Shown here: positions 1 to 64,000 of the stretch, piece by piece
How the letters are laid out: every line of letters starts with the position of its first letter
How positions within the stretch are numbered: position 1 is the stretch's first letter
Assembly: GCF_021869535.1 (NCBI RefSeq)
Contig: NW_026262604.1
Location: 63,364,001 to 63,428,000 of the forward strand
Source: Mytilus californianus
Taxonomy: Eukaryota
Direction of reading: 5' to 3'
DNA length: 64,000 nt
Program-made: the position numbers and the translations under genes
Notes under the pieces: model-generated
The model's input: only the letters and a program-made list of their open reading frames with translations
What the model was told of the DNA's origin: nothing
The model's database searches: none

Positions 1-1100
1 TTTTAACAAAAATTGAATTCTTGGGGTTCTTTGATATGCTGAATCTAAACATGTGTTTAGATTTTTGATTATGGGCCCAGTTTTCAAGTTGGTCCAAGTT
101 GGGGTCCAAAATTAAACTTTGTTTGATTTCAACCAAAATTGAATATATGGGGTTCTTTGATATGCTGAATCTAAACATGTATTTAGATTTTAGATTTTTG
201 GCCCAGTTTTCAAGTTGGTCCAAATTGGGGTCCAAAATTAAACTTTGTTTGATTTCAACAAAAATTGAATATATGGGGTTCTTTGATATGCTGAATCTTA
301 CCATGTATTTAGATTTTTTATTTGTGGGCCCGCTATCAAATTGGTTCATATTGAGGTCAAAAGGGTCCAAAATTAAACTTTGTTTGATTTCATCAAAAAT
401 TTAATTATTGGGGTTCTTTGATATGCCAAATCTAACCGTGTATTTAGATTTTTAATTTTGGGTCCCGTTTTTTAAATTGGTCTACATTAAGGTCCAAAGG
501 GTCCAAAATTAAACTTAGTTTAATTTTAACAAAAATTGAATTTTTGGGGTTCTTTGATATGCTGAATCTAAACATGTGTTTAGATTTTTGATTATGGGCC
601 CAGTTTTCAAGTTGGTCCAAGTTGGGGTCCAAAATTAAACTTTGTTTGATTTCAACAAAAATTGAATATATGGGGTTCTTTGATATGCTGAATCTTACCA
701 TGTATTTAGATTTTTTATTTTGTGGGCCTGCTATCAAATTGGTTCATATTGAGGTCAAAAGGGTCCAAAATTAAACTTTGTTTGATTTCATCAAAAATTG
801 AATTATTGGGGTTCTTTGATATGCCAAATCTAACCGTGTTTTTAGATTTTTAATTTTGGGTCCCGTTTTTTAAATTGGTCTACATTAAGGTCCAAAGGGT
901 CCAAAATTAAACTTAGTTTGATTTTAACAAAAATTGAATTCTTGGGGTACTTTGATATGCTGAATCTAAACATGTGTTTAGATTTTTGATTATGGGACCA
1001 GTTTTCAAGTTTGTCCAAGTTGGGGTCCAAAATTAAACTTTGTTTGATTTCAACAAAAATTGAATACATGGGGTTCTTTGATATGCTGAATCTAACCATG
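1..1100. repeat. Tandem array of 126-137 bp subunits with a 398-bp three-subunit higher-order period
   Basis: GGGTCCAAAATTAAAC recurs near 102, 228, 363, 499, 625, 761, 898 and 1023. Offsets 363->761 and 624->1022 are both 398 bp. Confidence 0.9.
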
Positions 1101-1318
1101 TATTTTGATTTTGGACATTGGACCATAATAGGTAAATTAAAAAAATTGAAGTTCTTAGACCACATTCTTTCTGTGTCAGAAACCTATGCTGTGTCAAATA
1201 TTTAATCACAATCCAAATTCAGAGCTGTATCAAGCTTGAATGTTGTGTCCATACTTGCCCCAACTGTTCAGGGTTCGACCTCTGCGGTCGTATCAAGCTG
1301 CGCCCAGCGAAGCATTTT
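1..1318 (+). mobile_element. 3' portion of a non-autonomous Helentron/HINE-like element with an internal tandem array (runs off window start)
   Basis: Ends in TGCGGTCGTAT followed by a short GC-rich hairpin-like stretch (GCTGCGCCCAGCGAAGC) and a T-run. The 3' ~170 bp is nearly identical to the end of the complete element at 18252-19386. Confidence 0.7.
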
Positions 1319-4300
1319 ATTTAATGATGATAAGGTAAATGAGCAGCAAGATGGTCGTATTTTCTATAAAGTTGATCACATAAATATTATTATCACTATA
1401 TCAAGACTTTCAGCTAACAAGTAGTTGAAGTTGTTTTAGGAAAATGATGAAGGCATGACTCTGTAAGACATGGTGATCATTCAGGAAAAGATTCAAATTT
1501 GATCTTATTAGTTGAAAATATTTTTAGTTTAACTGTAGACATGCAACTATTCAAATAATTCTAACCCATAGACAACATTTTTTTTTATTTCTCAGTATTA
1601 ATAATTTCACATACTTATTACAATAAATCAAATGATGAATTGGACCGTTGCAGGCAAAAAGGTGAGTCTTTAAGGATGTACTTTGGTGAAATTAGAAAAA
1701 TGTAGAATTTAAAATTGATACTATAAGTCAGAAGACTTCAAGAGCATTTAAGTTAAGAAGCAAACTAATGGAAAGAGAAGAAATCTACAATCTGCTTAAA
1801 TTTTGGTATATGACCTTTTATGAGTTATTAATTGAAGTATATATGAAAAGAAAAATGGGGGTCATGGGGCAAAATATTTTACCCTGTATCGTACGAAAAA
1901 ACCCGAGTCCAAACATCTGACAGAAATTCCAAAACCTGACCTAAGTACATCCTTAAATGCATAATGCAGGGCTCACACTACTTCAGAATCATAGGGAGAA
2001 GTGACTTCTCTTTTTGAAACTGATAGGGAGAAGTGGTGAGATTTGAAAGAGAAGTGCTCCTTTGCACACTGTGCTACAATGTTTGGTTTTTACTACCTAT
2101 AGTACAAAAGGGTCATATGTAAATAATGTTCTTTGTATATTGTTCAATTCATATCTGAGTATACAATTAAAGTAAAAGTTCAAATTCAAAGTTGTTTAAG
2201 TTTTATAGGTTCTTGTGAGAAACTACCAACTTAATATCAAGCACTAAAAAGAATTTTTTTTTTATGACAAAAGGATAAAGAAATTATAATATATAAATCA
2301 CAATTCAATTAAAAAACTATCTTGTTTATCATGTTTATGAAATTCAGTGTTTCTCATCAAAATATATACAAAGTTAAGCTAGGCCATGTATATTGATATT
2401 AGTATTATAGTCCCAGAGTGAATTAAGCAAGTTTAATCAATATTTTGAAAAAATTCATATATATGGAATTATATACATTAATTAAGTAAATCTAACAAAA
2501 AGTCTGTTAATGTGTGTGGAATGCGTAATTTTTCCATTTGGGACCAATTTCCTTGTCAGCTCTTCCATTCATGAGTCCGTAGTTATTATTGTAAAAATAC
2601 GGATTTCGGTCATAGCTGGTCCGTTTCCGATCAGTAGTTAGTAAACAGTTAATGGCGGACGAAGAAAATTTACAAAAATAAACGATGTTTGACAAGCTAT
2701 TTGGAAAGGAATATAAAGTTTTTAATGCAATAAATGGATTAAACATTTACTGGAGGCAATTTTTATCACGTTCAAATGAAGTGACAAACTTATTTTGTCG
2801 CCGAAAGTTATATTGATGTACGATCTCGTGTAACAAGTACCGGAAGTGCATGAAGTGTTAAAAAGTTGTCTTTTTATTAAACAATCTGCTTCACACTGTA
2901 AAGTCAATGCTTAAATCTCTGTTCTTCAGAAAATGAATCGTTTATGTCTGAATTTCTTTAATTATCAATGTTTCATCGACATGGTAAAAAATGAAAACTT
3001 TGTGAAAATATTATTTTTGACAATTTTGAAGTAGCCGGCGCCAAAGCAGAAGTAACCGGCGGAATTCGCCGGTTGCCGGCTTCTAATGACATCCCTGGAC
3101 TATATGGTAGAAGTAGAAGTAGAAGGTTTCTGTTCTCATAAACTGGGTTGCCATTACAGATGAGGGATCATGTTAAAAGTTGGCCAGTGAAGGTGTCATT
3201 TACCTTTATATGGTTTCTGTCTTGAGTTAATGCAGTGGTTAATGTTTTGAAATATAGTTATTACAGACATCTAGTAATAATATATAATCTGAAATGTTTA
3301 AAAATAGTAATTTGATAGATTCAACAAAGTTAACTGCATGCATAGTTTTAAATGTTGTTTTTTTTTTTGTGTTTAGGAAATGGTTATTTTTTTTTAGAAA
3401 AACTTTAAAACACATTTATAATGATTTTTAAATATTTCTATTTTTCAGGAGTCTTCGAGTGCACAAAACAAAGGACACAAATTAAATGAAAAAACTCCTC
3501 AAAAATCAAGATGGAGATGTACAATACTTTGAAGAAATATCATTGGTTTATGCAGTCATGTGATTCCCATAACACCATTTGATTGGCAAGGTTTAGTGTT
3601 TCTAAATCAACCAGCCAATACAAGAACCAGCTTTTATCATTTGATACGCATCTGGCCTTTGATTGGTCAGCCAGAGACAATTCAACATACATCATTATGT
3701 AAATAAGTTCATGAATATTCATGAGTTATGTAAGACTGCTCACTAGTTGATTATTGTCTTGACATCAAATAAAATGAGCTACCAGCCCTGTCAAAAAGGA
3801 AATGAGAGTAAAATAAAGTTACACCCTCAATATTAAAATAATGTAGGGTGTTCAATCTTTTAGATTTTTTAATGAAAATTTGTTTTAATATATTTTTATG
3901 TTAGATCAAAACAGGGTATTTTGTAGTTTTTGTAACAAAGAGGGGAAAAAGATATTTTCAGTTGAACTTTTAAAACTTGTTACATATATTTTATTTTTTC
4001 AATAAATTATAACAAAAATTCTTTAAACTAAAAATGTTTTAAATGTTTTTTTTTAGTTTTAGCTGGTTGTTTAAATAGAAATAGAGATACTTTTTGTACA
4101 AACAATTTTTTGTTTAAATTATTGCTCAAATTTAATGCAGATAAGAATATGGAGCTATTATATAAGAAAAATTGGCCTAATTATTACAGACTTTGTAGCA
4201 TAATATGAAAAAAATGACTTGATTTAATACAAAGAATACAAATTAAAAGTGGTGTGTTATTATTTCATTAAGATTTATTAACACTTAAAAACAAGGACTG

Positions 4301-5089
4301 GTTTTCACTTTATTTTTGCCTTCTTTTTGTTCAGGATTGATGCATTAGAACCCTACAGAAAAAGGGCTTCAAAATTTATTGGTTTCCTCACTTCATCTTT
4401 TATGATTGAAGCATGGTGTGATAGTCAGCAGATTGAAAATCTGTTCTAAGTGTAATTATCAATGTATGAGTGTGTTTGTGCTAATTTCTAAAAAAAGAAG
4501 GAATATTTTGTGTTCAAAGGTATGAACGTATGACACTTAATCTTGGTTGTGTTTTTTTCTGAATGAGTACATATGTAAATATTTCATGGTCCGATTGATA
4601 ATATTACTGTGGATTTATTTATTTTTCGTGGATGAGAGAAAAATTTGTGGATTTATTTATTTTCTTGGATCTGGATTGGAGAAAAATTCGTGGATTTATT
4701 TATTTTCGTGGATTGGAGAAAAATTTGTTGATAATTGATTTTGTGGTTTTGCCAAAATCTGCATACAAGTCTATAGAACATTTGTACTTCATAAAACATT
4801 TAAATTTTGGGTTAACTTTTACCCTCAAAATTAACGATAAATTGATATCACACGAATAATAATGAATTCACAGTATGTTATTCAAACTTTGATAATAGAA
4901 AAATAAAACCTGGCTGCAGTTCAAAGCCTCCATATTGTCATCTACTTTTGTAGATGTCCTCGATGGCAAAATATGAAATTTTTATTCATTTGTTATTTAT
5001 GACTGAAAGGTAGGGCTGGCAGCTCATTTTGCATAATCACTACATAATTATGTATGTGCTTCCTTTAACTTATATTTCACCTTGAAATT

Positions 5090-5813
5090 CAATAAACCTG
5101 TCTTAACCAAGCCATGTTTGGACTAAAAGATTTCGTCTGGATTTCACAAGATTAATTATTAAAGAATTGTCACCTTATGTCCTGATAGAAGATCAATTAG
5201 ACATCTATCAGGTCAAGACAAAGGATAAAGATGTGAACAATCACAGGTAACTTTAAGGCCTCCAACAATGAGCAAAACCCATACTGTAAAGTCATCTGAA
5301 AAAGGCTTGGGATGACAAAATTGAAATGATTTGAAATAGAAAACCAACTGCTTTATTTATACTACAACAACAAAACCATTAATGGTAAGCAATTGCAACC
5401 AAAGACAACCATTGGACAACAGGTTTCTGACTTTTAATAGACACATAAAGAATGTGGTGGAGTTAACATGTTTGTGAGTATTTAACCCTCCCTCAAACCT
5501 AGGACATTAGGGTAACAACACAACATAACAATAAGGGCTATTCCATTAAAATGTATGTGGGAGGGTAGGAAGGGACTTTCAAAATATCCCTACAACCAAG
5601 AACCATTTTTTAGATAATTTTTCATAATGGTAATAGACACATACTGAAAAAAGACCCATGACCCACATTCAATAATTAAACTTCCCTTCCTACCCTCCAA
5701 CATACATTTTAACAGAATAGCCCTAAAGTGTAATAATCAGTTAGAAAGGGGCTTGACTCATTAGTTTGACAAGACTTTTTTTACACATGGTTTGGTTAAG
5801 ACAGGTTTCACTG
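5090..5813. mobile_element. Old Tc1/mariner-like non-autonomous TIR element hosting nested insertions
   Basis: AAACCTGTCTTAACCAAGCCATGT (from 5094) is inverted by ACATGGTTTGGTTAAGACAGGTTT (to 5808), 23/24 match. The right end reads CAGTGAAACC on the minus strand. Confidence 0.5.
5535..5723. mobile_element. PIF/Harbinger (Tourist-like) MITE, 189 bp
   Basis: ~42-bp imperfect TIRs starting GGGCTATTC and ending GAATAGCCC, flanked by TAA on both sides (5532-5534, 5724-5726), the typical Harbinger TSD. Confidence 0.7.
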
Positions 5814-7913
5814 TGCGTTTCTTGCTATTATAACCTGATAATTTACTTTTATGGTCAATTTTTACCATTTGTAAATAGTACTCTACAATGCAGCTACTAG
5901 TATATTATATTGGCGTTTCTGTTATAGCTACCTGTCCGACAGAAATAATTGTACAATAGTATGTGAAAACCTACTTTTATTTTGAAAGTAAAATTCATGT
6001 TTAGCATACAAATCATCATAACTAATTTGTTCTATTGTGGAAATGTTGAAGTAAGTAACTATCACATGACAGTCATTTGACAGTTTCTCATTTCTTTTCA
6101 TTTGAAGATTAAAAAATAAAAGAGTTCTTAAATTATGAGCGTTATGTATGTCAGGGGAGATTTCAAGTGAAAGAATATGTGAAACTATAAATTGCATTAA
6201 ATTATTAGCTCCAATAGAATGCTTATTTGTAATCTTCCCCTTAATCAACAGAAATGTTAATGAAATCATCCACTTAATCATTACGTTTTCACTACAGGTT
6301 GTTCTCTATTTGATGTTCCAGTAAGAGTTGTCTCTCTTTTATGAAAGTACATTTAACGGTCTATAGTATATAAGTTATTTTTAGGCCATAGATTTAATTT
6401 CTAAGCAGAGATAAAACTTATTGTTTTTTTAAAAGAAAATAGGTTTTAGATCATTGTTGAAGGCAGTAGAGTGACCTATTGTTGATCTGGTCTCCAGTGG
6501 ATAGATGTCTCATTGGCAATCATACCACATCTCCTTATTTTTATATATTCTATGAAAATTTAGAGTCCTATATGAAACCTATTCCTGAGCAAGTTCTTAA
6601 GAAGTGTGCAAACAAATATGCTGATATGGAAATACCAGCCCATAAGAAAAATTTGTAAAAACTGCATTTGAATTATGAAATTTTGGAATGGAAAGTAATA
6701 AAAAATCAAAACAAATATGATGTTCAGAACAGTTAGTTTTCTTCTGGGATAATCCAGTCTTGAGTTTCATTAGCTATGTTTTTGTTAGATTTCTGTTACA
6801 AAATATGGTGCATTAAGTCTGTGAATTGATTTTACAGAAATTTTATTAAAAACCAATCTGTAAGAAACAGCAGTGACAACTAAAAAATTAAAAATCTGGA
6901 ATTGAAGGTTGTTAATAATAAACGATAAGGCTTATAGTATCTTTCTCTACAGTGCATATATACAATATGATTCAATAATAACATTTTTACTTGTGTTGAA
7001 TGAATCACAGTTAAACTGGTTGATTGCTGATAACACTCTTCTTTTCAACCCCTTCATAAAAAACCTTATGAATATCATCAATCGCTGCCATTCAGTGTAA
7101 AAAAACTCTTGCTAGAAATATTGTACGTTCAACCAGTTTTGGGTGTACTATGCTTATTAAACTCAACTGGGACCATGTGCACCAAAATTTAAATTAGTGC
7201 CTCAGGATTCACTTATTAGATTGTACTTAAAGATTTAACAATCACTTGTTATATGTTCATTTTGTCAAGAAATCTTTATATCATCTTTACAGATCTAGAC
7301 ATAATTTCTGCTGTAAAAAAAAAATGATTTAGACAATTTAATGAATGGTAATTATGCTAAGGTTGTTAAAAACTGGCAAAGTATAAGAAGATATTGTTTT
7401 GATACATTATGTGTCTGTGAAAAGGGAGAGAGAATGAAATATAAATATATATACCATTAAATTCTATTTGAATTTATGAATGCTAAATGTCTCATTAGTT
7501 TGATAGTAGTGCTTATTTTGCATAATGAAATGAAGGGTAATTTGTATTTCAAGTTATTGCAGATGACATTCTTTGATGAACTTGGTCAAGATATAAAGTC
7601 ATTATAAATTAAAATTTACAAACAATCTGTATCTGTATATGAGTATACTAGTTATGAAGCAATTAAAAAATGTGGAAAACGTATGCAAAGCAGGTGCTTG
7701 CTAGATAGTTGAAAATCAATATTAAACGGTATGTAACATAAGTGCTTACAAATTAATGTAAATTAGAAATTATTACAATGTTTTTATTATTGCAAAAATT
7801 GCGATGGGATAGGTTCCACAAAAATAAGAACTTGCATTTTAATCTTCTGTAGCATTATTATAATGTAGCATTTCCTGAAATCACAATAATTAATCTCCCA
7901 TTTATGTCCATTT

Positions 7914-8071
7914 CAGGGGCAGATCCACCCATTTTTAAAATGGGGGTTCCCAACCCAGGATAAGGGGGGGTTCCAACCATATGTCCCCATTCAAGTGCAT
8001 TGATCGTCCAAAAAAAAAAAAGGGTGTTACAACCCACGGAACCCCCCCCCCCCCCACTGGATCCGCCACTG
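7914..8071. mobile_element. Short GC-rich MITE with CAG(G/T)GGCGGATCCA-type termini
   Basis: Starts CAGGGGCAGATCCA and ends TGGATCCGCCACTG; GC-rich island in an AT-rich background. Confidence 0.6.
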
Positions 8072-9089
8072 CATTGTTCAACAATCACAATAATAAATGC
8101 ACGCAACAATTTCTGAATTTACAGAATATCAGTATAAAGTTGCTTGTAGTGAAGTAATGAATAATTGTCAGAAAACGTGTCCTTGAACCTCTTCTTTAAA
8201 TATGATAATGATGAATAAATGTTTGGTTGTATATCTAAATCATGGTAATCTACCAATGGCCATAAATTAAAATTGTTCATGACCTATTTTTTAAGACATT
8301 GTACACTACAGATCTTCTTTGTAAAGAGTTTAATTTAAACACTTACTTTTTGTTGGATTTGCTTACACATGTAGCAGGGTCACCTCATATTCTGGACACT
8401 TTTTTTCACAAAGAATATGAAATATTTATTTAAAAGTTTTTTTTTATTTTAAGCCTTGTCTTAAGCTTGTTACTTTAAAAAAAAACAGAAAAGAAGGCAA
8501 CATATCACGTATTGTTGAAGTTGGCATTATATATCCGGGATAACAAAATTGAAATAAATTAAAAGAAATGTTCATGGAGAAAACATTTTATCAATACAAT
8601 TAACCAACATTGATATGTTTTTGTTTTTTTTTTGGCATTGACTATTTCACTTTATTTAAGGTTTCAAATCCTTTCTATTACAAAACTCGAGTATGAAAGT
8701 GTAAACATCTATCATGAACAAAACCTGCTGTAAATATTGTATGCTTGCACTTAATGTTCAAAAGTGTATAATTTTATGTAAAAAATATGTAAATTTCTGG
8801 TGAACATATAGATTTGTTATGAACTGTTTTAACTGATTTTATTTTGTTATGTCCCTTTGTTATCCAAGGATTATTAAATTGTCTCCCTTGTAAGTGAATT
8901 TTTAATTTATGATTTAACTTTGTTTAACACTCCTGAATGGTTATTGCTTATATATTTACATTCTATTTCATGAAAAAATTTGTATTAAGAATTTTTTTGT
9001 AAGTTAACAAACAATTAAAAACTTGCAGATCAATTTGTTGTAAGATTTCATGTGAAGTGAATGGACAATATCGGTTACAAAATAGTCTG

Positions 9090-11170
9090 CACCCTTTAGG
9101 GATGGTTATAACTGGAAAGGTTGGATTATCATGGTGCAAAGATTGTTTTAACAGGGGAGAGTTCACAATAGCATGTCCATCAGATCGGTTTCACCTGACC
9201 TTGACCTCTTTCATGGATCAGAGATCAAGGTTAAGTTTTGATGGTCAAGTCAGCATTTTTATTCTGACACAAAATGATTTACTGTCAATTAACTACAATT
9301 TTCTAACTATGTTTTGATGTAGAAGTAACAGAATTGTATGATAAAGGATGGACTTTATAGGTAACTTCATTTTGAACAGACACTGAATTTGATTGAAAGA
9401 TGATAAGATTATTTTTTATTATATTAACAGTCATGATTAAAAAAAAGATTATTGATTTTTCATTTATATATATATAGATAAGGAGAGGTGGTATGATTGC
9501 GAATGAGACAACTATCCACCAGAGTTCAAATGAAGTGGATATAAGCAATTAAAGGCAACTGAACTGCCTTCAACAATGAGAAAAACCCATACTGTATAGT
9601 CGGCTATATATTCATCCTTTCATTTTGCAATATGCCACAACTTTTTTCCATTTCATAATTTTGCCTTTAAGCAATCATAATTAATTTTTTATAAAGTGAC
9701 TGACATTTTCACAGAATTTAAAGGAGATCTATCTTTTAATCAGAAATGCATATGCAATATTCAGTTTCAGCAGTGTTTTATGTGCTTTTAATGTCTTTTA
9801 TATGTCATGAAAGTTGCAGTATGCGAGACATAGGAATTACTTTTGGGCTGTGACAAAGTAAATTATTTTTAAAAAGCTACATATTTCAGAAGGTAGAAGT
9901 CCTGAATGCTTTATATCTTGTATGCAGATGCCTTTTGTTACATAGTTTCTGTCTGTCATATGTCCTTTGTCCTTGACCTCATTTTCAAGGTTCAGCTACT
10001 TCTTGAATTTTTTTAAAAGTTTTTTTGTCATGTGAAATACTTATTACATGTATGGGTAATTGAATAACTATATTTGGTATATGGGAACCTTGCAAGGTCT
10101 ACTTTTCTATCAGATCGGGTTCACCTGACCTTGACCTCTTTTCATGGATTAGAGATCAAGGCTAAGTTTTTATGGTCAAGTCAGTACCTAAGATACTATC
10201 AGCAATACATCAACTATAAATGGTGTATAATAGAAAAATAAAGGATATGGGGTAGATGGCATGATTGCTAGGTGTACCTGTCTGTCTGGTAGGGTTCATC
10301 TGACGACCACATTTCATGGTTCATTGGTCTATTTTATTTTTTTGTGGTTTTGTGTTTTTCAGATACTATAAGCAATAGGTTAACTATATTTCGTGTATGG
10401 AATGTCTTGACTTCATTTTCAGTGTTCATGGGTCGACATTAAGTTATCGTGGTTATGTCTGTTTCTCAGATGCTATAAGCAATAGGTCAACTATATTTGG
10501 TATTTGAAATGATCCAAGGTATGCATGTTTTCTGGCAGGGTTCATCTGACCTTGTCTTTATTTTTATCATTCATTGGTCAATGTTCAGTTTTTGTCTCGC
10601 CTTGATGGAGTCAAAAAGTGAGACATAGGTATGCTGTTTCTGGCAGCGTCGGCTTTATCAACAATGTAATAGTTTGTGATTAGGTCAGTCTATGGAGAAC
10701 CACTATTGGTAGGTCAATGGTATTTGGTATGCAGTTATATCAGCATTAGCACATCTCATTTCCATGGAGATTATTATGGGCCCACCCCCTCAGTCATGGT
10801 CTATTGACTTTGAAACTTTTGCTTAGTTTACATTATAAGTTTGTGTGATTAGGTCAGTTTATGGGGAACCGCTAGTGGTAGGTCAATGATATTTGTATGC
10901 ATATGTGTTAGCATTGGCACATCTCATTTTCATGGAGAATGTTTGGCCCTGTACTGTCAGTCATGGTTCATAAGTATCGCTATTTTAATTTCAACATTAG
11001 CATATTACTATCAAAATAACAAAAAGGTGAGGCATATCTCTGTGTTAACAATTTTATTTTGTTATTAGGTCTATTTCTCAGGGGTATAAGCAAAAGGCTA
11101 ACTATATTTTGTGTATGATATGATTGTAAGGTGTCAATATATATCTGACATTGGCCTCATTTATGTGGAT
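9090..11170 (+). mobile_element. Degraded non-autonomous Helitron/Helentron-like fragments
   Basis: Recurrent diverged module GGTTCACCTGACCTTGACCTC..TTCATGGATCA (about 9190, 10120, 10540). A hairpin-bearing 5'-end-like motif TTTTTGTCTCGCC...GTGAGACATAGG lies at about 10590-10630. Confidence 0.4.
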
Positions 11171-12039
11171 CATTGATACTGAAAAGATTACTGTAAATTC
11201 AGTAATTATGACTGCATTCATTATTGGGATTTATTTTGAACAATGAACAAAAATGCGCGATTAATTATTGCGATTTCTCGAAAAGCTGCATACAGATATA
11301 TGCATCAGATATCAGAATGCTGGCTCTTATTATTGAGATACTCACCCAGTCGAATTATTTGGGTCAATAAAAACCTAGCAATAATTTCTAAATTTACAGT
11401 ATGTGATACTTGCATAGTAATACCTTCATGTTACAAACTTTCACCATAAGTTCAATTATAATAAGTAAAGCAGGCTACCATTCAACGTGTGCACTCTTGT
11501 TCTTGAAAAGGGTTGACATAAACCTGGCTTGCCCAGTAATTTTAAAGAGTTGTGTTCCTTTCCACAGAAACCTTAAGCTTTTTAAATTCTCAGGAAAATT
11601 GAAAAAAAATGATGCAGTTTGGTTTTCTATGTTGTTTGGTTGCTGTATAGTTGAGGTATACACCACATTTCCTTTTATTCATGTTTAAATATAAAGAATT
11701 ACGTAGTATATTTCTTAAGAATTGGAACCGCCTACATATATTTGTTCCGCCTAACAGATGTTCCACTAGAAACTTTGTTATAAACAATGTCATAATATCT
11801 GTTCCTGTTGGAACAAATATTTTATACCATTTATCAAGGAATTGTATATTTAAATATACAACTCCTTGCGTTTATTCAGTTAGGAAGGAACATATACTGT
11901 AATATTTATTCCAGTCGAAATAATAAATTTAAGACTGGATTTCCCAACTCTTGAAAACCACGAAAATTATCAGTTAATAGTAGCTTCTACAATAACTAAA
12001 TGCATTATGCCTTTTGGGTTCTGGTATACCGTACTGTTA

Positions 12040-12459
12040 ATAGCAGACTTGTTCTTGTACTGTTATGAATCACAGTTTATGACCAAACTCAGTAAAGACC
12101 CGTCTAAATTGTATTTAATCGATAAATTCAACAACACTTACCGTTATCTTGATGATATTTTAAAATAATCAAGAATTTTCTAAATATACTGCCGAAATTT
12201 ACCCAAAGGAACTCACTTTAAATAAATCAAATATAAACAGTAATAACTGTCCTTTCGTAGATTTAGATATTTCAGTTTTACACGGGAAACTCTACACTAA
12301 AATCTACGACAAAAGGGACGCTTTTTCGTTCCCTATTGTTAATTTTCCTTTTTTGGACGTTGATGTTCCTTTGGCACCATCTTACGGTGTTTATATATCC
12401 CAACTCATTCGCTATGCCCGTGTCTTTTGTAACGTTTTGGATTTCAATGAACGTTATCT
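12040..12459 (+). mobile_element. Penelope-like (Naiad-type) reverse transcriptase fragment, pseudogenised
   Basis: Translates across frameshifts to ADLFLYCYESQF, TYRYLDDI, YDKRD, SYGVYISQLIRYARV, matching the RT of the element at 42-46 kb. Confidence 0.85.
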
Positions 12460-13396
12460 ATATATGATCATATATAGTCTAGTCAATTTAGTGAACAACC
12501 TGCAACTAATTGCAACACAAAGTTTTTCTATGAAAAACAAGTCTGTTACTATCTATAAACAACATACTAAAACTATACAAAAATATATTTTGCGGAAAGT
12601 GGTGTAATTCATGTAAATATTTTGTAGTAAAAGTAAGGTTATATGAGTTGCTCCCCCTTATTTTCCAAAGTTGAAAAAATAAATTTATACAAAAAATGTT
12701 CTGTAATTTTTATTACAGTTGAAGTAATACAATACAATACATAATTATCTCAATTCAAAAGAATAATATTACAAATGCATCACTTTCCTGTCTCAAAATT
12801 TGTATATTTGAATAAAGATATAGACCGAGATTCTGTTTTGCTATTTTACAATCCAAGAATCTAATTATCCACCACAGTGTTATATATTGAAATCTGTCCT
12901 GAGTCAAATTAGCCAACTTAGTCACAATCTTAATCGGTATTTATGAAAGAAAGAATTCTGCCCCTGTGTTAAAGGCACGGACAGTTAATGTATAGTTGGG
13001 GGAGGGTTTCTCGAAACACATGTTTTGTCCTTTATAAAAAAAAATATTATTGCAAGACTTAATTTTTGAAATTCAAAGTCTTTTATGTATTTTTTTCCAC
13101 AACTTTACAAAGAAAACATTTTCTTTTTTTCATTTTTCTTCTTGAACAAACATGTTAAAATTTAGAATTCAACAATATTTTTTATAAAAAAATAAGAATG
13201 ATGAGTGTAAAATGATTGTATGTTTAATATTTTTCACAAATGGAAATTTCAGGCTCCTCCAAGCAAATAGCTACTCATGTAATTAGCGACGATCTCATTA
13301 CTCACACACCAGCTTTGGCTGTAACACTGGATCAACTTTTCATTGGTTGCTAGTTGGATGTGTACTGATTCATATTTTAGTCGGTGCCAACAGTAT

Positions 13397-13540
13397 ACAC
13401 CTGTTGACTGGTTATGAGGGTAATAGCAAGTTTGTTGTCTCTGAGATACCAACTATTGCTTGAGGCGAAGCCGAGGGCAATAGTAAGTATCAAAGCGACA
13501 ACAAACTTGCTATCGCCTTCATAACCAGTCAATAAGTGTT
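13397..13540. mobile_element. ~145-nt near-perfect inverted repeat with central GAGGCGAAGCCGAGG; core of a non-autonomous element (Crypton-like by recollection)
   Basis: ACACCTGTTGACTGGTTATGAGGGTAATAGCAAGTTTGTTGTC pairs with GACAACAAACTTGCTATCGCCTTCATAACCAGTCAATAAGTGT. An inner stem ACTATTGC/GCAATAGT is also present. Confidence 0.6.
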
Positions 13541-16162
13541 TTAATATACCGAACAAACCATCTTTCTAAAAAGTCTACATACATCATCTGAAAGAAAAGA
13601 AAAATGTCACATAAACAAAATGAACTATAAGTTTGTTTTATAGTCCGTGTTGTATTTGTAAATATTTCATTTACTGAAATCAAGACTAGGAATACTTGTG
13701 TACAAATTCCCGTGCATATGAAAAATTCTACTAGACTAGCTAAAGTACTGTACACCAAAGCAATCACATTTTCTGAAGACGACGACAGACCCATATTATA
13801 CATTTACTATATTTTAGATCTTTTAAAATGCGTCGCGAAGATTTTCTTTTTCTTTTTTAATTGCTTCTGGTAAGTGATATATTAATTTGAAATTACGACA
13901 GACACAAACAGAGTTACGATATCAGAGTTTGACGTTGCCAAGCGCACAAATCCAAGCAGAATAGTTAATGACGTCAAATGTCCAATGAAAATAAGTATGA
14001 AAACGTACGGGAAATATGATTATAAAACTATTAAACGGGGTAATAGTCTTTGAAACTATTGACTGGCAAATAGTCTGTGGAATGAAACAGCACAACTATT
14101 TCAGTATTTTTTATATAGAAAAAAACATACTGAGGTATAATAATATTTATTCATCAACTGTAATTAGCTTTGAACTAGCTATTAGAACTCAGTGTCTTTT
14201 TGTTAATTGATTATATACTCCGTACTGATCGTTTTTAGTTGAGCGCTTTCCAACTGAGTTTTACAATTTGTTCTTATGTTGTTTGCTATTACAAAAACTT
14301 TTCCTGATTATGGGAGGGCTGAGTGCTCGCAAACATGATTAACCGTGCACACTATCGATATTATTATCACAAGTAAGTGGCCCTTTATTACTTGGTGGTT
14401 ATTGTTTACTGTCTGTCATATTTGTTTTTTCCATTTATTGTCTTAACAGTTTTATATTTTAACGATGAGCTATTATAGTTGTTACCATCCACACCCATAT
14501 CATTGCTATCTCTTGTGGAAAGTTTTCTCATTGGTGATCATACAACATCTTATGTTTTTAGAGTGTGGAGATTTTGCAATAAATCATGGTTTCACTGGCA
14601 AGCGATCGAACATACTACCAAGAGGTCACTGAAAGAGTTTAGTGGACCTCAAAAGCTAAACATTTATATTCTTTAGGCATGAGGTGTATTTTTTTTAATA
14701 TTGTTTAGTTTCGTTCAAATGAGTTGAATACAGTCCAGCACATTCCGGAAGCAGAAAACGGCTTCTTTAACATTGATATTTCTGTAATAGAATATAATTA
14801 TGAGTAAAAAGAGATTTGAGGTTTTTAAAGTCAATGAAAAAGCAACCCAAACCACTAACAAAAACCAACAGACATAATTTCAGATTAGACATGACTATAT
14901 AAACGCTATCTCTGACCATAAGTCGCCCTTTTTTTTTTACAGTTCTTAGACTAAAGATGATTACCTTTTATAAAATTAATTCAATGAGATATCTTAAAGA
15001 AGGAACTTGGTCATGCTTTTCTTACTTTTCTTTATATATATATATTGACCAATGACCATAATATTTTCAGACAGCAATCAACCCATGTTAGATCTTTCAC
15101 AGTCATGATCATTATCATTTGCATGGTTAATGTTTCAGACCACCACAAACAGGTTTACAGGGAACACATTAGGCGCTGTAACTATTAACACTTCCTCCAG
15201 GAAGTGATCCCATCAATTCATTCAACAGTGCTTATCTCATTTCCAACATCCAAAATTGGACCACTTTGGTACAATTACTATTTAAACTAAGTTCAAGCTC
15301 TTGGGATAAATTTATAATCATATTGACAAAGCTGCCCTTGAAATTGCCTTAAACAATTTCAGATCTTCATTTCATGCTAATTCAGTGAAATAGAATATGT
15401 TCCAAAATTTCAAAAGCTTATATATCTGAAATTAAACATAGATATTGATAGAGCGTGCTAAATAAGATAGGTCTGTGTTTAACTGTGACTTTATGCAATT
15501 CAAATATTGTAAAAGTAGCTAATGAAAAAATACACAAAAAGGACTACAGTCAATGACGATGCAAGGACACTAGAAAAACAACTCTTCCAGTAATTAACAT
15601 GACAAAACCAAAGTCAGTAACCAAACTGATTTACAGTTATTTTTTAGCACAATCATTTTGTTTATTATACCTACACGTATAATTACTATAAATACATAAC
15701 AGAAACATAAGATAAAAATTTCAAGCTTCCACAAAATGCACTTCTTTTAAACTGGATTTTACTGTGTGTTTATTTATTCTACATTGTATAGAGAAACTAG
15801 AGGAGGATTGAGTTCTCACACAACATGTTTTACCCCAGCCACATTATTGCACCTATCCCAAGTCAGGAACCTCTAGCCTTTGTTTGTCTTGTGTGTGTGT
15901 TTTTTTGTTTATAATTTTGGTTCATTTGTATGTATTGGAGTTTCAAGGGTTGTGTCCATTTCGCTGAACTAGTGTACACAATAATTAAGGGGTTAGCTGA
16001 AGCCCACCTCTGTGTGCCGGATCTATATATATAATTGCTTGCTATGTTAAAGACCCATTATAGTGGCCTTGTTTTCTCTTTGACACATTCCCTGTTTCCA
16101 TTCTCCATTTTCGTTTTAAAAATAAAACTGGAAATAACCATGCAAGATTTTAAAATTTTCAT

Positions 16163-16428
16163 GTTTTATACCCCTCACTTAGGGGTATTACGTTTTTCGG
16201 TCTGTGTGTCAGTTCGTTCATCAGTCTGTCTGTCCCGCTTCGATTAAAGTTTTTTTGTTAAAGTTTTTGGTCAAGGTTGTTTTTGATGTCAACTTGAAAC
16301 TTAGTACACATGTTCCCTATGATATGATCTTTCTAATTTTTTAGAGTTTTAACCCCAATTTTAAGGTCCACTGAACATAGAAAATGATAGTGCGGATCGG
16401 GCATCCATGAACTATGGACACATTCTTA
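16163..16428 (+). mobile_element. Short HINE/DINE-1-like non-autonomous Helentron
   Basis: 5' TTTTTATACCCC, a (GTCT/GTCC)-type microsatellite, and a 3' end homologous to the reversed copy at 32097-32350. Confidence 0.55.
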
Positions 16429-17214
16429 TTTTGTAATTAGTTCGTATAACAAAATATTTCACACAGCAAATTGATTAGTTGATATCGATAACAAGAGGAA
16501 AACATATGCATATAAACATAAGATAATATAGTCTGTCTATAAAAATCCTATGTTAAAAGTTTTAACCATGAATAACCCAGCTTTTTATTTCCATTTTTCA
16601 CAATTTTTCCCTACAAATCACATTTTACACAAGAATTACAATTTTTCAAATACTAACTACTATAGGACTCCTTAAGATAAACATCAGATAGTATTTTCTA
16701 TTTTCTATTTTGATCCCAATTCGAAAGTTCTAACAATCAATAACCGAGATTTTTTTATTTCCAGTTATTGGGATTTTCTGTCTTAAAACAAACATATATT
16801 CAACCAAAATTACCCAAATATTAATATTGATAACTAAAGGACTTCACAAAATAAACATAAAATAGTATATTCTTTTTAATATATAGATCAAATTTCAAAA
16901 ATATTAACCATTAACAATGGACATTCTCTACGTTTCCTGTTTTCGATGTTTTTTTCACTAAAAATCACTCATTTCACCTCAAAATTACCTCAATATGAAA
17001 AATAATAACTAGAGGACTACATAATATACTATTAAGATAAGGTTTCCTATCTTCAACAAGCTTTAGGTATAAAAATGTAACCATAAATAACAATTTTTCT
17101 TCTTTTCAAGTTTTCAGCATTTTTTCTCTAAAAACCACATATTTTACCCAAAAAAAACCTTGTGTTGCAATTAGTTGGAGGTTGAGTGATTTTAGAGCTA
17201 AATTGACTAGGCTA

Positions 17215-18252
17215 ATATTACTGGTAAATTATTAAGGCAGGGATTTCATTACTACAAATTACTTAAAACCTTTACTAAATTCTTCCATAGAGATAAAGAT
17301 TTGGTTTTGAAGTTTGGTTGTACCTGTAGAAAACTTATTTCAAACAAGATAGCACATCCTCATTGTTACGGAGATGTTGTTTACCGAGCCAGGAAATTTG
17401 GAAACGATCCGGGTAAACTTATCGATCCTTTAAATAAACTTATTCTAAAAGGTTACTAATTCAACACTGTAATTAGATCTTTGAATATTGTTTTTATTGG
17501 TATTAATGTTGATTTTCTTATCAGTAAATTAAAATCAAACTAAATATTATTTTTATATATATATATGCACATTCATGGCTCTACAATCTGTCGATACCTG
17601 TATCTTGGCATTGCACAAGGTCATGTTTTTCTCTGACTGTTTACGACATCTTTACACTAAATCCAATAGATGTTGGATGTGTACTGATTGATATTTTAGT
17701 CTTAGTTGCATGATTTTTTTCATTAGTTGTTATTGGCTTTGAACAAGCTATCAGTAACTGCGAGTACTCTCAGATCTGTACTTAGTGTCTTTCTGTTGTG
17801 TGGGAGTACAAGTACCCGTCCTCGTTCACTCTGTGTTTTTGTTAGATGTATTTCTATTTGTATCCATCTGATGAGTTAAGCCTTTTTCAACTGTTTTTAT
17901 AGTTTGTTCTTATGTTGTACCGTTACACGACTGTCCCAGGTTAGGGGGAGGGTTTTGCGCCAACAAACTGGTTTAACCCCGCCACATTCTGTAGGAGCCT
18001 GTAGTTCAGTGGTTGTCGTTTGTTGCTGTGTAACATATTTGTTTTTCGTTCATTATTTTGTACATAAATTAGGCCGTTAGTTTTCTCGTTTGAATTGTTT
18101 TACATTTGTCATTTCGGGGCCTATTATAGCTGACTATGTGGTATGGGCTTTGCTCATTGTTGAAGGTCGTACGGTGACCTATAGTTGTTAATTTCTGTGT
18201 CATTTGGTCTCTTGTGGGGAGTTGTCTCATTGGCAATCATACCACATCTTCT
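17215..18252 (+). mobile_element. 5'-truncated Naiad-type Penelope-like element (family 2): RT C-terminus plus 3' UTR
   Basis: Translates to QGFHYYKLLKTFTKF...HPHCYGDVVYRARK...GINVDFL, homologous to the RT end at 45080-45390. A long UTR follows, ending CATACCACATCTTCTT. Confidence 0.8.
17635..17701 (+). ncRNA. SECIS-like stem-loop (type II) with a degenerate core (ACGA instead of AUGA)
   Basis: Helix I GACTG/TAGTC; core A-CGAC (17643-47) / TGAT (17689-92); helix II ATCTTTACAC/GTGTACTGAT (8 of 10 paired); AAA 11 nt after the core; apical ministem TCCAA/TTGGA. Confidence 0.65.
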
Positions 18253-19386
18253 TACTATACGACCCCAAAAAAAATTGCGGTCGTATATTAGTATCACGTC
18301 GTCGTCGTCAGTGTCGTCCGAAGACAGTTGGTTTCCGGACAATAACTTTAGTATAATTAAATAGAAATCTATGAAATTTAAACACAAGGTTTATAACCAC
18401 AAAAGGAAGGTTGGGATTGATTTTGGGGGTTATGGTCTTAACATTTTAGGAATTAGGGGCCAAAAAGGGGCCCAAATAAGCATTTTTCTAGTTTCCAGAC
18501 AATAATTTGTGGAACGGTGTATGAATCTCTCTGAAATTATACCACAAAGGGATGGTTAGGATTTGCTTTGGGGGGGAGGGGGTTATGGCTCAAACCGTTA
18601 GGAATTAGGGGCAAAAAAGGGGAAAAACAAGGGTTTCCTGGTTAATGGACAATTACTTAAGAAAATTTAAAAGCAGTGTAAGGGAGGTAATCCAAACACA
18701 ACGTTTCGATTACCTCCCTTACACTGCTTTTAAATTATGTATAAAGAAATGTTGTATTGTCTTGAGATGATTTGCTGTCAATTTATTTTTAGATCGAAGT
18801 TACTATTAAGGAATATTAATTTTAGCCATGATTATGTATGTCATTTTCTATTTTAAGACTTTTATGATGTATTTAAATGGGTAATTATGGTTGCAAACTC
18901 CATTGGAAATTTGAATTAAGTTTATGTCCATATCTTGAGGGAAAGAATTTTTTGGGGGAAAAGGGGGGGGGGGGGGTGAAAAAAGAAATTGTGGGGGGTC
19001 AATTTTTTTCTCATTTCAGATTTCAGAAATTAAAAAGAAAAATTCTTCAAATATTATTTTTTTTGCAAAAAAAAGGGGGGGGGGGGTCAATACGCAACAG
19101 CATAGTGTATTGCACAAAAGCAAAAAAAAAGGGGGGGGGGTCAATTCGCAACAGCAAAGTGTATTGCACAAAAGCAAAAAATTGAACATAAATTCAAATC
19201 ATATAACGAACTCTAAGTTCTTTGACTACAGTTATTCTGTGTCAGAAACCTATTATGTGTCAAATATTTAATTACAATCCAAATTCAGACCTGTATCTTA
19301 AGCGCGAATATTGTGTCCATTTTTGCCCCAACTGTTCAGGGTTGGACCTCTGCGGTCGTATCCAGCTGCTCTCGGCGAAGCAATTT
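18252..19386 (+). mobile_element. Complete non-autonomous Helentron/HINE-like element
   Basis: 5' hairpin TATACGACC...GGTCGTATA, a (GTC)n tract, 3' subterminal inverted TGCGGTCGTAT (19351-61), a terminal hairpin and a T-run. Same 3' end as the element ending at 1318. Confidence 0.75.
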
Positions 19387-19895
19387 ATTTTTATATGTAA
19401 GAACAAAAGAAAGGAAACATTTCTTAATAAATTTTTGCATTAAGAATAATCTAGATTTGTACAAGCAGGTGGTGCATCTTTGTTGAAGGCTCTTCACTGT
19501 AGAAAAGACTGGAGCAGTAAAAAATATTCAGGGAATAAATTTTATCACTATTGTAAGAAAATACAATTAACAAATCTGGCCGAAATGGTATGCTTTTTTT
19601 TTGTATATGGATTAAAAAATAAAAAAAGACTTATTGTATCTATGATGAATTATATGAAATAGACCTTTTTATATTGAATATGGAATAAACATTTTCAAAA
19701 TATATAGTTCTACAGAAGCACTCACAATTTCATGAACCAAGGAGATAAATATCAATAGCATTCTATTTCGACTATCTCTGTTTCATTGCAAAACTGGAAG
19801 ACAAAAATGTAACAACATAAAAGTCATCTTTAATGGTCAATACATTTATTAAAATAGGGTGCACATAAAAAAATGCTGAATTTAGAAATGAAAAC

Positions 19896-21590
19896 TTATT
19901 CTTTGTCCCAACTATACATTACGTTGTACAAAGCAGCATTGCCACTACTTTTATCACAAACTAGAAGAGAGTTATTTTCCTTGCAATAGTATACAGCATT
20001 TGGTTCGGAGAGGCCGTCATCTTTATTAAGTAATATCTTACTGGCTTTTCCATCATGTTGAATAAGCACTAGATTGTTCGAATCACGCCCAACAACAAAT
20101 ACGTTTTGATTATTGTCAAGAGATAATGCTGTCGGAAAGCGTATGGATTCATCCTTAAATGTCCATATGTCTGTACCGTTCATGGTGCAACAGTGTACAG
20201 TATGCAGGGATGAATTTGTGAAGTATATCATTTTACCTGAAGTTGTTATATTTCTCAATTCGATTTTCTTGCATTTAACTTCTCCTACTCGTTTTCCCGA
20301 AGGATCAATTACCACAATGCCCTCCTTGCCTCGCGCAACATATAGCTTTCCTTCATTGAACGCTAAGCCAAAACATTTGAATTCTAGCTCCAAAGTCTTC
20401 CAAACACAACCATTTTGTATGAGATCGATACGCTTGTTTCTTCCGTGAGAAACAGCCACGCCATCCAAACCACACAATGCTAAATCAAAGGTTAAAAAAG
20501 ATGTGGCGATGTTACGGATATGTTTTCCGTTTTCAGTGTATTCTTGTATATGACGAGCTGCAGTATGAGTGTTTGCTATCAGAATGTGTCCATTTGGTAA
20601 AATTATGCATCCATAAACAAATATGCAATCATCTTTTTTTTGAAGATTCAGTTTTTTGTCTAATTGAAGAACTACATCCTGAATACGACTCTCTTTTATT
20701 TGACTTCTCTGTATCTGTGCTTGTCCTATTTTAGAATCATAGAACAATAAACCAGACTCACGTTTTTCAAGCTTGATAACACCAACTCTATCAAATTGTT
20801 CGAAAAGATTATCAATAATCGGATAAAAATCAAGTTCAATATTATAACTCCTGGAATGGCTTGTTGCTAACTTTATAGACTTGATCTCTTCATTAACGTC
20901 TTTATATACTTGTCGTATGCCGAGAAACACATGAAGGTCAGAAGCGAAATCTTTTAACTTTAGTGTTTTTTCTTTAAGCTTAATCAAATTTATCTCTGCA
21001 TCTTTAAAATTATTTAAATTTTTGCTGCTTTCAGATACACATTCGTCAGATATTGATGACAGTTCATGTAATAACCTTTCTTGCAACTCGTCAAAGTAAC
21101 GGACTACTTTCTCTTTGGTGTCTTTAATGGTTTTCTCAATATCTCGTCTTTGGGTCTGGATTGATTCATGTACTGTTTTTCGGTCACGAATAAAATCTTC
21201 TATATTTTGTAATGATCTATTAATGGTATCTTCAAGGTCATGAATTACCGTTGAGTGTTTTGCATTTATTGCTACATCCTCCAGAGGCACAACATCCGGG
21301 CATATCTTGTGCTCAGAAGACACACAAGCTTTGCAGAGTGCTTCATCGTGACTTTTGCAAAACCAATCAAATGTTTTGTTGTGCTGAACACACGTTTGTT
21401 CTATGGTTATATTTTGTATATTACGGTAATTATCTACTGAAATTAGATGATGACCTCGGGAAAATTTTGTCGCCTTGTGAACCTTTTCGCAGTCTGGACA
21501 AAATCCTTCCTCGCATTCAACACACCACGTATTAGCTTGCACTGTTTTATTGTGGTAACAACATGGGTCGCAAAAGACAGGCGTTGACAT
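19896..21590 (-). CDS. RING-less TRIM-like protein (B-box1, B-box2, coiled coil, NHL-like beta-propeller), 564 aa, single coding exon
   Basis: Intact ORF with CDPC...WCVECEEGFCPDCEKVH (B-box 1), CVQH...FCKSHDEALCKACVSSEH (B-box 2), a heptad-rich middle and propeller-like C-terminal repeats. A splice acceptor (ttgatag|G) lies 10 nt upstream of the ATG, implying a 5' UTR intron. Confidence 0.9.
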   Translation of the reverse strand: MSTPVFCDPCCYHNKTVQANTWCVECEEGFCPDCEKVHKATKFSRGHHLISVDNYRNIQNITIEQTCVQHNKTFDWFCKSHDEALCKACVSSEHKICPDVVPLEDVAINAKHSTVIHDLEDTINRSLQNIEDFIRDRKTVHESIQTQRRDIEKTIKDTKEKVVRYFDELQERLLHELSSISDECVSESSKNLNNFKDAEINLIKLKEKTLKLKDFASDLHVFLGIRQVYKDVNEEIKSIKLATSHSRSYNIELDFYPIIDNLFEQFDRVGVIKLEKRESGLLFYDSKIGQAQIQRSQIKESRIQDVVLQLDKKLNLQKKDDCIFVYGCIILPNGHILIANTHTAARHIQEYTENGKHIRNIATSFLTFDLALCGLDGVAVSHGRNKRIDLIQNGCVWKTLELEFKCFGLAFNEGKLYVARGKEGIVVIDPSGKRVGEVKCKKIELRNITTSGKMIYFTNSSLHTVHCCTMNGTDIWTFKDESIRFPTALSLDNNQNVFVVGRDSNNLVLIQHDGKASKILLNKDDGLSEPNAVYYCKENNSLLVCDKSSGNAALYNVMYSWDKE

Positions 21591-24500
21591 TGTTCTCTAC
21601 CTATCAATTAAAAAAAAACACTATCAAATACAAAATTGTGGAACAATAAAATTATAGATTAAGCACAAATGTATGACCTCATGTATGGCGAATGAGGTAG
21701 GTAAACAAGGGAGGTAATATGACTGTAAATTCAGAAAGTTTTGCGATGTATTTATGATTGCGATAATTGTTACGGGATATGTTTCACAAAATAAAAACTA
21801 GCATTTTAAATTTAAGTAGCATAATGTGTATGTAACATGTCATGAAATCGCATTAATTAATCGCGCATGTGTTTCCATAGTTTAGAAATCGCAATAATTA
21901 ATAAATGTATGCAAAACTTTCTAAATTTACAGTAAAAAAGATACACACTTCTGATCTGTTCATACCAACATTGAACAAACATGTCAATCAGATCTTTATG
22001 TGTTTCCTCCCGAAAAAATCCATCATAACGACTTCGATTGGGAAAAGCGATGTAGAAAACAACAAAATACGATAATCCACTGTTAAGTGTACATTTGTTT
22101 ATCGATTCTTTTAATGTAAGAAGAAGGAGAGACTGATATCAAGAAATCAAGTCATTAACAAGACAACCGTGACCATAACCAAAACGGAAAACAGACGAAA
22201 AGACGGACGACAGTCCCCCAAACTCTACACAGAAAACAAGAGATTGTTTATTACGAAACCCACTAGAACACTATTTAACTTCAGTGCTCCGGAAGGGTTA
22301 GCAGTTCCTGCTCTACTAGTGGTACTGGCCATGTTAGTCATTGGAAGTAAATGTTCTTTGATAAATCGTGTTCGGTGATTTCATCATTACGCATTTGTAA
22401 CCCTTGGTTCAATAAATTCCTTGTACGTGTGAGATTGATTGATTGTTGTTTGCTTTACGTCCAGTGACAAGTATATATCATTTGTTATCGTCCTAATACT
22501 TTTATTTGGATTTCAGTTTCATTATTATAAGTAGTATGGTACGAAATGCGACATAACAGGAAATATATAAGTTTCCAAATTCATAAATTAATGCGAATCA
22601 AAAAGAGATCTTTTATGAAAATAATCGTTTTTATATAATTATTTTGCGTTGAACAACAATAAAAAATTCCCCACTGGTGGTAATATTGGACAAATGGTAG
22701 GCAAATCAACAGCATTTCTGAAAAATTATTCAAATTAAGACATTTTACAAGAAAAAATATGAATTTGAATAAGCTATAGATTTATAAGAATTTCTTTATT
22801 ATAGTAACAGTCATTACGGCTAGTCTACAGGGACAGCTGTAAGACTGCTTTCAACAGCATTTCATTGAAGGCATTAATGTTGAAACTTCTATCTTTATTT
22901 TTTTATAGAAAAAAATAAAATTACATGCCTTCGCGACCGGCTCTTATGTTCTATAACAGTAACTGCGGCTATTTTATAAGGTCCAAGGGCTTAATTGACA
23001 CAAATTTAAAACTATATTGGATGCTAAGTTTGGTGTGATAGGACGACGACGACAGATGCCAGTTATTGCTATACGTTAAATGGCTTTGAAAGCCCCGGTG
23101 AACTAGAGGGGATTGTTCTTTATTGTAGTTATGTTAACAAATGCTCCTAATTTCTAACACGGAAGTTAAATATACAAATACAAGGTTAACATTGAAATCG
23201 TTGAATAACAAAAAAAATAGTGTGTATGATATTGTTTACTACTACACTTACTCTATATTCCTGTGTTGCTGAGCGTTTTAAGTTCCTTTAATTGTTATTT
23301 CAGTTACATTTTCTTTGCCCGACTCAGATTTGCTGTATGATCTTCCATATCAACGTATGTCGTATATCAGTAATAGTATTAATAAATGTAAATCGATAAC
23401 GAGACTTTACAATTTAAACTCGGTAGTATCGAGCGAAGAAGGCGGGAAATTTGAAAAAAAATATCAGACTGACGTTATCAATATCAAACCGTCCACAACG
23501 GATGGGTGTCAGCTGAATTTCTGCAAATTGCTAGGGACAGACCCCTTTACCATCATTTCTTAAAAAAAAGTAATTCCTTTCAGAAAGGAAGTGAAAGAAA
23601 AAAGTTAGTTTCCAATGGAAATAAAAAAGGGAAAAAAATGATAAAAGGTAACATTGAGTTTTTTGTTGTTCCTGTATTTTATATGATTTTTTTGTTCAAT
23701 CATTAATGAAAATGAAAACGTGAAATAATAATTCGCTTTTAGCAGCCAGCTCGGTTCAATTTTATCAAAATAAGCGAAGAAGCATTGTTGATGAATTATT
23801 CACTTGCAAGTGAATGATTCGACCACATTGAATCCGTATTCTTGTGACTTCTATTTAACCCCTTAGCTAGAGATGGGTTACGCATGAACTAGGCGTGTTC
23901 AGCTATTAAAAGGAAAAGAATGTCAACAATGAAAGTGAAACAAGGGTAAACCATTTGGTTGACCGATTCGATCCACAAAAACTCATTCTTATACAGGTAA
24001 AAACGATGATTAACATATTTGTTTAACCTACAATATGAAATCAAACAGACCTAGAAAAAATCCCATTGCACGTGTTCACTGTTTATTTAGATCTATATTT
24101 ATGTTTATATTGGGTTATATGACCGGCGGCAGTCTTCGGAGGTCACATCGATGGTTAATTAGTATGCGTCTAGACTAAAATATTCACGAAATGCGGATAC
24201 ATATTTTCGAGACCATGTATTGCTAATTGTTCATTTTAGACTTTTTGCAAGTTGGATATACGTTTTAGTAGGTTTTAAATCAAATATGAGAATTTGAGTC
24301 AAATCGGTAAACATGAATTTGACAGAAAATGCCCCTTCAAAGTTGAAGAAATAATTTGTCCGAGAATAAAAAACTAAAGCTGCATGTCGGTACCTTCAAC
24401 ATTTGATAAATAGGGTCAATCTATTCTTTTCTGCCGAGTAAATCTTAAACAGTCATTATCTTAGCCAAGCAGGGGTTCGACATTAACTTTTTTAACAACT

Positions 24501-24834
24501 TGACATTCGAGCAAGTAACCATGATGTATTACTTATCCGAAAGAGATAACCACTTGTCCAAATTTTGTACTTGCTTACGAAATTTTAGACTGCTATTTAT
24601 GAACATAAAATCAGATAAATGCAACTAAATAAGGAATGAAATGTAGTCGATTACCGAAAGTGTCGTACCAAGCCACTTGAACAACACCAGTTCACCATTG
24701 ACCTTAGAGCAAAGTCAAAGCCGAATCTATGGTTTAATTCATAACATATAATTTTGTAGTTTTCTGTGTTTATGTCTTGTTGCTAGAACTTATGTGTCTG
24801 TCCTGTACAGTATATATATATATGTGTGTGTGCG

Positions 24835-24945
24835 CGCAAGCGGTGTTGCCACGATGTCACAGAAGTAAGGGTTCGAATCCCGCTGAGGGAAGAACAAAAA
24901 ATTACTTACGCAAATTTGAAGATTTAACATTGTTGGGCTAAATCT
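24835..24945 (+). mobile_element. tRNA-derived SINE-like fragment
   Basis: B-box GGTTCGAATCCC at 24870-24881 after a (TA)(TG) microsatellite; no complete cloverleaf. Confidence 0.45.
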
Positions 24946-27314
24946 GAGACAAATTAAGGACATTTATCTCGTCAAGTATATGAACTAAGAATATTTAACT
25001 CGTCAAGACTTAGTGTCTGGACTTAATATATTTATGTTGTCAAGTGTCTGGACTAAGGATATTTAAAAAGTCAAGACGTAGTGTCTGGATTAAGGACATT
25101 TATCTCGTCAAGTATATGAACTAAGAATATTTAACTCGTCAAGACTAAGTGTCTGGACTTAAGATATTTATGTCGTCAAGTGTCTGACTAAGGATATTTA
25201 TCTTCTCAAGTGTCTGGACTAAGAATATTTATCTCGTCAAGTTTTTGAACTGAAACTATTTATCTCGTTAAGCGTCTGATTAAGGATATTAATCTTGTCA
25301 AGTGTTTGGACTGAGAATATTTATCTGGTCAAGGTTCTGGACTAAGTATTTTTATCTCGTCAAGTGTCTGGACTGAGTATATTTATCTCGTCAAGTGTCT
25401 GGACTAAGGATTTTTATCTCGTCAAGTGTTTGGACTAAGAATATTTAACTCGTCAAGTCTCTGGACTAAGTATATTTATCTCGTCAAGTGTCTGGACTAA
25501 GTATATTTATCTCGTCAAGTGTCTGGACTAAGAATATCTATCTTGTTAAGTGTCTGAACCTAGGATTTTTAACCGTCAAGTGTCTGGACTAAGGATATTT
25601 ATGTCGTCAAGTGTCTGGACTAAGAATGTTTAACTCGTCAAGTGTGTGAACTACGGATATTTAAATACTCAAGACTTAGTGTCTGGATTAAGGACATTTA
25701 CCTCCTCAAGTATATGAACTAAGAATATTTATCTCGTCAAGTCTCTGGACTAAGGATTTTTATCTCGTCAAGTGTCTGGACTGAGTATATTTATCTCGTC
25801 AAGTGTCTGGACTAAGGATTTTTATCTCGTCAAGTATTTGGACTAAGAATATTTAACTCGTCAAGTGTCTGGACTAAGTATATTTATCTCGTCAAGTGTC
25901 TGGACTAAGTATATTTATCTCGTCAAGTGTCTGGACTAAGAATATCTATCTTGTTAAGTGTCTGAACCTATGATTTTTAACGGTCAAGTGTCTGGACTAA
26001 GGATATTCATGTCGTCAAGTGTCTGGACTTAGAATGTTTAACTCGTCAAGTGTGTGAACTAAGGATATTTAAATACTCAAGACTTAGTGTCTGGATTAAG
26101 GACATTTATCTCGTCAAGTATATAAACTAAGAATATTTATCTCGTCAAGTCTCTGGACTTAGGATTTTTATCTCGTCAAGTGTCTGGACTGAGTATATTT
26201 ATCTCTTCAAGTGACTGGACTAAGGATTTTTATCTGGCCAAGTGTTTGGACTAAGAATATTTAACTCGTCAAGTCTCTGGACTAAGTGTATTTATATCGT
26301 CAAGTGTCTGGACTAAGTATATTTATCTCGTCAAGTGTCTGGACTAAGAATATCTATCTTGTTAAGTGTCTGAACCTTGGATTTTTACCCGTCGAGTGTC
26401 TGGACTAAGGATATTTATGTCGTCAAGTGTCTGGACTAAGAATGTTTAACTCGTCAAGTGTGTTAACTAAGGATATGTAAATACTCAAGACTTAGTGTCT
26501 ATATTAAGGACATTTATCTCGTCAAGTATATGAACTAAGAATATTTATCTCGTCAAGTCTCTGGACTAAGGATTTTTATCTCGTCAAGTGTCTGGACTGA
26601 GTATATTTATCTCGTCAAGTGTCTGGACTAAGAATTTTTATCTCGTCAAGTGTTTGGACTAAGAATATTTAACTCGTCAAGTGTCTGGACTAAGTATATT
26701 TATCTCGTCAAGTGTCTGGACTAAGTATATTTATCTCGTCAAGTGTCTAGACTAAGAATATCTATCTTGTTAAGTGTCTAAACCTAGGATTTTTAAACGT
26801 CAAGTGTCTGGACTTAGGTATATTCATGTCGTCAAGTGTCTGGACTAAGGATATTTATCTCGTCAAGTGTGTGAACTAAGGATATTTGAATACTCAAGAC
26901 TAAGTGTCTGGATTAAGGACATTTATCTCGTCAAGTATATGAACTAAGAATATTTAACTCGTCAAGACTTAGTGTCTGGACCTAAGATATTTATGTCGTC
27001 AAGTGTCTGGACTAAAGATATATAAATAGTCAAGACTTAGTGTCTGGACTAAGGATATATATCTCGTCATGTGTCTGAACTAAGAATATTTAACTTGTCA
27101 AGTGTCTGGACAAAGAATATTTAACTTGTCAAGTGTCTGAAATAAGGATATTTATCTTTTTATCTTGCCAAATAAGTGTTTGGAATAAGGATATTGATCG
27201 AAAAGAGTCAATGCTTACAGAAAATTCATTTTAATGTTGTCTTAAATAGATTTGTACGAAGAGAATAAAAAGGCAGTTTTCTGTTTAATCAACTAAATAG
27301 CATACCAAACATAC

Positions 27315-27484
27315 CTTTAAGTTGTAAGCTACAGCATATTGACCTATAGGACAAAATCGAGGTTCGTGCCAATCACCCCCAGGGACCACCATAGCCACTG
27401 TATAATGTTTCCACAACCCGTCTTGTGTACATAGCCTGTATAATACACAGTACTAAACTAAATAGTACCAATGGGATATACTTT
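27315..27484 (-). pseudogene. VMO1: Orphan VMO1-like coding exon 1, copy 1 (ATG replaced by AAG; +1 frameshift)
   Basis: Acceptor ttttag| and donor AAG|gtatgt present. Translates KYIPLVLFSLVLCIIQAMY...GGPWG, then an extra G creates TGA. 170 bp versus 169 bp in copy 3. Confidence 0.8.
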
Positions 27485-28433
27485 CTAAAATAAAAACCAT
27501 ACACATGTTAATTGAGGACATTTCAAAGTTATCTCGTCAAGTGTCTGGACTAAGGATATTTATCTTCTCAAGTGTCTGGAATAGAATATTTATCTCGTCA
27601 AGTTTTTGAACTGAAACTATTTATCTCGTAAAGCGTCTGATTAAGGATATTAATCTTGTCAAGTGTTTGGACTGAGAATATTTATCTGGTCAAGGTTCTG
27701 GACTAAGAATTTTTTAACTCGTCAAGTGTCTGGACTAAGGATATTTATCTCGTCAAGTGTCTGGACTAAGGATATTTATCCCTTCAAGTGTTTGGACTAA
27801 GGATATTTATCTCGTCAAGTGTCTTGACTAAGAATATTTAACTCGTCGTCTAGTGTCTTAACTAAAAAAAATTATCTCGTCAAGTGTCTGACTAAGGATA
27901 TTTATCTTTTCAAGTGTCAGGACTAAGAATATTTATCTCGTCAAGTTTTTGAACTGAAACTATTTATCTCGTTAAGCGTCTGATTGAGGATATTAATCTT
28001 GTCAAGTATTTGGTCTGAGAATATTTATCTGGTCAAGGTTCTGGACTTAGAATATTTAACTCGTTAAGTGTCTGGAATAAGGATATTTATTTCGTCAAGT
28101 GTCTGGACTAAGGATATTTATCTCGTCAAGTGTTTGGACTAAGGATATTTATCGCGTCAAGACTTAGTTTCTGGACTAAGGATATTAATGTCGTCAAGTG
28201 TCTTGACTAAGGATATTTATCTCGTCAAGTGTCTCGACTAAGAATATTTAACTTGTCATGTGTCTGAAATAAGGATATTTCTCTCGACAAATAAGTGTTT
28301 TGAATAAGGATATTGATCAAAAAGAGTCAATGCTTACACCGAATTTATTTTAATTTTGTCTTAAATAGATTTGTCCGAAAAGAATAAGAAGACAGTTTTC
28401 TATTTAATCAACTAAATAGCATACCCAACATAC

Positions 28434-28599
28434 CTTTAAGTTGTAACCTACAGCATATTGACATGTAGGACAAAATCGAGGTTCGTGCCAATCACCCCCA
28501 AGGACCGCCATAGCCACTGTATAATGTTTGCACAACCCGTCTTGGATACATAGCCTGTATGATACACAGTACTAAACTAGTACCAATGGGATATACTTT
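28434..28599 (-). pseudogene. VMO1: Orphan VMO1-like coding exon 1, copy 2 (same lesions plus a 4-bp deletion)
   Basis: Homologous to copy 1; shares AAG and the extra G, and lacks 4 bp in the signal-peptide region (166 bp). Confidence 0.8.
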
Positions 28600-30248
28600 C
28601 TAAAAATAAAACCATAAACATGTTAATTTAGGACATTTCAAAGTTATCTCGTCAAGTGTCTGGACTAAAAATATTTAACTCGACGTCAAGTTTCTTAATT
28701 AAAAACAAATATCTCGTCAAGTGTCTGACTAAGAATATTTATCTTCTCAAGTGTCTGGACTAATAATATTTATCTCGTCAAGTTTTTGAACTGAAACTAT
28801 TTTTCGCGTTCAGCGTCTAATTAAGGATATTAATCTTTTCAAGTGTTTGGACTGAGAATATTCATCTGGTCAAGGTTCTGGACTAAGAATATTTAACTCG
28901 CCAAGTGTCTGGACCTAGGATATTTATTTCGTCAAGTGTCTGCTCTAAGGATATTTATCTCGTCAAGTGTTCGGACTAAGGATTTTTATCTCGTCAAGTG
29001 TCTTGACTAAGAATATTTAACTCGTAGTCAAGTGTCTGAATAAAAAAAAATATCTCGTCAAGTGTCTGACTAAGGATATTTATCTTCTCAAGTGTCTGGA
29101 CTAAGAATATTTATCTCGTCAAGTTTTTGAACTGAAACTATTTATCGCGTTAAGCGTCTGATTGAGGATATTAATCTTGTCAAGTGTTTGGACTGAGAGT
29201 ATTTATCTCGGTCAAGGTTCTGGACTAAGAATATTAAACTCGTCAAGTGTCTGGACTAAGGATATTTATTTCGTCAAGTGTCTGGACTAAGGATATTTAT
29301 CTCGTCAAGTGTTTGGACTAAGGATATTTATCTCGTCAAGTGTCTTGACTAAGAATATTTTACTCGTCGTCTAGTGTCTGAACTAAAAAAACTTTATCTC
29401 GTCAAGTGTCTGACTAAGGATATTTATCTTTTTTAACTGTCTGGACTAAGAATATTTATCTCGTCAAGTTTTTGAACTGAAACTATTTATCTCGTTAAGC
29501 GTCTGATTAAGGATATTCATCTCGTCAAGTGTTTGGACTAAGGATATTTATCTCGTCAAGTGTCTTGACTAAGAATATTTAACTCGTCGTCTAGTGTCTG
29601 AACTAAAAAAACATTATCTCGTCAAGTGTCTGACTAAGGATATTTATCTTTTCAAGTGTCTGGACTGAGAATATTTATCTGGTCAAGGTTCTGGACTAAG
29701 AATATTTAACTCGTCAAGTGTCTGGACTAAGGATATTTATCTCGACAAGTGTCAGGATTAAGGATATTTATCTCGTCAAGTGTCTGGACTAAGAATATTT
29801 ATCTCGTTAATAAATAGTGTCTGGATTAAGGATATTTATGTCGTCAAATGTCTGGACTAAGGATATTTATCTCGTCAAGGCCTGACATAAAGATATTTAA
29901 ATAGTCAAGACTTAGTGTCTGGACTAAGGATATTTATCTCGTAAAGTGTCTGGACTAAGGATATTTAAATAGTCAAGATTTAGTGTCTGGACTAAGAATA
30001 TACATCTCGTCATGTGTCTGAACTAAGAATATTTAACTTGTCAAGTGTCTGGACTAAGAATATTTAACTTGTTAAGTGTCTGAAATAAGGATATTTATCT
30101 CGCCAAATAAGTGTTTGGAATAAGGATATAGATCGAAAAGATTCAATGATTATAGCGAATTATTTTAATGTTGTCTTAAATAGATTTGTACGAAGAGAAT
30201 AAGAAGACAGTTTTCTGTTTCATCGACTGAATAGCATACCCAACATAC

Positions 30249-30417
30249 CTTTAAGCTGTAACCTACAGCATATTGACCTGTAGGGCAAAATCGAGGTTCG
30301 TGCCAATCACCCCATGGACCACCATTGCCACTGTATAATGTTTGCATAACACGTCTTGGATACATAGCTTGTATAATACACAGTACTAAACTGAATAGTA
30401 TCAATGGGATATACTTT
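30249..30417 (-). pseudogene. VMO1: Orphan VMO1-like coding exon 1, copy 3 (frame intact, no ATG, acceptor destroyed)
   Basis: ORF track 30165..30404 reads ...GNGGPWGDWHEPRFCPTGQYAVGYSLK|gtatgt, closely similar to exon 1 at 51386-51553. Confidence 0.85.
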
Positions 30418-30845
30418 TAGAAATAAAAACTATAAACTGTTAATTTAGGATATTTGAAATTTATCTCGTCAAGTGTCTGAACTAAGCTGGACTAAGGTTA
30501 TTTATCTCGTCAAGTGCCTTGACTAAGAATTTTTAACTCGTCGTCAAGTGTCTGAACCAAAACAATTTATCTCGTGAAGTGTCTGATTAAGGATATTTAT
30601 CTTCTCAAGTGTCTGGACTAAGAATATTTATCTCGTCAAGTTTTTGAACTAAAACTATTTATCTCGTTAAACGTCTGATTAAGGATCTTAATCTCGTCAA
30701 GTGTTTGGACTAAGCATATTTATCTCGTCAAGTATCTGGACGAAGGATATTTAACTAGTCAAGACTTAGTGTCTGGACTAAGGATATTTATCTCGTCAAG
30801 TGTCTGAACTTAGAATATTTAACTTTTCAAGCGTCTGGACTAAGT

Positions 30846-31352
30846 GTCTATGAATCACAGTTTATGGCCAAACTCAGTAAAGACACATCATTGTTACATT
30901 TGGGTGACACATTCAACAATACCTACCGTTATCTTGATGATATGTTTTCGTTTAATAATCCAGAGTTCTCTAAATATAATACCGAAATTTGCCCAAAGGA
31001 ACTTTCTTTAAATAAATCTAACATAAACAGCAGTAGTTGTCCTTTTCTAGATTTAGACATTTCTATTTCTAAAGGGAAACTCCATACTAATATTTACGAG
31101 AGACGATTTTTCATTCCTTATTGTTAATTTTTGCTTTTTTAGACGGCGATGATCCTCTGGCTCCATCACACGGTGTTTATATATCTCAACTCGTTCGTTA
31201 TGTCCGTGTGTGTGGTGATGCCATAGTTTTTAACGAAAGTAATCAATGCATCACTTGTAAATCATTAAGTCAGGGATTTTGTTACAATAAATTAAAAACA
31301 TTTACTAAATTCTTTTATAGATACAAAGATTTGATTAGTAAATTTGGCTGTA
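30846..31352 (+). mobile_element. Naiad-type RT fragment, pseudogenised
   Basis: ORFs 30864..31127 and 31121..31375: TYRYLDDMF, CPFLDLDI, SHGVYISQLVRY, KTFTKFFYRYKDL. Confidence 0.85.
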
Positions 31353-32096
31353 TGCTTATAGCGAATTCATTTTAATGTTGTCTTAAATTTCGTTATCAAT
31401 GAGATTGAGATGTGTTGTGTGTGTATGAAATTGGATCGAAGCATTATTTGCCGTTCCCATAAATAAACGCACTATTAAATTGACGTAAAAGAACGGAGCA
31501 AACTGAATAAATGGCATACTTAAACTATTTACAATGACATATTTAGATAGGTTTGAATGAATCTAAATGATAATTGTATTCATATATCTTATATGGAAAC
31601 AAAAATGGCTTATATAACACATTTTAGCATCGTTTGTTTACGTTTCCTTGTTGTGATGATTTTCGGTTTCACAAGCGTGTATTTTCCCGTAAAATGCTTA
31701 TATTCTTACGTCATCGTTCTATGACGTCGGGTAGCTCATTCATAAAAAAGCATATGACGCGGGAGTACGATCGGAACAGCCCAAACAATATATTCATATT
31801 TTAACACGGGTGTGTACTCAAAGCGTTTGAAGAACGTCATGTTAGAATCACTGTATTAGTATCAGATTGCAGAAATTACTAACATGATAATTATTGTAAT
31901 ATACCGAAAAACTAGAAATTCACGTTTCCATAAAAGTTTTTAAATTTACAGAAAACAAAATCTTTCTTGGTAAATAGAAAACCAAGAATGACAATAAAGT
32001 TAAGATAAATTCATCCAAAATGAAAGCCATTGTTTAGTCCTTTTAAGACGAACGTTCGTCTGGCGTACCAAAAATTAGAACAATAACAGTGCCAAT

Positions 32097-32350
32097 ACCA
32101 AGAATATATGTCCACAGGACACCATGCCCAGCTCGCACTATCACATTTTCGTGTTCAGTGAACTGCAAATATATATAAACATTATAAGTTGGCATAAATT
32201 TCAAATCATAATGAACCTGTGTACTAAGTTTCAAGTTAATCTGGCCACACCTTCATTTTTAACTACCCTTATCCAAAACGTTAACCTGAAACAGGACTGA
32301 CAGACAGACGGACTAAGGGGGACACAAATACGGACAAACGGACGCACATG
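32097..32350 (-). mobile_element. HINE/DINE-1-like fragment, reverse orientation
   Basis: The reverse complement matches 16360-16428 (CACTGAACA..AAAAT.ATAGTGCG..CGGGCAT); a GACA/GACG microsatellite lies at about 32290-32345. Confidence 0.5.
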
Positions 32351-32676
32351 TCGGGCTATACAAAAATTAACCTGAGGTCTGAATACAAATTACAAGTAAT
32401 TAGCAGTAATAGATAACTTTTATGCAATAAGGTATGTAATGCAAATTTTGATTGGATGACGTCCGTCATCAATTCAACGGTTGACGGCCGGAGTCAATGA
32501 CCAAGAACCAAGGAGATAGATATGGATAGCATTCTATTTCGAATACACCTGTTCCATTGCAAAACTGCAAGACAAAAAATGCAACAACATAAAAGTTAAT
32601 GGCGTATACAGTTATTGAAATAGGGCACACATTAAAAAAGCTAGTTTTAGAAATTAATTTTTGTTCTTTTTCTTAA

Positions 32677-34353
32677 CTACAATACGTTGTACAAAGCAGC
32701 ATTGCCACTAGTTTCATCACAAACTAGAAGAGAGTTCTTTTCCGTGCTATAGTATACAGCATTTGGTTCGGAGAGACCGTCATCTTTATCAAGAAGAATC
32801 TTGCTTGCCTTTCCGTCATGTTGAATAAGCACTAGATTGTTCGAATCACGCCCAACAACAAATATGTTTTGATTGTTGTCAAGGGATAAAGCTGTCGGAT
32901 AGCGTATGGAATCATCATTAAATGTCCATATTTCGGTGCCGTTCATGCTGCAACAGTGTATAGTATGCAGTGATGAATTTGTGTAGTATATCTTTGTACC
33001 TGAAGTTGTTATATTTCTTAATCCGATTCCCTTGCATATCACTTCTCCTGTTCTTTTTCCCGAAGGATCAATTACCACAATTCCCTCCGTGCCTCTCGCA
33101 ACATATAGCTTTCCATCATTGTACGCCATGCCATATAATTCGAATCCTAGCGCTAAAGTCTTCTCAACACAACCATTTTTTATGAGATCGATACGTTTCC
33201 TACTTCCGCAAGACACAGCCACGCCATCCGATCCAAACAAAGCTATATCAAAAGATGGATAAGATGTAGGGATGTTACGGGTATGTATACCGAATGCATT
33301 GTATTCTTGTATATGATTAATTTTAGTATGGAAGTTTGCTATAAATAGATGTCCATTTGGTAAAATTATGCATCCATTAACATGTATGCAATCATCTTTT
33401 TTTTGAAGAGTTATGTTTTTGTTTAATTGAAGAACTACATTTTGAATACACTTCTCTTTTATCTGGCTTTTCTGTATCTGTGCTTGACCTATTTTAGCAT
33501 CATATAACAGTAAACAAGAATCACGTTTTTCAAGCTTGATTGCACCAACTTTATGAATTTGTTCGAAAAGATTATCAATAATCGGATGAAAGTCAAGTTC
33601 AATATTATAACTCCTAGAATGGGTTGTTGCTAAATTGATAGACTTGATCTCTTTATCGACGTCTTTGTATACTTGTCGCGTGCCGAGAAATACGTGAAGA
33701 TCAGAAGCGAAATCTTTCAGCTTTAATGTTTGTTCTTTCAGATTTATCAAGTTTTTCTGTGCATCTTCAAAATTATTTAAATTTATGCTGCTTTCAGATA
33801 AACATTCGTCAGATATTGATGACAGTTCTTGTAATAACCTTTCTTGCAACTCGTCAAAGTAACGGACGACTTTCTCTCTGGTGTCTTTAATGGTTTTCTC
33901 AATATGGCGTCTTTGGATCTGGATTGATTCATATACTGTATTTCGGTCACGAATAAAATCTTTTACATTTTGTAATGATCTATTAATGGTATCTTCAAGG
34001 TCCTGAATTACCGTTGAGTGTTTTGCATTTATTGCTACATCCTCCAGAGGCACAACATCTGGGCATATCTTGTGATCAGAAGACACACAAGCTTTGCAGA
34101 GTGCTTCATCGTGACTTTTGCAAAACCAACCAAATTGTTTGCTGTGCTGATTACAGGTTTGCTCAACTGTTACATTTTGTATATTACGGTAATTATCTAT
34201 TGAAATGAGATGATGACCCCGGGAAATTTTTGTCGCCTTATGAACCTTTTCGCAATCTGGACAAAATCCTTCATCGCATTCAACACACCATCTATTAGCT
34301 TGCACTGTTTTATTGTCATAACAACATGGGCCACAAAAGACAGGCGTTGACAT
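32677..34353 (-). CDS. RING-less TRIM-like protein, paralog 2, 558 aa, single coding exon
   Basis: Intact ORF collinear with 19896..21590 (54/60 identical N-terminal residues). Shared flanks (32505-32676 with 19735-19895; 37330-38900 with 22500-23620) and an acceptor 10 nt upstream of the ATG. Confidence 0.9.
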   Translation of the reverse strand: MSTPVFCGPCCYDNKTVQANRWCVECDEGFCPDCEKVHKATKISRGHHLISIDNYRNIQNVTVEQTCNQHSKQFGWFCKSHDEALCKACVSSDHKICPDVVPLEDVAINAKHSTVIQDLEDTINRSLQNVKDFIRDRNTVYESIQIQRRHIEKTIKDTREKVVRYFDELQERLLQELSSISDECLSESSINLNNFEDAQKNLINLKEQTLKLKDFASDLHVFLGTRQVYKDVDKEIKSINLATTHSRSYNIELDFHPIIDNLFEQIHKVGAIKLEKRDSCLLLYDAKIGQAQIQKSQIKEKCIQNVVLQLNKNITLQKKDDCIHVNGCIILPNGHLFIANFHTKINHIQEYNAFGIHTRNIPTSYPSFDIALFGSDGVAVSCGSRKRIDLIKNGCVEKTLALGFELYGMAYNDGKLYVARGTEGIVVIDPSGKRTGEVICKGIGLRNITTSGTKIYYTNSSLHTIHCCSMNGTEIWTFNDDSIRYPTALSLDNNQNIFVVGRDSNNLVLIQHDGKASKILLDKDDGLSEPNAVYYSTEKNSLLVCDETSGNAALYNVL

Positions 34354-34792
34354 CGTTCTATACCTAATTAGAATAATAAATTTCCAATAAATAAAATTAT
34401 AGATTAATTAAAATGTATGGCGTATGAGGTAAGTTCAAAAGAGAGATAATATACATTGTAAATTCAGAAATTTTGCGCTGTTTTTATTTTTGGAAAATTG
34501 ATACGGGATATGTTTCACAAAATTAAAAGTCGAATTTTAAATTGCAGAAGCATTATTTGTATGCAATATTTCATAAAATCGCAATAAATAATCTCGCATT
34601 TGTGTCGATAGTTCAGAAATTGCAAAAATAAACCCACGTAAAACATTTCTGACTTCACTTCACAATAAAAGAGACACACTTCTGATCTGTTCGTACCACC
34701 ATTGAACGATCATGTCTCTTTATGGGGTTTTCACCCGAAGAATCCATCATTAAGGTTAGGAAAAAACGATATGGAAAACAACAAAGTAATGG

Positions 34793-37046
34793 GGTCGTCA
34801 AGTTGTTTACATATTCCTTATTACTTATTCCTCATTCGTTACTTATTTCTTATTCGTTACTTATTCCTTATTCGTTACTTATTCCTTATTCGTTACTTAT
34901 TCCTTATTCGTTACTTATTCCTTATTCGTTACTTTTCCGCTTTTAATATGTTGCTCCCTTTTAATGCTTTATTTTCTTTTCTTCACCCTGATGTAATTTC
35001 CGGGTTCGAGGCAGGAAAATGACCCTGTTAGCGCGTATGTACCCGTTTCATCCCTCGACAGATACCCTGTTTATTATTCTCTACTTATTTGCTTTTTAAA
35101 CGTTGACTATTTTTAAAATGCTCCTTTCTTTTATTCTCTTGTCTTTGATATTGTCATGAAATAGAAGTTCCTTCGTAATATAAGTTCCAAGTTGAACAAA
35201 TATTCTGTAGTATATATTCAACAGGAACATTTATTATAGGATTTGTTCCTAGCGGGAAAATGTTTTATAGAATATTTGTTCCAACACGAACAGATATCAT
35301 GGCATTGTTCAATACAAATTTTCCAGGGGAAGTTCTGTAAGGCAGATCTAATATTTGTTGGCAATGTTAGTCCTAGGTTCGTTGTGTTGAAATGACCCTG
35401 TTAGCGCATATGCATCGGTGTCTGCTCTTGACTGATACCTGCTACTTATTGGCTATGTATTCGTTCATGGCCCCTTTGTAATGATTTCCTTTTTTCCATT
35501 TCATCTCTTTGTTGTTAGTCCTGGTTTCGTGGAGTTGAAATAACCCTGTTAGCGCGTATGTACCCGTTTCCGCGCTTGACTTATTCACTTGTTTCACGTT
35601 GCACCTTTTTAAGGCTTTATTTTCGTTTTTTTCTTGTCTCTAATGTGAATTACGGGTTCGGCGATGTCAGTGACGATAACCCTACTCGTCATTGCGCTTG
35701 GCAGATGCCCTGATACATATTCGTTCCTTATTCGTTTTTTTGAAAGTTTCTTCCTTTTGAGGTACATATGCGCTAAGAGGATTTGCCCGAGAACACAGTT
35801 TTTTCTTAGTGCATTTCTTTTAGACAATACGTTCAAATTAAAAAAAATCGAACTTGATCTATCTAAAAAAAATTTTTACAGTGCAGTGTACTACTTTTTG
35901 GACAAGTAATATCAAATTATAGTACAGTCTACCAGCTCTAACTCAAAATATGGGCAATTCTATGTTAAGGGGGTGTATTTTTCAGTTTGACAGCTTCAGA
36001 CATACTAATTTTTGACCTTTTTTATCGACACCAAATCTACTTAGCATTAAAATTCATCACCCAAATGTTTTTACATGTAATTTCATCCCCCACGTAATAT
36101 TTCATGCATAACATATAAAAAAATAAATTTGGAAAGTCTATGAAAAAAATTTGAAAGTTATACACTGTCCACGCTAGGGACTATATTTGTATAACCAAAA
36201 TCAAAGGACGATAACTGTGTCCTCGGGCCAGTTTTTATCAACTCCACGAACCAAGGACTAACACCAAAGACACGAAATGAAAAAAAAAAACGAAATCATT
36301 AAAAAGGGGCAACGTATAAAAAGCGAATAAGTAACAGGGTATCAGTCAAGCAGAGAAACGAGTACATGTGCGCTAACAGAGTAATTTGACCTCTATGAAC
36401 CAATAACTAACACCAGAGACAAGGAAATAAAGGAAAAGAACATTACAAAAAGAGACAACGTATAAAAAAAACGAAAAAGGAACGAATAAGTGGCAAATGA
36501 GTAACAGGGTATTAGTCAAGCGCAGACACGAGTACATGCGTGTCAACAGGGTAATTTGACCTCTATACACTCAGGACTTACACCAGAGACAAGAAAATAA
36601 AAGAAAGGCACATTCTTAGAAAGGACAACGTTTAAAAAGCGAATGAGGAACGAATAAGTAGCGAATACGTAACAGGGTATAGTCGAGCGCGGAGACAGGG
36701 ACATATGCGCCAACTGGGTAATGTCACCTCTACGAACCTATAACTGACATCAGAGACAAGAAAATAACAGAACAAAAAATTATGTAGAAAAAAGCGGATA
36801 AGGAACCGATAAGTAGCGAATAAGTAAAATGGATATTAGTCGAGCGCCGAAACGGGTACGTACGCGCTAACATGATAATTTCACCTCCTCGAATCCGTTA
36901 CTAACACCAGGGTGAAGAAAAGAAAGCATTAAAAGTGGACAACATATTGAAAGCGAATAAATAACGAATAAGGAATAAGGAATAAATAACGAACAAGGAA
37001 TAAGTAACAAATAAGGATTAAGGAATACGCAACCAACTTGACGACC
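34793..37046. mobile_element. Foldback-like element, ~2.25 kb, with modular inverted arms
   Basis: Termini GGTCGTCAAGTT / AACTTGACGACC. An 18-bp repeat TTATTCCTTATTCGTTAC on the left is mirrored on the right. GACCCTGTTAGCGC modules at 35021, 35394 and 35543 are mirrored at about 36370, 36538, 36707 and 36864. No TSD seen. Confidence 0.7.
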
Positions 37047-40000
37047 TGAAGATAAGCGGAAAATTTGGAATGCCAATGGATGGAAAAAGAGGGTATATTA
37101 GATAGGGACAGAAAGTCAGCCTTACAACAGAGCACCTACAGACCATCAGAGGGTTACCAGGGTTCTTAACGTGCATATACAGTGATATTCTCTCTACACG
37201 AGGTATCGGATATAACGTCCTTATTTAGACCAGCCGTATATAATTTCATCTCCCCTCCCTGACGTGTTTCCGATTTCATAACTCATTCAAGCCAATAGAA
37301 TCTCAGCCCAACTGTTACAATAACTAACCAATCAGAACTAACTGGCGTTTAGTTTAAAGTTTCCAGATGGTGTGTATTATAATGTATATCGACTGAATCT
37401 AAATTGATGTGAAGCAAAAAGAGATCTTTTTGTGAAATGAGATAGTCTTAGATAATTAACTATGAAAACTGCATGGAAAGGTTTATAGTATCATATGCAT
37501 ACACCACAAAAAACTTAAGTTTCCCGCTGGCGGTAATATATGACAAATGGTATTTTCTGAAAAAGGATTAAAAAAAAAGACAATTTCACTAGAAATATTA
37601 TGCATTTGAAAAAGCTATTGATTTATAAGAATATCCTTATTATAGTAATTTTAAAACAGTCATCACGGCTAGTCTACAGGGACAGATGTAAGTATCTCTC
37701 AAGTGCACTGGTAGAAGAGCAACAGCATTCCATTGAAGGCATTTATGTTAAACTTCCTTATTTTTGTAGAAAAATATTAAGAATAACATGCATTCGGCTC
37801 GAATGTTCTGTTACTAGTAATTGCAGCTATTTTACAAGGTCAAAGGGCATAATATAACACAATTTTAAAACTGCATTGGATTGCCAAGTTTGGAATAAAG
37901 GTGTATGATTTATATATGAAAACCTACATAATCCGATGGCACAAAACATGGACAAGCAGCACGTTAATTAGCACTTTGTTTGAAATGATTTGAATAAATA
38001 CTTCTTCACCAAGAAATATTAAAATCGAAAAAGCTATGGAATTTATAAGAATTTGAACAGATTTTTTCTATACAAGAAACGGTGGCAATTTTTATTGGTC
38101 AATAGGAATATGATATGTATTCTGCAATTAAAAAAAAACCATTTCAACTTCAAGTTGCTTTACTTCAGAATGAATCAAAAGTATAATATTATGCATTTGA
38201 CCCCTAATCTATATTTATAGTAATAACAGTGCTGGTTACATATTCTTTGAAAGAGTACCCTCAATTTTGATTTTTGACAAGTTTAGTGTAAATTGGCTTG
38301 GTTGCTTTAGGGAAGACTTGTGAGGAAAACAAAACGACGACAACTAACGACGGACAACAGACAGGACGACGAAGACATATGCCAGTTGTTGCTATACTTT
38401 ACATGGCTTTAAAAAGCTCCAGTGAGCTAGAGAAGATTGTTCCATGTTGTAGTTATGTTAACAAATGCGACCAATTTCTAACACGGAAGTTGAATATACA
38501 AATACAAGGTTATCATTTAGACATTATCAAAATTGTTGAATAACATAAACAAAACATGTATACTATCGTTTACTATATACCAGTATGCGCTGCTAAGAGT
38601 TTTAAGTACCTATGATTGTTATATCAATTGAACTTTCTATTCTTTGACCATCTCAGCGGATTTCCTGTGTGATCTTTTATATTAGAGTATGTAAACACAC
38701 TTTATTTATACATGTAAATCGATAACGAGACTTGAGGATGGCGGGAACTTTAAAAAGGACATAATAAAATCAAACCGTCCACAATGTGATAGGAAGGGGT
38801 CAGCTGAATTTTTGCAAATTGATAGGGACAGATCAATAACCATCATTTTTTGAAAAAAGCAATTAGTTTCGGAAAGGAAGTAAAAGAAAAAAGTTCGATT
38901 TCATTGCAAATAAGAGAACAAGTTAGATCGGAGACATGATATGTTTCTGGTTAAATGTAATACAGTGACTAAAGAGGTGTAGTTTTTGAGAAGTATGTTC
39001 AATTAAATTGGAAATGTGTTGAATAATAAAGTACTGATTATCTGGAATGCAGTAAAATTGGACCTCTTTTAACTGGTTGTGTTTTTATATATTGAATATG
39101 GTTAAACATTGAACATTTGAAATAAATACTAGAAAATCCAATATGACTATGAATGATAAATGAAATCTGTTTAACGATACCACGTTTCTTTTGAATATCA
39201 AAAGATCTAATCTTATACTTGTTCAAAGAGAGGTACACCTGCTCATATTACAGCAAATGATTCTTTTGGTCTATGAATGAAGCCTATTGGCAATTTGGTG
39301 TTCTGGGAAATGTATACAACTGACAACAGGCTTTTCAGTAAGATGCAATACTTGATATATTTTCCTATCTACATGACTGATCACGGTACTTCAGGAATTT
39401 GGAAATTTCTATAATGTAAGATATTCATAGAACATATAGAAAAGTACGGCCTACAAATTGGAAATGTAACAGCCCGAGCAAAAGTTAACGAAACCCCCAG
39501 AACATAGTTTGTGCCAAAAAATAAAACTATATGATATTTATTAAACAATTGCCTATATTCTGTAATGTCATAAGTATTCTGTAATGAGGTAAATTATGGC
39601 TATTGGAAAATTTTCACTTCCTTTAACCTGAGCCGTTTTATTATGTTCCGTCACCAGAGTTTTTAAATCAGCGCTTATTAGAACTGACAGATTGTATGAA
39701 ATGAAGGTTGATATTTTAATGACTTATGTTGTAAAGTTCTGCCAGGCTTATAAACACCTTGGTGGTCTTATGGTAGCATGATTGCCCTTGAATGCAGGTT
39801 TTATTCCCTGGTGGGTCAAATCAAAGACATCAAAATTCTGTTTTGCTGCATTTAGAAAAAAAGAGAAAAATCTGCTTGGCTTGGGGTCAGAATCAGAAAA
39901 AAAATTGGCCAGATTGGGTGACCTTAAATGCTGGATTTGTGTGGTAGCAGGTTGCTCAAGCTATCCATCTATTTGGGATTTTATTAACTACAAAATTTAT

Positions 40001-40069
40001 GAATGTTGTATATTTTGTATATTTACTTGCATGATCAGAATGTTCATTAAGAATTCTTCTTTGGCTGCA

Positions 40070-41520
40070 AAAAGTAAAATAACAAAAATACCGAACTCCA
40101 AGGAAAATTCAAATCGGAAAGTCCCCTATCAAATGGCAAAATGAAAAGCTGAAACACATCAAACGAATGGAAAACAACTGTCATATTACTGACTTGGTAC
40201 GGGCATTTCCTGATGTAGAAAATGGTGGATTAAACCTGTTTTTATAGCTAGCTAAACCTCTCACTTGTTTGACAGTCGCATGAAATTCCATCATATTGAC
40301 AACAATGTGTGAACAAAACAAACAGACATAATAGGTAAAAATGTCAAAAATAGGGGTACAGCAGTCAACATTGTGTTATGGTCTTAATCACTATAAAAAC
40401 AAACAAATATGTCGACAAAGAAAAACAAAATGGCATATAGACAAAGCACATAAGCACAAATGAAAGACAAGAATACAAAAATGACCACAGCACAACAACA
40501 CAATGGCGGGATGCATAAGTACCGAGCAACGCCAAAAGGATATTGACTTAACAGTAAAGGATAACAATTTATAAAGACAAATAAAAGAACACAAAAAGAA
40601 CACAATTACACGTAATTAAGATAATAAACAACGTCAGTACCTACAATCTATACTATAATTTATACGTCAAGACCATCATGTATTATTTGTGAAGTTGATA
40701 CGGAATATTTATCAACAAGGTCTTGGTATCTTCCGATGATTTGTTTTAGAAAAAGGATGAGACGTTCTTTGACATAACATTGGTTCATCAACCTTCTGCT
40801 CAGACACTAGTGACGTTTCATAAAGTCTGAGTAGCAGCTGCCAGCTCTTGAATACCGAATGAGTTGGGAAATGTATATACAATATGCAAGTTGGTATATT
40901 GCTACTAAGGTTGGGGAAATTAATAATTTCAAAATTAAAATCGTCTCGTTTGTCATTGATTCTGGTACTGAGATGACCGCTCATGTCAAATTCGAGGTAT
41001 AAGTCTAAAAATGAGACGGAGGACGCCGTGTCTGTTGTTTCTTTAATTTCTAGTTCTGGAGGATATATTAATGGAACCCAATCAGAAAAGTTTGGATTGT
41101 TAATGGAAAGAATATCATCAATATATCTGAATGCGAAATTAAATGATCTGGCTTCTTTGATCTTCTTGTTTTTGACAAGTGTCTCAAGGAACTCCGACTC
41201 ATATTAAAATAAGAAGAGGTCGGCAAGAGGAGGCGCACACTTGTTCCCATAGGAATGCCGACAATTTGTAGAAAAAGTCTACCTCCAAATTCAACAAATA
41301 TGTTGTCAATAAGAAACTCCAGCATACTGATCACTTGTTCCTCTGTGTAGCATGTTTTACCTTTGTGTTCACTATTAACAAAATATGCCGTATGGTATCC
41401 CAAAGTAATAACTTTATAGCGTATACTACCATTTTTATATTGAAAAGCATTGTGAATTATTTCTTTTAGACGATTTTTTAATTTCACATGGAGAATGGTG
41501 ATATACAGGGTTGATTATTC
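40070..41520 (-). mobile_element. 5'-truncated Naiad-type Penelope-like element (family 3), RT C-terminal half plus 3' UTR, pseudogenised
   Basis: Minus-strand translation across frameshifts: IDNIFVEFGG...GIPMGT, ADLFL, FRYIDDILS, DKRDDFNFEIINFP, YISQLIRYSRA; terminal stop near 40660. Confidence 0.85.
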
Positions 41521-41822
41521 AAAAGTTTTTGTAAGACATTGACAGTTTTATCCAGCTTCTTAATTTGTGTATAAAAAAAATTGAAAAAAAATGTAAGAAA
41601 TCCCTTTAATTGTTATACCATTTTGATTTTTTCCCCTAAACTTGCAAAATGCTTTGTTTTAATTATATTATAAACAGCTGGATGTTCCAACATTTAAAAA
41701 CCAGATAAATTATCATATGCCTACAACAATAAGAAAAAAAAATCATTACTAGTATGTTTTTTCGATGTTGATATATACTACTGGAACAAAAGAGGAGATA
41801 TATTTTTAAAAAAGTTTATTGT

Positions 41823-41984
41823 CAGTGGCGGATTCAATGGGTGCGTAGAGGGAGTATTTCCCTTTCGATTGGAAAGTATCATGATTTTTGGAATAAAACC
41901 GCCCAAATAATTTTCGGCGGTGTTTCTACCATTTTATGTAATTACGCCCCACCCCCTTTTAAAAAATCATAAGATTCGCCCCTG
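41823..41984. mobile_element. Short MITE related in its termini to 7914-8071
   Basis: Termini CAGTGGCGGAT ... ATTCGCCCCTG. Confidence 0.5.
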
Positions 41985-42229
41985 ATTGCTGTAACAATAG
42001 TAAAGATATGTACACACAGTATGTGCACCTTTGTTGAAAGTTCTTATCTGTAGGAAACTGATGAAAGACCGAGGCATCAAAAATGTTCACAAAATAGCTT
42101 TTATGTTCTTATAATATACAAGATAATGGAGTATGTGTCCGAGCGAGAACTTCTCTATGTTCATTACTTAAGGAATATTTATCTTAAACTCATATTTCAC
42201 TATTCAGCCCCATTCTACTATTTAGTCAG

Positions 42230-45200
42230 ACGTCAGGCGCTACCCTGATATACCCTGTCTTTTGTTTTTGTCCTCTGGTTTTGTAGTTTACGTTTTTTTG
42301 TCGGGTACTTGATGACGGATAGCGTTTGACGTCTTTAGCCGAACAGTTTTATCTTTTTACTTTATTCAATTCCTGTGTGCTGGTTCATACTCTGGACGCC
42401 AGTCTTTGCTTATTTCAATTGGAAATACGGATAACAAAAAACAAAAAAAGAAACTCAGAAATGGACAAATACTAAATACCAAACTCGTTCAAAGGGTATC
42501 TACACGTCTCAATCTTCAAAATCGCTTATTTAAGAATACTACAATCGCTAACATTTTCAATAATAAAAATCTTGGTAACCCGTCTATCGATAAGTGTAAT
42601 GACTTACATGTCTCCGTCTTTCCACCAACAATACCGTTAGGTCCACGTTAAATGGTCGCACATTTTCCTTCAATTTTGAAACTAATATAAATTGAAAAAC
42701 TAACAGCATTATCTATTTACTCACATAAAACAAACCGGGATGCGGTATTCAGTACGTAGGTGAAACTGGACGCTATTTATCTAAACGCACGCAAGAACAC
42801 CTTTATCGTTTTAAAAGACCCCATAAATTCAAAAGTATCATTTATCAACACCTTTAGAAGCACAATCATACTATTAAATATTTAACAGTTCAACCTTTAG
42901 AAGTAGCAGTCTGGGGAATCTCATTCAAAGTTTGTACGATCACGGAAAATAATTGAATTAAATTGGATTAAAAACTTACAGGCAGTCTATCCTCTCGGTC
43001 TTAATGATAATATCATGGGAATTGGTAATATATCTAGAACCGATTCTGTTAACATTTTGGATATAGTTTCTTAAACCAACAACCAAAATATTTCGGACCT
43101 AATTACTATTTCAAAAAACAACGACAGACATTACTGTTAACCAAGCTCTGTTCTTTACATGTTAATAAATTACATCAAATTTTAGAGGATTGCAACACAA
43201 TTCCATACTGCAGTCCTAAGTATGAAATCGTCCAAATTATAATTGCATATTGTTATTCTAAACTTTTTCCCAAAATTGATCGCCTTGAAGATCATTAAAA
43301 AACATTTTATTAAAATCAAATATGTCAATAAAGGTTTTGATTTTGTAAATATTGCGGTATTCTAAATGATCATTCCGTAAAAGAACAAATTCCTGGTTTA
43401 TTTATAATACTGAGCTCCCTCTTATTTGTTATGTTTACAAAAAATCTACCCGGAAATATGTGTTTAGTTATAGCGAAGTGTGTAAAGATGTTAATATCAG
43501 TGACAATACACATACGTCATGAAATTGCAGTAATTTCAAATTCATGTTTGTCCTCAGTTCCCATGTTATAACAGGAGACCTTAGAACGTCCATGACCGAG
43601 AGTTGACATCATTCCTCAGTAAAGGACCTAAATATAACCCCCCGTCAATTATTAATTGGAATGAGTGTCGTAACATCATCCACGACTCACTTCGTACTTA
43701 CTGCTCGAAATGGATAAAACGAGAAAAAGCTGACAAAAAAACCTTAGATTCTTTTTTTAATTCAGTAATGAACAAAGTGGATATTCGTATTAAACATTTT
43801 AAAGAACATTTTACTCCTTACAACAACCATAATAGCCCTATCTCTCGTATCAAACATAAGCTAAAAGAACTCGCCAAGGAATCTGTTTTTGTCACGGCTG
43901 ATAAGGCTGCTAATAATATCATTATTGTTTGACGTAAATTTTACACTGAGGTTCTGTAAAAGGAAATCACGAATTCACCAACATTCCAACTGACTCCATT
44001 TTCGAAAAATGACATCTGTAACAAACATAAAGTTTTAGCTACCTCTTTACAAGCAGAACCAAATACAATGAAAGTTCCAACTATGTACTAGCTTCCGAAG
44101 CTGCACAAAACACCTTACAAATATAGATTTATTTCGTTTTCAAGCCATTGTTCCACTACTAAACTGTCTATTCTACTTACTAGTACACTTGGTACATTCA
44201 AAAACTTTGTAATAAATTGTTCAAATAAGGCCTTTGAAAATAGTGGAATTGATTACTTTTGGAGTGTCAAAAATTCGTTGGAAGTACTTGATAAATTGCA
44301 TGCTTATATTGGTGATTTCGTATCTGTTCAAAGTTTAGATTTTTCTACCCTATATACCACTTTGCCTCATAATCTTATTAAGAAAAAATTCACACACCTA
44401 ATTAAATGGGCATTTAAAAAGTCAGAATGTGAATATATATGTTTTAACTCTTTTAGGTCATTTGTTAGTAACAACAGACACAAGAACTATGTCAATTGGA
44501 CCTGCTTTGTTACGATAACTGCCCTTGAATTGTTACTAGATAACATTTTTGTTCGCTATGGAGATTCCATATATCGTCAAGTTATCGGAACTCCAATGGC
44601 GACTAACTGTGCACCACTTTTTGCAGACCTGTTTCTGTATTGTTATGAGTTACAATTGATGACTAAAATTAGCAAAGACCCATCGAAACAACATCTGATA
44701 CAAAAATTTAATAACACGTTTAGATATTTTGATGATATATTGGCTCTCAATAATGACGACTTCAGTATGTACACTAAAGATATTTATCCTGCTGAACTGA
44801 CTTTAAATAAAGCTAAGACTAAAATTAACACTGCCTTTTCCTGGATCTTGATATCTATATCGTTAACGGGAAGCTAAATACAAATGTAACACAATTTATG
44901 ATAAAAGAGATGATTTTTCAGTTCCTATTGTTAGTTATCCATTTTTAGATGGTGACGTTCCATTGTCACCATCTTATGGTGTTTATATATCTCAACTTGT
45001 TCGATTCGCTCGTGTATGTAACAACGTATTTTATTTTAACGAAAGAAACCTCTGTATTACTGAAAAAGTATTACACCAGGGTTTTCGATATCACAAGCTA
45101 GTCAAAACATTTACTAAATTTTATCATCGGTACAAGGACATCATTCGTAAATATAAATCAACATGCAGACATCTTATACGTTCAGGTATTTCACATCCAA

Positions 45201-46013
45201 TCTTTTATGGTAATTTTCTATACAATGCACAAAAATGTCGACATTCACCTCAAAAGATAACCAAACCTTTAAACAGCCTTATTCAGAAGGGATATAGTTA
45301 CGATACTGTTGTCAGGTGATTAAAGATGGCATATTTTGGTATTATTATTGATTCACTCATATGGACTTTGCATCGGAAATTAACACATTTATTCTAAAAC
45401 CAGTTGTTGGCATGATATGGGTTATGTTCTTTTCATATATTTTATGATGGTATGATACTAAACCCCCTAATGGGAGGGATTGTACTTGATTTTCATATGA
45501 TGAAGACATAATCTTTCAATCAGTTTAACTGAGGTCTGGAGCTGGCATGTCAGTAAATGCTAGTAGTCCTTTGTTCATTTATGTATCATTGTCATTTTTC
45601 CGAGTTTCTTTTGTTACCTATTCTGACATCGGACTCGGACTTCTTTTAAACTGAGTTTTACTGTGCGTATTGCTGTGTGTTTGTTTATTCTACATTAGCT
45701 AGATGTATATAGGGAGGGTTGATATCTCACAAAACATGTCTAACCCCGCCGCATTTTTGGGCCTGTCCCAAGTCAGGAGCCTCTAGCCTTTTTTAGTCTT
45801 GTATGTTTTTTAATTTAAGTTCATTTATATGTTTTAGAGTTTAGTGTGACGTCCATTTTTCATTGAATTAGTACACATCTTTGTTTAGGGGCCAGTTGAA
45901 GCCCGCCCCCGGATGCGGGATGTTTCCACTGTGTTGAAGATCCATTGGTGGCCTATGGCTGTTTTCTGCTTTTTGGTCGGGTTGTTTTCTCTTTGACACA
46001 TTCCCCATTTCCA
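42230..46013 (+). mobile_element. Near-full-length Naiad-type Penelope-like retroelement (GIY-YIG endonuclease - CxC linker - RT), decayed; 5' boundary approximate
   Basis: From 42600: IIYLLT*NKPGCGIQYVGETGR..KRTQEH and ELNWIKNLQAVYPLGLN (GIY-YIG); S*NCS...HVITGDL (CxC linker); KGPKY; ADKAANN; PKLHK; DFSTLYTTLPH; GTPMATNCAPLFADLFL; FRYFDD; YDKRDDF; SYGVYISQL. The endonuclease precedes the RT. Confidence 0.9.
45422..45511 (+). ncRNA. Canonical type II SECIS element in the retroelement 3' UTR
   Basis: Long helix I (TTATGT/ACATAA, TCATAT/ATATGA); core A-TGAT (45444-48) / TGAT (45487-90); helix II GGTATGATAC/GGATTGTACT (9 of 10 paired including G-U); AAA at 45460-62, 11 nt after the core; ministem CCCCC-TAAT-GGGAG. 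Confidence 0.85.
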
Positions 46014-48044
46014 GCTATTAAAAGATTACGTTACAAGGTAATTTAAACAAATGACACCATCAATTGTCTCCATCAGCTGCTTACATCCACGTCATTTGGA
46101 CTGCGATGGATAGTTGTCTCATAACCAATCATACCATATCTCCTTATTTTTATAATCATAAAGGAGTTACTGTCTTTCCCAATGTTTAGATAACAGTTTT
46201 AGACCTATTTAAGCTTGTTTTACTATAATAAATATAGGAAGATGTGGTATAAGTGCCAATGAGACAACTCTCTATCCAAGTTACAATTTATAAAAGTAAA
46301 CCATTATAGGTCAAGGTACGGCCTTCAACACGGATAAGAATTTTAAAAACTGAAATTGATAGACAAAAAATAAAAACAGCAATAAATGATCAACAATTCA
46401 AAATCTACAAAAATACCAATATGACTGAAGCAATTAATTGTCTCCATGTGTATGTTATTGTCCAATGTGAAAAAATAAAACAAAAGAACAGCTTTATTTA
46501 TGTTTTCATTATGTAATCGTTCATTGTGAAAGAAACCAACTTTTACAATATATCATATTGTCCATGATTACAAAACCAACTGCCCATAGACACAAAGCAA
46601 AAAAAAAATCGACTGACAGTTTGCACTACTCTTGATAACAGCCACCGTATTTTACTGTTTTGGCATTTTTTTATACAAAGCTATCAAATAAGTGCAATTT
46701 ATCATTTTATTAGTTTTATTTACAACAGAAGAATATGACATCATTTAAGGCTGTGTCATCCCCTGAACTGCCTTGTTGTCCCTCTACCCTTGTCTGTAAG
46801 CCACAGATTGCAGTCCTACGAGGACAAGTACTCCAGCCACTAAAGTGTCCCCAGAAACCACTTCCGCCAATTTCATATCCAGGCCAATACCAATTTAAAG
46901 CTTTACACCTGAATTTTACGTAGTTGGCTGCGGTGTCATCTCCTCTTCCCTAAAATATAATTTGTTTCTTGTTAAAATAATTGATCGTTGAAAAGGTCTT
47001 ATAATTCAGATAAAGAAGGATAACATTTCATAATTCACATAATTAAAAATAAGATAATTTTGTTTAGAATGATTATCATAATCCATCAAATAAACAATTC
47101 ATTTTTATTCATAATACTCACCATTGTGTTTAAGTAGAGAAACTGACGGTGTATACTATCAAGAATGTCCACTCAAAAGCAGACTATTTTTCATACATGT
47201 ATAAAACCATGAAATAAAAATGTCGGCCTTCAATTTATGGTTAGAAAACTAGTAAATATGGCGATCACGTGGTTTCCATTGTTGCTTTTAAAACTGAGGT
47301 CTAGCCGGGTCGGTTTTCAACTGTATATTAATTAGTGTGTTCGTCCGTATTGTATTCGTAACAATACTAAATCCTTGTTTTCGTAACATCTATACCAAAG
47401 CGTGTATTTTCTTGACAATTAAAAACAAATATTCGGTCTCAATTGGCATTGTGTACCCTCCTGCTTTTATTTTTTTTCTGATTAATATTTGAGGTTTCCA
47501 AATCTACAAACATGACAAATAGGCGTAGGCATTTTGTATCTCCAACTCCCCCTAAAGAAATTGAGTCGATTGTGATACAGGATTCAAAGATTAATCATAA
47601 CATAACCATAACGCAATTATGTATCAATTATAATTTATTTTCTGAACCGTTGTTTTTTGTTTGAGAATAACATGGACATAGCCATGTTTGCCTTTATGTT
47701 TAATGAGGGTATCTATTTGAATTGTATCAGTATAAACTTAAATGGCCATGGATTTTCAGATATGGGGATGGGAATATGAGTTTTACGTAGCCCAAGCTTA
47801 AAACACAATACAGTTATTTCCTAATTAGATTTCATATTTAAAGACAGATTGGAAGAGTTTTGAAAATAAACCGGGGTGGTATCAAACAGACTCCTTCGAA
47901 AGTAACCAAACTCATTATGACGGGCTTGGGCAGATGTCAAATTACGTTAATAACTTAACACTGCAGTAATGAACCAGTTGTGACAAAAAGGGAATGAAAA
48001 AGCTTTAAAATATGTTGAATGCAAATAAATTGTAATCTAATAAA

Positions 48045-48308
48045 CGAAACACTGACTTTAGTATTACTAGTATAAATTATTAAAAACACTGACTTCAGTA
48101 TTACTAGTATTAATTATTAAAAACACCGACTTTAGTATTACTAGTATTAATTATTAAAAACACTGACTTTAGTATTACTAGTATTAATTATTAAAAACAC
48201 TGACTTTAGTATTACTAGTATTAATTATTAAAAACACTGACTTTAGTATTAGTAGTATTAATTATTAAAAACACCGACTTTAGTATTACTAGTATTAATC
48301 ATTAATTA
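48045..48308. repeat. 37-bp minisatellite, 7 copies, abutting the exon 2 splice donor of VMO1 copy A
   Basis: CAC(T/C)GAC starts at 48050, 48087, 48124, 48161, 48198, 48235 and 48272. Copy B has only one diverged unit (about 62636-62678). Confidence 0.95.
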
Positions 48309-48664
48309 CCTGTTTGCCTTCTACTTGTAGAGAGAAAGATGTAAGTAAATGCGTTCGCTATCCACATTTCATAAAACCACTCCATCCACCCCATGGTCCA
48401 TACCCAGATGTTACTGTGAATCCATTATTTGATCGTCTTTTTTTTGTACCACAGAGCAGTTTTATACCATTCAGCGAGGTATCATCTCCTCGACTTCCTT
48501 GCTTCCCTTCAATCTATTTTAAAATTGAACCGAAAAATTTTATTTGTAAAACATCATCCGATCAACATCCAATCTACCCTTATTTTATTCTTTGATGATA
48601 ATGATGATGATGCGGATTGATATTAATGGTCTAGTGACAAATGTTACATTCATATCCTCACGAG

Positions 48665-48921
48665 AACATAACGATGATGTTAATGTAAAATGAATATGAA
48701 CCCTGCTTTGTACTAAACCGACATGCTGAGCCGAATATTACATATGAACTGTCCGCAAGAAGACATGTGTTCCTACCCGGAGACTTTATTGTGAGTTTGA
48801 GCTGATTTGTCTTTTCTCTTACTCCTAAATGACCGTGCTCAACGGAGTAGCAGCTAATACCAATTATAAAGTCTTTGGTTGACCCAACCCACATCATCCC
48901 ACACTTGTAGCAATTACGCTA

Positions 48922-48924
<3 letters not shown>
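48665..48924 (-). mobile_element. Degraded tRNA-derived SINE in VMO1-A intron 1, followed by (TA)n at 48924-48966
   Basis: An orthologous copy lies at 62975-63243 in copy B. The reverse complement resembles the degenerate plus-strand copy at about 39760-39930. Confidence 0.5.
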
Positions 48925-48971
<47 letters not shown>

Positions 48972-49964
48972 GAAGATGTGGTATGACTGCCAATGAGACA
49001 ACTCTCCACAAGAGACCAAATGACACAGAAATTAACAACTATAGGTCACCGTATGGCCTTCAAGACCACATAGGCGGTTTAAATGAAGTTGAAGTAACAA
49101 GTTTTGTTATATATATAAATTAAGATGGTTAATGTATTAACCTCAATGGCTACTTCGTATTATAAAACACGTGTACATAGAATTTAAAAAAATCTCTTTT
49201 ATTATCCAATGCTACAGGACATTTACTGTTATTGAATGATTATAATCCCATTCTCTAAATTCGCTGAGAGCCTTTTCGTAAGCAGTTACCATTAAATGAC
49301 CCCTCTCGTAAATCTGCAATCGTACTGCACAAGTTCGATGGGAAAGAATAAGTCAACTAACACGAACAGAAGGCAGTATTCGCTGATTCTGAAAGACAGT
49401 GATTATACACCAAATCATTGGAAAACTGTTATGAAAAAGCTTAATATTTTACATTACGTGTATGTTTCATCAGAATCCGTACCTTTGATTGGCTGACCAC
49501 AATCGGGAGGCATTCCAAAATCATATTTAATTTTTCAATAAAATGCAACTTTTATGATTGCAAGTGCTTCCCATGACAATGTCACAGTAATGCATAGGAA
49601 AACAAACGAAAAGCATGATATAACTCATTATTTGATGATTGTAGCATAAAAATGTAAATGTAAGAATCGAATGAATCTTTTTGTAATTTTATAGGTTATT
49701 AAAAGGTTTCACACCACCAATTTAGAACGTATGTAAAAGTAGCCCTTCCCTGACAAAAATAGTGCTTTTGATATCATTGTTTACTTAAACTAACCATCAA
49801 ATTTGATGAAAAAAATGAAACTGTTGATGAAAGAGAAATACATGTTGAGCATTTTGAGTTAAAATTTACTTGTCCATGAGATTGCATTAAAAATTGAGGA
49901 TTAATGCGCTCCATAGAATACTTATTTAAGATTACCAGAAACCAGCTAGCTAGGGGTTATCTTT

Positions 49965-50929
49965 AATGTATGTGAGGTTAGCTGCCGGTTCGTTATTCGA
50001 TATTCAATATCCAACCGGCTGCTAGCAGTCGGTTCGATTTTTAAATTTAAGTTAAAAATAATAAAAAAAAAAAAAAAATATTCTTTAAAATCAAAAGCAT
50101 GATAGTCATAGTTAAAAGCAGTAAAAAGATATGTAGGAAATCGTTTTATGACCCCTTCGAGTATATATTAAAATATAAAGCTTATGTAAATCGCACATTT
50201 GTTTTTTTTAAATATAGATTTTTATCAATAAAATGCAATCAAAGATGCACTTTTATACATGCTATTTCTAGAAACAAAAACAAACGATCACTCTAGTAAC
50301 TTTAAAAAAATATAAAATAAGAAAGAATTATGGAAAGCAAAACAAAAAGATATTTTCCAGCAAAAAATCGTCTAAAATTCAGGTTAAAGGGCACAGGGTC
50401 TTTCAATGTCCAGAAAATTGAATGATCTTTTAGACTATGTTTATCTGTATATATTTTGAATATCAAACTGGCTCTTTGAGCCCTCCATAAATATAGAAGA
50501 CAAAAAGTTTACCCAAATTCCTTTTGATGTCATTTATATCTATATATCAACTAACTATACACATACTATTATGAAGATTGAGAGATCAGGAAGATCTAGC
50601 CAACGCCCTGTGCCCTTTTACCTGAATTTTGACGATTTGTGTTTGAAAAGTAACAGTTTAAGCCCTCCGTAATATTTGATTTACATAAGGGTTTATATTT
50701 GAGCACAACGAGAATTAACGATAACTTGAATTGGTCACAAAAAGATTTCCTACATCTCTTGATTTTTACTCCTTGTAATTATTACTATCATGCTTTTAAT
50801 GTTATTAAAATTTAAATTCGTATTAGATACAACTAAGAAAATTTGAATATCGAACCGACTGCTAGCAGCCGGTTGGGTATTGAATATCGAATAACGAATA
50901 ACGAACCGGCCGCTAACTTCACATACATT
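49965..50929. mobile_element. Non-autonomous TIR element (~960 bp, ~85-bp TIRs) in VMO1-A intron 1
   Basis: ATGTATGTGAGGTTAGCTGCCGGTTCGTTATTCGATATTCAATATCCAACCGGCTGCTAGCAGTCGGTTCGAT is inverted at 50845-50929 with few mismatches and one 7-bp indel. Confidence 0.75.
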
Positions 50930-51550
50930 TTAAGTAGTAGTTACCTTCGGAACGTTGGTCTTTTACGACAAGACTTTAAACATGGTTTGAAAATTGGCAT
51001 GTAGAAAGGTGATACATGTACAATTCAGGATATACCTGGTTTCTAAGAAGCTAAACTTAAGGTAAAATATTGAGAAAGCTGTGAAAATTGAAAAATGTGG
51101 TTGTTTTCTATTAACTCTTACCGAATGAGTAAATTTTTTGTCGTTTATACATTATGGATTCGTAATAAAATGTAAATAAAGGCAACAATAGTATACCGCT
51201 GTTCAAACGCACAAAAAGTACTTTTTTAAAATCATATGCATGCATCGGTCCAAATATTGCGTAAACATTATAATCACCCCAAACCCATTCCATATAACAT
51301 AAAGAGTTATACGGGGACATAGTGATTGAAGAGAATAAGACAACATGTTTTTTTTTTCATTGAACGAATTCCATGCATAACGTACCCTTAAGCTGTAACC
51401 TACAGCATATTGACCAGAAGGACAAAATCTTGGTTCGTGCCAATCACCCCATACACCACCGTTGTTACTTCGTAATGCTTTTACAACCTGCCTGGGATAC
51501 GATGCCTCACCAATACACACGGCTAAACTGAATAGTACCAGTTGGATAAA

Positions 51551-54015
51551 CATTCTAAAAAATATAATAAAAATGTCGGACATAGGAAATTTACATCGGC
51601 AATTGTCTGTACCATTAGCGAATTAAGGAGACGACCATTTGATATTCGTTGGTGTGGGGAGGAGGATTTTGTCTCTGACAGAATATTATTTTCACATTTT
51701 GCGCGTCTCACCTATTTTCATTTTTTGCGCGCGTTCAGAATATTCACCCTACCCCAGAATATCAAATTGTCGTCCCCTAAGGTTCCCTTAGGATTAGCTT
51801 CTATATTTTCACTAAAAGTGCGATTGAGATGAGTTGTGTGTGGATGACATTGCCCTGTAGATTTGTTTTTAATTGTCGCCTTTTAGGTGTAGGTTTGATA
51901 TTGTTCTCCTAGGAAAATATTGATACCCCAGTCTTAACGTTCTGGAATCTATATATAATAATGATAAATCATGGTCATTCCATGCGCATATGATAATGAT
52001 TCGCTAATGGTTTACCCTTATTTACTAGGTTAATTTTGATTTGTCAACTGCAAACCATATAAAAATAAGAATTTTACATAGTAAACAAATCATCAAAAAT
52101 TTAAAAGAGACCACAGAGGATAATAAGAGGATAATAGGCTGGTTCTCCTGCAACATACGGGTTTCTGAGGTTTCATTGAACTAGTACACATTTTTGTTTA
52201 GGGACCAGCTGAAACCCGCCTCCGGGTGTGGGATTTTGTCGCTGTATTGTAGACCCATTGGTGGCCTTCATCTGTTTTCTGCTCTTTGGTCGGGTTGTTG
52301 TCTCTTTGACACATTCCCCATTTCCATTCTCAATTTTATCTGAGATACACTTGTTGTCTTTTATCTGTCAGAGCCAAACAGATAAAGGATAGGGAACCAG
52401 TCTAAAGGGGATAATACTTTTTCTTTTCACCAATTACTAATTACTAAATATTATATTAATTTATGATAATTAGCAACATAGACAACATACCTGTCACACG
52501 ATGTTATTATAATTTTGAATAATTCTAATACTAGTTGGACGAACCAGAGTTTTATTTCACGATTTCCTTTTCTAAGAACTTGTAAAACTGTAGAACAACA
52601 TGTAGGATCAATAACAAATGTTGCATTCAAGTTTCAAGTATCAGGGAAAATAAATGACAAATTTATCCGATAAAAATTACGGTTAAAAATTGATCATAAC
52701 ACATTTTTTCAAAAGTGCAAGAAATATTCTTGTGTTAGACTTCACTGTCTATTTTCCATTAAAAAATGATAACAAAAAAAATCGAGTTTACTATGATCTC
52801 TTACTGCTAGCAGTAATAGCATTCTAAAAATAATCATAAAAATCTAAATCGTATTTCGGATATTTACCTCGGCTAGTGTCTTGACCATAAAGGTTAGCGA
52901 ATTAAGGGGACGATCATTCGATATTCGTGGGTGTGGGGAGGAGGATTTTGTCTCTGACGGAGTATTAATTTTTATCTTTTGCGAGTCTCGCTTATTTTCT
53001 TTTTTTTTTGCGCGCGCGTTCGGAATATTCACATCCCCTCACCACGGAATTTCAAATGGTCGTCTCCTAAGGTTCTCTCAGAACACCACGGAATATCAAA
53101 TGGTCGTCTCCTAAGGTTCTCTCAGAACAAGAGAGGCGAAAGATTCCGAAGGGACATTCAAACGCATAAGTCGAAAATAAACTGACACACCATGGCAAAA
53201 AAAAGAAAAAGACCAACAGACAAACAACTGGACACAAGTTTCTATATTTTCACAACAGTGAGATTGAGATGTGTTTTGTGTGGATTACATCACCTTGTGG
53301 ATTTCTTTTTAATTGTGGCCATTTAGATGTAGGTTTGGCATTGTGCTCCTAGGAAAATATTGATACCCAAGTCTAAATAAACGTGCTGGAATCTATATAT
53401 AATATAATGATTAATCATGGTCTGGTCAATCCATGCGCATATGATAATGATTCGCTAATGGTTTTCCCTTATTTACTGGGTTTATGTTAATTTGTCAACT
53501 GCAAACTGTATGCAAAATAAGAATTTCACATAGTAAATAACTCATCGAAAGTTCCAAAGAGACCAAAGAGGATAATAAGAGAATAATAAACGTTCCTTTT
53601 TTTTTTCTTTTCAGCATTTACTAATAACTATTTTAAACATTTAAAATAAATTAATTAATTATTATAATAATCAGAAAAAGACACAACATACCTGTTTGCA
53701 CGATGTTATTATAATTTAAATAATTATAATACTAGTGGAATGCACCAGAGTTTTATTTCACGATTTGCTTTTCTAAGAATTTGTAAAACTGTAGAACAAC
53801 ATGTAGGATCAATAACAAATGTTGCATTTAAGTTTCAAGTGTCAGGAAAAATAAATAAAAATTTAACCGATAAAAAAACGGTTAAAAATTGATGATAACA
53901 CATTTTTTTGAAATGGCAAGACATATTCTCGTGTTAGACTCCACTGTTAATTTTTTATTAAAAAATGATAAAAAACTGAGTTTACCATGATTTCTTACTG
54001 CTATCAGTAACAACT
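51551..54015 (-). repeat. Tandem duplication of the VMO1-A upstream region (about 51551-52819 and 52820-54015)
   Basis: Collinear blocks, e.g. GTGGGGAGGAGGATTTTGTCTCTGAC at about 51654 and 52932, and donor-like CAG|gtatgt at 52491 and 53692. Confidence 0.85.
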
Positions 54016-54883
54016 AATTGGAAGTTTATGACAACATTTGTCGGCTACATTCCGACAAAAACAACATAGCAAACAGGTCGTCGTGTGAATCTTATAATGA
54101 TGTATTTCCCATTTGGTAATAGTGGCATAAATTTAACTTTAAGTTTTAAAGCTCAGTATCATAAATATTTGACTGCGACATAAAAAGTTTTAAAGGAAAC
54201 GAATTTACGTACATGAAGAGTAACGCTTTTTTTTTTTTTATTGTTTTTTAATAAACAAACAACTTAGATAAATAAAGCATCACCTTTTTTGGAGATATAA
54301 CATTTCACTACACACAGTGTAACAGTGTAGTTTTAGAAATTTATCCCGATATCTATTGGAGATAGACCATCGATTTTTAACTTTGTAATATCCCTAATTC
54401 TATACTGCTGGATTTGCTAATAATTGCTCAAAGATTGAGTTCAAATCATGCACACCGTTTAATGTCGTAGAACTAATCTATATGAAACTTAACCACGACG
54501 TTAGATAAATAGTTTTATTATACTTCACGTTAAAATGCCAGATATGGATCGGCTAATACGAGGGAGATAATTTACTCCATCCCATGGCTCAGCGAGAGAC
54601 AGTTTTTTGAATGTCATCCAATTATGCAGGCCATAAAAAAATGATAATTTAAAGGACAGTGAACTGAATGTATATCAATACTTTTAAAGACAATGCTCAA
54701 GTTCTACGTTTTGGCCTCAGAACTTTAACATAGACTGTCAAAAAAAGACATCTTCCTTCATTTTTGTTGTTTTTCTAATAACTGTAACGTTGTTATGTAC
54801 ATGTCGTCATAGCTAAATACTTCCAATAAATAAAATTCAAAAGGCAATAATGATAGAACATTCAGTATAATAAATTAAAGATG

Positions 54884-55010
54884 CACTTAGCTGAGAGGGC
54901 GATAGAGCAGATTGGTACCCCTCGAAAAAATATTTTCAACTGTGCCTTCCTCTCGGTTGACAATGGTTTCTCGGGGTAACAATCTGCTCTATCACACTCT
55001 CAGCTATGTG
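54884..55010. mobile_element. Second ~127-nt hairpin of the same architecture as 13397-13540
   Basis: CACTTAGCTGAGAGGGCGATAGAGCAGATTGGTACCCC pairs with GGGGTAACAATCTGCTCTATCACACTCTCAGCTATGTG. Confidence 0.55.
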
Positions 55011-56102
55011 TTATTTATATAGAAAGTACACGATATCTTTAAAACAATGTTTTTTCTTGGAAAATGCGAATCCGATTGCATTCTAACACTGTCTTAAATT
55101 TATCAGCAACTAGGCAATGTTTTAATGATTAGTTCATCCGACGGAAGACCAATATGAGCTATGAATGAATGAATGAATGAATATGAATGAATATTTTAAT
55201 ATTAAAGTGCAACCTGAATAAAAACAAACAATTATATTCACATATACAAGTGATTTTCAGCCAGCCAATTAGGCTGATGCACTGTCATGATATGATACAC
55301 ATTATGTTTCCATTATTGAAAATAAAAATAAATAAATAAATAGATATATGTAGGACTCAAATCTATGGTGGGTTCCAAATCTATGGCGGATTCCTAATCT
55401 ATGGTAAATATGACGTCATGCCATCCCAAATCTATGGCAAAAAATTTACACTCCTAATCTATGGCAAGTTTTTTAAAATTTTCTAATTATGACGTCATGC
55501 CATCCCAAATCTATGGCAGATTTTTTACAACCCAAATCTATGGCAAATTTTGTAATTTCCAAATCTATGGCGGATTTTTGTTGATTTAAAATCTATGGCA
55601 AATGTCGTGCAAATGGAAAACAATGCAGTATATACGACCAATGACTTGTCTAAAACAAATGGAGATAAATGACAACGTAAGAGTGTGTTTAAACACTAGT
55701 GAAATAAACATGTTATAGCTGACTATGCAGTATGGGCATTGCTCTTTGTTGAAGGCGGAACGGTGACCTATAGTTGTTAATTTCTGTGTTTGGTCTCTTG
55801 TGGTGATTTGTCTCATAGCAATCATACATGTCATACCACAACTTCTTTTGTATATTGTATAAATTATAAACCACATCATGACAGTAACCAAATTTATAAA
55901 TGATCAATTTAAAAAGCTTAATAAAGACTTCATGATCTTGAAATGATGTGTCCCGTAAACATAAGCATTTTCTACTCTGTGCATGGTCATGTTTAACCGA
56001 CACATTAACCAAATAGTAAGTCATTAAACAACAAGAAAGCAGTTTCTGTTTGTAAAAAAAATAAACACTTTGACTCTTCACATGCTATTTATTTTCTCCT
56101 GA

Positions 56103-59100
56103 TCACATCTTTTTAATTTGATGACGATTTAAATCAAATTTGTATCCTGTAATTTGATCTGTCACTTTATACACTTTTCCAGCAGTAGACGCTGAAATTG
56201 AGTCTATGACCCCTTTCCTGAAATATCCTGTACTGAAAACTGCGGTGCCTTTGTTCATCGCAGGATTCGGTCTGTACATCACATTTTGTCCCTCTTCCGG
56301 ATAGTAGGTAATGTCTTCCCTCAAACCATCGGAAAACTGCTCTAGTGGAAAAGCTGAAATTGTTTCCCGGTGAATTTGTTTATAAAAATCGGTGAGTCCA
56401 GTGTTAAATACCGGTAACTGTTTTTGATTTACATTCTACAAAAAAAAATAGTCTATAAGTATAAACAAAAAGTATATGTTGGCTGAGTGAAATCAAATCT
56501 AAATCATCTAGATAGATATACGAAGATGTGGTATGAGTGCCAATGAGGCAACTCTCCATCCAAGTCACAATTTGTAAAATTAAACTATTATAGGTTACAG
56601 TACGGTTTTTCACACCGAACAGCAAGCTATAAAGGGCCCCAAAAATGACTAGTGTAAAACCATCAAACGGGAAAGCCAACGCGGTTTACTTATTTTTAGG
56701 TTAAAAAAATATATGCAAAGTATAGCAGTTTTAAAATAAAGTTGATATACTAGTAATAACCGTACAAAACAAACTAAAATTCAACTTTTACATTTTGCAT
56801 TTGAATGGTTCAGCATTATTAAAAGTCTTATACATGTACATGTATACGTGCAGTCGCAACACTTTTAAAGATTTCTATCAAATGCATCAAATTTTATGTT
56901 ATATAGGACAATATTTTAAAAAGTACATCATACAGTTACAAACCTATTCTATACAACAGTATGTAAACAAAATTATTACATATTACGCTTACATAACGAG
57001 CAACAAACTACTAAGGCACAAAGTTTAAAATATAGGACATTTAAAGACAAATCCCAACAAAATCACATACCTGTGGATGAACTGGTACATTTTCTTTATT
57101 TTGCTCGTTATAAAACTTTCTCTGATACATTTGTTTGTAGTATGGACTAACATTTTCCTACAAAAAAATAAACAGAATATTTCGTGTTATTTTGTGCACA
57201 ATTTATCACTTAATATTTCACTGAACAAATAATACATTAATACACATGTAAAAATATTCGTCTAATCTGTAGGTTATACGGAAACTCATACAACAATAGG
57301 TTTTTCTATTTTAAAAAAAAAAATATTTATGTATTGGTTAGGAACAAGTACGTACTCTTAAGATCTAATGTGTTGGTTTTCTTTCTTCTTCTTTTTTTGG
57401 CGTGTGTTGAAAATTATAAACAAAGTAATGCACAAGGCTTAACATACTTACTTGCAAAATAACAGTTTGTGAAAATGATGGTTCGGGCACTACAAAATCA
57501 TTTTCCTGGGTACAATCTGGAGGTAAATTGCCATGTTCTTCATTTACGCCATGGTCTAGAATGTTCATCGCCTCTGCAAAATAAAAACAAAAACTAATTA
57601 ATTAATTTACAGTTAAATATAGCTAAGCATATGTTAAATTTGCATTTATTTTTATCACATGTAAAACGAGTAATTGTATTCATTTTTAGAATTAAATTTA
57701 TAATTTAAATTTGTGTACTTTTATTAGTTTTAAATAATGATTGATTGTTTGTTGGTTGCTTAACGTCCAGTGGCAAATATTTCATGCATGTTCAGGACGA
57801 TAGCTTTAAGTAAAAAGTTCATGCATATGTGTTTAAATCTTACCATGTAAAGTGAGTTCCTCTTCATTATTATTTGTACTGGCGAATTGGTTTCCACCTG
57901 AAGACTCAGTTAAGGATGAGTGTAGCACATCAACAGATACTTCTGGGAGTTCTTCCTCTGACTCATTTTCATCAACATCTAATTCGGCGTGCTCTAAAAA
58001 GTCTCGTTCTTCTTTAGTAAGAGAAGCATAAGGTACCTTTAAATACAAAGGTATGTTGAAAAGAAGATGCTCTTTTTATAATAAAAAATAATTTTCAATT
58101 TGTTTGGTGTGAAAAAAACCGTTGTTTTGTTGGTTTGTCTTTATTTCCTGACATTCGGCAAGTAATAATTTTTAAATAAATCTATAATGTAAAAATCTAT
58201 CTCAACCGCAAGTTAAAAAACAAATACTGATATGAATAATAACCCTAATCAATTTTTTCTTAAGACACGTCTCATGATAGCTTATTTACACAGACTAGAC
58301 TGCATATTCTTACAACTTAAGTCACTAGACGGCACATTGTCACGGTAAGAGACATAACATTGACACAGCCTACGGCTAAAAATAGTACATTTGCAAACTA
58401 AGGCGCTATAGTGCACATGACACATTCTATGGTACTTGAATGCACATTGACACAGCCAACAGCCCTAAACGGCACATTGACAGCCTACGGCCCTAGACGG
58501 CACATTGACATAGCCTACGGATCTAGACGGCTAATTGACACAGCATACTGCCGTAGCCAGCTTATTGACACATCCTACGGTCCTAGACGACTTATTGACA
58601 CAGAATAGCTGTAACATAAAGTAAGAATACTACTACAAATGACCTAATTACTAAGATTTTTTTATAACACAAAGACTCAATTTTTAATTTCCGAAATAAT
58701 AATTTAAATAAAATTAACGAAGTAAAGTAAATACCTGATCATCAAGCGGCACAGCAAAATTTGGTCGACTAAAAAATAGCTGATATGGAGTCTTTGGACG
58801 TGTGGCCTTGTTTAGCCTGTTGTTATATGCGTAATAAAATTCAGGAAGTTGATCGGACCAGTCTGAACGTTCTGACATTTTAATTCTAAAATACTCAGTC
58901 AGTGTGCGATTAAAACGTTCCACTCTGCCCTGACTTTGTGGGTGGTATGGTCTACCATGCATTTGGACTGTGTCAAATTGTATTACAACTTCTTTAAGAT
59001 GCGAGTTCCGGAATTCTTTTCCATTGTCAGACTGTAGAATACGTGGAGCTCCATATAGATAAATGTAACTGAGTACAACTTTGCTTATTTCAGTAGCACT

Positions 59101-59739
59101 TTTAGTTTTACATGCTTGGCCAAATGCAAATCTTGAAAAACAATCAACGATATTACATATGTACTGATATCCTTTATGAGGTGGCATCTTTTTTAGGTCA
59201 ATTTGCCATCTTGAATTTGGATAAGTTGCTGGTATTGGGCGTCTTGTTCTTTCTGTTTTTGGTAGAGATATAGCACTTTTACATTGTTCACAGTCCACGT
59301 AAAGATCAAATAAAAGCTTCACGTTTTCCCTTACGACTGGGAAAACAAATCTTCGAATAGATTCATAAATGCTGTGAGATTTTCTGTGATCTAATGCATG
59401 ATTCTTTTTTACTAGATTAATTAAATCCTCCTTTGAAAGACATTTCCTATGAGGAGTAGCTAGGTCAACACTTTTTTTATACAAATGATTCGAAGTCAAA
59501 TCATAAAAATAATTTTCCAAATATTTTCTAACCATTCTATCGTTCAACTGTTCATTGCAAAACTTGATTATTTTTGCGGATCCCCATTTTGGATTTTCTG
59601 CTTTTAATTTGCAAATGGACACTACCTTTGCATAGTCCCTCCAAAACGCTTCTGGATTAGGGTCCTTTGAAACTGGTTTCTTCTTTTCCTTTGCTAATAC
59701 AAAACCTTCATCTGGAATGGTGTTCATGGGTTCCGCCAT
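56103..59739 (-). CDS. Ginger-type transposase, 5 exons (59739-58735, 58036-57844, 57573-57452, 57157-57071, 56435-56103), 579 aa, intact
   Basis: Exon lengths 1005+193+122+87+333=1740 nt, all GT-AG with matching phases (0,1,0,0) and no internal stop. Motifs: H-x3-H...C-x2-C zinc site (HALDH, CEQC); DDE in WQIDL, QSDNG and GRVERFNRTL; start context AAGATGGCG. Confidence 0.88.
58442..58607. repeat. 28-30 bp minisatellite (~6 copies) in transposase intron 1
   Basis: Units like CACATTGACACAGCCTACGGCCCTAGACGG; explains the spurious ORF 58411..58608. Confidence 0.85.
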
Positions 59740-61726
59740 CTTCAAATTCGGCGGCGGCGACGACGTCATATGGCGTTATTTGATTGTGACGTTATATGTA
59801 ACTCTTTTTCCCGGAAAAATAGGCAATTTCAAAATCTGCCATAGATTTGGAGAAAACAAAAACTGCCATAGATTTGAGACGGCATTACGTCATATTTACC
59901 ATAGATTAGGAATCCGCCATAGATTTGGAACCCGCCATAGATTTGAGTCCTACATATATTTCAAATTTAGACGAAAATATAGTAAGGCACGATATCAATT
60001 GACCACAGATTGTCTGATAGTAAAACAGTTCAAAATAAAGTTAGATACAAGCTTGCTGTAATTAAAATAAATGTTTTAATTTAATGTTCGCTGGTAGCGT
60101 ATTTAAATCTATGTCTATCACTCGGAATGTGTTGCATGTAAATTTGTTCAAAGATCCTCTCTTCAGACACTACTGGTCCATCCAATTAAATAAAAATTTG
60201 ATACTATTGATCCGTAGGGACTATTGATCCGTAGGGTTATTTAAGGGTAAATAGGGTATTTAGTTTATGGTTTGGTAGATATATTCCTGTCAACCAACCA
60301 ATATGGCCGTTATGTCTAGAAATAGAACATACTAGGGTAAAATGTAGGTACTTGTCTTCTACTAGTATCTTGAAAACCATAATAGATACAACAAATACGA
60401 GGATGTGGATAGGGGTTTTATACAGAATAGAGAATTATAGGCATAAAATATAAAGAATAGAGTAAAATGGACAGAAAAGAAAAAGAATAGAAAATAATGA
60501 GGTGCTAAAACATAAAGAATAGAGAATAATGGGCAAAAGTATAAAGAATAGGGAAAAATGGCCAAAAAATTAAAGAAATACAGAAACGAAGGACCTCCAT
60601 CTAGACCCTCAAATACTGACTTGGAAAAATACTACAAATGACAGGATCTATCTACTCTTCATGTGACCCAATACTATCAGACGGCACCCTATGGGAGTTA
60701 TTGCCTTCAATGACGATTTTTGGCCTATTTTAGTGTTGTTATCAATTTTCGTTAAAAAAAAACAGAAACTATTAACAATAGATATAATCAGATATTAAAA
60801 GATCTATAACGTTACAAAAGAGAGGAAAAAGATACCAATGGGACATTCAAACTCTTAAGTCGAAAATAAACTGACAACGCCATGGCTAAATAAGAAAAAG
60901 ATCAACAGACAAACAAAAGTACACAAAACACAACATAGAAAACTATAGACTGAGCAACACGAAGCTCACAAAAAACTCGGGGTGATCGCAGGTGATCCGG
61001 AAGGGTAAGCAGATCTTGCTCCACATGTGACACCCGTCGTGTTACTCCTGTATAATACTTTGATAAGTTATATGCAAGACAATTTATACAAATGAAACCA
61101 TCAATTGTCACCATCAGACGCTTCCATTCACGTCATACGGGCTATGATGGATAGATGACTCATCAGCAATCATACCATGTCTCCTTATTTTTATGTTAAT
61201 AAAGGAATTATAGTCTTTAAATAATGGTTTTTGACAAAATCAACCGTTTTTGACTATAAGTATCTTGAAAACTGAAAATGATAGGCAAAAATTGAAAACA
61301 GAAATTAATAATCAACAATACAAAGTCGACAAATATGACTGAAGCAATCAATAGTCTCCATGTGAAAGTTATTGTCCTTGAATATATTTTTTTTAAATAG
61401 AACTTTATTTAAATTTTTATTATATTTTATTTGGAAAAAAAATCCCACTTTAATAATATATCATATTGTCAATAATTACCGAACCAACTGCTCATAGACA
61501 TAAGGCAAAACATCGACTGACAGTTAGCACTACCCTTGAAACAGAAAAGCACCCGTATTTTACTGTTTTGGTCTTTTTTTTTTTATACAAAGCTATCAAA
61601 TAAGTGCAATCTGATTAAAATCCAGACCTATATTAACTCGCGTGCTCGTACATATAAGTAGAACGAAATCAGAGAACTATATTTTAATTAGATTGCAAAT
61701 AAGTGCAATGTATCATTCTAATATTT

Positions 61727-62883
61727 TTATTTACATCAGAAGAATTTAACATTATTTAAGGCTGTGTCATCCCCTGATCCGCCTAGTTGTCTCTCCACCT
61801 TTGTCGGCAAGCCACATATTGCAGTCCCACGAGGACAAGTACTCCAGCCACTAAAGTGTCCCCAGAAACCACTTCCGCCAATTTCATATTCAGGCAAATA
61901 CCACTTTAAATCTTTACACCTGAATCTCACATAGTTGGCTGCGGTGTCATCTCCTCTTCCCTAAAATATAATTGATCTTGTTCAAATAATAGATCTTAGA
62001 AAAGGTCTTATAATTCAGACAAAGAAGGATAACATTTCTAAATTCACATAATTAAGAATAAGATAATTTTGTTTAATATATTGATTATCATAATCAATGA
62101 AATAAATAATTAATTCATCTTTATTTATAGTGTTTACCCCCGTGATTAAGTATAAAAGTGGGCGATTTATGCTATTAAAAATGTCCACTTAGTTTCAGAA
62201 TACTTTACTTCGTCCTTGGTCAATATAATCGTAACCAATTAACAGGTCCATATTTAACGTATTGAACTCGTCAAAAGTCCATAATTGATAAATATGGTTA
62301 ATAGGGTATGCATTTAAATTGTATCAGTATAAACGTAAATGGATTTTCAGATATGGGGATGGAAATATGAGTTTAACGTAGATCAATCTTAAAACACAAT
62401 ACAGTTACCTCCTAATTAGAACTTTAATTAACGAAAGATTGAAAGACCTTTGAAAATGAACCTGGTGTCAAGCAGATTCCTTCAAAACTACGGAATCAAA
62501 CCCATCACGACGGGCAGGGTTATATGTCAAATGATGTTAATAACTTATCACGGCATTAATGGACCAATTGTGACAAAAAGTAGATGAAAAAGCTTTCGAA
62601 TATTATGAATGCAAATAAAGTGTAATTTAATAAACGAAACATATACTTTATTTTTAGTTATTTACTGGTATTAATTACCCGACTGCCTTCCACTTGTAGA
62701 GAGAAGGAATGCAAATAAATGCGTTCGCATTCCACATTTCATAAAACTAGTCCATCCACCCCAAGGCCCATACCTAAATGTAACTGTGAATCCATTATTT
62801 GATCTACTTTCTTTCGTATCACAGAACAGTTTTATGCCATTCAGAGAGGTATCATCCCCACGACCTCCTTGCTTCCCTTCAAT
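61727..62883 (-). pseudogene. VMO1: VMO1-like gene copy B, exons 2 (62883-62679) and 3 (61960-61727); exon 1 lies beyond the window end
   Basis: Exon 2 is 205 bp versus 204 bp in copy A (+1 frameshift near 62716). Exon 3 has TGT->TGA at 61738-61736, three codons before the native stop. Flanks are homologous to 46040-49800. Confidence 0.85.
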
Positions 62884-62974
62884 CTGTTATAAAATTGAAC
62901 AGGAAAATTATATTTGTAAAACATCATCCGATCAACATCCGGGAGGTCTAGTGACAAATGATACTTGGATATCA

Positions 62975-63243
62975 GCACGAAAACATAACAATGTCAATGT
63001 GGTATTAATATGAACCCTGCTTTGTACTAAACCGACATGCTGAGCAGAATTTTACAAATTAACAGTTCGCAGGAAGACATGCATTCCTACCCGGACACGT
63101 TATTGCGACTCCTAGCCGATCTGCTTTTCTCTTACATTTTTTACTCCTAAATGCCACGTGCTAAGCGTAGTAGAAACTAATACTAATTATCAAATCTTTT
63201 ACCCGCATCCTTCCACACTTGTGGCGAGCAAGCTACGATACCA
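62975..63243 (-). mobile_element. Degraded tRNA-derived SINE, orthologous to 48665-48924
   Basis: Shared TATGAACCCTGCTTTGTACTAAACCGACATGCTGAGC at the same intron position in both VMO1 copies. Confidence 0.5.
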
Positions 63244-64000
63244 TAAGACCACGTTTCATATCTACTAGTATATAAATGTTTTATGTATTAAACTGAATGA
63301 TTAAGTCGTATCATAAAACATAAACATATAGAATTAAAAATCCCTAAGCTTGTATTATCAAAATCTACCGAACATATACTGTTATCAAATTGTTGTCATC
63401 CCATTCTCTCATAATTACCTGACAGCTTTTCGTATGCAGTTACCATAACATAAACCCTCTCATAGAAACTCTGCAATCGTACTGCGTAAGTGCGAAGAAA
63501 AAGCCGTAATGAAAGAAAAAGAAAACACACACGAAAATAAAGCAGTATTCGCCGATTCTGAAAGAAAATATTTCATGTGCGCAGTTTTTAACGCATGTTT
63601 CTCACGACGAGCGCGTGGTCCTCATCTTGAAAACTGTTATGAAAAAGTTTGATATTTACATTATGTGTAATTTTCATACGAATCCGTACCTTTGATTGGC
63701 TGACAACAATCGGGAGACATTCCAAAATTATATTCTATTTCTCAATAAAATGCAACTTTCATGACAGCTCGTGCTTCCCATGACAATGTCACAACAATGC
63801 ATAGGAAAACAAAAGAAAAGCTTGATATAACTTATTATTTGAAGGTTGTAGCATACACTAGTAATCATAAGACTTGAATGCTACTTTTTTATAATTTTGT
63901 AGGATATCAAAAGCGTCCACCGTGCGCACATATATATAAATTACAAAAAAGAGGCATTCAATTTGGAATAAAACCCAAATGGGAACGCGTGTAAAATATA

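What the first reader, a model, noticed from the sequence alone, without database searches (positions are those of the whole stretch)
42230..46013. Selenoprotein-coding Penelope-like retroelement: TGA at conserved Cys positions plus a canonical SECIS
Seen in sequence: the endonuclease precedes the RT. In-frame TGA falls at 42600-02 (*LTC, where a C-x2-C pair is expected), 42693-95 (N*KTNSIIY), 43520-22 (first position of the CxC linker, *NC) and 43930-32 (ADKAANNIIIV*RK). The first Cys of the GIY-YIG CCHH finger is TAA (42726-28), one transition from TGA but two changes from TGT/TGC. A type II SECIS folds at 45422-45511, just after the ORF end. Established: Naiad-clade PLEs have this permuted EN-CxC-RT order, and Sec-encoding Naiads have been reported from spiders and clams; the Cys expectation at these sites is from my recollection of the family. 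Inference: the ancestral active copy made a multi-Sec protein. If the host is a mytilid mussel, this may extend the known range or be an independent origin. Caveats: this copy is dead (TAG 42855, TAA 43957, TAG 44089, frameshifts), the first TGA sits at a frameshift junction, and one TGA (45317) is not at a Cys site.
Basis: partly seen in the sequence, partly recalled or inferred. Interest (0 to 1): 0.92.

Follow-up and report, generated by a model that had tools for sequence, protein, structure and literature searches.

The report
Dead copy of selenocysteine-coding Naiad retrotransposon
This is a broken copy of a very abundant mollusc retrotransposon whose intact sister copies must read four (in one branch five) UGA "stop" codons as selenocysteine, a trick published in 2021 for clam and spider relatives, here seen in a new host with new selenocysteine positions.

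Summary
Window 42100-46013 (+) is one decayed copy of a high-copy Naiad-type Penelope-like element, with the endonuclease before the reverse transcriptase.

- **Intact siblings:** twelve sibling copies keep a 1002-codon frame whose only in-frame stops are four TGA.
- **Cysteine columns:** those TGA sit at four of the nine columns that are at least 90% Cys in 44 full-length homologs.
- **Genome-wide fixity:** at the DKA+8 site the genome holds 1432 TGA words against 2 TGY words.
- **Selection:** dN/dS between two intact subfamilies is 0.10-0.14 downstream of the TGAs.
- **SECIS:** a SECIS_1-like hairpin lies about 50 nt after the TAA stop. It scores 32.5 bits, just under Rfam's cut-off of 35. 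It recurs with compensatory pair changes in two other families.
- **Host machinery:** the host has two tRNA-Sec genes.
- **Fifth TGA:** the TGA at the CxC motif (43520) is not family-wide. It marks an older branch of at least 255 copies, and it recurs in two other families.
- **Copy-specific lesions:** TAA 42726, TAG 42855, TAA 43957, TAG 44089 and TGA 45317.

The kind is known (Craig et al. 2021). Three sites match the published clam pattern, so an independent origin is not supported. The new points are the host, the finger and CxC sites, and five Sec codons. This scan had already noted such elements elsewhere in this genome.

The parts
42100..46013 (+). Whole element: one full-length but decayed copy of the Naiad family
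   Evidence: Both limits are shared with 29 sibling copies in the same genome. Identity to siblings is 86-93%.
42100..42447 (+). 5' leader upstream of the family's start codon
   Evidence: The sibling ATG maps to window 42448-50, which reads AAG here.
42448..45383 (+). Remnant of the single 1002-codon ORF (endonuclease, CxC linker, reverse transcriptase), broken by stops and frameshifts
   Evidence: Mapped from an intact sibling used only as a ruler. Twelve siblings keep the frame open apart from 4 TGA.
42585..42611 (+). C-x4-U-x2-C zinc-finger-like motif (CX2-5CxxC type). TGA 42600-02 is its second Cys position. A 10-bp deletion lies just upstream in this copy.
   Evidence: Siblings have TGA in 18/18 copies. 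Homologs have Cys in 31/31. The deletion is seen.
42693..42695 (+). TGA at the Cys that precedes the GIY-YIG motif
   Evidence: Siblings have TGA in 18/18 copies. Homologs have Cys in 37/37. This is a published Sec site of all Sec-Naiads.
42708..43075 (+). GIY-YIG endonuclease core (IIY ... YVGET ... R..EH ... E ... N) with the CCHH finger
   Evidence: It aligns colinearly with homologs whose N-terminal part matches Pfam PF01541 above the cut-off.
42726..42728 (+). TAA in this copy at the first Cys of the CCHH finger. The family state is TGA.
   Evidence: 17 of 18 siblings have TGA. Homologs have Cys in 37/37. This is the published clam Sec site.
43520..43528 (+). CxC linker motif. The first position is TGA in this copy and its sub-lineage, and TGT in the younger sub-lineages.
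   Evidence: TGA in 4 and TGT in 26 of 30 copies. Genome-wide there are 255 exact TGA words against 418 TGT words. Homologs have Cys in 44/44.
43930..43932 (+). TGA at the Cys 8 residues after the DKA motif (start of the RT part)
   Evidence: Siblings have TGA in 30/30 copies. Genome-wide the count is 1432 TGA against 2 TGY. Homologs have Cys in 44/44. This is a published Sec site of all Sec-Naiads.
43933..45380 (+). Reverse-transcriptase part (FDFSTLY..., ...GTNCAPL..., F/YxDD motifs)
   Evidence: It aligns colinearly with homologs whose C-terminal part matches Pfam PF00078. dN/dS is 0.10 between intact subfamilies.
45317..45319 (+). Copy-specific TGA, not a Sec site
   Evidence: TCA in 28 of 29 siblings.
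45381..45383 (+). TAA that corresponds to the family's true stop codon
   Evidence: Siblings end ...HRN-TAA. Mapped to the window and by reading.
45434..45499 (+). SECIS-like hairpin with AUGA, unpaired AAA, a 3-bp mini-stem and UGAU. The lower stem extends to about 45419-45514.
   Evidence: Rfam SECIS_1 scores 32.5 bits, E 2e-4. Nine of 11 sibling loci match at the same place at 29.9-31.7 bits. ATGA is kept in 39/39 copies, AAA in 36/39 and GA in 36/39. Across three families 6 pairs change on both sides and stay paired.
45500..46013 (+). 3' tail of the element after the SECIS
   Evidence: Shared by siblings up to 46013. Very high depth in RNA libraries.

Best explanation
**What it is.** Window 42100-46013 is a dead insertion of a Naiad-clade Penelope-like retrotransposon of a mollusc. 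The family's single mRNA encodes a 1002-residue protein: an N-terminal GIY-YIG endonuclease with two zinc-finger-like motifs, a CxC linker and a C-terminal reverse transcriptase.

**Where the UGA codons are.** Four of the nine near-invariant cysteine positions are written as UGA:
- the second Cys of the C-x4-C-x2-C finger;
- the Cys before GIY-YIG;
- the first Cys of the CCHH finger;
- the Cys 8 residues after DKA.

In an older branch, to which this copy belongs, a fifth UGA replaces the first Cys of the CxC motif.

**How it most likely works (inferred).** A SECIS hairpin about 50 nt after the UAA stop recruits the host's SECIS-binding protein, Sec-specific elongation factor and tRNA-Sec. The ribosome then inserts selenocysteine at each UGA and goes on to make the reverse transcriptase.

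**What is shown.** The fixity of TGA, the open frames, purifying selection after the TGAs, the Cys columns, the SECIS-like hairpin and the host tRNA-Sec genes.

**What is inferred.** That the residue inserted is selenocysteine, and that the hairpin is what drives it.
For: 1. **Open frames.** Twelve full-length siblings have a frame of 1002 codons from the first ATG to TAA. It holds exactly four in-frame TGA at identical positions and no TAA or TAG.
2. **Fixity.** TGA is found in 18/18, 18/18, 17/18 and 30/30 sampled copies. At DKA+8 there are 1432 exact TGA words against 2 TGY words in the whole genome.
3. **Cys columns.** In 44 full-length homologs the four columns are Cys in every row that covers them. 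Only 9 of 1002 columns are that Cys-rich.
4. **Selection.** dN/dS between two intact subfamilies is 0.12 overall. It is 0.14 for aa 98-521 and 0.10 for aa 523-1002, both downstream of UGA codons.
5. **Recent activity.** Some copies differ by 0-3 bases in 3 kb.
6. **SECIS.** SECIS_1 was the only Rfam family matched in the 900 nt searched after the ORF. It recurs at the same place in 9 of 11 siblings. AUGA, AAA and GA are conserved. Two other Sec-type families have their own SECIS_1 hit after the ORF, and six helix pairs differ on both sides yet stay paired.
7. **Other families.** Five further families in public data have TGA at the same Cys columns.
8. **Host.** Two tRNA-Sec genes with anticodon TCA score 79.6 and 77 bits.
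9. **RNA.** Reads from four RNA libraries cover the whole element, and no other letter is listed at the TGA positions.
10. **Literature.** The pattern matches the published description of Sec-Naiads (PMC8557442).
Against: - No protein-level evidence was available: no selenium labelling and no mass spectrometry.
- Every SECIS_1 hit is below Rfam's gathering score: 32.5 bits in the window, 26.5-31.7 elsewhere, against a cut-off of 35. A scan of the whole window at the gathering threshold returns nothing.
- Within the family the hairpin shows only one-sided pair changes.
- RNA reads lie in both orientations and pile up at the 3' end, so a full-length sense transcript is not shown.
- Pfam does not recognise EN or RT in this family's own pieces. 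It does so only in homologs.
Confidence: 0.87

Rival explanations
1. The UGA codons are read through, but not as selenocysteine. A near-cognate tRNA (Cys, Trp or Arg) or some other programmed readthrough decodes them, and the SECIS-like hairpin is incidental or has another role.
For: All SECIS_1 scores are below the curated cut-off. No protein evidence exists. Selection after the UGAs shows only that translation continues, not which residue is inserted.
Against: - All UGAs sit at invariant Cys columns. That is the signature of Cys/Sec exchange.
- A hairpin with AUGA, AA and GA sits after the ORF in three families that differ in sequence, with compensatory changes.
- The host has tRNA-Sec.
- The same arrangement was graded as top-confidence SECIS in clam and spider Naiads.
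Confidence: 0.07
2. The TGAs are plain stop codons. The family is non-autonomous or dead and is copied in trans by Cys-type Naiads, so the conserved TGAs reflect descent from one mutated master copy.
For: Copies of a retrotransposon inherit whatever their master carried, so fixity alone does not prove function. Cys-type Naiads are reported from mussels.
Against: - dN/dS of 0.10-0.14 in the 900 codons after the first TGA, between subfamilies about 4% apart, shows selection on the whole protein.
- No TAA or TAG occurs in 1002 codons in 12 copies.
- Six families 41-59% identical keep TGA at the same columns with open frames of 979-1079 codons.
- Four chance nonsense mutations all landing in Cys columns has P about 3e-9.
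Confidence: 0.03
3. This rival concerns the fifth site only. The TGA at the CxC motif (43520) was a disabling mutation in one master copy, and its roughly 255 or more descendants were made in trans by four-Sec siblings. On this view the branch never made a five-Sec protein.
For: All sampled copies of this branch are old (mean pairwise identity 92.4%) and broken or 5'-truncated. The young, intact copies all carry TGT.
Against: - A separate family has an open 1003-codon frame with TGA at this same column plus the other four (L056).
- A third family has it too (L060).
- Twenty public protein fragments end just before this column.
- An mRNA that already recodes three upstream UGAs and one downstream UGA should recode this one as well (inference).
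Confidence: 0.25

Closest known systems
[quoted passage not shown] 2021, PMC8557442)
   Same: - The EN-CxC-RT order is the same.
- UGA sits at the Cys before GIY-YIG, at the first Cys of CCHH and at the Cys 8 residues after DKA.
- A SECIS follows the ORF.
- Copy number in bivalves is high.
   Different: - This family adds UGA at the second Cys of the CX2-5CxxC finger. One branch adds UGA at the first Cys of CxC, a site the paper does not list.
- That gives four or five Sec codons against the paper's three or four.
- The hairpin folds as form 2 (with a mini-stem), whereas the paper reports type I.
- The SECIS starts about 50 nt after the stop, against 1-21 nt or overlapping in the paper.
- The host is not one of the paper's four species.
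- No direct sequence comparison with the published consensus sequences was possible, because the paper's supplements are not held.
Naiad_Sdum and Naiad_Smim, selenoprotein-coding Naiads of Stegodyphus spiders (same paper)
   Same: UGA sits at the pre-GIY-YIG and DKA+8 cysteines. In Naiad_Sdum it also sits at the second Cys of the CX2-5CxxC finger.
   Different: The spiders use the first finger Cys and not the CCHH Cys. The paper infers a separate origin from the clam families. This family follows the clam pattern.
Cys-type Naiads, including the mussel and oyster families of the same paper
   Same: Domain order, finger motifs, CxC linker and DKA motif are shared, and no canonical hammerhead ribozyme is present. 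Identity over ORF aa 98-521 is 25-36%.
   Different: They have Cys where this family has UGA, C-x2-C rather than U-x4-C at the start of CCHH, and no need for a SECIS.
Selenoprotein P
   Same: One mRNA has several UGA-Sec codons served by a 3'-UTR SECIS, and it is especially Sec-rich in bivalves (cited).
   Different: It is a host selenium-transport protein with two SECIS elements and a Sec-rich tail. It is unrelated in sequence and function. Here the Sec positions are putative zinc-ligand cysteines of a transposon enzyme.

Membership tests
Naiad clade of Penelope-like elements | GIY-YIG endonuclease lies N-terminal to the reverse transcriptase in one ORF | tested here: met
   The ORF aligns colinearly with 44 homologs of 800-1279 aa. 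In the nine scanned, Pfam finds GIY-YIG at about residues 50-260 in all nine and RVT_1 at about 650-890 in five. This family's own pieces get no Pfam hit.
Naiad clade of Penelope-like elements | CCHH zinc-finger-like motif inside the endonuclease (absent in Chlamys) | tested here: met
   The motif reads U97-x4-C102 ... H. Both Cys columns are 37/37 Cys in homologs, and the first His column is visibly conserved. The second His was not examined.
Naiad clade of Penelope-like elements | CX2-5CxxC motif upstream of GIY-YIG | tested here: met
   The motif reads C50-x4-U55-x2-C58. The columns are 93-100% Cys in homologs.
Naiad clade of Penelope-like elements | CxC motif in the linker between EN and RT | tested here: met
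   Siblings read SCNCS and the window reads *NC. The columns are 44/44 and 43/44 Cys in homologs.
Naiad clade of Penelope-like elements | No canonical hammerhead ribozyme | tested here: met
   No Rfam hammerhead family matched in the window at the gathering threshold, nor at E up to 10 in 45200-46100. Only Rfam's models were tried.
Naiad clade of Penelope-like elements | Pseudo-LTR or tandem arrangement and frequent 5' truncation | tested here: met
   Siblings carry a partial copy (window 44844-46013 equivalent) directly upstream. A tandem set with 4020-bp spacing lies on contig C13. Most copies are 5'-truncated. The window copy itself is solitary.
Naiad clade of Penelope-like elements | Insertion-in-fingers domain in the RT | not tested
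   No structure was predicted and no TERT alignment made. The PDB sequence search gave nothing useful.
Eukaryotic selenoprotein gene | In-frame UGA at a position where homologs have Cys | tested here: met
   Four fixed sites and one sub-lineage site, all in columns that are 100% Cys in homologs.
Eukaryotic selenoprotein gene | SECIS element in the 3' UTR that passes a curated model | tested here: inconclusive
   SECIS_1 scores 32.5 bits against a gathering score of 35. Siblings score 29.9-31.7 and other families 26.5-28.4. The position, the AUGA/AA/GA motifs and cross-family compensatory pairs speak for it. SECISearch3 is not on hand.
Eukaryotic selenoprotein gene | Coding constraint continues downstream of the UGA | tested here: met
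   dN/dS is 0.14 for aa 98-521 and 0.10 for aa 523-1002.
Eukaryotic selenoprotein gene | Host has the Sec-decoding machinery | tested here: met
   Two tRNA-Sec genes score above Rfam's cut-off and carry anticodon TCA. The protein factors were not searched.
Eukaryotic selenoprotein gene | Selenocysteine present in the protein | not testable with these tools
   This needs 75Se labelling or mass spectrometry.

The most novel reading that the evidence does not exclude
Within one clade of bivalve-type Naiads, cysteine and selenocysteine have been swapped repeatedly at putative zinc-ligand positions.
- Families with three Sec, with four (adding the finger's second Cys) and with five (adding the first Cys of CxC) all exist.
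- The CxC site is UGA in three separate families and is Cys/Sec-dimorphic inside the window's own family.

On this reading, once a transposon mRNA carries a SECIS, TGT-to-TGA changes at Cys codons become tolerated. The element then drifts or adapts toward a five-Sec enzyme, one more than the three or four Sec codons reported for Naiads. Thousands of SECIS-bearing 3' ends are meanwhile scattered through the host genome.
Probability: 0.55. Interest if true: 0.6.

Novelty: new member of a known kind. Interest (0 to 1): 0.45.

Why it matters
Selenoprotein-coding transposons are known from only four families in one paper, which predicted that more lie hidden behind apparent stop codons in bivalves. 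This finding bears that out in several ways.

- **Scale.** The trait is carried by thousands of copies in this genome, some nearly identical to each other.
- **Breadth.** It belongs to a whole clade of families seen in several public assemblies.
- **New sites.** It extends to Sec positions the paper does not list, reaching five per protein.
- **A natural comparison.** The Cys/Sec dimorphism at one site inside a single family offers a test of what Sec does at a zinc-ligand position.
- **Annotation.** Gene callers cut these ORFs at the UGAs. Thirty public protein fragments end exactly there, so these elements are systematically mis-annotated.
- **SECIS supply.** The family spreads ready-made SECIS hairpins that could seed new host selenoprotein genes.

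Tried and rejected
- **Pfam.** This family's own ORF pieces gave no EN or RT hit. Domains had to be read from homologs.
- **PDB.** A sequence search with the RT piece gave only noise.
- **Rfam at gathering threshold.** The whole window plus two loci returned nothing.
- **Naming hosts.** Cluster look-ups carry no organism names. Run organisms are coded, apart from the label 'mollusc metagenome'. A paper search for assembly GCA_014845165.1 found nothing. The paper's supplements are not held. So 'mytilid' and 'clam' could not be attached to any sequence.
- **RNA reads.** They lie in both orientations with a strong 3' bias, so neither strand nor a full-length transcript can be claimed.
- **RNA editing of TGA.** No other letter is listed at the four sites, but depth there is low.
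- **Direction of the Cys/Sec change at CxC.** Midpoint rooting nests the TGT copies among the TGA copies. Rooting on another family makes the two lineages sisters. The question is unresolved.
No SECIS_1 match appeared there at E up to 5.
Full report
**What is in the window.** The sequence at 42100-46013 (+) is one insertion of a repeat. Both ends are shared with 29 sibling copies fetched from the same 1.65-Gb genome.

This copy is dead. Measured against an intact sibling used only as a ruler, it shows these lesions.
- The start codon is lost (AAG at 42448-50).
- There are deletions of 10 bp (before 42598), 8 bp (42904) and 60 bp (43076).
- There is an 8-bp insertion at 44882, plus six single-base indels.
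- In-frame stops are TAA 42726, TAG 42855, TAA 43072, TAA 43957, TAG 44089, TAA 44826 and TGA 45317.

**The family is alive, and its frame is open except for TGA.** Twelve full-length siblings have a frame of 1002 codons from ATG to TAA. It contains exactly four in-frame TGA, at codons 55, 86, 97 and 522, and no TAA or TAG. Some of these copies differ by 0-3 bases in 3 kb, which points to very recent copying.

Column counts over 30 copies:

| Window site | State in siblings |
|---|---|
| 42600 | TGA 18/18 |
| 42693 | TGA 18/18 |
| 42726 | TGA 17/18 (the window alone has TAA) |
| 43930 | TGA 30/30 |
| 42855, 43957, 44089 | sense codons in all siblings |
| 45317 | TCA in 28 of 29 |

Genome-wide, the 22-base word around the 43930 site occurs 1432 times with TGA and twice with TGY.

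**The TGA columns are cysteines.** A search of 1.84 billion proteins with ORF residues 98-521 gave 2513 hits. I aligned the 44 hits of 800 residues or more. The four columns are Cys in every row that covers them: 31/31, 37/37, 37/37 and 44/44. Only 9 of the 1002 columns are at least 90% Cys. Four random codons all landing in that set has P about 3e-9.

The four sites are:
- the second Cys of a C-x4-C-x2-C finger;
- the Cys before GIY-YIG;
- the first Cys of the CCHH finger;
- the Cys eight residues after DKA.

The homologs carry Pfam GIY-YIG near the N-terminus (all nine scanned) and RVT_1 near the C-terminus (five of nine). This confirms the permuted Naiad architecture.

**Translation continues past the TGAs.** Two intact subfamilies differ by about 4% at the DNA level. 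Between them dN/dS is 0.12 overall, 0.14 for residues 98-521 and 0.10 for residues 523-1002. The reverse transcriptase, which lies after all the UGAs, is under purifying selection.

**The SECIS.**
- *Score.* Rfam's SECIS_1 model matches 45434-45499 at 32.5 bits (E 2e-4 for the stretch searched), just under the curated 35 bits. A gathering-threshold scan of the window reports nothing.
- *Recurrence.* The match recurs in 9 of 11 sibling loci at 29.9-31.7 bits, starting about 52 nt after the TAA stop.
- *Motifs.* ATGA is kept in 39/39 copies, the unpaired AAA in 36/39 and the 3' GA in 36/39. Helix changes within the family are one-sided only.
- *Other families.* Two other Sec-type families have their own SECIS_1 hit after the ORF, at 26.5 and 28.4 bits. 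In a joint alignment, six helix pairs change on both sides and stay paired.
- *Host.* There are two tRNA-Sec genes with anticodon TCA.

**The fifth TGA.** TGA at 43520, the first Cys of CxC, is carried by only 4 of the first 30 copies; the rest have TGT. Genome-wide, the 18-base word occurs 255 times with TGA and 418 times with TGT in the matching context.

The TGA copies form an older, star-like burst with mean pairwise identity 92.4%, and the window copy belongs to it. The TGT copies are younger, at 97.8%. Rooted on another family, the two lineages are sisters, so the direction of change is open.

The same column is TGA in two other families. One of them has an open 1003-codon frame with five TGA, on a contig of NCBI assembly GCA_014845165.1. 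That family is also abundant in this genome at 88-94% identity.

**A clade of Sec-type families.**
- Public protein fragments related to this ORF end preferentially just before the CxC column (20 fragments) and just before the DKA+8 column (10 fragments). Gene callers stop at these TGA.
- I checked five further families at the DNA level. All have TGA at the pre-GIY-YIG and CCHH columns. All have TGA at DKA+8 wherever the contig reaches that far.
- All six families share U-x4-C where Cys-type Naiads have C-x2-C.
- In a tree of 69 homologs they group together.

**Comparison with what is known.** Craig et al. 2021 (PMC8557442) described exactly this phenomenon in two clams and two spiders. They found three or four UGA at conserved cysteines plus a SECIS. 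UGA fell at the pre-GIY-YIG and DKA+8 cysteines in all four families, and at the first CCHH Cys in the clams.

The family here has all three clam sites, so it is best read as part of the same bivalve lineage and not as a new origin. The paper treats mussel Naiads but does not report Sec coding in them. I found no later paper that does.

The new points are the host, the finger site in a bivalve-type family, the CxC site, and five Sec codons. The tools show only that the host is a mollusc.

**RNA.** Reads from four RNA libraries cover the whole element and list no other letter at the four TGA. They lie in both orientations and are strongly 3'-biased, so they do not prove a full-length sense transcript.

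**Earlier notes of this scan.** The scan had already flagged Sec-type Naiads many times elsewhere in this genome. One follow-up reached the same verdict on a different family.

**Limits kept.** Siblings served only as rulers and for column counts, and no copy is singled out.

1. The 43520 TGA marks a sub-lineage and is not family-wide.
2. An independent origin is not supported.
3. The SECIS falls just under the curated threshold.

This is a new member of a known kind. It is of moderate interest, mainly for the extra Sec sites and the Cys/Sec dimorphism.

Noticed in passing
An Rfam scan of 17000-18400 at E up to 5 gave no SECIS_1 match.
   Followed up: partly
G000:C154:27755505-27807263 (L055 holds the first unit): About 50 tandem tRNA-like units with a 728-bp period each score 42.8 bits against the tRNA-Sec model, below its cut-off of 47. 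Their identity is not established.
   Followed up: no
L002:1152-1227: A perfect 76-nt palindrome centred on a short (TA)n run abuts the 5' end of a sibling copy. It gives spurious miRNA-model hits on both strands. It may be an inverted 5' junction of the kind described for Penelope-like elements, or a microsatellite target.
   Followed up: no
L056:473-3700, and G000 places listed: A second Sec-type Naiad family shares 59% protein identity with the window's. It has five in-frame TGA in an open 1003-codon frame and its own SECIS-like hairpin. It is present in NCBI assembly GCA_014845165.1 and, at 88-94% identity, in many copies in this genome.
   Followed up: partly
window 45600-46013 (equivalent to L006:770-1165): The last 400 nt of the element have 10 to 100 times the RNA depth of the coding part in all four RNA libraries, with many reads running on into unlike sequence. 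Truncated 3' ends are probably embedded in many other transcripts.
   Followed up: no
G000:C13:18889476-18899272: At least three copies of the family stand head to tail with 4020-bp spacing. Two of them have identical ORFs.
   Followed up: no

Follow-up and report, generated by a model that had tools for sequence, protein, structure and literature searches.

The locus examined here raises two questions: whether the window (the whole stretch of Mytilus californianus DNA analysed, 64,000 nucleotides) contains a complete transposon with a transposase hidden by introns, and whether the family to which such an element belongs can still move. The explanation that we favour, with good confidence, is that the window carries a full-length copy of a young Ginger2/TDD-type cut-and-paste family of the Mytilus genome, whose minus-strand gene is transcribed and spliced.

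Anatomy and expression of the element

The transposon spans positions 55349-59954 (4,606 bp, full-length) and is bounded by terminal inverted repeats of 91 nt each: one lying 3' of the transposase coding sequence (55349-55439, plus strand), which begins TGTAG, and one 5' of it (59864-59954, minus strand), which terminates CTACA. Measurement of the ends agreed with the original prediction of 4 mismatches over 91 nt and a perfect TATA target-site duplication, the latter located at 55345-55348 on the left and at 59955-59958 on the right. The same 4 mismatched positions were found in all nine full-length genomic copies described below, indicating a feature of the family rather than decay of the window copy, whose ends carry zero private changes with respect to the other eight. 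In a related repeat copy at a paralogous site (L039), both flanks of the element are joined by a single TATA, i.e. an empty site. The subterminal regions include nine copies of the motif AATCTATGG (the core of CAAATCTATGGC) at 55355-55604 (plus strand), two TGACGTCA palindromes within the same stretch (at 55411 and 55490), and five further AATCTATGG copies at the 5' end (59830-59947, minus strand), inside which RNA coverage begins. These motifs are putative transposase-binding sites.

The predicted five-exon, stop-free transposase of 579 amino acids was reproduced: the minus-strand join comprises 1,740 nt and 579 codons with a lone stop at its end, and AG/GT at all exon borders. An upstream in-frame ATG at 59769 would give a 589-aa product instead. 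Exon 1 (58735-59739; 335 codons) is followed by exon 2 (57844-58036; 193 nt), an acidic low-complexity linker without any Pfam family, exon 3 (57452-57573; 122 nt, of which 57573-57556 are the first 18), exon 4 (57071-57157; 87 nt) and exon 5 (56103-56435; 110 codons and a stop codon at 56105-56103). An AATAAA signal is located at 56093-56088, immediately beyond which the poly(A) site would be expected; the transcript would be expected to begin at around 59860-59890. All the introns are GT-AG, and three of them house repeats: intron 1 (58037-58734) a 30-bp tandem array at 58442-58603, intron 2 (57574-57843) a piece of a high-copy repeat at 57735-57802, and intron 4 (56436-57070) a dispersed repeat at 56509-56681; intron 3 (57158-57451) is defined by the exon model and an RNA junction. 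As was noticed originally, the list of open reading frames holds a 351-aa piece (58714-59769, minus strand) and does not list the 87-bp exon 4, because this exon is devoid of a start codon. The public gene models for the transposase are shortened as well (213-470 aa), missing the final exon. The joined five-exon product was used for length, stops and between-copy differences; searches were run with single exons or with natural database proteins.

All four splice junctions were detected in public RNA data (58036/58735, 57573/57844, 57157/57452 and 56435/57071), so the check by junction reads proposed with the original prediction favours this exon model. In run X3, a single contig of 1,000 nt spans introns 1, 2 and 4; contigs of runs X1 and X2 span introns 2-4; and in run X21 there are 7, 2 and 2 stranded raw reads across introns 2, 3 and 4, respectively. 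Reads in the exons lie on the sense strand only, and coverage ends at the 5' edge of the element, where X21 depth drops from about 5 (59717-59887) to about 0 (beyond 59888). Transposon RNA depth is low overall. Some letters in the RNA are foreign to the window copy: in X21, 57517T was present in six of six reads, and 56101T and 56113A match another copy (L008); the X2 and X3 contigs differ from the window copy at one to three exon-5 sites. The RNA is consequently not assignable to the window copy and reflects expression at the level of the family, for which, as a whole, the transposase mRNA is made and correctly spliced.

Two repeat pieces within the element, approximately 56509-56681 and 55712-55846 (the latter in the non-coding 3' part, 88% identical to other copies in the window), are dispersed repeats, for which a first look gave at least 2,761 candidates, and both are common to all the family copies. 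The 55712-55846 fragment was found in nine of nine full-length copies and has deep RNA coverage of either strand; neither an 80% paralogue nor the short derivatives described below contain it. When the two pieces were aligned directly, no similarity was detected; only shared third copies and opposite-strand read joints reveal that they are related. The original prediction, in which repeats fell exclusively at these two places, was right in that they are real dispersed repeats outside the exons; they are not the sole ones, as shown by the intron 2 fragment and the intron 1 array. The sparing of the exons by repeats was inherited from the founder copy of the family, and gives no information on selection acting on the window copy.

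Family copies in the mussel genome

The Mytilus californianus genome contains at least nine full-length copies, about 99.4% alike (mean pairwise difference 0.56%), each with unrelated flanks, at its own site and with its own 4-bp duplication (TATA in seven, TATT in one and TATC in one), preceded by A and followed by T in nine of nine (A-TATN-T). This copy number and divergence, proposed originally as a check, fit a recent burst. The element is also present in the DNA runs X16-X18. Similarity stops precisely at TGTAGG...CCTACA in each of the nine copies. It is very unlikely that the copies arose from segmental duplication or assembly redundancy with no transposition: the high identity, and the presence of two copies 18 kb apart on one contig, would suit such an origin, but the similarity ends exactly at the element termini, the flanks are unrelated, and every copy has a duplication of its own. 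There are also at least 40 short derivatives, each about 1.1 kb long, that have these same ends and are flanked by TATA duplications. These derivatives retain the start codon and the last exon, and were considered as genes for a C-terminal-domain protein; this candidate was rejected, the frame being open in only one of eight.

The spliced frame is open in three of the nine copies (the window copy, 579 aa, and two others, 573 aa) and broken in six, so the window copy is not the sole intact one; two of the open copies, separated by 18 kb, have different flanks. Seven of the nine copies lack the first 18 nt of exon 3, a deletion that removes 6 residues in frame and recreates an AG acceptor. Both junction variants (57573/57844 and 57555/57844) are present in RNA, and the 18-nt difference might in addition reflect a choice between two acceptors in splicing. 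An apparent loss of the acceptor in these seven copies was discarded as an alignment artefact, since the deletion rebuilds ...GCAG/ACC and keeps the frame. Coding differences between copies amount to 9 synonymous and 23 non-synonymous, and they look neutral. Two amino-acid changes, S380 and N391, both in the linker, are private to the window copy. The suggestion that the element was either recently active or selectively maintained is supported in its first part, by nine copies differing by 0.56%, and is not supported in its second, given the 9 synonymous to 23 non-synonymous changes and the six broken frames.

The same counts bear on whether this is a domesticated, integrase-derived host gene (of the GIN1, KRBA2 or SCAND3 type) that no longer moves. 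Its introns and expression, and the database names of its relatives ('KRAB-A domain-containing protein 2-like', 'SCAN domain-containing protein 3-like'), are what such a gene would present; however, intact inverted ends and a target duplication enclose it, at least nine near-identical copies occupy unrelated sites, an empty site exists, and synonymous changes are not in excess (9:23), all of which make domestication highly improbable.

A more serious alternative, which we consider possible although clearly not the leading reading, is a recent burst of a family that is now dead or silenced, whose frames are open merely through youth and whose transcripts are background or piRNA precursors. Six of the nine copies are already broken, the differences between copies look neutral, and the low RNA depth derives in part from a copy with a premature stop (the L008 alleles in X21), all as expected from a dead family. 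Against this, three copies have a wholly open frame and have kept their catalytic residues and unmutated ends, the transcripts are sense and properly spliced, and the pair of open copies 18 kb from each other, whose flanks differ, is what local hopping would give. Recent activity of the Ginger2/TDD-type family is supported by the nine copies, and the family is possibly still mobile.

Transposase domains and the C-terminal barrel

Exon 1 encodes the recognisable part of the transposase: a Pfam rve match (E 4.5e-16; integrase core at about 59223-58939), an alignment with residues 54-275 of the PFV integrase covering the N-terminal domain and core (E 1.5e-16), an HHCC zinc finger at aa 114-153 (59400-59281), and the catalytic residues D181 (59199-59197), D238 (59028-59026) and E274 (58920-58918), with a D238-E274 spacing of 35, i.e. 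DD35E. Pfam scans of each exon product and of full-length relatives detected rve-type families only, with no OTU, Ulp1 or PHD; exons 2-5 gave nothing above noise, and the Gypsy/Ginger1-type zinc-finger model PF17921 did not match the transposase. In the linker behind the core, inspected by eye, no YPYY or GPY/F motif was seen.

In structure, exon 1 most resembles the integrases of retroviruses and Ty3, which is the point in favour of a leftover LTR-retrotransposon, endogenous-retrovirus or Polinton integrase. This origin is nevertheless scarcely conceivable for an element whose terminal repeats are inverted, not direct, which measures 4.6 kb with one gene in which rve families alone were found, and which has a 4-bp duplication and exact bounds at an empty site.

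Exon 5 residues 40-110 (56318-56106) are predicted to form a Tudor/SH3-like beta-barrel with a conserved R-x-N-P-x4-G-T loop, modelled with a pLDDT of about 90 across residues 70-110. No Pfam family matched exon 5, for which 26 sequence relatives were found and an alignment (A2) was built. An exhaustive structural aligner placed the exon-5 model at Z 8.9-8.2 to Tudor and chromo-barrel domains, close to the top of the range reachable between unrelated small barrels, and the match is therefore taken as a fold class, not as a function. A Foldseek search of the PDB returned no match at E <= 0.001, and the entries at E 0.008-0.1 were uniformly Tudor domains; the protein atlas gave weak leads only (MLV integrase C-terminal domain, 0.82; Chromo, 0.81); and when the C-terminal portion of a natural paralogue (P0005) served as query in a word-based protein search, only five Mytilus proteins were retrieved. 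The barrel most likely takes the role of an integrase C-terminal domain, binding DNA or chromatin, and may correspond to the GPY/F module in diverged form. For the Ginger2/TDD-type group, it is an undescribed module.

Relationship to known systems and proposed transposition

The ends, target site and domain content of the element match Ginger2/TDD and not Ginger1, which refines the original assignment to Ginger: the target is A-TATA-T, and neither OTU nor Ulp1 is encoded. Ginger2 was described by Bao, Kapitonov and Jurka 2010 (PMC2836005) as having TGTNR ends, a 4-bp duplication in RTATAY, and H2C2 and DDE domains with no OTU/Ulp1; examples of Ginger2/TDD given there are Ginger2-1_NV, Ginger2-1_LS and TDD-4, with inverted ends of 45-297 bp. 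The window element shares with them the cut-and-paste layout, one integrase-like transposase with an H2C2 finger and a DDE core, ends whose 91 bp fall in the published range, TGTNR...YNACA termini, a 4-bp duplication in AT-rich RTATAY, and the absence of OTU, Ulp1 and PHD domains. It differs from them in the four introns of its gene, introns being tabulated in PMC2836005 for Ginger1 only, and in the Tudor/SH3-like barrel on an exon of its own, which is not described for Ginger2 in that paper. Ginger1 also has an integrase-like transposase, TGT...ACA termini, a 4-bp duplication and 0-4 GT-AG introns in its gene; however, it duplicates CCGG or CCGT, in contrast to TATA, TATT or TATC in the window family, and has a C-terminal OTU or Ulp1 protease together with YPYY and GPY/F, whereas the window element encodes no protease domain. 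GingerRoot elements (PMC6839031) are likewise DNA transposons, with inverted ends of some 100-150 bp and a DDE transposase related to integrases, but their duplications are 6 bp and GC-rich and their termini TA...TA, instead of TATA and TGT...ACA. The retroviral and Ty3/Gypsy integrases (PFV, 3OYI/3L2Q) have the same three-part layout of HHCC N-terminal domain, DD35E core and small C-terminal beta-barrel; unlike these systems, the window element is without reverse transcriptase, gag and LTRs, has inverted ends and moves as DNA, and in sequence its barrel shows no detectable resemblance to the C-terminal domains of integrases.

In a tree of 38 integrase-like proteins, built without curated Ginger2/TDD sequences and with unsupported deep forks, the clade of the window element (8 rows, support 100, long branch) was placed apart from the OTU-bearing rows and from the clade of KRBA2/ZBED-like proteins, which are Ginger2-derived (PMC3575427). 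A bolder reading, which we regard as improbable, is that this element, together with its relatives in molluscs, represents a third lineage among DNA transposons of integrase type, apart from Ginger1 and from KRBA2/SCAND3-type Ginger2, in which a Tudor/chromo-barrel-like reader exon would tether integration to marked chromatin and which would still be mobile in living mussels. If it were true, the barrel of this lineage would be the DNA-transposon counterpart of the chromoviral integrase chromodomain.

For the preferred Ginger2/TDD-type family, the following cycle can be proposed. Transcription starts inside the 5' subterminal region, the four GT-AG introns are spliced out, and the mRNA encodes a transposase of 579 aa (or 589 aa) composed of the HHCC and DD35E core from exon 1, the acidic linker from exons 2-4 and the barrel from exon 5. 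This protein, presumed catalytically active, would bind the subterminal AATCTATGG repeats on either side, cut at the TGT...ACA ends and reinsert the element at A-TATA-T with a 4-bp stagger that would produce the TATA duplication; by such steps the window copy itself may still be moving.

To our knowledge, Ginger elements are known almost wholly from sequence, and we know of no Ginger transposase shown to move DNA in an assay. The several natural open copies, the mapped ends, the A-TATA-T target, the candidate motifs and the RNA-verified cDNA structure described here make it possible to test directly in what way an integrase of retroviral type carries out cut-and-paste transposition. The exon model also corrects the mussel gene annotation, and the family is a marker for insertion polymorphism in Mytilus. 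The window copy is a useful candidate active element of an ordinary kind of transposon.

Structure and transcription of the transposase gene

The ORF list over the element (window 55349-59954) includes a single long frame (351 aa, 58714-59769, minus strand), the rest being unrelated small ORFs. The original prediction of a five-exon GT-AG gene, with a stop-free product of 579 aa and an 87-bp exon missing from the ORF track, was exact. The exons, all on the minus strand and AG/GT-bounded, are: exon 1 (59739-58735), exon 2 (58036-57844), exon 3 (57573-57452), exon 4 (57157-57071) and exon 5 (56435-56103); once joined they amount to 1,740 nt, 579 codons plus one terminal stop. Exon 4 (87 nt) is absent from the ORF list because it has no start codon. 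An in-frame ATG at 59769 would lengthen the product by ten residues.

The junction reads proposed as a check of this model were found for all four introns, using contigs of X1-X3 (public runs of one study, taken by guess to be RNA) and raw reads of X21 (a run declared as stranded RNA-seq). The RNA joins 58036 to 58735, 57573 to 57844, 57157 to 57452 and 56435 to 57071, and the skipped segments end in CT..AC on the plus strand, corresponding to GT..AG on the minus strand. A single 1,000-nt X3 contig spans introns 1, 2 and 4; X1 and X2 contigs span introns 2-4; and in X21, with about 6% of the run sampled, junctions were crossed by 7 reads at intron 2, 2 at intron 3 and 2 at intron 4. An additional junction, 57555 to 57844, shortens exon 3 by 18 nt. 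Within exons, every X21 pair placed its first mate on the plus strand, the orientation that minus-strand RNA gives with a standard stranded protocol. Depth in X21 was about 5 in 59717-59887 and nil past the edge of the element, indicating that transcription starts in the 5' subterminal region, without read-in from outside; the start would lie near 59860-59890, and the end probably soon past the AATAAA at 56093-56088.

Repeats had been predicted only in one intron and the 3' region. Both pieces are real. The intron 4 piece (about 56509-56681) is a member of a dispersed repeat for which a first look gave at least 2,761 candidates, with identities of 83-90%; the 3' piece (55712-55846) is a diverged, oppositely oriented member of that repeat group. 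The restriction to these two places did not hold, introns 1 and 2 being repetitive too (a 30-bp tandem array at 58442-58603 and a high-copy fragment at 57735-57802, respectively). The intron 4 and 3' pieces are present in 12/12 long genomic copies and absent from an 80% paralogue and from short derivatives of the element, indicating that they entered the founder of the subfamily before its burst.

Insertion sites, genomic copies and their expression

The inverted ends of the element (TGTAGGACTC...GAGTCCTACA, 91 nt with 4 mismatches) and the TATA flanking either end were both confirmed. The window copy interrupts a member of a dispersed ~355-bp repeat (window 55158-55348 plus 59955-60114), other copies of which are 92-96% alike and supply an empty site. 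At one of them (locus L039) the left and right flanks adjoin with a single TATA (92% and 95% identity), and this paralogous empty site fixes the boundaries and the duplication of the window element. Just past its edge the element is followed by two perfect tandem copies of the 17-bp ACTATTGATCCGTAGGG (window 60203-60236), and outside it there is also a separate 470-bp dispersed repeat (window 54551-55021; at least 2,361 first-look candidates, 82-85% identity) holding an internal inverted segment (query 336-469 matches in reverse too).

Copy number and divergence were obtained from the Mytilus assembly (1.65 Gb, 175 contigs), which holds nine full-length copies, the window copy counted, three long partial copies and the 80% paralogue. 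A RefSeq fragment from M. californianus, the probable source species, matches exon 1 without a difference where the two overlap (22% of the query compared). The nine copies differ pairwise by 0.28-0.81% (mean 0.56%). The similarity of each copy ends exactly at the TGT...ACA termini, the flanks are unrelated, and each has its own 4-bp duplication (TATA in seven, TATT in one, TATC in one), with an A before it and a T after it in 9/9. These are independent insertions at A/TATN/T with 4-bp duplications. The four end-to-end mismatches are identical in 9/9 copies, so they are a family trait and not wear of the window copy.

In seven of the nine copies, exon 3 is missing its first 18 nt; the loss creates an AG acceptor anew and shortens the protein by six residues without shifting the frame. 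Reading this loss as in frame, three copies are open (the window copy, 579 aa, and L002 and L007, 573 aa each) and six have frameshifts or stops. L002 and L007 (G000:C46:25870906-25875492 and 25893849-25898443) are on a contig other than that of the window, 18 kb from each other and oppositely oriented; their flanks are unrelated, a pattern that local hopping would produce. The element had been proposed to be recently active or selectively maintained. The near-identity of the copies supports recent activity; selective maintenance is not supported, given the codon differences of the other copies from the window copy (9 distinct synonymous, 23 non-synonymous) and the about equal frequency of variable sites in exons (31/1,689 columns) and outside them (64/2,825). 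Judging from these comparisons, the copies appear to have burst recently and decayed neutrally since, rather than being kept by selection as a gene.

X21 carries 57517T (C>T, 6/6 reads), a letter that all nine assembled copies lack, and 56101T and 56113A, otherwise seen only in a copy with a premature stop. X2 and X3 contigs have the private 57904A of the window copy and the long exon 3, and differ from that copy at one to three exon 5 sites. Comparison of these letters indicates that the long and short exon 3 forms, at least, are both expressed, and that other individuals carry variants missing from the assembly. Transcript letters absent from the nine copies were observed at 57517, 56228 and 56345 (X21, X3), suggesting that other individuals have additional copies or alleles. 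On the sequence evidence, the RNA is not attributable to the window copy, and the expression is that of the family.

A family of non-autonomous elements, about 1.07-1.13 kb long and sharing the TGTAGGACTC ends and TATA duplications of the window element, is represented at least 40 times in the genome (among them L024-L030, e.g. L025:1148-2274). In these elements the 5' end, with the start codon and eight codons, is fused directly to the final 22 nt of intron 4, after which come exon 5 and the 3' end. The short frame is open in only one of eight examined (L029, 114 aa), so they look like plain deletion products; they could be mobilised by a Ginger transposase of the same clade. Other Ginger families were observed at G000:C88:47964660-47965643 and G000:C57:10617996-10618706 (57% and 62% protein identity, exon-1 frame uninterrupted), along with many more broken relatives at 42-55% identity; several lineages of the clade are therefore present in this genome.

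Classification and domains of the transposase

Ginger2/TDD elements have inverted ends of 45-297 bp, TGTNR termini, a 4-bp duplication within RTATAY and only H2C2 plus DDE domains (Bao et al., PMC2836005), and the window element fits every one of these features that could be checked. Ginger1 is defined by CCGG/CCGT duplications, YPYY and GPY/F motifs and a C-terminal OTU or Ulp1 domain (PMC2836005); the element has neither such duplications nor an OTU or Ulp1 domain. GingerRoot was excluded: it has a 6-bp GC-rich duplication and TA termini, compared with the 4-bp TATA and TGT...ACA found here. In a tree of 38 integrase-like proteins, whose deep forks are unsupported, the eight-member window clade (sequences from molluscs and unnamed ones, support 100, long branch) is apart from OTU-bearing proteins and from KRBA2/ZBED-like proteins, which are Ginger2-derived (PMC3575427). 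The element was consequently filed as Ginger2-type by structural criteria rather than by the tree. Across bivalves, a survey tallied 98 Ginger elements among the DDE transposons but did not describe them (PMC10294476); no literature was found on this Ginger family.

Domain and homology searches took individual exons or natural database proteins as queries, the joined five-exon translation serving for counts of length, stops and differences. The product of exon 1 has an HHCC finger at aa 114-153, followed by an integrase core (D181, D238, E274, with 35 residues between the last two), and matches Pfam rve (E 4.5e-16) and prototype foamy virus integrase residues 54-275 (E 1.5e-16). The element has one spliced gene encoding an integrase-type transposase. 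Its inverted ends repeat AATCTATGG nine times at one end and five at the other. The transposase would bind these subterminal repeats, cut at the TGT...ACA ends and, by analogy with integrases, integrate the element with a 4-bp stagger. The palindrome TGACGTCA, a cAMP-response element sequence, was also observed at window 55411-55418 and 55490-55497, with near-copies at 59763-59770 and 59887-59894, that is, in the end repeats and beside the upstream ATG, where it could serve as a promoter or binding element. The element is a candidate active Ginger transposon, its present-day mobility being putative.

Exons 2-4 form an acidic, low-complexity linker without family match, and exon 5 (110 aa) matched no Pfam family, its sequence relatives being only 26 among 1.84 billion representatives. 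The exon 5 domain also terminates full-length relatives from other molluscs, among them P0008 and P0009, uninterrupted ORFs on short transcript-like contigs. Folded with an alignment of relatives, its last ~70 residues are predicted to form a five-strand barrel (pLDDT ~90 over residues 70-110), with the most conserved residues (R55, N57, P58, G63, T64) in the loop joining strands one and two. The best structural matches were Tudor, chromo-barrel and PWWP domains (Z 8.9-8.2, rmsd 1.4-2.6 A, 53-61 residues); Foldseek gave the same kind of matches, short of significance, and a protein atlas pointed weakly to the C-terminal domain of MLV integrase. In retroviral integrases the C-terminal domain is an SH3-like barrel, which belongs to this broad class. 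Two host gene models, P0121 and P0122 (M. galloprovincialis, M. edulis), one LRR/thrombospondin and one fibrinogen-domain, were observed to include a stretch with 80-93% identity to the C-terminal domain of P0005, a paralogous Ginger transposase; either capture of an exon from a short derivative or faulty annotation could explain it.

The most economical reading of the modelled fold is that exon 5 is the C-terminal DNA- or chromatin-binding domain of the transposase, where the barrel would aid binding to target DNA or chromatin; a role as methyl-mark reader is possible. No literature was found on a Tudor-like domain in Ginger, and the element carries a C-terminal module so far undescribed.
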